A DNA stretch of 33,547 nucleotides from Deltaproteobacteria bacterium (GTDB lineage Bacteria > Desulfobacterota > Desulfarculia > Adiutricales > Adiutricaceae): NCBI GenBank assembly GCA_031277995.1, contig JAITLH010000108.1:1-33547 (forward strand), in the 5' to 3' direction. This document shows positions 1 through 33,547 of this stretch, piece by piece. A program made the translations under genes and the position numbers. Below the pieces are notes generated by a model. It did not search any database and had not been told where the DNA came from. It worked only from the letters and a program-made list of their open reading frames with translations. Within the stretch, counting starts at the first letter, position 1; each line of letters starts with the position of its first letter.

Positions 1-694
1 CCAAGTCCGAGGCCAAGCCCAAACCCCCTTGGCCTAGAGCCCTTGGTTTGTTTGGAAAGCCGCCCTTTTTCGCCCAATGACTCGGCACGGGCGATCGGTC
101 ATGGTAGAGTTTTCGCGGATTGGGTTTTTTTTGGTCGGAGCACCAAGGAGGGGATCTGGTCATGTCGGAACATGCCTCTTAAACGGCCGTAAAGGGGTCT
201 GGGAGCCCTTGGGGGCCGCTGACTGGGTTAAGAGCCCGATGGGATTTTCTAGGGCCTCCGCGGTGCCATTTTGGCCGTTTGCGGTGGCGATTCAAAATGC
301 GGTGAGTTTTTAAGTTTTGGGAAGGGGATGGCCGGGCCGGGCTAACTTCTGGGAGGTTTTTTCTGCCCGGGTCAATTGCTGGCCCCTCAACTTCTGGCCG
401 GGTTATTTTTGGCCGCGAACCCGGAGGGAGAACTTAGGGCGCGGGGTCAATTTTTAGGTTTTTAAAAGTTGTCTAAAGTTGGTTGGTTAAATTTTATTGA
501 ATTTTTTTGGGTAGAATAATCGCCTGATTCACGTATTGACGCATAAAAACATTGGTTTAATGGATCTAAAAATACGGGAAAAAAATGGTTCCACTCCCCT
601 CAAAATAGCCCGCTCCTTAGGGCTTAAAGCCTTGGCGGCTCGCCCGCGGCCCTTGGCCAGGGGCCCAAAAAAAAATCGCGAAAAGTATCCAAAA

Positions 695-785
695 TTCAAA
701 AAGTCCTTCAGTCCCTCCCCAAAATCAAACTTCAAAAAGTCCTTAAGTCACTCCCCAAAAACAAACTTCAAAAAGTCCTCCCGGC
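695..785. repeat. 36-bp tandem direct repeat, about 2.5 copies, in the ORF-poor leader upstream of mraZ
   Basis: The unit beginning ttcaaaaagtcc restarts at 695, 731 and 767, giving a period of 36. The + strand ORF 536..853 merely translates it (repeated KKS.S.SPK.NF). Confidence 0.85.
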
Positions 786-853
786 CGGAAAAATTTCAAA
801 AAACGGCTTGGCCGACCTTGTTGCGTTTTCGCTCCCAAGTTGAAATAATATAA

Positions 854-884
854 ATGATAACGGATTTTAAAAATCCGTTATCAT
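854..884. repeat. Perfect inverted repeat or hairpin with 14-bp arms and a 3-nt centre
   Basis: atgataacggattt-taa-aaatccgttatcat is read directly. No T-run follows, so it is not a clear intrinsic terminator. It could be a protein-binding palindrome or an RNA hairpin. Confidence 0.8.
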
Positions 885-987
885 TGTCCAAAGGCGGTTT
901 GGTCGGGTCAAAAAAAATTTTAAAAAAAATTTTTCACAACATATTGTGGACTCGGGGATCGGGGACCGGCCCATTTGTGTTCGGTTG

Positions 988-1012
988 TGGGGATTGGAGG
1001 GGATTGGTGGGG
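988..1012 (+). promoter_or_regulatory. Candidate MraZ operator: three [T/A]GGGG boxes separated by 5-nt ATTGG spacers (10-bp phasing)
   Basis: The sequence is TGGGG-attgg-AGGGG-attgg-TGGGG, about 190 nt upstream of the mraZ ATG. This matches the TGGGN-N5 triple direct-repeat architecture described for the E. coli MraZ site. No convincing -35/-10 pair was found next to it (TTGACG at 1052..1057 has only a weak -10, TTAAAG). Confidence 0.4.
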
Positions 1013-1203
1013 GGACAAGGTAAAATTATGGGCCAATCTCTATTTTTTTGCTTGACGGGAGGGGGGAGCGCGGGTTAAAGTCACAATACGGGTTTTTTCG
1101 ACTCCGCCTTCTAAAAGTCGTGAGAGATAAGAAAACCCGTGGCGAAAAAGATAACGATCTCCCAATCTTAATTAGGTTTTGGCCCCAAAAAAGACAAAAG
1201 CCC

Positions 1204-1710
1204 ATGCCCTCCGTCACCGTCACTTTTAAAGGCCGTCAGCCCCACGTCATGGACGAAAAGGGCCGTCTGATACTGCCCAACCAGTTTCGGACGCTTCTGA
1301 CCCTTTCAAAAGATCCCTGCTCGGTTTACTTGGGTAGTTACCCGGGAACCAAGTTCGTCAGCGTCTACCCCAGCGAACGCTGGGAAGAACTTTGCGAGAG
1401 CTGGAAAGACGAAAAACGGTTCCCCAATACCTCGGTCATGCTAAAGGGCCAGAGGCTGTTTTTTTCCAATATCGAGCATGTCTCGGTGGACCGCACCGGC
1501 CGGATAACCATCCCCAGCCATTTTCGGGAAAGGGCCCAGCTTAAGGACGAAGTCATGGTGATTGGCGTGGCCGAAAAAATGGAGATTTGGAACCCGGCCG
1601 TTTTGGACGAGTACGAGAATGCCGAAAGCCAAACCTGGGGCGAAATCGGCCTGGAAAGCGCTAGGCCCGCGGGGCAAGTTTTAGAAGAGGTGAGGCTCCC
1701 TCAGTTTTGA
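1204..1710 (+). CDS. mraZ: Transcriptional regulator MraZ
   Basis: The protein has two SpoVT/AbrB-like halves, each with the D.(K/T)GR(L/I).(L/I)P signature (MDEKGRLILPNQFR and VDRTGRITIPSHFR). It is the first gene of the dcw cluster. The ORF opens at 1048, but ATG 1204 gives the canonical N-terminus (..TFKGRQPHVMDEKGR). No clear SD is present. Confidence 0.9.
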   Translation: MPSVTVTFKGRQPHVMDEKGRLILPNQFRTLLTLSKDPCSVYLGSYPGTKFVSVYPSERWEELCESWKDEKRFPNTSVMLKGQRLFFSNIEHVSVDRTGRITIPSHFRERAQLKDEVMVIGVAEKMEIWNPAVLDEYENAESQTWGEIGLESARPAGQVLEEVRLPQF

Positions 1711-1728
1711 GACCGGGGCGATTGATAA

Positions 1729-2934
1729 ATGGCCAAAAAGTCCATAGGGAAAGCCGCGAAAAAAAACCCGCGGAAGGCGGGGGAAAAACCTCGGGAAGCG
1801 AGAGAGAACGCGCCTGGGGCGGATCGGGGCCTGGGCGAGGATCTCCTGGCCAGCCGTTTGGAGGAACCGCTCGAAGGGACCTGGGACACCCTTAGTTGGT
1901 CCAAGGCTTTTGGGCACCTGCCGGTCATGGTTGACCAGACCATGGAGTGCTTAAACGTCAAAGCCGACGGTTTTTACGTTGACTGCACTTTGGGCGGCGG
2001 CGGCCACGCCCGGGCCATCTTGGAGCGGCTTGGGGAAAACGGTCGGCTTTTGGGCCTGGACGTCGATCCCGAGGCCCTAAAATGGGCCCAGGCTTGGGGC
2101 CAAGGCGACAAAAGGCTTAGCTTGGCCAGGCTAAGTTTCGACCGACTCGAAGAATGCTTGCGGGAAAAGGATTTGGGCTTGGCCGACGGCTTGGTGGTCG
2201 ATCTGGGTTTTAACTCCCGGCAACTATTCGACCAAAAAAGGGGTTTCGCTTTTTCCCTTAACGGCCCCTTGGACATGCGCTTAAACCCGAGCCTGCCGAT
2301 CACGGCCGGCCAGATCGTAAACGGCTATCCGGAACCCAAACTCTCGGAGATTTTTTGGCGCTATGGGGAAGAGCGCTCGGCCAAGAAACTGGCCAGGTTA
2401 ATCGTCCAAAGGCGCGACCGCGAGCCCATAAACAATACCCTGGAATTGGCCGCCTTGGTTGAAAAAGCCCTGTATCGGCCGGGCCCAAAACCAAAGATTC
2501 ATCCGGCCACCAAAGTTTTCATGGCCTTGAGGCTAGCCGTTAACGGTGAATTGGAAGTCTTGGAAAAATTTTTGGCCCAGGCCAGAAGCTGCCTAACCCT
2601 AGGCGGCATAATCGTCATCATAAGTTTTCACTCATTGGAGGATAGGCTGGTCAAACTCTCCTTTCGGGGGGAAACAGTCGAAAACGCCGATCCTCTCGAT
2701 GGGCTTAAAACCTCGGGCAAACCCGCGTTCGCGGGCGGGCCAAAATCCAAAAAAGGCCATTTTCACAAGGCCAAACAAGAAAGGATCATAACCCCTGACG
2801 ATCTTAAGGAGGCCCCAAAACCCCAAAGTCCGTATCGTTTATTGCATAAAAAAGCCCTCGTCGCGACGGAGGCGCAAATCATGGATAACCCCCGATCCCG
2901 ATCGGCCAAACTTAGGGCGGCCCAAGCCGTTTGA
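1729..2934 (+). CDS. rsmH: 16S rRNA (cytosine1402-N4)-methyltransferase RsmH (MraW), with N-terminal and internal low-complexity extensions
   Basis: Family motifs are HLPVMVDQ, GFYVDCTLGGGGHARAIL (SAM site), DLGFNSRQLFD, ISFHSLEDRLVK and NPRSRSAKLR at the C-terminus, and the gene lies after mraZ. At 401 aa it is longer than a typical family member (about 310 aa). It has a basic leader of about 60 aa and a K/P-rich insertion of about 50 aa before the C-terminal motif. The true start could be an internal Met. Confidence 0.9.
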   Translation: MAKKSIGKAAKKNPRKAGEKPREARENAPGADRGLGEDLLASRLEEPLEGTWDTLSWSKAFGHLPVMVDQTMECLNVKADGFYVDCTLGGGGHARAILERLGENGRLLGLDVDPEALKWAQAWGQGDKRLSLARLSFDRLEECLREKDLGLADGLVVDLGFNSRQLFDQKRGFAFSLNGPLDMRLNPSLPITAGQIVNGYPEPKLSEIFWRYGEERSAKKLARLIVQRRDREPINNTLELAALVEKALYRPGPKPKIHPATKVFMALRLAVNGELEVLEKFLAQARSCLTLGGIIVIISFHSLEDRLVKLSFRGETVENADPLDGLKTSGKPAFAGGPKSKKGHFHKAKQERIITPDDLKEAPKPQSPYRLLHKKALVATEAQIMDNPRSRSAKLRAAQAV

Positions 2935-3013
2935 TGGTTTGGCCAGTGGTAACCAGGGCTGGCTCTTTTTTTTATGGTGTTTTTAGTAAATTCAGCGGTG
3001 GGAATTATTTTTA

Positions 3014-3345
3014 TTTGGCGTGGCGTTTAACTTTTTGTAAATAATGGGCGGCAAAACCCAACGCGTTTAGCCTGGCGCTTAATTTTTTTCGTAAAATTTG
3101 GCGATTGAAAACAGATCATTGGCGCGGTACTTAGTTTTTTCGTAAACTCGGCGATTGAAGTTAGCTTATTGGCGCGGTACTTAGTTTTTTTCGTAAAATA
3201 TGGCGATTGAAAATAGATCATTGGCGCGGTACTTAGTTTTTTCGTAAACTCGGCGATTGAAGTTAGCTTATTGGCGCGGTACTTAGTTTTTTTCGTAAAT
3301 TCGGCGATTGAAGTTAGCTTATTGGCGCGGTACTTATTTTATTTT
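3014..3345. repeat. Tandem array of units of about 51 bp (about 6.5 copies, two alternating subtypes) in the rsmH-ftsL gap
   Basis: attggcgcggtacttag-T(6-7)-cgtaaa..ggcgattgaa.. restarts at 3118, 3168, 3220, 3270 and 3321, giving periods of 50-52. More degenerate copies start near 3014 and 3066. Subtypes A (..gattgaaaa.agatc) and B (..gattgaagttagctt) alternate, giving a higher-order repeat of about 102 bp. Confidence 0.9.
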
Positions 3346-3629
3346 TAGAAAATGCGACGTTTAAACTTGGCTTGTTTCGCGATTATCTAAACTTTTTTTT
3401 GAAAATAGCGTTTGTGATTGACGTTTTTAGCGATCCCCTTTCCGTAAAACCAACGTTTGACAAATATTCAATACCACGAAAATTAATTAACGATAAATTT
3501 CTCTCGATTACGGGCCGTTAATTTGAGTTAACGAGCTTGGCGATTCGATCGATAGTCAATCTTATTTATCGCGATTACAATAAGTAAATAAAGTTTACAA
3601 TTAATTGTCAATTGTTCAAAGGATTAAAA

Positions 3630-4136
3630 ATGGGCATATTGTTTGGGAATAAAAAAGAGCCAAAGCCCTGGGATCAATATAAGAAAAGAAGTCGGGGGAA
3701 AGGCCGGCGCCGCGGGGGAGGCCAAAAGGCCTTTGGCGGGGGCTGGCAAGATAGCCAAAAGAACCAACAGGTCATGCGGGAGGCCAGCGCCAAAAAGGAA
3801 CAGGTTCTCCTGGAAGCCCAAAAGGACAGCGTTTTGGTCCATGACCCCGAGGATCGGCCCAAAAGTCTCCCCGGCAAGCGGTTTTTTAGCGTCTTGATTA
3901 TGTGTTTGGTTTTCGTCCTCTCCATCATGGTTTTGGTGGGCCTCGAGATAAGGCACGTCAGGTTGGGTCTGGAAGTAAGCAAACTGACCAATCGCAAAGT
4001 GGCTTTGACCGAGCAAAAACGACACTTATTGACCGAGTTAGACAAAACCATGGTGGTAGGCGATATGGAGCAGGTGGCCAGGGAGTCCTTGGGGCTGGTG
4101 TCACCGGCCGATGGGCAAATCGTCATAATTCCCTAG
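3630..4136 (+). CDS. ftsL: Cell division protein FtsL (bitopic, long basic cytoplasmic tail)
   Basis: The gene lies between rsmH and ftsI. It has one TM helix (FFSVLIMCLVFVLSIMVLVGL), then a coiled-coil segment (LEVSKLTNRKVALTEQKRHLLTELDK) and the typical C-terminal ..ARESLGLVSPADGQIVII. AAGGA at 3618..3622 precedes ATG 3630, and the ORF also opens at TTG 3612. Confidence 0.8.
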   Translation: MGILFGNKKEPKPWDQYKKRSRGKGRRRGGGQKAFGGGWQDSQKNQQVMREASAKKEQVLLEAQKDSVLVHDPEDRPKSLPGKRFFSVLIMCLVFVLSIMVLVGLEIRHVRLGLEVSKLTNRKVALTEQKRHLLTELDKTMVVGDMEQVARESLGLVSPADGQIVIIP

Positions 4137-4141
4137 GGGCG

Positions 4142-4250
4142 GTGCTCCCTGGGGGCCATGGTTGCCCTGGGGGGCCATGATTGCCCTGGGGGGCCGGGGT
4201 TACCCGGAGGCGTAATTGCCCTGGGGGGCTGGGGTTACCCGGGGGCGTAA
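4142..4250. repeat. G-rich tandem repeats (TGCCCTGGGGGGC core, 4-5 copies; the last two units are 35 bp) in the ftsL-ftsI gap
   Basis: The units read tgctccctgggggccatggt, tgccctggggggccatgat, tgccctggggggccggggttacccggaggcgtaat, tgccctggggggctggggttacccgggggcgtaat, then tgcccc. Confidence 0.85.
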
Positions 4251-4352
4251 TTGCCCCAGAAAATTACTTTTTTGGGCGAATTGCCAAGGGGAGCCAAACC
4301 CTTTTTTGGGGGGCGGCTCAAAGCGATCGGGAAAGGTTTGAGGAGTTTACGA

Positions 4353-6455
4353 ATGATACTTCAACAGCTAAGCGAAGCGAAAAAGAACCGCATGTACTTC
4401 ATACTCGGTTGTTTGGTTTTTTGTTTTGTTTGCGTGGTGGCCCAGGCGGCGCGTCTGCAGGTCGTTCACCGCGAAAAGCTCGTTGCCCTAAGTTCGCCAA
4501 CGACGCTTAGAAACTTCAAGTTAAAGGGCGTTCGGGGGGACATCTACGATCGTAACCATGAAAAGCTGGCGACGTCGGTTGCCGTAAATTCCGTTTTTGT
4601 CGATCGCCGTAGCCTTAAAGATCCCAGCCTCACCGCCTTACAGCTTTGGCGAGGCCTAAGCATGGACTATGAGAAAATAGCCAATTGGTTGGAAGGCTTG
4701 AAGAAAAGCGCCTATTTAAAAAGGCATCTCACTAGCCAAGAAGCCGACGCCCTAAAGAAATTGAAAATCAAAGGCGTGGGCTTTGAAAAGGAATACCGCC
4801 GCGATTATCCCAATGGCACCTTGGCCGCCCATTTACTGGGTTTCGTTGACAAAGACGCCAACAACATGGAGGGCTTGGAAAGGGCCTTAAATGATTTTTT
4901 AAAGGTATCCTCCAATTCGATTAAGGTCAGGCGCGACGGCAAGGGCCGGATAATCATGGATACCCCGGAACTGATTCCCGATCAACCCAAAGGCCATTCG
5001 GTAGTTTTAACCTTGGATTCCCGGATCCAACACATCGCCGAAAAGGCCATCGCCAAGGCCGTGGTCGATCGAAACGCCCAATCCGGCATGGTCGTGGTCG
5101 TGAGGCCCAAAACCGGGGAGATTTTGGCCTCGGCCGTTTACCCAACCTTCAATCCCAACAATTACGGCGAATTCGATAAGGATACCTATAGAAATAAGGT
5201 CATCACCCACCCCCTGGAGCCCGGCAGCACCTTTAAGGTCTTCACGGTCGCCGCGGCCTTGCAGGAAAGGCAAATCACCCCAAACACCGTGTTTTTTTGC
5301 GAAAACGGCCTCTACCAGGTTGACAAAAATAACTTCATTCGGGACACCGGGAGTTATGGGGATCTGAGCGTTACTCAAATAGTCAAAAAATCGTCTAACA
5401 TTGGCGCCGCCAAGATCGGCGAGGGCCTCGGGGCGGTGAGGCTCCACTCATATCTCAAAAAATTTGGTTTTGGCCAAAAAACCGGGATAATCGGGGCCGG
5501 GGAAACGGCCGGAATACTAAGGGATCCCCAAAGGTGGGTTCCGATCGATCTAGCGAATCTCTCCTTCGGCCAAGGCGTATCCGTAAGCGCGCTGCAATTG
5601 GCCAGGGCCGTCAGCTCCTTTGGGAACGAGGGGGTTTTGATGGCCCCGATGCTGGTTTCCCAAATAGAGGACGCCCAAGGTAACGTGATCGAAAAAAAGA
5701 AAGAGCAGATCATTAGGTCCGTCGTTTCTCCCGAAGTGGCTTGGCAAGTGACGGCCATGATGAGGGAGGCGGTCATGAAGGGCGGCACCGGTTACCGGGC
5801 CGAGGTGGCCGGTTATCCCATCTCAGGTAAGACTGGGACCGCTCAATTAGTGTCATCAGGGGATAAAAATTACTCAAATAATAAATATATAGCTTCTTTC
5901 GTAGGACTTGCTCCCTATAAAAATCCTGAATTATGCGTTTTGGTTATTTTGGTAGAACCCTGGCCCAATTACTACGGCGGCGAAGTCGCCGCCCCGGTTT
6001 TTAGGGAAATAGTCGAGGAAGCCCTGCCGGTTATGGACATTCCCAAAACCGACAATGACGTCTTGCCGTTTTGGCCAACCATCGACCAATCCATCGATTC
6101 CTTACCCGGCCTCATGGTTAAAAGGCTGCCTAACCAGATATCCAAGCCCATAAAAAAAGGCAAGGGCGACGGGCCCATTCCCTCCTTTGACGAATACTTT
6201 GAAAGGGAACTGGTTTTTGACCAAGTTGACCCCATGGTGGCCAAAGGGCTGACCCCGGTCACGTTGGAAGACCGATCGGGCCAGATGCCGGATTTGGAAG
6301 GCTTGACCATGAGGGAGGTCTTTGAAACCATGGCCCCCTACGGGCTCTCGGTTGAGTATTTTGGGAGCGGGATCGTAACCCAGCAAGAACCCATGGTCGG
6401 CTCAAGCGTCCATAACGGCCAAACGGCCAAGGTGATATTCAAGGTGCCCAACTGA
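4353..6455 (+). CDS. ftsI: Peptidoglycan D,D-transpeptidase FtsI (class B PBP) with a C-terminal PASTA-like domain
   Basis: There is an N-terminal TM helix (YFILGCLVFCFVCVVAQAA). The transpeptidase motifs are S.xK (GSTFKV), S.N (KSSNIG) and KTGT (SGKTGTAQ). The C-terminal ..LEGLTMREVFETMAPYGLSVEYFGSGIVTQQEP..GQTAKVIF resembles PASTA. AGGAG at 4341..4345 precedes ATG 4353, and the ORF opens at TTG 4251. Confidence 0.9.
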   Translation: MILQQLSEAKKNRMYFILGCLVFCFVCVVAQAARLQVVHREKLVALSSPTTLRNFKLKGVRGDIYDRNHEKLATSVAVNSVFVDRRSLKDPSLTALQLWRGLSMDYEKIANWLEGLKKSAYLKRHLTSQEADALKKLKIKGVGFEKEYRRDYPNGTLAAHLLGFVDKDANNMEGLERALNDFLKVSSNSIKVRRDGKGRIIMDTPELIPDQPKGHSVVLTLDSRIQHIAEKAIAKAVVDRNAQSGMVVVVRPKTGEILASAVYPTFNPNNYGEFDKDTYRNKVITHPLEPGSTFKVFTVAAALQERQITPNTVFFCENGLYQVDKNNFIRDTGSYGDLSVTQIVKKSSNIGAAKIGEGLGAVRLHSYLKKFGFGQKTGIIGAGETAGILRDPQRWVPIDLANLSFGQGVSVSALQLARAVSSFGNEGVLMAPMLVSQIEDAQGNVIEKKKEQIIRSVVSPEVAWQVTAMMREAVMKGGTGYRAEVAGYPISGKTGTAQLVSSGDKNYSNNKYIASFVGLAPYKNPELCVLVILVEPWPNYYGGEVAAPVFREIVEEALPVMDIPKTDNDVLPFWPTIDQSIDSLPGLMVKRLPNQISKPIKKGKGDGPIPSFDEYFERELVFDQVDPMVAKGLTPVTLEDRSGQMPDLEGLTMREVFETMAPYGLSVEYFGSGIVTQQEPMVGSSVHNGQTAKVIFKVPN

Positions 6456-8044
6456 TGAAACTTAACTCTCTCGCGGATGGTTTGGCTTTGACGGTCCTGG
6501 GAGAGGGCGATCCCGAGCTTTTGGGCCTAACCGAGGACAGTAGGCAAGTTAAGCCCGGGGACGTTTTCGCGGCCGTTAAAGGCGATAAAACCGACGGGCG
6601 CTCCTTTATCCAAAAGGCCTTGGCCGCCGGGGCGGCGGCCATTTTGGCCTTTGGGGAGGACGATCGGGAAGGGTTTTTAAAAAACTTAAACGTCCCAATC
6701 TTACTGGCCAAAAAAGAGGGCTTTCGGGAAACCGTTAGCCGGGCGGCCCGGCTCGTTTACGAAAATCCGGACGAAAAACTATTCGTCATCGGCGTCACCG
6801 GGACGAACGGCAAAACGACCACGACCTATTTACTCGAAGACGTTTTAAACGGCCAGGGTTGGCCCTGCGGCGTAATCGGGACGGTAAACTACCGCTGGCC
6901 CGGTCCATCGGGGTTAAAGATCCAGGAGGCGCCCAATACCACCCCCGAGGGGCCCCTTTTGTGGAAACTACTAAAGGAAATGGTTTTTGACGGGGCCCGG
7001 GCCGTCGTCATCGAGGTTTCTTCCCACGCCTTGGAGCTTGGCCGGCTGGGGGATTTGCGATTCGATCTGGCCATGTTCACAAACCTTTCCCGCGACCACT
7101 TGGATTTCCATCCGGACATGGACGCTTATTTTGAGGCCAAAAAAAAGCTTTTTACCGAGAAGCTCAAAGTTGGGGCCAAAAAATCAGTCGTGGGGGTCGA
7201 TGATCCCCACGGCCAAAAACTTTACGAACAAATCGCCCAAAGGGCCGTGGGCTTTGGCCTAAGCGACGGGGCCCAATACCAAGCCAAAAACGTTCGGGTC
7301 GAAAGAAACGGGCTAAGGTTTAATTTCGCCAAAAAAATCCCAGGCGGCCCCGAGGGGGGCGCCAATCACGAGGGTGGGGGCGCGGGGGTCGAAATGCCCA
7401 TCGTCTCGCCGCTGATGGGAAAATTCAACGCCGTGAATTTACTGGGCGTTTTGGCCGCGGCCGATCAAATGGGCCTGGAGGCCAACAAAACGGCCGAGAT
7501 ATTGTCCGGGGCCAAGGGCGCCCCGGGGAGATTGGAGAGGGTGGGGCAAAACGACGCCTATTTGGTTTTGGTCGATTATTCCCACACCCCGGCCTCGGTC
7601 GCGGCCGCCTTGGAATCTTTGAGGCTCCTTAAGCCCAGAAAGCTTTTGTGCGTTTTTGGCTGCGGCGGGGATAGGGACAAAGGCAAGCGGCCCCAGATGG
7701 CCGAAACGGCCGGGCGGCTGGCGGACGTGGCCATTTTAACCTCGGATAACCCCAGAACCGAGGACCCCTTGGCCATAATGGCCGACGCCAGTTTGGGCTT
7801 TGAAAAATTGGGCCTAAGCCGGGCGGAAATTTTAAGTTCGGTTGGTAGGGATTACTGTTCCTATTTGGCCGAGCCCGATCGGGCCATGGCCATAAACGCC
7901 GCCTGCGGCCTAATGAAAGAAGGTGACGTTTTACTCATCGCCGGGAAAGGCCATGAGGATTACCAGATCGTGGGAACCGTTAAGCGGCATTTTGACGATC
8001 GGGAAGTGGCCAAAGCGAGCTTGGACTCGATGGGAAAATCTTAG
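6455..8044 (+). CDS. murE: UDP-N-acetylmuramoyl-L-alanyl-D-glutamate--2,6-diaminopimelate ligase MurE
   Basis: It has the Mur ligase P-loop GVTGTNGKTTT. The DNPR motif (LTSDNPRTEDP) is typical of meso-DAP-adding MurE. Its ATG overlaps the ftsI TGA by 1 nt (ctgATGa), and AAGGTG lies 8 nt upstream. Confidence 0.9.
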   Translation: MKLNSLADGLALTVLGEGDPELLGLTEDSRQVKPGDVFAAVKGDKTDGRSFIQKALAAGAAAILAFGEDDREGFLKNLNVPILLAKKEGFRETVSRAARLVYENPDEKLFVIGVTGTNGKTTTTYLLEDVLNGQGWPCGVIGTVNYRWPGPSGLKIQEAPNTTPEGPLLWKLLKEMVFDGARAVVIEVSSHALELGRLGDLRFDLAMFTNLSRDHLDFHPDMDAYFEAKKKLFTEKLKVGAKKSVVGVDDPHGQKLYEQIAQRAVGFGLSDGAQYQAKNVRVERNGLRFNFAKKIPGGPEGGANHEGGGAGVEMPIVSPLMGKFNAVNLLGVLAAADQMGLEANKTAEILSGAKGAPGRLERVGQNDAYLVLVDYSHTPASVAAALESLRLLKPRKLLCVFGCGGDRDKGKRPQMAETAGRLADVAILTSDNPRTEDPLAIMADASLGFEKLGLSRAEILSSVGRDYCSYLAEPDRAMAINAACGLMKEGDVLLIAGKGHEDYQIVGTVKRHFDDREVAKASLDSMGKS

Positions 8045-8046
8045 AA

Positions 8047-9594
8047 ATGGTCGCCCCACGCGAAAAAGCGCCCCTCCAAAGCGGCCCGGGACTGGAAACT
8101 TTGGGTTTGACCCTAAACCAAGCGGCCTCGTTTTGCCTAAGCCCCGACGGCCAAGGGCTCGGCGGGGCGAAGGGCGCCATGCTCCCGGATTTTGGCGAGG
8201 CCGGGCGACAAAGCGTTACCAAGGTGGTTTTGGATAGCCGCTTGGCCGGGCCCGGGGCGATTTTCGTGGCCATAAGGGGCGAAAACGGGGACGGGCATGA
8301 CTACGTGGGCCAGGCCTTGGACAAAGGGGCCTTGGCCGCGGTGGTCCATGGGGAAAAGGTTTTTGGTTGCCTCGAGGAAAAGCTCATTAGGGTCAAGGAC
8401 ACCGTCCTGGCCCTGGGCAATTTGGCCCGGTCGGTTAGGCTAAAAATCGGGGCCAAGATCGTCGCGGTGACCGGCTCGGTCGGAAAAACCACCGTCAAGG
8501 AGATGATTAAAAACATCCTGGAAAGCGAGTACGGGGAGGAAGAAATACTGGTCACCTCCGGAAATTTCAATAACCATTTGGGCGTCCCCTTAACCCTCCT
8601 TTCCCAAAGCGTCAAAACCAAGGTGGGCGTGGTGGAATTGGGGGCCAACCATTTTGGCGAAATCGCCTACCTGACCCGCATGGTTAGGCCCGACGCCGGT
8701 TTGGTGACCCGGGCCGGGACGGGCCATCTGGAATTTTTTGGCTCGGTTGACGGGGTGGCTAAGGCCAAGGGCGAACTTTACGAAAACCTCCCAGAATTGG
8801 CCGCGGCCATATTTAACGCCCAGGACGAGAGGATGATGAAACGGGCCAAGGCTTTTTCGGGCAAAAAGTATTTTTTCGCCTTTGGCGATGGGCCGATTGG
8901 GGATAGGGACCAGACCGTGAGCGTCAGGCGACCGAAAAAAAGCGCCCTGGGCGGCCAAAAGGTGTTAATGAACGGACCGGGCCTGCCAGAGGCCGGGCGG
9001 GAATTTCACTTAAGGCTATTTGGCGCCCACAACGCCCTTAACGCCGCGGCCGCGGCCGCGGCCGCCTTGGCTTTGGGGCTTGGCTGGGAGGGTATTTTAA
9101 AGGGGCTTTCCAAAACCTGGCCCCTTAAGGGTCGGCTAAGAACGGTCAATCTAAAAAACCACATGGTGGCTTTGGACGCGGTTTATAACGCCAATCCCAC
9201 TTCCGTCGAAGCCTGTCTGGAGATTATGAGAGACCTTCCAAAATACGCCGCCCGTTGCGCGATTTTGGGTGACATGCTGGAACTGGGCGAGGAAAGCCGC
9301 GATTGGCACGTAAAAATAGGCCGCCGGGCCGCCGAATGCGGGATCCATTGGTTGGCCCTGGTGGGGAACCAAACCAAACTCCTGGCCCAGGGGGCCATCG
9401 AGGGCGGGTTCAACGCCAATTGTCTCCACGAAACCCAATCGGGCGAAAACGCCGCCCGCTGGCTCCTCTCCGTGGCCCCGGCCTACTCGGTCATTTTGGT
9501 GATCGGATCGCGCGGCGTGAAACTAGAAAAGGCCCTCTCCGAGCTTCGTAAGGGGCATGACTTTGGCGGTAAGTATCCGGGCGAGCTTACTTAA
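8047..9594 (+). CDS. murF: UDP-N-acetylmuramoyl-tripeptide--D-alanyl-D-alanine ligase MurF
   Basis: It has the Mur ligase P-loop VTGSVGKTTVKEM and N-terminal ..DSR....GAIFVAIRGENGDGHDY, typical of MurF. It lies between murE and mraY, starting 2 nt after the murE stop. Confidence 0.9.
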   Translation: MVAPREKAPLQSGPGLETLGLTLNQAASFCLSPDGQGLGGAKGAMLPDFGEAGRQSVTKVVLDSRLAGPGAIFVAIRGENGDGHDYVGQALDKGALAAVVHGEKVFGCLEEKLIRVKDTVLALGNLARSVRLKIGAKIVAVTGSVGKTTVKEMIKNILESEYGEEEILVTSGNFNNHLGVPLTLLSQSVKTKVGVVELGANHFGEIAYLTRMVRPDAGLVTRAGTGHLEFFGSVDGVAKAKGELYENLPELAAAIFNAQDERMMKRAKAFSGKKYFFAFGDGPIGDRDQTVSVRRPKKSALGGQKVLMNGPGLPEAGREFHLRLFGAHNALNAAAAAAAALALGLGWEGILKGLSKTWPLKGRLRTVNLKNHMVALDAVYNANPTSVEACLEIMRDLPKYAARCAILGDMLELGEESRDWHVKIGRRAAECGIHWLALVGNQTKLLAQGAIEGGFNANCLHETQSGENAARWLLSVAPAYSVILVIGSRGVKLEKALSELRKGHDFGGKYPGELT

Positions 9595-9754
9595 AAGGGC
9601 CGGGCCATAGGCCCCAGCCTATGGCAAGGCTTGGGGCCGGGCAGCTGGGCTGGGCGAATGAGATTGAACGGGGGCCGTGTTAGCGTTGTTTTTATTTTTT
9701 TGTTTCTTTTCCCGTAACCCTTAGGTTACTAAAATATGGCGGGATCGCGTTACG

Positions 9755-10834
9755 ATGCTTTACAAGCTACTCCTTAGTTTATCGGACGTGTTTAGTTTTT
9801 TTAACGTCTTTAGATATTTTACCTTTAGGATCATTTTGGCCGCCCTGACCTCAATGCTCCTATGGTTCGTATTTGGCCGGTATTTTATTCGCCTCATAAA
9901 AAAATATGGAGTAAAGCAGTATATAAGGAGCGACGGTCCCTCCAGCCACCAGATAAAAAGCGGCACCCCAACCATGGGCGGGGTTTTCATTATTCTGGCC
10001 GCCCTTTTTTCGAGTTTGTTATGGGCCGACGTAGGCTCGCCCCTGGTCCACTTGATTTGGGAAGTCATTTTACTTTTCGCCCTGATCGGTTTTCGGGACG
10101 ATTACCTAAAGATTAAAAACCGCCGTAACGAAGGCTTATCCGGCAAACAAAAATTACTTTTGCAAACTTTTTTTGGGTTAATGGCTGGCTGGGCCTTGTA
10201 TCTTTCCCCTGATTTTAAACCGCTTTTAACTTTTCCGATCCTAAAGGACGTCATCTATAACCTGGGCCCCTTTTACGTGCCCTTCGCCGCCTTGGTTTTG
10301 GTGGCCAGCAGTAACAGTTGCAACCTAACCGACGGCCTTGACGGACTGGCCATCGGTCCCATAATCATGTGCGCCGGGACGTACATGATTTTCGCTTACT
10401 GCGTTGGCAATTCCGTCATCGCCAGGCATTTGCAGTTAACCCAGGTTCCGGGATCGGCGGAGCTGGCCGTCATACTGGCCTCGCTAATCGGGGCCAGCTT
10501 GGGATTTCTGTGGTACAACACCTACCCTGCCGATATTTTAATGGGGGATATTGGCTCTTTAAGTTTGGGCGCCGCCCTTGGCCTATCGGCATTGATCGTG
10601 AAAATGGAGATTTTACTCATCATGGTTGGCGGCATCTTTGTCCTTGAGGCCGGCTCGGTCATTTTGCAAGTTGGCTACTTTAAATTTACCAAAGGCAGGC
10701 GAATTTTTAAAATGGCCCCGCTTCACCACCATTTTGAGCTCTTGGGTTGGCCCGAACCGAAAGTCGTCGTTCGTTTATGGATCTTGGCCATCATTCTAAG
10801 TTTGGCCGGCATTTCCACCTTAAAGCTACGCTAA
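9755..10834 (+). CDS. mraY: Phospho-N-acetylmuramoyl-pentapeptide transferase MraY
   Basis: It is a polytopic membrane protein with the motifs NLTDGLDGLA, MGDIGSLSLGAALG and APLHHHFEL. Confidence 0.95.
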   Translation: MLYKLLLSLSDVFSFFNVFRYFTFRIILAALTSMLLWFVFGRYFIRLIKKYGVKQYIRSDGPSSHQIKSGTPTMGGVFIILAALFSSLLWADVGSPLVHLIWEVILLFALIGFRDDYLKIKNRRNEGLSGKQKLLLQTFFGLMAGWALYLSPDFKPLLTFPILKDVIYNLGPFYVPFAALVLVASSNSCNLTDGLDGLAIGPIIMCAGTYMIFAYCVGNSVIARHLQLTQVPGSAELAVILASLIGASLGFLWYNTYPADILMGDIGSLSLGAALGLSALIVKMEILLIMVGGIFVLEAGSVILQVGYFKFTKGRRIFKMAPLHHHFELLGWPEPKVVVRLWILAIILSLAGISTLKLR

Positions 10835-10899
10835 AAAGCCGCCAACTTAAAGCCACGCTAAAAGGCCGCCGCCTTAAAGCCACGCTAAAAGGCCATCGA
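10819..10899. repeat. 27-bp tandem repeat x3 that includes the mraY stop codon
   Basis: cttaaagc[tc]acgctaaaa[ag]gcc... restarts at 10819, 10846 and 10873. Copy 1 encodes the last mraY codons plus TAA (10832..10834). Confidence 0.85.
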
Positions 10900-11110
10900 T
10901 TTTGCGAAAATGGCTAGCCGGGGGCTTGCCAAAAATAATCCGCGTCGCCGCGAAGGGGCTTATTTTTTGATAAAAATAACCCTTTCGCCTATCCGATTTA
11001 ACTTTTATCCAAACCCCACGCTGGGAGCCTCAGGGCCCTAGGTGGGCGCGTGATGGTTTCCAGCCGGGGCCCGGACGGGCCCCATAGTCGGGTTGGGAGG
11101 GGAGGGCAGC

Positions 11111-12793
11111 GTGAACGATAGTCATCGCGGCAAAGGTCAGCCAAATCCCGAGCCGGTTAAGCCTCCCAAGGTCGCCCCCATGGGCGAGGGCCAAAGCGTC
11201 AAAACCGCTCCGGAAAAGGGGCCCCTGGCCATTTCGGCCGAACAGGTCATGCCCCGGTCCAGCCGTCGATCGCTCGCGGTCGTCAGCCAAAACTGGCCCA
11301 AGACCTCCGAACCCCTAAGGAAGGCCTTGGTTTTGGGCGTGGGCTTGTCGGGCCTGGCCTCGGCCAAGCTCTTGTCGCGTTTGGGTTTTGAGGTCATCGC
11401 CTCGGATAGAAAACTCGCCTCCCAGCTGGGCGCCGAGGCCTTGGAGATGGACGCCATCGGCGTTAACCTCATCGCCGAGGAGACGGCCTTTTCCCTTTTG
11501 GGGGCCGGTTACGGGGCCCCGGATTTGGTGGTGCCCTCGCCGGGGATCCCCAGGGATCACGCCCTTTTGTCCTTGGCCCGGGAAAAGGAAATCGAGATCG
11601 CCGGGGAAATGGAACTCGCGGCCAGGCACGTTCCCATCCCCATATTGGCCGTGACCGGCTCAAACGGGAAGTCCACCGTTACCGCCTTAACCGGGCACGT
11701 TTTGGAACGCTCCCAGATCCCCTGCTTCGTTGGCGGAAACATTGGCCTGCCCCTTTCGGTTTTGGCCCTCGATTACCTAAACGACAATTTGGGCGATCGC
11801 CGGTACGCGGTCATCGAGGTTTCCAGTTTTCAGCTGGAAACCGTTTCCAGGTTCATGGCCAAGGCGGCCACTTTCCTAAACCTTAGCCCCGATCACCTCG
11901 ATCGGCACGGGGACATGAAAGGCTACTTTGAGGCCAAATGCCGGATTTTTAACCTCCAGGGCCCCAACGAAACCGCCGTCCTTAACCTTGACGACCCTTA
12001 CGTTAGGGATCTGGCCCCAAATTCCCGGCGCTTTTGTTTTTCCCGGCAAACTAGGCCCAAATACGGGGCCTATTATTACGGCGGCGAAATAATCGTGGTC
12101 GACGGCGATCTGGTCTTGGCCAAGCGCCCTTGGTCGGATTTTAGGTTAATAGGCGACCATAACGTCGATAACGTCATGGCGGCCACGGGACTGGCCATGG
12201 CCGCCGGGGTTTCCCCGGTCCTGGCCTTGGCCGCGGCCACCAGCTATAGCCCCTCGGATCACCGGCTTCAACCGGTGGGCGAATATGGGGGCATCCGCTT
12301 CGTGGACGATTCCAAGGGCACCAACGTCGGGGCCGTGGCCAGCGCCATCCAAAGCTTTTCCTCGCCCATAGTCCTAATTTTGGGGGGTAGGGACAAGGAC
12401 CTCGACTTTTCTTACCTGGCCCCCTACGTTAGGGAAAAAGTCAAACACCTGGTTTTGATGGGCGAGTGCCGGGAAAAGATCCTAAAAAGCCTGGGCGGCG
12501 AGGCTCCCCACACGGTCGTTTGGGACATGGCCGAGGCCGTCTCGGCGGCCATAAAGGCGGCCAAACCCGGGGACGTGGTCTTACTGAGCCCGGCCTGCGC
12601 CAGTTTCGATCTTTTTGAAAACTATAAGCGGCGCGGCGAAGTTTTCGCCCAGGAAGTCAAAAAGAGCTTTGGTTTGGAGCCCCCAAGCGCTTCCAGGGAA
12701 AGCCCCGGCGGGGCGGACCAATCGGCCCCCGGCGTCACCTTGGATGACAGCCTGGGCAATGGCGGTAAGGGCGGGAAAAACGGTCACCACTAA
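11111..12793 (+). CDS. murD: UDP-N-acetylmuramoylalanine--D-glutamate ligase MurD (start uncertain)
   Basis: It has the N-terminal Rossmann segment KALVLGVGLSGLASAKLL, the P-loop VTGSNGKST and DDSKGTN. Candidate starts are TTG 11093 (where the ORF opens), GTG 11111 (preceded by GGAGG at 11101..11105), ATG 11180 and ATG 11249. There is also a G/K-rich C-terminal extension of about 45 aa. Confidence 0.85.
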   Translation: MNDSHRGKGQPNPEPVKPPKVAPMGEGQSVKTAPEKGPLAISAEQVMPRSSRRSLAVVSQNWPKTSEPLRKALVLGVGLSGLASAKLLSRLGFEVIASDRKLASQLGAEALEMDAIGVNLIAEETAFSLLGAGYGAPDLVVPSPGIPRDHALLSLAREKEIEIAGEMELAARHVPIPILAVTGSNGKSTVTALTGHVLERSQIPCFVGGNIGLPLSVLALDYLNDNLGDRRYAVIEVSSFQLETVSRFMAKAATFLNLSPDHLDRHGDMKGYFEAKCRIFNLQGPNETAVLNLDDPYVRDLAPNSRRFCFSRQTRPKYGAYYYGGEIIVVDGDLVLAKRPWSDFRLIGDHNVDNVMAATGLAMAAGVSPVLALAAATSYSPSDHRLQPVGEYGGIRFVDDSKGTNVGAVASAIQSFSSPIVLILGGRDKDLDFSYLAPYVREKVKHLVLMGECREKILKSLGGEAPHTVVWDMAEAVSAAIKAAKPGDVVLLSPACASFDLFENYKRRGEVFAQEVKKSFGLEPPSASRESPGGADQSAPGVTLDDSLGNGGKGGKNGHH

Positions 12794-12898
12794 AAATTTT
12801 TCCAAAAAAATTTTCCCCTTGGCCAAGCCCCCAAAGGCTTTGGCCTTGGCCCTGGCGGATGGGCCTTATGGGCCCCCGGCCGCGTAAAACCTTTCTTT

Positions 12899-14101
12899 GT
12901 GGGTAGGGAAATGAGCGAGACGAAAGCTATCGAAACGAAAACAAGCGCCTTAAAATCCGTGGATACGGTCATGCTGGCCATCTTGGTCATCCTTTTGGGG
13001 TTGGGCATAACGGTCTTGCTTTCGGCTAGCTTTGTCTCGGCGGAATACCACAAGCATGATCCCTATTACATTTTTAACGAGCAGCTAATAAACCTCACCA
13101 TCGCCATTCTCATTGGGGTGCTGTGTTATTTCGTTCCCTACCAGTTTTGGATCAAGTTCGCTTGGTGGATAGGCCTAATCGGCATCGGGATGTTGGTGGC
13201 CATGTTGGTTCCGGGCGTGGCCAAGGAAGTCAACGGGGCTAGCCGTTGGATGCTGGCCATTCCCTTTCAGCCGGCCGAGGCGGCCAAATTGTCCGTGGTC
13301 ATCGTTTTGGCCAGATATTTTAGCCACTATGGGATCCTCATAAAAAAAATCGGCTACGGCCTATTGGTCCCCATCATGCTCATGGCCATATACGGCGGCC
13401 TAATCGTGGCCGAAATAGATCTTGGCGGTGGGATTGTCGTGGCCATCATCATTGCCCTGATGATGATAGCCGGCGGGGTTAGGGTCTGGCACTTCGTTAT
13501 GCTAAGCCCCATTTGCTTGGTTGTCTTCAAGCTTATTTCGGTCATGGCTTACCGGATTGATCGAATCGTGGGTTGGGATGACCCCTGGGCCTATCCCGAA
13601 GGCGTCGGCCTCAACATCATTAAGGCCTTTTACGCCTTCGCCAACGGCGGGTTGACCGGGGTGGGGCCCGGCCAAAGCCAACAAAAAATGTTCTTTTTGC
13701 CCGAAAGTTACACCGACTACATCTTCGCCGTGGTGGGCGAAGAATTGGGCCTCATTGGCGTCGTCACCATCAGTTTTTTGGTTTTGGCCCTGGCTTATCG
13801 GGGTTTCATGACGGCCAAGGCGGCCAAGACCATGAGCGGCTTTTACCTGGCCATCGGCATGACCCTTTGCGTGGTCGTTCCGTCCTTTATCAACATGATG
13901 GTCTCCCTTTCCATCATTCCGGCCAAGGGCCTGCCGTTCCCGTTTTTTAGCCACGGCGGCTCGAGCCTCATGGTCTCCTGCGCGGCCATGGGCATTGTCA
14001 TGGCCATCCACTCCCAAAGCCTCCGCGATTTGGGACCCGAGCGCGCCAAAAAGGGCCTAAAACACATGGCCAAGGGTGACGGCGAAAACAAGTTTCCCTG
14101 A
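12899..14101 (+). CDS. ftsW: SEDS-family peptidoglycan glycosyltransferase FtsW
   Basis: It is a polytopic membrane protein with FQPAEAAKL, TDYIFAVVGEELGLIG and PFFSHGGSS, and lies between murD and murG. The start is GTG 12899 or ATG 12911. Confidence 0.9.
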   Translation: MGREMSETKAIETKTSALKSVDTVMLAILVILLGLGITVLLSASFVSAEYHKHDPYYIFNEQLINLTIAILIGVLCYFVPYQFWIKFAWWIGLIGIGMLVAMLVPGVAKEVNGASRWMLAIPFQPAEAAKLSVVIVLARYFSHYGILIKKIGYGLLVPIMLMAIYGGLIVAEIDLGGGIVVAIIIALMMIAGGVRVWHFVMLSPICLVVFKLISVMAYRIDRIVGWDDPWAYPEGVGLNIIKAFYAFANGGLTGVGPGQSQQKMFFLPESYTDYIFAVVGEELGLIGVVTISFLVLALAYRGFMTAKAAKTMSGFYLAIGMTLCVVVPSFINMMVSLSIIPAKGLPFPFFSHGGSSLMVSCAAMGIVMAIHSQSLRDLGPERAKKGLKHMAKGDGENKFP

Positions 14102-14126
14102 TTGGCCAAAAATAAAGGCCCCCAAG

Positions 14127-14294
14127 CCATAAGGCCCAAACCATAAGCCCAAAACCATAACCCCCAGGCCATAAGGCCCAAACCATAACCACCAATGCCA
14201 TAAGCCCCATGCCATAAGGCCCAAACCATAACCCCCATGCCATAAGGCCCAAACCATAACCCCCAGGCCATATGGCCAAACCAAAAGCCCAAAA
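14127..14294. repeat. 14-nt tandem array (CCATAAGGCCCAAA and variants, about 12 units) spanning the ftsW-murG gap and the annotated murG ATG
   Basis: Units start at 14127, 14141, 14155, 14169, 14183, 14198, 14212, 14226, 14240, 14254, 14268 and 14281. The period is not a multiple of 3. The - strand ORFs with GLW/YGLGLMAW repeats are translations of this array. Confidence 0.9.
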
Positions 14295-15507
14295 CCGGGA
14301 CCTAAACAAAGTCCCCATTATTTACGACATACCAAGGACAGTGAAAAAAGATTTCAAGGTTCTCATAGCCGCCGGAGGAACCGGCGGTCACGTGATGCCG
14401 GCCGCGACCGTGGCCGGTGAGCTTAAGGCCCTTTACCCCGAGGCCGACCTTCTCTTCGTCGGGGCCGGGCGCCCGGCCGAAGGGGCCATCCTCGATCCCT
14501 TAGGCTATAAGCGAAAGATCCTAAAGGTCCCGACCTTGGCCGGAAAAAATCCCCTCAAGGCCGCCTTGGCCCTTTTTTCGCTTTTTAAAAGCCTCGTCGG
14601 GGCCGCCTCGATCGTAAGGGACTACAAGCCCGATATCTGTTTGGCCTTTGGCGGCTACGTTTGCGGCCCGGTGGGCTTGGTCGCGAAAATTTTTGGCTTG
14701 CCGCTGGTTTTGCATGAGCAAAATTCCAAGCCGGGCTTGACCAATCGCCTTCTGGGCCGGATCGCCGACCTGGCGATGGTGGGTTTCCCCGAAACCGAGG
14801 AGGCTTTTAAGGCTAGGCGCGTGGCCTACGTCGGAAACCCCGTAAGGAAAGAAATCGCCCTTTTGGGCCAAAAACAAAAAGCCTTTGAACAAAACCCCCT
14901 GGGCCCGCGTCTTTTGGCCGTGGGCGGCTCGCAAGGCTCCAAAAAGCTTAACCTGGCGGTCATGGAACTGGCCAAAACCCTAACCGAGCGCCAAATCCCT
15001 TTTAGGCTGACCCACCAAACCGGGACCCAGATGGAAGCCGAGGTGAAAGGGCGCTACGACGCCCTAAAGATCGAGGCCGAGGTATTGCCTTTCATTTCCG
15101 ACATGGCCCGGGCCTACCTGGAGGCCGATTTGGCCATCACCCGGGCCGGGGCCCTAACCCTGGCCGAACTCGCGGCCGCCAAAGTCCCCTGCGTCCTGGT
15201 GCCCTTACCCACGGCCGCGGGCGACCACCAAAGCGTCAACGCCAGATCGCTTGAAAAAATGGGCTTGGCCCGGGTCGCCCCGGAAAAGGACCTCGATTCC
15301 GGCTTATTGGAAAAGATCGTTTTGCCCTTAATTCAAAACCCGGAAAAACTCCGCGCCATGTCCGAGTCCGTGTCCTTGGAGGCTGGCGATCTCGCTTCCG
15401 TGGGCCCCAAAATGGCCAAGCTGGTCTTGGAAACTTTACGAACCTATCTGGAATCCGAGGCGGCCAAATCCCGGGATTTGGCTTCCAAGCCCGATAAAAA
15501 AGACTAG
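14272..15507 (+). CDS. murG: Undecaprenyldiphospho-muramoylpentapeptide beta-N-acetylglucosaminyltransferase MurG (start uncertain)
   Basis: Motifs are LIAAGGTGGHVMPA and TRAGALTLAELAAAKVPCVLVP, and the gene lies between ftsW and murC. ATG 14272 sits inside the 14-nt repeat array with no SD. GTG 14341 (VKKDFKVLIAAGG) is an alternative start. Confidence 0.88.
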   Translation: MAKPKAQNRDLNKVPIIYDIPRTVKKDFKVLIAAGGTGGHVMPAATVAGELKALYPEADLLFVGAGRPAEGAILDPLGYKRKILKVPTLAGKNPLKAALALFSLFKSLVGAASIVRDYKPDICLAFGGYVCGPVGLVAKIFGLPLVLHEQNSKPGLTNRLLGRIADLAMVGFPETEEAFKARRVAYVGNPVRKEIALLGQKQKAFEQNPLGPRLLAVGGSQGSKKLNLAVMELAKTLTERQIPFRLTHQTGTQMEAEVKGRYDALKIEAEVLPFISDMARAYLEADLAITRAGALTLAELAAAKVPCVLVPLPTAAGDHQSVNARSLEKMGLARVAPEKDLDSGLLEKIVLPLIQNPEKLRAMSESVSLEAGDLASVGPKMAKLVLETLRTYLESEAAKSRDLASKPDKKD

Positions 15508-15559
15508 GGGGCCGGCCACGCCGGCTCCCCCGGTAAGCGATAACCAAGGATTTTTGAAA

Positions 15560-16933
15560 ATGTATCATCGGAAAAGGCGCATACACTTCGTTGGCATAGG
15601 CGGCATAGGCATGAGCGGCATCGCCGAGGTGCTTTTAAACCTTGGCCACGCCGTGAGCGGCTCGGACCAGCAGGAGAGCGCCCAGACCGACCGCCTTCGT
15701 TTAATGGGGGCCCAGATCCATATCGGTCACCGGGCCGACCAGGCCGAGGGGGCCGACGTGGTCGTGGTTTCGAGCGCCGTGCCCCAATCGAATCCCGAAT
15801 TGGAAAGGGCCAGATCGTTAGCCGTTCCGGTCATCCCCCGGGCCGAGATGTTGTCGGAATTGATGCGCCTAAAAACTTCCGTGGCCGTGGCCGGATCGCA
15901 CGGAAAAACCACGACCTGTTCCTTGGTGGGCCTGATGCTAACCCACGCCGGGCTGGACCCGACCTTGGTCATCGGCGGCCGGATAAATAACCTGGGCCTT
16001 AACGCGAGACTGGGCCAGGGCGAGTTTTTGGTGGCCGAGGCCGACGAGAGCGACGGCAGTTTTTTGATGCTCTCGCCAACCGTTACGATAGTTACCAATA
16101 TCGACCGCGAGCATTTGAGTAATTACCGCGACTTTGACCATCTGAAGGAAACCTTTTTGACCTTCATAAACCGGGTGCCTTTTTACGGGGCCTCGATTCT
16201 CTGTTTAGACGATCCCCAGGTCCAAAACCTCGTGCCCATGGTCAAAAAACGTTTCGTCACCTACGGCTTGTCGGCCCAGGCCGAGGTCACGGCCAAGGAC
16301 ATCAAAACCCTGGACTGGGGCCATCGCTTCGATTGGTACAAAAAGGGCGAGCGGCTGGGGGAAATCACCGTCAACATACCCGGTCGCCACAACGTCCTAA
16401 ACGCCCTGGCCGCCTCGGCCGTTGGCCTTGAGCTTGGCCTGGCCCCCACTGTCATCTCCGAAGGCATCGCCGGCTTAAAGGGCGTGGGCCGGCGCTTTGA
16501 GCTAAAGGGCCAAGCCGGCGGCATGGATTTTTTGGACGATTATGGCCATCACCCCTCCGAGGTGCGGGCGACCCTGGCGACCTTGGCCGAATGTTACCCC
16601 GACCGGCGAAAAATAGTCCTATTTCAGCCCCATCGCCACACCCGAACCAAGGAACTGTTTGACGAATTCGTAAAGTCCTTCAACTTGGTCGAAAACCTTT
16701 TTCTGGCCGATATCTACTCGGCCGGGGAAAGGCCCTTTGAGGGCCTCGATTCCGAGGTCCTGGCTAAGGCCATCGCCAGCCACGGCCACCGGGGCGTCGA
16801 ATACCTCGGGGAAATAAGCCTCATGGCCAACAAGCTAAAGGATCGCCTAAGGCCCGGCGACGTGGTCATGACCCTGGGCGCCGGCAACATCTGGCAAGTG
16901 GGCGAGGAACTCCTAAAAAGGTTTTCGGAATGA
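15560..16933 (+). CDS. murC: UDP-N-acetylmuramate--L-alanine ligase MurC
   Basis: Motifs are IHFVGIGGIGMSGIAEVL and the P-loop AGSHGKTTT. AAGGA lies 10 nt upstream of ATG 15560, and the ORF opens at TTG 15554. Confidence 0.92.
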   Translation: MYHRKRRIHFVGIGGIGMSGIAEVLLNLGHAVSGSDQQESAQTDRLRLMGAQIHIGHRADQAEGADVVVVSSAVPQSNPELERARSLAVPVIPRAEMLSELMRLKTSVAVAGSHGKTTTCSLVGLMLTHAGLDPTLVIGGRINNLGLNARLGQGEFLVAEADESDGSFLMLSPTVTIVTNIDREHLSNYRDFDHLKETFLTFINRVPFYGASILCLDDPQVQNLVPMVKKRFVTYGLSAQAEVTAKDIKTLDWGHRFDWYKKGERLGEITVNIPGRHNVLNALAASAVGLELGLAPTVISEGIAGLKGVGRRFELKGQAGGMDFLDDYGHHPSEVRATLATLAECYPDRRKIVLFQPHRHTRTKELFDEFVKSFNLVENLFLADIYSAGERPFEGLDSEVLAKAIASHGHRGVEYLGEISLMANKLKDRLRPGDVVMTLGAGNIWQVGEELLKRFSE

Positions 16934-16995
16934 CCGATAAACCTTTTTAAGTCAATGAATTTTTAAGTTTGTTTTTAACCCCGTAAAGGATCCCC

Positions 16996-18096
16996 ATGGC
17001 CAGCGACCGACCCAAAAGCCCCAAAGGCCATGGACCCAAATGGCCCGGGCCCAAAAGCCAAGGCCCCAATGTCCAAGGTCCCAATGTCCAAGACCCCAGG
17101 CTGCCTGACCCCCAGGAACAAAACTCCCAGGAATTGGGGCCGGACGGGAAAAAGCCGATCTTAAACCAATCGCTCGAACAATTGGCGGAGTATTCGCGAA
17201 AAAAGCTCGGGATCGAAACCCTGGTCGAGGAACTAAGCGGCTTATCCACCATAGGCATTGGCGGCCCGGCCGTGGTCATTAGGGTAAAAAACGACCAAGA
17301 GCTTATGAAAGTCGTGACCTTCCACGCCCGGGAGGGTTTGGGCTTGGGCGTTATCGGCGGCGGCAGTAACGTTCTTTTTCCGGACGGGGGGCTTTTGGCC
17401 GCGGTGGTCAGGTTGGACGGGGATTTTAAGGAGCTCGCGGTTACCGGAAATTTCGTTAGCGCCGGGGCCGGGACTCCGGTGGGGCTTATCCTTGAGGCCG
17501 GCCAAGAAAACGGTCTGACCGGTTTGGAGTTTTTGGCCGGTTTGCCGGGCACGGTGGGCGGCGCGGTCATGGGTAACGCCGGGTCCAAAAGCCAGGGCCT
17601 GGCCGAGTTAATCGAAAAAATGGAGCTTATTACTCCCTTAGGCGAAAATTTGACCCTGCGGCGGGAAGAAATTTACCCGGTTTATCGGTCGCTTAATTTG
17701 CCCGAGAGCCTTTGCGGGTCCATCGTCAAAAGGGTGACCTTGGCCTTAAGGCCCTCAAACAAAGACTTGGTGGCCAAAAAAATCGCCGAGGAAAGAAAAG
17801 CCCGGCGCGAAGGCCAACCCATCGGACGGAGCCTGGGCTGCGTTTTTAAAAACCCCCAGGGTCAATCGGCCGGAAGGCTCATTGACTTATGCGGCCTTAA
17901 GGGCCAAGCCCAGGGCGGGGCCCAGATATCCCAAAAGCACGCCAACTTTATCCTAAACATCAAACGGGCCAAGGCCTCTGACGTTTTGGCCCTGGCCAAG
18001 CTGGCTAGAAGCGAAGTTTTGGCCAAGCATCGAATTAAACTTTTAACGGAAATAAAAATCTGGGACGAAATGGCCCGCGAGGTGGGCCTTTCCTAA
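16996..18096 (+). CDS. murB: UDP-N-acetylenolpyruvoylglucosamine reductase MurB with a P/K/Q-rich N-terminal extension
   Basis: Motifs are GIGGPA, GGGSNVLF, GLEFLAGLPGTVGGAVMGNAG, LGCVFKNP and HANFILN. AAAGGA lies 5 nt upstream of ATG 16996, which supports the extension of about 60 aa (..GPNVQGPNVQDP.., from a 15-bp tandem duplication). Confidence 0.9.
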   Translation: MASDRPKSPKGHGPKWPGPKSQGPNVQGPNVQDPRLPDPQEQNSQELGPDGKKPILNQSLEQLAEYSRKKLGIETLVEELSGLSTIGIGGPAVVIRVKNDQELMKVVTFHAREGLGLGVIGGGSNVLFPDGGLLAAVVRLDGDFKELAVTGNFVSAGAGTPVGLILEAGQENGLTGLEFLAGLPGTVGGAVMGNAGSKSQGLAELIEKMELITPLGENLTLRREEIYPVYRSLNLPESLCGSIVKRVTLALRPSNKDLVAKKIAEERKARREGQPIGRSLGCVFKNPQGQSAGRLIDLCGLKGQAQGGAQISQKHANFILNIKRAKASDVLALAKLARSEVLAKHRIKLLTEIKIWDEMAREVGLS

Positions 18097-18100
18097 AAAG

Positions 18101-18141
18101 GCTTAAGCCCATGGCCTAAGCCCTTGGCCTTAAGCCCCAAA
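18101..18141. repeat. 13-14-nt tandem repeat x3 in the murB-ftsQ gap
   Basis: The units read gcttaagcccatg, gcctaagcccttg and gccttaagccccaaa. The word family is the same as in the 14-nt array at 14127. Confidence 0.75.
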
Positions 18142-18172
18142 CCAAAATAACATTCAATGGGACGAGAGTAAA

Positions 18173-19147
18173 TTGGCCTATAAATTCAATCCAAGCGAAA
18201 GGCCCCAGGCCAAAAAGATCCGGCCGCCAGAGTTTCGGCCTTCGCCTAAACCCAATGGCAAAAACCGGCGCCGCGAAAAGAAAAAACCCTTTTTTTCCTT
18301 TAAGCCGGACCTGGGTAAGCTCCCGTCGGTGGGCGCCCTCGTCAAGGAAGCCTTTAAGCTAATTTTGGTGGGCACGGTTTCCTTTTTTGTCCTGGCCGTT
18401 CTGACTGTGGGCATAATTATAGGGTATATGTATGTCAATGAGTCTGATTATTTTATGATAAAGCCCCAATCTATCTTGGTCACGGGCTTGTCAAAGCTCT
18501 CAAGAGCTGAAGTTTTAGAGGCGGCCGGTCTACAAATATCCGTGAATAGCTTGACTTTAGACACAAAGAATGTTATAAAAAAAGTTAAAGAAATACCCTG
18601 GGTTGAAAGTGCCGAGATCAGTCAGACATTACCAAATGGGTTAAGTCTTAAAGTTACCGAATATCAACCCAAGGCCATCGCTAATTTGCAATATTTGTAT
18701 TTCATTGATGAAAAAGGATTTCCCTTTAAAAAATTAGATCCCACGGAAGTCTCAAATCTACCGATAATTAGCGGTTTTACTTTCGAGGAACTTTCCGATT
18801 CCGGCCCGCTCGTAAGAGACGGTTTGGCCGAGACCTTCGCTTTGATCGAGGTCCTCGATTCCAGAAAGGACGAGTATAGGACGGCCAACATCGCCGAGTT
18901 CCACTACGATCGAGACCGCGGCCTTACCCTTTACGTCAAAAAAAGCGGACTTAAGGTCAAGGTCGGCCTGGGCGATTACGCCCTGAAATTTTGGCGTTTG
19001 GGCAAAGTCACCGCCCATCTAAAAGACGAGGATCTTTATGGGACGTTGGCCTACGCCATGATCGATTACCCCGGCCGCGTCACGGTAAGCCATCGCCGCG
19101 GCGCCGCGGCCAATCCCGGCGGCCGGGCCGCCGGGCCCAATGGTTAA
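18173..19147 (+). CDS. ftsQ: Cell division protein FtsQ (POTRA domain)
   Basis: It has a basic cytoplasmic tail, one TM helix (LILVGTVSFFVLAVLTVGIIIGYMYV) and a POTRA-like segment (I.V.GLSKLSRAEVLEAAGL....L..D...V..KV.EIPWVESAEISQTLPNGLSLKVTEY.P.A). It lies before ftsA. Only a TTG start (18173) is available upstream of the TM helix. Confidence 0.85.
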   Translation: MAYKFNPSERPQAKKIRPPEFRPSPKPNGKNRRREKKKPFFSFKPDLGKLPSVGALVKEAFKLILVGTVSFFVLAVLTVGIIIGYMYVNESDYFMIKPQSILVTGLSKLSRAEVLEAAGLQISVNSLTLDTKNVIKKVKEIPWVESAEISQTLPNGLSLKVTEYQPKAIANLQYLYFIDEKGFPFKKLDPTEVSNLPIISGFTFEELSDSGPLVRDGLAETFALIEVLDSRKDEYRTANIAEFHYDRDRGLTLYVKKSGLKVKVGLGDYALKFWRLGKVTAHLKDEDLYGTLAYAMIDYPGRVTVSHRRGAAANPGGRAAGPNG

Positions 19148-19470
19148 AGCCCGAAAGCTCGCCCCTTAAACGAGTGGGCGCCCTTAAAAAAATAAATCGG
19201 TTTTTTAAAAACCGGGAAGCCAAGGCCTCCCCAAAGGCCCCAAAGACTGGCAAGATTCGAGAGCGCGAAAGCCAGTCTCCCAAAGGTAACCCGGCCGGCC
19301 CTAGGCCCGGCCCATAAAGGGCGTTGGCCCTTGGCCCCAACAAAAGATCAAACGGTTCCCCGGCGCGTCGGATTGGTTTGGTCCCGTTTCCCATAATCGC
19401 GTACCTTTTCGCGAGGTTCGCCCATTTCGCGCCAAAATCGCCTTCACCGCGTTATAGGGAGGATTTAGAA

Positions 19471-20697
19471 ATGTCCAAAAGTGACGAAGTGTTAGTGGCC
19501 ATCGATATCGGGACCACTAAAATAGCTTGCCTGGTGGCCGAAAAAAACGAAGAGTCAGGCCTTAACATCAAAGCCATAGGGTACGCTCCTTCGGATGGTT
19601 TGGCCAATGGCCGGGTCATCGACATGCAAAAAACCGAGCGGGCCATCGTGGAAGCCGTGGATAAGGCCTCGCAATATTCGGGCTACGATTGCCAGTCGGC
19701 CTACATAGGCATCGCCGGGGAACACATAAAAGGAACGCAGGTTTACGCGCCCGTCGCGGTAAACGGTTCCGGGGTCATAAACCAAAGCGACATAGATCGG
19801 GCCATAAACTCGGCCATGGTTTTTCAGATTCCCACCAACCACACGATCCTTGACAGGCTCCCCATGGAGTTTTGGGTAGACGGGATGCAAGGGATAACCA
19901 ACCCCATAAACATGCGGGGCCATACGCTCGAAATGTTCCTAAACGTTTTCACCGTGGACTCCAACTGCCTAAACGATCTCTGCCAGTGCGTCCACAGCGC
20001 CGGTTTGGGGATAGAAAACGTGTATCTGGAATCGGTGGCCTCGGCCGAGGCGGTTTTGACCCAGGCGGAAAAGCAACAGGGCGTACTTTTGCTTGACATA
20101 GGTGGCGGGACCACGGGCATGGCCGTGTTCATGAACGGCGTTATCCACCACGTCCAGGAAATCGCCGTGGGCGGGGACGCCCTAACCTGCGATCTGGCCA
20201 CAAGCTTAAACATTTCCCTGGACTCGGCCGAACGGTTAAAGCTCTCACATGGCTACTGTTTTGAAGGGCTTCTTCCGTACGATTACGGCATCGAGGTCCC
20301 TTGCTTGGATGAAATCAATACCGTGGAAATCGGCGCCGACCATGTCTGCATGATCTTGAGAAGAAGGATGTCGAGCCTTTTCGCCCACGTCAACCGCGAG
20401 CTTATTTATAGCGGTTATGACGAAGGGGTAAAAAACGTGGTCGTGACGGGAGGGAGCTCGTTACTCATGGGCATTCGCGAGCTGGGCGTGGACATCTTCA
20501 ATCGGCAGATCCGGGTCGGCTATCCGCTCTTTAACGGAAGCATGGCCGAAATGGTGGGGAGCCCCATCTACTCCACCGCCGTGGGCCTGATGCTTTACAG
20601 CCAGAACAATTTATCTAACTTGGTAAACTTCGCCCCCAGAAAGAGTCCCTCTACGGGCGTATTGGGAAAATTCATGGATTTTCTGGCCGGTAGGTGA
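19471..20697 (+). CDS. ftsA: Cell division protein FtsA
   Basis: Actin-fold motifs are VAIDIGTTKIACLVAE, LLDIGGGTTGMAVF and VVTGGSSLLMGIRE. The C-terminal amphipathic segment is GVLGKFMDFLAGR. GGGAGGA at 19457..19463 precedes ATG 19471. The ORF-track start at 19324 adds an implausible leader. Confidence 0.93.
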   Translation: MSKSDEVLVAIDIGTTKIACLVAEKNEESGLNIKAIGYAPSDGLANGRVIDMQKTERAIVEAVDKASQYSGYDCQSAYIGIAGEHIKGTQVYAPVAVNGSGVINQSDIDRAINSAMVFQIPTNHTILDRLPMEFWVDGMQGITNPINMRGHTLEMFLNVFTVDSNCLNDLCQCVHSAGLGIENVYLESVASAEAVLTQAEKQQGVLLLDIGGGTTGMAVFMNGVIHHVQEIAVGGDALTCDLATSLNISLDSAERLKLSHGYCFEGLLPYDYGIEVPCLDEINTVEIGADHVCMILRRRMSSLFAHVNRELIYSGYDEGVKNVVVTGGSSLLMGIRELGVDIFNRQIRVGYPLFNGSMAEMVGSPIYSTAVGLMLYSQNNLSNLVNFAPRKSPSTGVLGKFMDFLAGR

Positions 20698-20723
20698 CGC
20701 CGCCGGGGTCAAAGCCAATGACG

Positions 20724-20874
20724 TTACCCGCGAAAGGGTAAAACAAAATCGCCATAAGTCCCACCCTCCCTTGGGCTTATGGCGACGAAAGTCATGGGCC
20801 GTGACCCCCCATTGGCCCCGGTTTTTTCCGTCCCTACGCGCTCGTGATTAAACCCCGATGCCCGCGGGTTTAAT
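20724..20874 (+). other. Cluster of three strong hairpins downstream of ftsA (possible structured RNA or 3' UTR element)
   Basis: Hairpin 1 is ttaccc-gcgaaa-gggtaa (20724..20741). Hairpin 2 pairs tcgccataag with cttatggcga, with an inner ccca/tggg extension (20749..20785). Hairpin 3 pairs attaaaccc with gggtttaat around a 10-nt loop (20847..20874). I recognise no known RNA family. Confidence 0.45.
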
Positions 20875-20910
20875 TTAGTGGGGCGGGGAGTCCGGGGCCC
20901 AAAGGCCATG

Positions 20911-20960
20911 GCCCATGGGCCCATTTTCTATGGGCCCATGGGCTAAAATAATTTTTTTTT
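20911..20960 (+). terminator. Probable intrinsic terminator between ftsA and the first FtsZ paralogue
   Basis: There is a perfect 13-bp GC-rich stem, gcccatgggccca-ttttcta-tgggcccatgggc (20911..20943). It is followed by taaaataa and a T9 run (20952..20960). The 8-nt gap before the T-run lowers confidence. Confidence 0.55.
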
Positions 20961-21056
20961 CGGGCTTTTCCATGGTCTGAGCCCTTTCAAACCAAGGTCT
21001 GAAAATAAAAAAAAAGAGCTTTTTGGTATTAAAGTTAATACTCATAAATATAAATA

Positions 21057-22184
21057 ATGGCCTCCCCTAAACGAAAAAAAGGCGCCCTCAAAAAACCGGC
21101 GATCCGCGTGGTGGCGGTGGGCTTGGGCGGCTGCGGCGCCGGGGCCATAGAACGAATGGTTAAGCGCGGCTCCAAGGTTTCGGCCCTGATCGCCGCCGAT
21201 AGCCTTTTCCCGCCCAGGGAATCGACCCCGGAATGCTTCGATATCCCAATCGGCGCAATCGGCGCAATCGGCCCAAACGGCGCAATCGGCGCAAACGGCC
21301 CAAACGGCGCAAACGGCGCAAACGGCCCAAACGGCGCCAAAGGCCTTTTGAGGGAATCGACCCCGGAATACTTCGATATCCCAATCGGCCCCAAAGGCCC
21401 TTTGGCCGACGGTTCCCAAAAGCCGGGGCGCCGAGCCATAAATGAGTCGCTTTCAAAAATCACCAAAACCATCGGAAAAGCCCAAATGGTTCTGGTCATC
21501 GCCGGACTTGGCGGATCGGTTGGCACGGCCGCGATAACGCCCTTGGTGGAAAGGTTAAAAAAGCGAAAAAAAGCCCCCCTCGTGGTTAGCGTGGTCGTAT
21601 TGCCCTTTGTCTGGGAATGGACCCGATCGATTTTGGCCAAAAAAACCGTCGAAACGCTTTTGGTTAAAAGCGACTCGGTTATCGCCGTTTCCAACGACAA
21701 GGTCCATTTGTCTAACCCCGGGGCCAAAATGCCCCAATGCCTGGCCATGGCCGATGGCCTGCTCGATTTGGCCGTAAGTTCTTTGACCGATCTGGTTTAC
21801 CAACCCGGCGAGATGAATTTGGATTTCGCCGATCTTCGGACGGCCCTGTCCGCGGGCGATCTTGGCGTCATGGGTTTTGGCGAGGCCAAAGGGCCCAATC
21901 GTTCCATAGAGGCGGCCAGAACGGCTTTAAACTCCCCCCTCATGGAAACCAAATCCCTAACCGGGGCCAAATATTTTTTAATCCAACTAAACGCCCCAAA
22001 GGACCTTAAGGCCAGTGAATTTATCGCCTTAAATGAGTTTTTAATCAAAGGGCTAAGCCCGCTCGCCCAGGTTTTTTTGGGCCTAACCTACGACGAAAAC
22101 CTCAGGGACTCGGTAAAAGTTATCGTCATCGCCACCGGTACCCTAAGCGACAAAAAAGACCCCCAAGTCCCCAAGGGCCCTTGA
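21057..22184 (+). CDS. Degenerate FtsZ paralogue (FtsZ/tubulin fold, eroded GTP-binding motifs, collagen-like insertion, no C-terminal tail)
   Basis: It is collinear with the downstream FtsZ. Shared strings include IRVVAVGLGGCGAGA, PLVVSVVVLPF, SVIAVSND, TDLVYQPGEMNLDFADLRTAL, LTGAKYFLIQL, PKDLKASEF and KVIVIATG. Against the paralogue and canonical FtsZ, NTD is ADS, GLGAGGxP is GPLADGSQKP, and the tubulin signature GGGTGTG is GGSVGTA. No SD precedes the ATG. Confidence 0.8.
   Translation: MASPKRKKGALKKPAIRVVAVGLGGCGAGAIERMVKRGSKVSALIAADSLFPPRESTPECFDIPIGAIGAIGPNGAIGANGPNGANGANGPNGAKGLLRESTPEYFDIPIGPKGPLADGSQKPGRRAINESLSKITKTIGKAQMVLVIAGLGGSVGTAAITPLVERLKKRKKAPLVVSVVVLPFVWEWTRSILAKKTVETLLVKSDSVIAVSNDKVHLSNPGAKMPQCLAMADGLLDLAVSSLTDLVYQPGEMNLDFADLRTALSAGDLGVMGFGEAKGPNRSIEAARTALNSPLMETKSLTGAKYFLIQLNAPKDLKASEFIALNEFLIKGLSPLAQVFLGLTYDENLRDSVKVIVIATGTLSDKKDPQVPKGP
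21216..21389 (+). repeat. In-frame internal duplication: two 39-bp direct repeats flanking ten 9-bp tandem units (a GXY triplet tract) inside the FtsZ paralogue
   Basis: agggaatcgaccccggaat[ga]cttcgatatcccaatcggc occurs at 21216..21254 and 21351..21389, with 1 mismatch and a 135-nt offset. Between them lie 9-mers such as gcaatcggc, gcaaacggc and ccaaacggc. The encoded sequence is RESTPECFDIPIG-(AIG AIG PNG AIG ANG PNG ANG ANG PNG AKG)-LL-RESTPEYFDIPIG. Confidence 0.9.
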
Positions 22185-22241
22185 CCTTACGGTTTTAAAG
22201 TCTCCAATGGCCCTTGACCTAATGGTTTTAAAGTCCCCAAG
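22176..22241. repeat. 33-bp tandem direct repeat x2 that includes the stop codon of the FtsZ paralogue
   Basis: ggcccttgacct[ta]a[ct]ggttttaaagtc[tc]cca occurs at 22176 and 22209. The TGA at 22182..22184 lies in copy 1. A degenerate third copy lies near 22333 (cgttttagtgtctccaatgagtcttgg). Confidence 0.8.
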
Positions 22242-22445
22242 GGTAGCGTTTTTTCGTCCCGAGCCCTAAAGAGCCTATTTTATGGGAATCTTATTTGAAA
22301 CGGATTTCTTTTAACCTAAAACATTTGGCTAACCGTTTTAGTGTCTCCAATGAGTCTTGGCAATCGAGCTAAAAACCTAGCGTAAAGTAACGTTTTTAGC
22401 CGAAATTAGCCGACAGGCTTCAAAAGGCCAGTGGCCGGAGTAAAA

Positions 22446-22510
22446 ATTAGGCGACCAAGGCTAGCCATCGTGACTCTAAAGGTCAGGGCGAGCCTAATTT
22501 TTTTTTAATC
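22446..22510 (+). terminator. Possible terminator: interrupted hairpin followed by a T10 run in the AT-rich spacer
   Basis: attaggc at 22446..22452 pairs with gcctaat at 22492..22498, with inner gacc/ggtc pairing, and tttttttttt follows. The large interior loop makes this weak. Confidence 0.35.
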
Positions 22511-22810
22511 GATCGAAATTTTTATCATCAAAGTTCAAAATCAGTGTTTTAGTTGAATGGCCAAACTGATATTGGCGTCTAGAATATTTTTTTACTTGAT
22601 TGTTTGAAAACCATTTGATATTATGAATAGGTATTTTAAGATAGGCGATATAGGTTGGCCTTGGCGGAAAAAGATAGGGTTTAATTTTGTCAGAAGGTCA
22701 CTGACAATGCGTTTGAATCTTTCCAATGCTAGCAAAAATCGCTAAAAACATAATGAGAATTCATCGTCCATAGAGATTGTTAGATATTTATGGCCAAACG
22801 CCAAGCCCAT

Positions 22811-22850
22811 CCATCGCCACCAAGGCGACGCGTCGCCTTGGTGGCGATGG
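22811..22850. repeat. Perfect 40-bp GC-rich palindrome in AT-rich DNA
   Basis: ccatcgccaccaaggcgacg|cgtcgccttggtggcgatgg is an exact reverse complement about the 22830/22831 centre (the centre reads acgcgt). No T-run follows. Confidence 0.9.
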
Positions 22851-23198
22851 CCTAAAGTCAAACCAAGTCGCCTAAAGTTAAGCCCCGTAAATCCAAGTCA
22901 CGTAAAACTCGATTCTTTACTATATTTTATTTCCCAACGCAAAATTAACCAGCCGATTTAATTTTTATAGTCCTCAAAAAATTTTTTTCGAATTTAAACT
23001 CGCCAATACGTAAGCTTAAAACCGACCGAATATTTCTTAAAATCTTGAAATCGCCTTTAAGTTCAATATTGGCAAAAAATAAATTAAACGCTTAAATTAG
23101 TTTTAGATAATTTAAGTTTCAAAAGGTAACAATATATCTGGAGCGCTCTTTAAACGCCGTTTTTAAGGTCGCGCGCATAGTTATAAGGAGTATGATCG

Positions 23199-24824
23199 AT
23201 GGCTGACGATGTCGTAAAAAAGGCTCCCAAGAAGACCGCTTGCCGGTTAGTCATAATTGGCCTGGGGGGTTGTGGCTCCAACGCTATTAGTAACATGATC
23301 AAGCAGGGCATGACTGGGCCGACTTTGATTGCCGCCAATACCGACGTCGAGCACCTCGAAAGATGCTTGGCCCCGGTAAAGATCCAACTCGGTCCCGAGT
23401 TAACCGAGGGTTTGGGCGCCGGGGGCGATCCGAGCGTTGGGTGCCAAGCGACCGAGGAATCGATGCCCGAAATCATGGAAGAAATCGGCGACGCCCATTT
23501 GGTCTTTGTCACCGCCGGCTTGGGCGGCGGCACCGGGACCGGCGCGGCCCCGGCGGTCGTCAGGCACTTAAATAAGCAGAAAAAGCCGCCGCTCGTGGTT
23601 AGCGTGGTCGTTTTGCCCTTTAAGGAAGAGATTGGCCGGCCCGAAAAAGCCAAACCGGCTTACGAAGAGTTATTGGCCATCAGCAACTCCGTAATCACGG
23701 TTTCCAACGACCGGCTCTTTGAGACTTTTCCCGAAATCTCCATGCCGGAAGTCTCCCTTAGGGCCGACTTGGTTCTCTATAAGGCCGTTAGCTGCGTTAC
23801 CGATCTTATCTACAATCCCGGCGACATCCATTTGGATTTCGCCGACATCCGGACCGCCTTTAGGGCCAAGGGCTTGGCCATCATGGGCGTCGGGGAAGCC
23901 AACGGCCCGGATCGCTGCGTTGAGGCGGCGAAATCAGCCATCAATTGCCCGCTTATGGACAATAAGCCCATCACCGGGGCCAAGTACCTCTTGATTAACC
24001 TAACGGTCCCCAAGGATATCAAGGCTTCGGAGTTTCTGGGCGTAAACAAGTACCTCGTCGAGTTGGTTGGCCCGGGCGTTCAGGTTCTTACGGGCATCAC
24101 CTACGACGATTCGTTGGCCGAATCGGGCACGGTTAGGGTTACCGTCATCGCCACGGGCCTTCCGGTCGATGAGCCCCAAAAAGAAGAGCCCATGATCAAT
24201 CTCGACGATGACGAGGACGAGCCCATTACCCTTTTGATGGAGGTCGAGCCCAAAATTTCCCTACCCCCGGACCAGGCCCAGCGTCCGGCGCCCCAGGCCC
24301 AAAGCCAGTATCCGGACCAAGCCCAGGCCCAAGGCCAAGGCCAGTATCCGGGCCAAATCCAAGGCCAAGGCCAAGTTCGGGGCCCGGGCCAATACCCAAA
24401 CCAGCCCCGGCCCAGCCAATACCCCGGCCAGCCGCAAGGCCAATACCCCGGTCAGGCCCAGGACCAATACCCGCCCCAGGGCCCAAGCCAGTATCCCGGC
24501 CAGCCCCAGGGCCAATATCCAAACCAGGCCCACAATGGCGCCGAGGGACAGGTCCAGACCCCGGGACAAACGTCCATGCCCAAGGCCAGGCAAACGGTTA
24601 AGTTATCCAACGAGCCCTTGGACCGGGTTCCCACCTTGGTTGGCAACAATAAGTACGCCCAAAACGGCTTCGCCGTGGCTCCCTTAAACGTGGTCAAGAA
24701 AGCCAACGCCCAAAGGAATCCGTCGCCGACGGATCAACGGAACCTTTTGGGACAGTCCAAACGCGGTTTGGCCGAGGCCAGAAAAGACGACAAGGGCCCC
24801 TACATGCATGACAAGGCCAACTAA
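23199..24824 (+). CDS. ftsZ: Cell division GTPase FtsZ (intact GTP pocket, long P/Q/Y-repeat C-terminal linker)
   Basis: Motifs are RLVIIGLGGCGSNA, ANTD, KIQLG, GLGAGGDPSVG, the tubulin signature AGLGGGTGTGAAP, SNDRL, the T7 region GDIHLDFADIRTAF and RVTVIATG. AAGGAG at 23185..23190 lies 8 nt upstream of the ATG. The gene is the last of the dcw order. Confidence 0.9.
   Translation: MADDVVKKAPKKTACRLVIIGLGGCGSNAISNMIKQGMTGPTLIAANTDVEHLERCLAPVKIQLGPELTEGLGAGGDPSVGCQATEESMPEIMEEIGDAHLVFVTAGLGGGTGTGAAPAVVRHLNKQKKPPLVVSVVVLPFKEEIGRPEKAKPAYEELLAISNSVITVSNDRLFETFPEISMPEVSLRADLVLYKAVSCVTDLIYNPGDIHLDFADIRTAFRAKGLAIMGVGEANGPDRCVEAAKSAINCPLMDNKPITGAKYLLINLTVPKDIKASEFLGVNKYLVELVGPGVQVLTGITYDDSLAESGTVRVTVIATGLPVDEPQKEEPMINLDDDEDEPITLLMEVEPKISLPPDQAQRPAPQAQSQYPDQAQAQGQGQYPGQIQGQGQVRGPGQYPNQPRPSQYPGQPQGQYPGQAQDQYPPQGPSQYPGQPQGQYPNQAHNGAEGQVQTPGQTSMPKARQTVKLSNEPLDRVPTLVGNNKYAQNGFAVAPLNVVKKANAQRNPSPTDQRNLLGQSKRGLAEARKDDKGPYMHDKAN
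24265..24535 (+). repeat. Coding low-complexity repeat (QYPGQ[PA]QG-type units) forming the FtsZ C-terminal linker
   Basis: The protein reads ..QAQSQYPDQAQAQGQGQYPGQIQGQGQVRGPGQYPNQPRPSQYPGQPQGQYPGQAQDQYPPQGPSQYPGQPQGQYPNQ.. The DNA repeats cagtatccgg / caataccccgg. Confidence 0.85.
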
Positions 24825-24827
24825 AAC

Positions 24828-26642
24828 TTGCCCGACAAAGCGGCCTTATTTTCGGCGGATCGTCAGGGCCCAAAGGGTAAGCGAGTAAGCGCGCGAAGGG
24901 GGATTTCCCGGGGAAAACCCGAACCCCCTTACAAATTAACGGCAAACGAGATCGGGGCGGTAAAACGCGATAGGGGCGGCCGGTTGTCGGTGGCCTTGGT
25001 TTGGCCAGGCGATTACCACACGGGCATGTCGTCGCTTGGTTATTTATGGGTCTACCGCTTTTTGGCCCAAAGCCGGACGGCCCTGGGGGAGAGGTTTTTC
25101 GCCCTGGGCCAGGCTCCCGACGAAAGGCCGATGTCTTTGGAAAGCCGGCGGCGCCTTTCGGATTTTGACCTCATCGCCGCCTCGATGGTCTTGGAAAACG
25201 ACTATTGGCTTTTGCCGGATATATTAAGGCGTTCCGGCCTGGCCCCTTACCGCGAAGACAGAAACCGCGACGGCCCCATGATCGTCTGCGGCGGGGTGGG
25301 CGTTTGGAGTAACCCTTGGCCGCTTTTGCCTTTCGTTGACTTGGTTTTGCTGGGGGAAGGGGAAAACCAATGGCCGATAATCGTCGAGACCTATAACCAA
25401 AAAGATTTCCTGGCTCTGGATTATTTTGAAAGATTGCGCCATCTCGTAACCGTCGTGCCCGGGGCCTTGGCTCCGGGTTTGTGTCATTTTGGGGCCGAAA
25501 TTGAGGGCTTTGGTTTTGGCCCAAACGATTGTTTAAGCCCGGACGGACATTTGTCCAAGGTTCGAAGTTCGCTTTTAAAATGGCCCTTTGACGATCGCCT
25601 AACCCCACCGTCATCGCCCATATTGACGCCGCTGACGGAATTTCCCATGACCACCTTGGTGGAGATTAGTCGCGGCTGCCCTTGGGGTTGCCGTTTCTGT
25701 TTGGCCGGTTACCTATACCGTCCCCACCGGCCTTGGTCGTTTGAGTCAATCATCAAAGCCGCCTATTCGATGGTCGAAACTTCCGGCCGCGTGGGCTTGG
25801 TCAGCCCGGCCGTGGCCGATCACCCGGAGCTGGGAAAAATCCTTGAGGCCCTAATCGAAAACGGCACCTCGGTTGGGGTTTCCTCCATGCGCCTTTCCTC
25901 GCTCACGGAAAATTTGGCCAAGTATCTCTCCCGGGCCGGGTTAAACGCCTTGGCCGTCGCCCCCGAGGCCGGGAGCCAAAGGCTTCGAAACGTCATAAAC
26001 AAAAATTTAAATGAGTCCGAGGTCCTTTCCTCGGCCAGGTTATTGGCCGGCCACGGCCTTAAGCGCCTAAAACTCTATTTCATGATAGGCCTCCCCGACG
26101 AAAACGAGGACGACTTAAGGGATCTGGCCCAGCTGGTAAGTTTGGTAAAAAAAGAAACCCGCGTCGGCCGGGGCGGCCCCAAGATATCCGTCTCCGTTTC
26201 CAACTTTACCCCCAAGCCCCAAACGCCTTTCGAGGACCGGCCCCTTTTGACCGAACGGGAAATGAGAGAGCGGGGCAAAAAAGTAACCGATTATTTGGCC
26301 AAGATCGGCGATCTGGAATTACGGATCGATCCCCCCAAAGGGGCCATTTTGCAAGGGCTTTTGTCCCGGGGCGGCCCAAACTCGCACCTTTTGGTGAAAG
26401 CCCAGATGGATTCCCGAGGCCAGCTCGGCGCCGCCCTTAGGGCCATAGGCTACGGCCCGGATCACCCCATCCACCGGCCCTTTGGCGCCCAAAAACCCTG
26501 GCGCCTAATAAGCCCCAACGTGGGTTACGATTATTTGGCCTCCGAAGCCCTTTTGGCCCAAAGCGAAACTCCCTCCGCCCCTTGCCCCCCCTCCCTGGGG
26601 TGCGGCCGCTGCCTGGCTTGCGAGGGCGCCTTGAAACGCTAA
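24828..26642 (+). CDS. Radical SAM protein with an N-terminal B12-binding-like domain (uncharacterised family)
   Basis: It has the CX3CX2C cluster motif in EISRGCPWGCRFCLAGYLYRP. The N-terminus (SVALVWPGDYHTGMSSLGYLWVY..) is typical of the rSAM family of about 600 aa that I believe is TIGR03960-like. The ORF opens at TTG 24828, 3 nt after the ftsZ TAA. It has no SD, and the next Met is residue 67. Confidence 0.8.
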   Translation: MPDKAALFSADRQGPKGKRVSARRGISRGKPEPPYKLTANEIGAVKRDRGGRLSVALVWPGDYHTGMSSLGYLWVYRFLAQSRTALGERFFALGQAPDERPMSLESRRRLSDFDLIAASMVLENDYWLLPDILRRSGLAPYREDRNRDGPMIVCGGVGVWSNPWPLLPFVDLVLLGEGENQWPIIVETYNQKDFLALDYFERLRHLVTVVPGALAPGLCHFGAEIEGFGFGPNDCLSPDGHLSKVRSSLLKWPFDDRLTPPSSPILTPLTEFPMTTLVEISRGCPWGCRFCLAGYLYRPHRPWSFESIIKAAYSMVETSGRVGLVSPAVADHPELGKILEALIENGTSVGVSSMRLSSLTENLAKYLSRAGLNALAVAPEAGSQRLRNVINKNLNESEVLSSARLLAGHGLKRLKLYFMIGLPDENEDDLRDLAQLVSLVKKETRVGRGGPKISVSVSNFTPKPQTPFEDRPLLTEREMRERGKKVTDYLAKIGDLELRIDPPKGAILQGLLSRGGPNSHLLVKAQMDSRGQLGAALRAIGYGPDHPIHRPFGAQKPWRLISPNVGYDYLASEALLAQSETPSAPCPPSLGCGRCLACEGALKR

Positions 26643-26710
26643 AACAGGCCCATCGCCCAGCCATGGGCCGTTTCCCCAGGGCTTTTTGGCGCTTCGATTT
26701 TCGTCGCTTC

Positions 26711-27040
26711 GATTACCCATGTTTATGGGTAAAAAAAATTTATTCGTCAGCCCTTTACCCCAATCCGTGGGTAAAATATTTTTTTTCGAGACGTCGATTA
26801 CCCATGTTTATGGGTAAAAAAATTTTTTTTCGTCAGCCCTTTACCCCGGGCCGTGGGTAAAATAAATTTTTTCGAGACATTGATTACCCATGGTTATAGG
26901 TAAAAAAAATTTTTTCGTCAGCCTTTTACCCCAAGCCGTGGGTAAAATTATTTTTTTCGAGACGTCGATTACCCATGTTTATGGGTAAAGTCAGCCTTTG
27001 GTTACTTAGATTACTCTGGTTTATGGGTAAAAATATTTTT
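26711..27040. repeat. Tandem array of units of about 85 bp (3 full copies plus 1 partial), each carrying two TTACCC..GGGTAA hairpins followed by A/T runs
   Basis: gattacccatg restarts at 26711, 26796, 26882 and 26967. Each unit is ttacccat-gttt-atgggtaa + A8T3, then tttaccc-N8-gggtaaa + T-run + cgagacgt. A degenerate last hairpin lies at 27011..27030. Confidence 0.9.
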
Positions 27041-27071
27041 GTTTAATCACTCAAACGTTTAGCGAGATAAG

Positions 27072-28085
27072 ATGCCTTTATTTGTTAAGTGGAAAGAAGA
27101 GATTCGTTTCAAAGCCGGTTTACGCATGATTATTGGCTGGGAGGGAAACGGTTTAAAGGAGCCCATGGCCCTGGTCGAGGAATTTACGCCGGCCGGCCTG
27201 ATATTTTTTAGGAGAAACTATCCCCCGGGCGGCGGAAACGAGCTAAGGGATCAGTTGGCGGCCCTTCAAAAACGCTCCCTGGAGCTAACCGGGCGGCCCC
27301 TAATCATGGCCTTGGATAACGAGGGCGGGCTGGTCAAAAGGCTGCCCCCACCGCACATCCAATTGCCCGGGGCCAACGAGCAAGCCGAGCGCGGGGTGAC
27401 CTTTACCCGGTCCATGGCCTTGTCGTCGGGCAAGGAACTTAAGGAACTGGGTTTTAACCTTAATTTGGCCCCGGTTTTGGATTTAATCGTACCCGACGGC
27501 ATAATGACTAAACGCGGTTACGGCGAGGATCCCGAAAAGGTCATCCAATTGACCCAGGGTTTTGTGACCGGATTTAGGGAGGCCGGGGTTTTTTGCTGCG
27601 GTAAGCATTTTCCCGGGCTGGGCGCGGCCATGGAAGATCCCCACGAGGTCGTGTCCGCGGTTCATTTGACCGAGGCCCAAATGGAAGATCATCTAAAACC
27701 CTTTATCGCCTTAATCGAAAAGGGCCTGGCCGCCATCATGACCAGTCACTGCCTCTACCCGGGCCTGGGGATTAAGGAGATATCGACTTTTTCTCCGGCG
27801 ATTATCAATTTGCTTAGATATAAGCTGAATTTTGACGGCCTGGTCTTATCCGACGATCTGGAAATGGGGGCGGTAGCCAACAAACTAAAAATCGGCCAGG
27901 CCGCCCTGGAGGCCTTGATCGCCGGCCACGACGCGGTCTTGATTTGCCGAAAACGGCCCCTAATCGAGGAGACCCACCGGATCCTGGTCGAATCCATGGT
28001 GGTGGGGGAATTGAAAGGCGAGCGCTTTGGGGCCAGCGTCACTAGGCTGGAAACCTTTTTGGAAGGCTTAAAAAGCGATTTTTAA
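27072..28085 (+). CDS. nagZ: Beta-N-acetylhexosaminidase (GH3 N-terminal domain only), NagZ-like
   Basis: Motifs are LIMALDNEGGLVKRL, NLAPVLDL, RGYGEDP, GKHFPGLGAAMEDPH and LVLSDDLEMGA. The 337-aa single-domain size is typical of NagZ. Confidence 0.8.
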   Translation: MPLFVKWKEEIRFKAGLRMIIGWEGNGLKEPMALVEEFTPAGLIFFRRNYPPGGGNELRDQLAALQKRSLELTGRPLIMALDNEGGLVKRLPPPHIQLPGANEQAERGVTFTRSMALSSGKELKELGFNLNLAPVLDLIVPDGIMTKRGYGEDPEKVIQLTQGFVTGFREAGVFCCGKHFPGLGAAMEDPHEVVSAVHLTEAQMEDHLKPFIALIEKGLAAIMTSHCLYPGLGIKEISTFSPAIINLLRYKLNFDGLVLSDDLEMGAVANKLKIGQAALEALIAGHDAVLICRKRPLIEETHRILVESMVVGELKGERFGASVTRLETFLEGLKSDF

Positions 28086-28197
28086 GCCAAAGCGTTTTTA
28101 CTTATAAGCTTAAAAGTGTCTAAGCGTTAAAATTCACGGGAATAATTACCCAATCGCGAACTTTTTTATCCAGGCCCAATGGGGAAAGGTGACTGAC

Positions 28198-28641
28198 GTG
28201 AGCGTAAAACATACGTATTTACTTGAGCCGGGTCTTTGGACCGTGGAGGGCACCTACATCGACAAGGAAGAAAGGCGCCATCGGCAAACCGGCCAGCTGG
28301 TGATCGTCCATAGCCCAACCATTTGGACCATCGAAAGTCGCCTAAACATTTCCGGCGAGGATCAAAGGGATTTCGATACCCGCTATGACATTACCCCCAT
28401 GGAAGAGGGCCGGAGTTACGTCGAGTGGAAGTCCATCACCAGCGGCCCCGAAGACATTTTTGGCTTGTTTGTCATTGTCGAGGACACCATCATGATGCCC
28501 TGGGAATCCGAATCGGGGATCTACTGGGGCCAAGAAATCGTGGCCAGGTTAACGGATCGGGAGTATTTGAGCCGAGGCTACGCCTTCATTAAGCGGGAAA
28601 AGGTCTCGGCTTGGGCCGTGAAAATGACCCGTGACGACTAA
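28198..28641 (+). CDS. Hypothetical protein (about 147 aa, soluble, probably beta-rich)
   Basis: It is a clean ORF with codon usage like its neighbours, and I recognise no family. The ORF opens at GTG 28189. The in-frame GTG 28198 has AAAGG 8 nt upstream. Confidence 0.55.
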   Translation: MSVKHTYLLEPGLWTVEGTYIDKEERRHRQTGQLVIVHSPTIWTIESRLNISGEDQRDFDTRYDITPMEEGRSYVEWKSITSGPEDIFGLFVIVEDTIMMPWESESGIYWGQEIVARLTDREYLSRGYAFIKREKVSAWAVKMTRDD

Positions 28642-28798
28642 AGTTTGGTCACGGCCCAGGCCGAGACAATCGCCAGCGATTGCTTAACCAACTTCCCGGC
28701 CCAGCCCAAATAACGGCCAACGGCGCCTTAGGTTTGGTTTTTAACCTTGGCCCAGGCTTACTTGAAGAGAGCTTCAAGCAAGCCGGGGCGATTTAAGG

Positions 28799-28804
28799 TA
28801 TAAT
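28799..28804 (+). promoter_or_regulatory. Possible -10 element (perfect TATAAT) upstream of cdsA
   Basis: TATAAT lies 44 nt upstream of the cdsA GTG. The only -35 candidate is poor (TTCAAG, 20-nt spacing). A 7-bp hairpin, cttgaag-agag-cttcaag, overlaps it (28761..28778). Confidence 0.3.
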
Positions 28805-28847
28805 GGATCTCGCCTGTGATGGGAGTTTTGTTTACTGGAGGTAACTT

Positions 28848-29684
28848 GTGAGCGTGACCGATCGACTTAACTCAGGGGACTTGAGCCGTTGGGTGGTGGC
28901 CCTGATCCTGATTCCGCCGACGGTTTTTTGCGTTTTTTACCCCAATAAACTATACCTATTGATTTTTGTCGGGATCGTGGGCTCGTTTGCCTGGGGCGAG
29001 TTTTTCATAAACCTACTGGGCAAGGAGAGGCTGGGTCTCTTCGTTTTGACCCTCGTGGGTTTTTTGGCCACCGTGGTTGGGGCCACTTTTTTTGGGCCGG
29101 ACGGGCAGTCCCTGGGCTTGTATCTGAGCTTGATTTTTGGGGCGGCCTATTTTCTTTACGCCTTAAGTCCCCAGCAGGACCGCGTCTCGGTAAACGTGGT
29201 TAGCCGCTACGCCTTGGGCCATCTGTATTTGACTTTCTGCCTTTCCTTCATCATGCTGATTAAGCAGTTTGAAAACGGCGCCCAGTGGCTTCTTTTCGTA
29301 ATCTTGGTGACCGCCCTAAACGACACCGGGGCCTATTATTTTGGCTCAAAACTTAAGGGGCCAAAGCTCGCCCCAATCGTCAGCCCCAACAAAACCATCT
29401 CCGGTTTATTGGGCGGCTGCTTGGTCGGGGCCCTGGTCGGGGGTTTGTCCAAGTATTATATCCACGCCAATAACGGTTGGCGGGAACTGGCCGCCCTGGG
29501 GCTTTTTTTGGCCCTATGGGGGACCTTTGGGGACCTTTTTGAGTCGGGTTTTAAAAGGGCCATGGGCATCAAAGACACCTCAAACCTTCTGGCCAGCCAC
29601 GGCGGTTTTTGGGATCGCCTGGACTCGATTCTGTTTAACCTGCCCCCGGTTTATTTCTACGTATTTTGGACCACCCAGCCCTGA
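28848..29684 (+). CDS. cdsA: Phosphatidate cytidylyltransferase CdsA
   Basis: It is a polytopic membrane protein with NDTGAYYFGSKLKGPKLAPIVSPNKTISG and SHGGFWDRLDS. GGAGG lies 8 nt upstream of GTG 28848. Confidence 0.9.
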   Translation: MSVTDRLNSGDLSRWVVALILIPPTVFCVFYPNKLYLLIFVGIVGSFAWGEFFINLLGKERLGLFVLTLVGFLATVVGATFFGPDGQSLGLYLSLIFGAAYFLYALSPQQDRVSVNVVSRYALGHLYLTFCLSFIMLIKQFENGAQWLLFVILVTALNDTGAYYFGSKLKGPKLAPIVSPNKTISGLLGGCLVGALVGGLSKYYIHANNGWRELAALGLFLALWGTFGDLFESGFKRAMGIKDTSNLLASHGGFWDRLDSILFNLPPVYFYVFWTTQP

Positions 29685-29783
29685 CCGGTTTTAAAAAATG
29701 GCCGTAAGGGAAAGTTTACGGCCATTTTCGATTCTCGCCAAACCCCGTTCTCTCCCAATACTTTACGTACTTGGCCTATCTCC

Positions 29784-30968
29784 ATGACTAACCCAATAAA
29801 AATTTCCATATTAGGCTCGACCGGTTCCATTGGCCGGGCCGCCTTGGATTTGGCCCGGGCCTTACCCGATAAGATTGGGGTCGCGGGCTTGGCCGCCAAA
29901 AGCGGCGTCGAGGTTTTGGCCCAGCAAATAAGGGAGTTTAAGCCCGCCGTCGTCTCGGTCGGGGACGAGGTCGCCAGAAAAAAACTTCTCGGCTTACTGG
30001 GCTCGGCCAAAACCCCGGAAATCTTGGTGGGCGGGGCGGGCCTTAACCTCGTGGCCAGCGAGTCGGGGGCCGAGGCGGTTCTTTCGGCCGTGGTGGGGGC
30101 GGCGGGCCTAAGGCCCACGCATGCCGCCCTGGTTAAGGGCCTTAAGGTTTGCTTGGCCAATAAGGAAAGTTTGGTTTTGGGCGGGGAAATTTTAATGAAG
30201 ATCGCCGGGGATCGCCTGGCCCCGGTTGACAGCGAGCACTCGGCCATCTTCCAGGCCCTGGGAGGCCGTCTGGGCTCGCCGGATCTCGATCGCCTGATCT
30301 TGACGGCCTCGGGCGGACCCTTCCGGGGCTGGAATCTAAACGACCTTAAAACCGTCACCCCCGAAAAAGCCCTAAAACATCCCACCTGGTCCATGGGCCC
30401 CAAGGTCACCTGCGACAGCGCCACCATGATGAACAAAGGCCTTGAGGTAATTGAGGCCCACCATCTTTTTAACCTTGGTTACGACCGGATCGAAGTCTTG
30501 GTCCATCCCCTAAGCTACGTTCATTCCTTCGCCGGTTTTAAGGACGCTTCCATTTTGGCCCAGATGGGCCCGACGGACATGAAACTGGCCATTTCCTACG
30601 CCTTAAGCTACCCCGAGAGATGGCATCTAAAAGACATCGCCTTAAATAACGGCGCTTTCGAGAGATTTTTAAACCAAGCCGTTCCCCCCAACCTGGCTTT
30701 CGAAGAGGTCGATCGAAAGGTTTTTAAGCCCCTGGCCCTGGCCGAAATGGCCGGAAGGATCGGCGGCACGGCCCCGGCCACCCTAAACGCCGCGAACGAA
30801 GTGGCCGTCGAAGCTTTCTTGGCCGGGCGGTTGTCCTTTACCGGCATAGCCGATCTCTTGGAAAAAACCCTGGAGGCCCTCCCGGCCCAAAAAATCGGCG
30901 ACCTGGAAGAGGCCCTGGCCGCGGATAACCTGGCCCGGGCCAAGGCCGCCTCGTTTCTCCCCAAATAA
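29784..30968 (+). CDS. dxr: 1-deoxy-D-xylulose 5-phosphate reductoisomerase Dxr
   Basis: Motifs are ISILGSTGSIGRAALD, LANKESLV, PVDSEHSAIFQ, LTASGGPFR and MNKGLEVIEAHHLF. The cdsA-dxr order is a common arrangement. Confidence 0.95.
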   Translation: MTNPIKISILGSTGSIGRAALDLARALPDKIGVAGLAAKSGVEVLAQQIREFKPAVVSVGDEVARKKLLGLLGSAKTPEILVGGAGLNLVASESGAEAVLSAVVGAAGLRPTHAALVKGLKVCLANKESLVLGGEILMKIAGDRLAPVDSEHSAIFQALGGRLGSPDLDRLILTASGGPFRGWNLNDLKTVTPEKALKHPTWSMGPKVTCDSATMMNKGLEVIEAHHLFNLGYDRIEVLVHPLSYVHSFAGFKDASILAQMGPTDMKLAISYALSYPERWHLKDIALNNGAFERFLNQAVPPNLAFEEVDRKVFKPLALAEMAGRIGGTAPATLNAANEVAVEAFLAGRLSFTGIADLLEKTLEALPAQKIGDLEEALAADNLARAKAASFLPK

Positions 30969-30993
30969 AAAAGGGCCTCGCGGCCCTTTTTTT
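30967..30993. terminator. Bidirectional intrinsic terminator between the convergent dxr and ABC-F genes
   Basis: aaaaaagggcc-tcgc-ggccctttttt has a GC core stem with A-run and T-run flanks. It sits exactly between the dxr TAA (30966..30968) and the ABC-F stop (30996..30998, - strand). Confidence 0.8.
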
Positions 30994-30995
30994 AT

Positions 30996-32999
30996 TTAGG
31001 ATTCGAGCGCCATGGTCGTCTCTTCCCAGATGTTTTCGAGTTCCCTTTTTTCGATATTAAGCCCTTCCAATTCCAGTTTTATGGTCTTGACCTTGTAGCC
31101 ATCCTTGTAGATCCTCTCGTCGCCAAGGTTTTTTTCAAGTTCCCGGTAACGGGCGGCTATTTCGTCGAGTCTTTTTTCCGTCTCCTGGAGTTTTTTCTCC
31201 AGGGGTTTTCGGAGGGCCGTCCGTTTCTTTCTTTCCTCGCTGGCGGCTTGGCGTTTTTCCAAAGCGGAATCCTTTTGGGGCAGGGCGTTTTCCAAGGGCG
31301 CTGGGCCGGATTGGGTTTTGGCGGCGGTTTTTGGCGATTCGGCCAGGGGGCTGGGGGAATTTTGGCCAAAAAGGGCGGCCGGGTCGCCAAGCCAGAGGCG
31401 CTGGTAATCGTCAAAGTTTCCGGGGTGAACGGTCAAAACCCCGTTTTCGATAACCCCAACCCTATCGCATAAACGGTTTATGAAATGGCGATCGTGACTG
31501 ATCAAAACCATGGTGCCTTCAAAATCGTCCAGGGCGTCTTCAAGCATTTGCCGCCCGGGGATGTCCAGGTGGTTGGTGGGTTCGTCCAAAAGAAGGACGT
31601 TGGGGGCGCCCATCATGATTTTGCATAAAACCAGCCTGGTTTTTTCGCCGCCCGAGAGAACGGAAACCTTTTTAAAAACGTCATCGCCGGAAAACAAAAA
31701 ACCGCCCAGGGTGTTTCTAAGGGCGCCGATGGTAAGGTGCCCGGCCACCGTGGCCAGTTCCTCGATGAGATTGTTATTGGGGTTTAGGCTCTCCATCTGA
31801 AACTGGGAAAAGTAACCCAGGTCGATATTTTGGCCCATTTTCCTAACCCCGCCGGAGGGTTCCGTCAGCCCGGCCAGGAGCTTAATCAAGGTTGATTTCC
31901 CCCGGCCGTTGGGACCGATTAAGGCCAGCCGTTCGCCCCTTTGGAGGGTCAGGTTAAGGTCGCGGTAAACCTCGGTTTGGCCGTAGGATTTGGTGACGCC
32001 CGTTAACTGGGCCACCAAGTCCGGACCGCGGCGGCCCTGGGGCAAGCGCAAGTTAAAGGTTTGTTCAAGACCGTCGTCTGGTTGGGGCAAGCGGTCGATT
32101 TTTTCCAGGGCCTTAATCCGGCTTTGGGCCCTTTTGGCCGTTGAGGCCCTGACTTGGTTGCGTTCTATGAATTTTTCCAGCTGCTTGATTTGCTCTTGTT
32201 GGTTGGAATAGGCCGCGGATTCGGTCACCAAACGCCGGGCTTTTTCCTCCAAAAAACGATCGTAATTGCCCGGGTAGGAATCGGCCCGCCCCATCCTCAA
32301 TTCGATGATTTTTTGGGCCACGTTATTTAAAAAAACCCGATCGTGGGAAACCAAAAGCAAGGCCGAGGGCGAGCCTTTCAGGTAGTTTTCCAGCCAAATC
32401 AGGCTATCGATGTCCAGGTGGTTGGTGGGCTCGTCCAAAACCAAGAGATCGGGTTTGGCCACCAAAAGCCGGGCCAACACGGCCCTCATGATCCAGCCCC
32501 CGGAAAAAACCGACAAATCCCGCTCGAAATCGGCCTCGGAAAAACCCAATCCCGACAGGATTTTTTTGGCCTCCGATTCCCTAACCCAGCCGTCCATGGC
32601 CTCGAAACGGGCCATCAAATGCCCGTGCCTATCGGCCAAGGCGGTCAGTTCCTCCTGACCCAGATTGGTTTTGGCCAGTTCCCTTTCGACCTCATGAAGC
32701 TCCGTTTCGATTTTTTTAAATTCCGGGTCCGTGTCCAAAACCAGTTCCAAAAGCTTTTGGTCGTTTTGGGCCATGATGTCCTGGGGCAAATACCCCAGCT
32801 TCAAGCCCTTGGCCTTAACGACCTGGCCCGAGTCCGGCGCCTCGTCGCCCATGATTAGCCGAATGATGGTGGTTTTCCCGGCCCCGTTGCGGCCAACCAA
32901 ACCAATCCTCTCCCCGGCCTCGATTGAAAGGGTTACCCCCTTCAAAACGTCCTGACGGTTATGGAACCTCTGAACCTCTGAAAAAGTGACCAAAGACAT
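30996..32999 (-). CDS. ABC-F family ATPase (two NBDs, no TM domain, C-terminal coiled-coil; Uup/YheS-like)
   Basis: Walker A is GLVGRNGAGKTT and ALIGPNGRGKST. The signature motifs are FSGGW and LSGGEKTRL. Walker B is LLVLDEPTNHLD and VLLLDEPTNHLD. The K/E-rich C-terminal coiled-coil reads ..EKRQAASEERKKR..LEKKLQETEKRLDEIAARYRELE. ATG at 32999 (MSLVTFSEV..) gives the canonical N-terminus. The ORF-track start at 33194 adds an implausible G/R-rich leader. Confidence 0.9.
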   Translation of the reverse strand: MSLVTFSEVQRFHNRQDVLKGVTLSIEAGERIGLVGRNGAGKTTIIRLIMGDEAPDSGQVVKAKGLKLGYLPQDIMAQNDQKLLELVLDTDPEFKKIETELHEVERELAKTNLGQEELTALADRHGHLMARFEAMDGWVRESEAKKILSGLGFSEADFERDLSVFSGGWIMRAVLARLLVAKPDLLVLDEPTNHLDIDSLIWLENYLKGSPSALLLVSHDRVFLNNVAQKIIELRMGRADSYPGNYDRFLEEKARRLVTESAAYSNQQEQIKQLEKFIERNQVRASTAKRAQSRIKALEKIDRLPQPDDGLEQTFNLRLPQGRRGPDLVAQLTGVTKSYGQTEVYRDLNLTLQRGERLALIGPNGRGKSTLIKLLAGLTEPSGGVRKMGQNIDLGYFSQFQMESLNPNNNLIEELATVAGHLTIGALRNTLGGFLFSGDDVFKKVSVLSGGEKTRLVLCKIMMGAPNVLLLDEPTNHLDIPGRQMLEDALDDFEGTMVLISHDRHFINRLCDRVGVIENGVLTVHPGNFDDYQRLWLGDPAALFGQNSPSPLAESPKTAAKTQSGPAPLENALPQKDSALEKRQAASEERKKRTALRKPLEKKLQETEKRLDEIAARYRELEKNLGDERIYKDGYKVKTIKLELEGLNIEKRELENIWEETTMALES

Positions 33000-33547
33000 T
33001 TTTTTAAAAAACCCACCCCAACAAATTAATTTCCCCAAACTCGCGCCGCCCGACCCAAAAAACCCCAACGCCCCAGGGTTCTGACCCCCTCGGGACTTGC
33101 CGTTTAAACGCCCAAAAAGGGCTCCGGGAGCGCTCCTGGGCCCTTGACCCCATAAACGCCACCTACCCACTCCCAATCGCCTCCGCGGGGCCATTAGACC
33201 CCTCTACGGGCCCGTCACCTAACCTGGGCGAAAACCTACTGATTTTTTCGCGCCGGTTTCCCAAACCCCTTTTATCCCAACGAAAAACCCCCGAGGCTTA
33301 GTATCCGAAGCGCCTTAAGTCCCCGGCCAACGAAAACGCCCCCGAATTCTCCCCGGGTTGAATATGCCACAGCGACGCCCCTTTGGCAACCGGGCCAAGC
33401 CCAAAAAAACCCCTTCCAAAAACCTGGGCCCAACTGACCGACATTTAGCGCTTTTTCCCGTCAGCCAAGCCCAGGCCCGGCCATTGTTTTCCGAATGTTA
33501 ACCCCATACGCTGCCCAAAAAATCTCCCAATCGACTTCGTTTAATTA

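What the first reader, a model, noticed from the sequence alone, without database searches (positions are those of the whole stretch)
21057..24824. Two tandem FtsZ paralogues with complementary motif loss: a possible heteropolymeric (tubulin A/B-like) or capped division cytoskeleton
The dcw cluster ends in two FtsZ-family ORFs, 21057..22184 (375 aa) and 23199..24824 (541 aa). They are clearly paralogues of each other. PLVVSVVVLPF is identical in both, and SVI[AT]VSND, TDL[VI]Y.PG...LDFAD[LI]RTA, TGAKY[FL]LI, PKD[LI]KASEF and V.VIATG are near-identical. The downstream copy keeps every GTP-pocket element: GLGGCGSNA, NTD, KIQLG, GLGAGGDPSVG and the tubulin signature GGGTGTG. However, it has His at the position of the canonical T7 Asn (DIHLDFAD, compared with E. 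coli N-V-D-F-A-D). The upstream copy shows the opposite pattern. Its T7 loop is canonical (EMNLDFAD), but NTD has become ADS, the T3 loop has become GPLADGSQKP and the signature has become GGSVGTA. It also carries a 45-aa insertion in the nucleotide-binding domain, and it has no C-terminal linker or anchoring peptide. I infer that copy 1 probably cannot bind or hydrolyse GTP itself, but could insert a catalytic T7 loop into the pocket of copy 2. That would make it an obligate or regulatory co-polymer partner (as in alpha/beta-tubulin or BtubA/B) or a filament-end capper, with membrane tethering supplied only by copy 2. I am not aware of a characterised dcw-encoded FtsZ pair with this division of labour.
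Basis: partly seen in the sequence, partly recalled or inferred. Interest (0 to 1): 0.85.

Follow-up and report, generated by a model that had tools for sequence, protein, structure and literature searches.

The report
Degenerate extra FtsZ beside real FtsZ
Next to its normal cell-division gene ftsZ, this uncultured bacterium carries a young, fast-evolving, shortened second copy that has lost its GTP-binding loops but kept the loop that activates a neighbouring subunit, so it may regulate FtsZ from one side; it is not half of a tubulin-like pair, and it is known from this one contig only.

Summary
Both ORFs are real FtsZ-family genes at the end of a dcw cluster, in the order ftsQ, ftsA, copy1, ftsZ, radical SAM. 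They are 43% identical. Copy2 (541 aa) is the canonical FtsZ. Copy1 (375 aa) has replaced invariant residues in loops T1 to T4. It carries an in-frame 135-bp slippage insertion at the S3/T3 junction and has no linker or C-terminal peptide, but it keeps N165, the guanine-binding Asp and the T7 loop NxDxxD.

The "complementary loss" idea fails. The T7 His of copy2 is also found in related genomes that have only one ftsZ, so it is a clade trait and not a defect that copy1 must repair.

Copy1 is a lineage-specific duplicate. It sits inside the copy2 clade with 99% bootstrap support, on a branch about 6 times longer in dN. It has no orthologue among 1.84 billion representative proteins.

It is not simply decaying. 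Its omega is about 0.3-0.5, it has no stop codons (neutral simulation gives about 9), and its losses cluster in the phosphate loops (Fisher p = 0.003).

The best reading is a one-sided pseudo-GTPase that binds the nucleotide face of FtsZ. This is untested. Recent death of the gene cannot be excluded. I rate it a new variant of the known truncated FtsZ paralogues, of moderate interest.

The parts
19471..20697 (+). ftsA. The ORF opens at 19324, but the likely start is ATG 19471, which has GGAGG 8 nt upstream.
   Evidence: Pfam FtsA and SHS2_FTSA. Shine-Dalgarno scan.
20895..20960 (+). GC-rich GGGCCCAT palindromic repeat forming a terminator-like hairpin followed by a T-run, between ftsA and copy1.
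21057..22184 (+). Copy1: a 375-aa divergent, C-terminally truncated FtsZ paralogue with degenerate GTP loops. It has no Shine-Dalgarno sequence. The database gene call starts at TTG 21402.
21120..21146 (+). Copy1 T1 loop, GLGGCGAGA. The invariant Asn (E. coli N24) is replaced by Gly.
21198..21206 (+). Copy1 T2 position: DSL in place of the invariant NTD.
21255..21389 (+). In-frame 135-bp (45-aa) insertion at the S3/T3 junction. It consists of a 9-bp repeat array encoding a G-X-Y collagen-like run, followed by a second copy of RESTPE[C/Y]FDIPIG. AlphaFold2 predicts residues 56-101 as disordered.
21396..21428 (+). Copy1 T3 loop, GPLADGSQKPG, in place of GLGAGGDPSVG.
21510..21530 (+). Copy1 tubulin-signature (T4) position: GGSVGTA in place of GGGTGTG.
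21813..21833 (+). Copy1 T7 loop, MNLDFAD, with canonical Asn (AAT), Asp and Asp retained.
21996..22022 (+). Copy1 bottom-face S9 segment, PKDLKASEF. It is clade-specific and nearly identical to PKDIKASEF in copy2.
22165..22243 (+). 33-bp tandem repeat (2.4 copies) that contains the copy1 stop codon. It marks the point of C-terminal truncation.
22440..22790 (+). Ancestral ftsA-ftsZ intergenic element conserved in relatives. It has a terminator-like stem with a T-run (about 22440-22510) and a sigma-70-like promoter (about 22596-22642). This implies a 5' UTR of roughly 570 nt for copy2.
23199..24824 (+). Copy2: canonical FtsZ, 541 aa, with AAGGAG 8 nt upstream. All GTP loops are intact. It has a Q/P/G-rich linker of about 210 aa and a divergent C-terminal peptide, GPYMHDKAN.
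23826..23846 (+). Copy2 T7 loop, IHLDFAD. The His (CAT) replaces the usual Asn and is a clade trait shared with single-copy relatives.
24828..26642 (+). Radical SAM gene. It is the syntenic downstream neighbour in all relatives.

Best explanation
Copy1 is a lineage-specific tandem duplicate of the resident ftsZ. It was inserted between ftsA and the ancestral ftsZ promoter region. It then evolved about 6 times faster than copy2 and became a 'one-sided' pseudo-GTPase.

Shown:
- It keeps an FtsZ fold.
- It keeps the bottom (T7/H8/S9) polymerisation face.
- It is under purifying selection.
- It has replaced the invariant phosphate-binding residues of loops T1 to T4.
- It carries a disordered 45-aa insertion at T3.
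- It has lost the linker and the membrane-tether peptide.

Inferred:
- It cannot hold GTP, so it cannot offer a top face for another subunit.
- It can still dock its T7 face onto the nucleotide face of FtsZ (copy2), either on free GTP-bound monomers or at the filament end that exposes the nucleotide. In current FtsZ polarity models that is the minus, shrinking end.
- In doing so it would block that face and possibly trigger hydrolysis of the bound GTP.
- It would therefore act as a non-essential, dosage-dependent modulator of Z-ring assembly, most likely inhibitory through monomer sequestration or GAP-like action, and possibly a minus-end cap or nucleator.

Copy2 is a fully self-sufficient FtsZ.
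For: Duplication and placement:
- Copy1 nests inside the clade {copy2, P0005-P0008} with 99% bootstrap support and is sister to copy2 at 69%.
- It shares derived residues with copy2 and L005: DL[IV]Y, GP[DN]R and PKD[IL]KASE.
- Its best non-self hit among 1.84 billion representatives is copy2.
- The relatives L001 and L003 have the order ftsA, about 1 kb of spacer, then a single ftsZ. Their conserved intergenic element maps downstream of copy1.

Selection:
- dN on the copy1 branch is 0.41, against 0.063 for copy2.
- Omega is about 0.28-0.49 in all three segments, including residues 1-66.
- Differences by codon position are 0.40, 0.29 and 0.55.
- A neutral simulation at the observed divergence gives about 9 stop codons, no stops in only 0.05% of runs, and a mean amino-acid identity of 0.30 (maximum 0.40). 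The observed values are 0 stops and 0.48.

Targeted loss:
- Clade-invariant residues are kept at 10 of 23 positions in the T2, T3 and T4 segments, against 59 of 75 elsewhere (Fisher p = 0.003).
- The invariant residues N24, N43, T44, D45, G69, G71, G107, T108 and G111 are replaced. E138, R142, N165, the guanine-binding Asp, N207, D209 and D212 are kept.

Fold: the AlphaFold2 model has pTM 0.80, with only residues 56-101 disordered. Foldseek matches FtsZ structures at TM about 0.88.

Precedent: truncated FtsZ paralogues that modulate or inhibit division are known, for example A. tumefaciens FtsZ1 (bioRxiv 10.1101/2025.09.29.679267). The FtsZ plus end is the C-terminal (T7) interface (PMC9897490).
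Against: - No orthologue exists anywhere, so there is no comparative evidence that the gene is retained.
- The closest relative, L005 (77% identity), is cut 494 bp upstream of ftsZ and is uninformative.
- There is no Shine-Dalgarno sequence and no consensus promoter upstream of ATG 21057. A terminator-like hairpin lies between ftsA and copy1.
- The public gene caller rejected the N-terminal 115 codons.
- dS is saturated (about 1), so omega values are rough.
- A recent neutral phase of up to about 5% divergence would leave the ORF intact in about 25% of runs.
- The AlphaFold2 model rests on an alignment of canonical FtsZ sequences.
- No heterodimer prediction, GTP-binding assay or expression data are available.
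Confidence: 0.42

Rival explanations
1. Copy1 is a recently inactivated duplicate, an incipient pseudogene. It functioned as some kind of FtsZ paralogue for most of its history but is now untranscribed or useless. The in-frame repeat expansion at T3 and the repeat-associated C-terminal truncation would be early signs of erosion in a repeat-ridden genome.
For: - It is a singleton with no orthologues.
- It has no Shine-Dalgarno sequence or recognisable promoter, and a terminator-like hairpin lies upstream.
- Both structural anomalies coincide with local tandem repeats, which are abundant across the window.
- The essential GTP loops are destroyed.
- A neutral phase of about 5% divergence cannot be excluded.
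Against: - The 375-codon frame is intact, with no stop or frameshift, despite 42% nucleotide divergence from copy2.
- Omega is about 0.3-0.5 even in the N-terminal 66 codons.
- Residue loss is concentrated in the nucleotide loops instead of being uniform.
- Both the insertion and the truncation preserve the reading frame.
Confidence: 0.3
2. One reading: copy1 and copy2 are an obligate heteropolymer pair like alpha/beta-tubulin or BtubA/B. Copy1 would supply the catalytic T7 Asn that copy2 lacks, and copy2 would supply GTP binding and the membrane tether.
For: - The Asn/His difference at T7 is real (AAT against CAT).
- The bottom face of copy1 is conserved and clade-matched.
- The two genes are adjacent.
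Against: - The His is present in the only FtsZ of L001 and L003, which have the same synteny and no copy1. It is also present in L005, P0008 and P0127. Copy2-type FtsZ therefore works alone.
- D209 and D212 are intact in copy2.
- A subunit without nucleotide and with a 45-aa insertion at T3 cannot propagate a filament beyond itself.
- Copy1 is absent from all other sampled genomes.
Confidence: 0.04
3. Copy1 still binds nucleotide in a non-canonical way and assembles or co-assembles as a GTPase-competent short FtsZ. This would resemble Magnetospirillum FtsZm, rhizobial FtsZ1/FtsZ2 or plastid FtsZ1.
For: - The base- and ribose-contacting residues N165, the guanine-binding Asp, E138 and R142 are retained, as is the glycine backbone G22, G24, G25, G27, G150, G152, G153, G156.
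- The overall fold is predicted with confidence.
Against: Nine residues that are invariant in the 121 canonical FtsZ sequences aligned here are replaced in exactly the phosphate-binding loops. In addition, a 45-aa insertion sits at T3. From general knowledge, not tested here: single substitutions in the E. coli tubulin signature, G105S and T108A, already impair GTP binding or hydrolysis.
Confidence: 0.1
4. Copy1 has been recruited to a function unrelated to FtsZ filaments, with the collagen-like G-X-Y insertion as a new interaction module.
For: - The long branch suggests a changed constraint.
- The insertion gives weak Collagen and Lcl-adhesin hits.
Against: - The insertion hits are below the family thresholds, and the repeat is a simple 9-bp microsatellite.
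- The best-conserved surfaces are precisely the FtsZ-FtsZ bottom-face elements.
- The gene sits between ftsA and ftsZ.
Confidence: 0.08

Closest known systems
Truncated FtsZ paralogues of Hyphomicrobiales (A. tumefaciens FtsZ1 and FtsZ3, S. meliloti FtsZ2)
   Same: They are extra FtsZ copies that lack the C-terminal linker and/or tether peptide. They are non-essential. FtsZ1 blocks division when overexpressed, so a regulatory role has been proposed (bioRxiv 10.1101/2025.09.29.679267).
   Different: Those paralogues lie outside the dcw operon, are ancient and are conserved across families. The preprint describes them as 'FtsZ GTPase' duplicates. Copy1 sits in tandem inside the dcw cluster, is a singleton, and has lost the GTP-contact residues while keeping T7.
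Magnetospirillum FtsZm and plastid or cyanobacterial FtsZ1/FtsZ2 pairs
   Same: A second FtsZ that lacks the C-terminal tether motif and is thought to co-assemble with, or tune the turnover of, the main FtsZ. The plastid case is cited. The FtsZm case is from my own knowledge.
   Different: Those paralogues keep all GTP-binding motifs and polymerise. Copy1 does not keep the motifs.
Protein inhibitors that bind one FtsZ polymerisation face (SulA, MciZ, MipZ)
   Same: They work the way I propose for copy1: they occupy one longitudinal interface of FtsZ to sequester monomers or cap an end (PMC9897490).
   Different: They are unrelated in fold to FtsZ, and SulA, MciZ and MipZ target the C-terminal (T7, plus-end) face. 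Copy1 would be an FtsZ-derived binder of the opposite, nucleotide face. There is no experimental support for this yet.
Engineered one-face E. coli FtsZ interface mutants (L178E, L272E)
   Same: These point mutations in a polymerisation interface lock FtsZ as a monomer (PMC12754632). They are the laboratory analogue of a subunit with only one usable face.
   Different: They are artificial single substitutions. Copy1 is a natural gene with many changes, and it has also lost nucleotide binding and the tether.
PseudoGTPase subunits in other cytoskeletal polymers (septins)
   Same: Paralogues in which the nucleotide pocket degenerated while the assembly interface was retained (PMC10731463).
   Different: This is a different protein superfamily, and those subunits are conserved, obligate members of hetero-oligomers.

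Membership tests
FtsZ/tubulin superfamily (Pfam Tubulin PF00091 + FtsZ_C PF12327) | Both domains score above the Pfam gathering thresholds. | tested here: met
   Copy1 scores 68.5 bits (cut-off 33) and 67.5 bits (cut-off 27). Copy2 scores 135.2 and 67.0 bits.
FtsZ/tubulin superfamily | FtsZ two-domain fold. | tested here: met
   The AlphaFold2 model of copy1 has pTM 0.80. The top Foldseek matches are FtsZ crystal structures, with target-normalised TM 0.84-0.89. Caveat: the input alignment consisted of canonical FtsZ sequences.
Canonical cell-division FtsZ (NCBIfam TIGR00065 equivalog) | Score at or above the curated cut-off of 295.2 bits. | tested here: not met
   Copy1 scores 167.6 bits. Copy2 scores 267.8 bits, just below the cut-off because the whole clade is divergent.
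Canonical cell-division FtsZ | Intact GTP-binding loops: T1 GGGxxN, T2 NTD, T3 GLGAG, and T4 GGGTG[ST]G. | tested here: not met
   Copy1 has N24G, NTD replaced by DSL, GLGAGG replaced by GPLADG plus a 45-aa insertion, and GGGTGTG replaced by GGSVGTA. Copy2 meets all four.
Canonical cell-division FtsZ | T7 synergy loop NxDxxD. | tested here: met
   Copy1 has N254, D256 and D259. Copy2 has H211, D213 and D216, with the Asn replaced by His as in its single-copy orthologues.
Canonical cell-division FtsZ | C-terminal linker plus a conserved C-terminal peptide that binds FtsA or ZipA. | tested here: not met
   Copy1 ends 14 residues after VIATG. Copy2 has a linker of about 210 aa and a clade-type peptide, P-x-[FYW]-M-x-x-K-A-[ND]. 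Binding to FtsA itself cannot be tested with these tools.
Canonical cell-division FtsZ | GTP-dependent polymerisation and GTPase activity. | not testable with these tools
   This requires purified protein.
Obligate tubulin-like heterodimer (alpha/beta-tubulin, BtubA/B) | Both partners are conserved together, and neither is found functioning alone in relatives. | tested here: not met
   L001 and L003 carry only the copy2 orthologue in the same synteny. Copy1 has no orthologue in any database searched.
Obligate tubulin-like heterodimer | Both subunits bind nucleotide. | tested here: not met
   The phosphate loops of copy1 are degenerate at the sequence level. Nucleotide binding was not measured.
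Truncated regulatory FtsZ paralogues (rhizobial FtsZ1 type) | An extra FtsZ GTPase domain without the CTL/CTD, kept alongside a canonical dcw ftsZ. | tested here: met
   Domain architecture.
Truncated regulatory FtsZ paralogues (rhizobial FtsZ1 type) | Common descent with, or conservation like, the rhizobial paralogue lineages. | tested here: not met
   Copy1 derives from its own genome's ftsZ, within a termite-gut 'Deltaproteobacteria' clade. It is an independent duplication and a singleton.

The most novel reading that the evidence does not exclude
Copy1 is a naturally evolved, FtsZ-derived 'half subunit'. Its nucleotide pocket and top face are dead and its T7 face is alive. It docks onto the GTP face of FtsZ monomers or onto filament minus ends. 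It would then act as a dedicated FtsZ GAP or sequestering factor, or as a gamma-tubulin-like minus-end cap or nucleator. That would be the first cytoskeletal regulator of FtsZ known to have been made from FtsZ itself by pseudoenzyme evolution. Tandem ftsZ duplication recurs in this termite-gut clade (L010), which would suggest repeated selection for such extra copies.
Probability: 0.3. Interest if true: 0.7.

Novelty: new variant of a known kind. Interest (0 to 1): 0.45.

Why it matters
If copy1 is functional, it would be a natural version of the one-faced FtsZ mutants used to work out filament polarity and treadmilling. It would show that bacteria, like eukaryotes with septin pseudoGTPases and with tubulin isotypes, can turn a duplicated polymer subunit into an end-specific or monomer-specific regulator. 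It would also give a simple reagent, a protein that binds only the nucleotide face of FtsZ. If it is only a dying duplicate, it is still a clean snapshot of how an essential polymerising GTPase decays: the phosphate loops and the tether go first, and the fold and the T7 face go last. Either way, the correction matters. The T7 His in copy2 is a clade trait of self-sufficient FtsZs, which shows that the 'invariant' T7 Asn can be replaced.

Tried and rejected
- The word-index homologue search with full-length copy1 was swamped by the low-complexity repeat and returned only 3 hits. Repeating it with residues 116-375 also missed copy2 and P0005/P0006, so I do not treat these searches as strong evidence of absence. 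I rely on the exhaustive HMMER scan instead. That scan hides relatives more than 50% identical to a representative, but copy1 is its own representative.
- Pattern scans of JGI metagenomes found nothing with copy1 and nothing closer than already known with copy2.
- The GTDB genome scan with copy2 found one closer relative, L005. Its contig starts 494 bp upstream of ftsZ, so it cannot show whether copy1 is present.
- An exact look-up of the window's own protein to identify the source sample failed.
- Rfam and tRNA scans of the window and of the 1-kb spacer found nothing. One Corona_FSE hit was below threshold and I take it as chance.
- The self-comparison found no similarity between the upstream regions of the two copies, so the duplication boundaries cannot be mapped.
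- dS is saturated, so I cannot date the duplication or give a precise omega.
- I considered a mobile-element origin for the 45-aa insertion and rejected it. The repeat occurs nowhere else in the window and grows out of the local CCAATCGGC codons.
- I considered an assembly artefact and rejected it. The two copies are only about 66% identical at the DNA level.
- AlphaFold-Multimer was not available.
- The paper by Du et al. 2018 (PMC6196554) on kinetic polarity is not held in the library. I took the polarity statement from PMC9897490.

Full report
**1. The observation**

The window is a dcw cluster: FtsI, MurE, MurF, MraY, MurD, FtsW, MurG, MurC, MurB, FtsQ and FtsA. It is followed by two FtsZ-family ORFs on the + strand, 21057..22184 (375 aa, "copy1") and 23199..24824 (541 aa, "copy2"), and then by a radical-SAM gene.

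- Both ORFs exceed the Pfam thresholds for Tubulin and FtsZ_C.
- They align to each other at 43% identity, E = 3e-69.

There are small corrections.

- In register, NTD has become DSL (LIAANTD against LIAADSL), not ADS.
- Copy1 has also lost the T1 Asn.
- The "45-aa insertion" is exactly 135 bp (21255-21389). It is a 9-bp microsatellite that grew out of the local CCAATCGGC (P-I-G) codons and encodes a G-X-Y run, plus a second copy of a 38-bp direct repeat. It occurs nowhere else in the window.
- The stop codon of copy1 lies inside a 33-bp tandem repeat.

**2. What copy2 is**

Copy2 is the organism's canonical FtsZ.

- It aligns end to end with solved FtsZ structures, E about 1e-62.
- It keeps all nucleotide-contact residues.
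- It has a strong Shine-Dalgarno sequence.
- It has a long Q/P/G-rich linker and a clade-type C-terminal peptide.

Its closest relatives are FtsZs of uncultured "Deltaproteobacteria" MAGs at 67-77% identity. "Pcl387" bins are described as lower-termite gut MAGs.

**3. The "complementary loss" claim fails**

The T7 His of copy2 (IHLDFAD) is also found in P0005, P0006, P0008, P0127 and the L005 FtsZ. P0007 has Arg, and P0126 and P0128 have Asn.

P0005 and P0006 sit on long contigs (L001, L003). These have the same synteny (ftsQ, ftsA, about 1 kb of spacer, ftsZ, radical SAM, GH3) and only one ftsZ. A His-bearing FtsZ therefore works alone in these bacteria, and copy2 needs no donor of an Asn. 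The difference between the copies is a single nucleotide, AAT against CAT.

**4. Where copy1 came from**

In a neighbour-joining tree, copy1 falls inside the clade {copy2, P0005-P0008} with 99% bootstrap support. It is sister to copy2 at 69%, on a much longer branch. It shares derived residues with copy2 and L005.

An exhaustive HMMER scan of 1.84 billion representative proteins found nothing closer to copy1 than copy2, at 50% identity over residues 113-370. Other searches found no orthologue either.

The conserved ftsA-ftsZ intergenic element of the relatives maps to window 22440-22790, downstream of copy1. It contains a terminator-like stem and then a sigma-70-like promoter. Copy1 is therefore a lineage-specific duplicate inserted between ftsA and the ancestral ftsZ promoter. 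The one closer genome, L005, is truncated 494 bp upstream of ftsZ and is uninformative.

**5. Is copy1 decaying?**

Mostly not.

- Nei-Gojobori estimates give dN = 0.41 on the copy1 branch, against 0.063 for copy2.
- dS is saturated (about 1), so omega is rough. It is about 0.28, 0.49 and 0.28 for residues 1-66, 111-220 and 221-365.
- Differences from copy2 at codon positions 1, 2 and 3 are 0.40, 0.29 and 0.55.
- A neutral simulation at the observed 42% nucleotide divergence predicts about 9 stop codons, no stops in 0.05% of runs, and 30% amino-acid identity (maximum 40%). The observed values are no stops and 48% identity.
- A recent neutral phase of 5% divergence or less cannot be excluded. 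In that case the ORF stays open in 25% of runs, ignoring indels.

The residue losses are targeted. Of positions that are invariant in eight clade FtsZs, copy1 keeps 10 of 23 in the T2, T3 and T4 segments and 59 of 75 elsewhere (Fisher p = 0.003).

- Replaced: N24, N43, T44, D45, L68, G69, G71, P74, G107, T108 and G111.
- Kept: E138, R142, N165, the guanine-binding Asp, N207, D209, D212, R214 and the clade-specific bottom-face segment PKD[LI]KASEF.

The AlphaFold2 model has pTM 0.80 and shows an FtsZ fold. Only residues 56-101 are disordered, and the second repeat copy forms strand S3. Foldseek returns FtsZ structures at target-normalised TM of about 0.88.

**6. Expression signals are weak**

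There is no Shine-Dalgarno sequence or consensus promoter before ATG 21057. A terminator-like hairpin with a T-run lies between ftsA and copy1. The public gene call starts at TTG 21402 and gives 260 aa. However, codons 1-66 also show a coding-type substitution pattern.

**7. Mechanism (inferred)**

FtsZ longitudinal contacts join the nucleotide-bearing top face of one subunit to the T7 bottom face of the next. The growing (plus) end is the C-terminal, T7 interface (PMC9897490).

Copy1 has only a usable bottom face. I therefore propose that it docks onto the nucleotide face of FtsZ monomers or onto filament minus ends. There it would block that face, and through its intact T7 loop it might stimulate hydrolysis of the bound GTP. 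It would contribute no membrane tether.

The net effect is most likely inhibitory and dose-dependent. A minus-end cap or nucleator role is also possible. None of this was tested here. The main rival is a recently dead duplicate.

**8. Comparison with known systems**

Truncated FtsZ paralogues are already known. The cited preprint reports at least five independent bacterial duplications, often with truncated copies. A. tumefaciens FtsZ1 inhibits division when overexpressed (bioRxiv 10.1101/2025.09.29.679267).

Copy1 differs from these in four ways.

- It lies in tandem inside the dcw cluster.
- It is evolutionarily young and a singleton.
- It has lost the GTP-contact residues while retaining T7.
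- My literature searches for a pseudo-GTPase FtsZ found none. The nearest concept is the septin pseudoGTPases.

I therefore rate it a new variant of a known kind.

**9. A second tandem ftsZ in a relative**

A more basal member of the same clade, L010 (the context of P0009), also has a second ftsZ directly downstream of its ftsZ. It is 83% identical to the first over the 106 visible residues, its motifs look canonical, and it is cut by the contig end. Tandem ftsZ duplication therefore seems to recur in this group.

**10. Verdict**

Interest is moderate (0.45). The anatomy is attractive and testable, but it rests on one contig, with no conservation and no expression evidence.

Noticed in passing
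L010:6001-7760 (JGI 3300042618 Ga0466723_053715): A related genome has ftsA, ftsZ (P0009, 446 aa) and then a second ftsZ-like gene starting 86 bp downstream. The second gene is cut by the contig end after 111 codons. It is 83% identical to the first, and its motifs look intact. This is an independent tandem ftsZ duplication in the same clade.
   Followed up: partly
window 22440-22790: A conserved non-coding element in the ftsA-ftsZ spacer is shared with L001, L003 and L005 at 70-77% identity. It has a terminator-like stem with a T-run, then a promoter-like TTGA(T/A)T, 17 nt of spacer, and TAT(T/A)AT. This implies an unusually long (about 570 nt) 5' leader for ftsZ. It has no Rfam match.
   Followed up: partly
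window 22811-22850: A perfect 40-bp palindrome (CCATCGCCACCAAGGCGACG followed directly by its reverse complement) lies inside the putative ftsZ leader.
   Followed up: no
window 690-779, 3078-3340, 4147-4256, 10815-10894, 14120-14296, 17018-17098, 20895-20943, 26709-26989: The contig is unusually rich in short tandem repeats with periods of 8 to 102 bp. They lie in intergenic regions and at the 5' ends of ORFs (for example the murB and murG starts). This suggests a slippage-prone or eroding genome.
   Followed up: no
window 24200-24794: The linker of copy2 is about 210 aa of Q/P/G/Y-rich imperfect repeats (24-bp and 48-bp DNA repeats at 24290-24532). The clade shares a conserved acidic motif, DDDEEPITLxVEPEPQI, at the start of the linker and a divergent C-terminal peptide, P-x-[FYW]-M-x-x-K-A-[ND]. 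Copy1 keeps a vestige of the linker motif (TLSDKKDPQV).
   Followed up: partly
P0124, P0125, P0133 (database proteins): These proteins of 744-840 aa contain two complete FtsZ domains in one chain, with the GTP motifs intact in both. They may be natural fusions or merged gene models of tandem ftsZ pairs from other organisms.
   Followed up: no
window 21057-22184 and 23199-24824: The public gene calls are N-terminally short for both genes: 260 aa for copy1 and 509 aa for copy2, the latter starting at M33 inside the T1 loop region. The canonical FtsZ (copy2) scores 267.8 bits, below the TIGR00065 cut-off of 295.2, so automated annotation of this clade may be unreliable.
   Followed up: partly
window 21035-21748 (- strand): A 237-aa antisense ORF overlaps copy1. 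The repeat region is open in all frames. This is most likely a compositional artefact of the stop-free 9-bp repeat.
   Followed up: no
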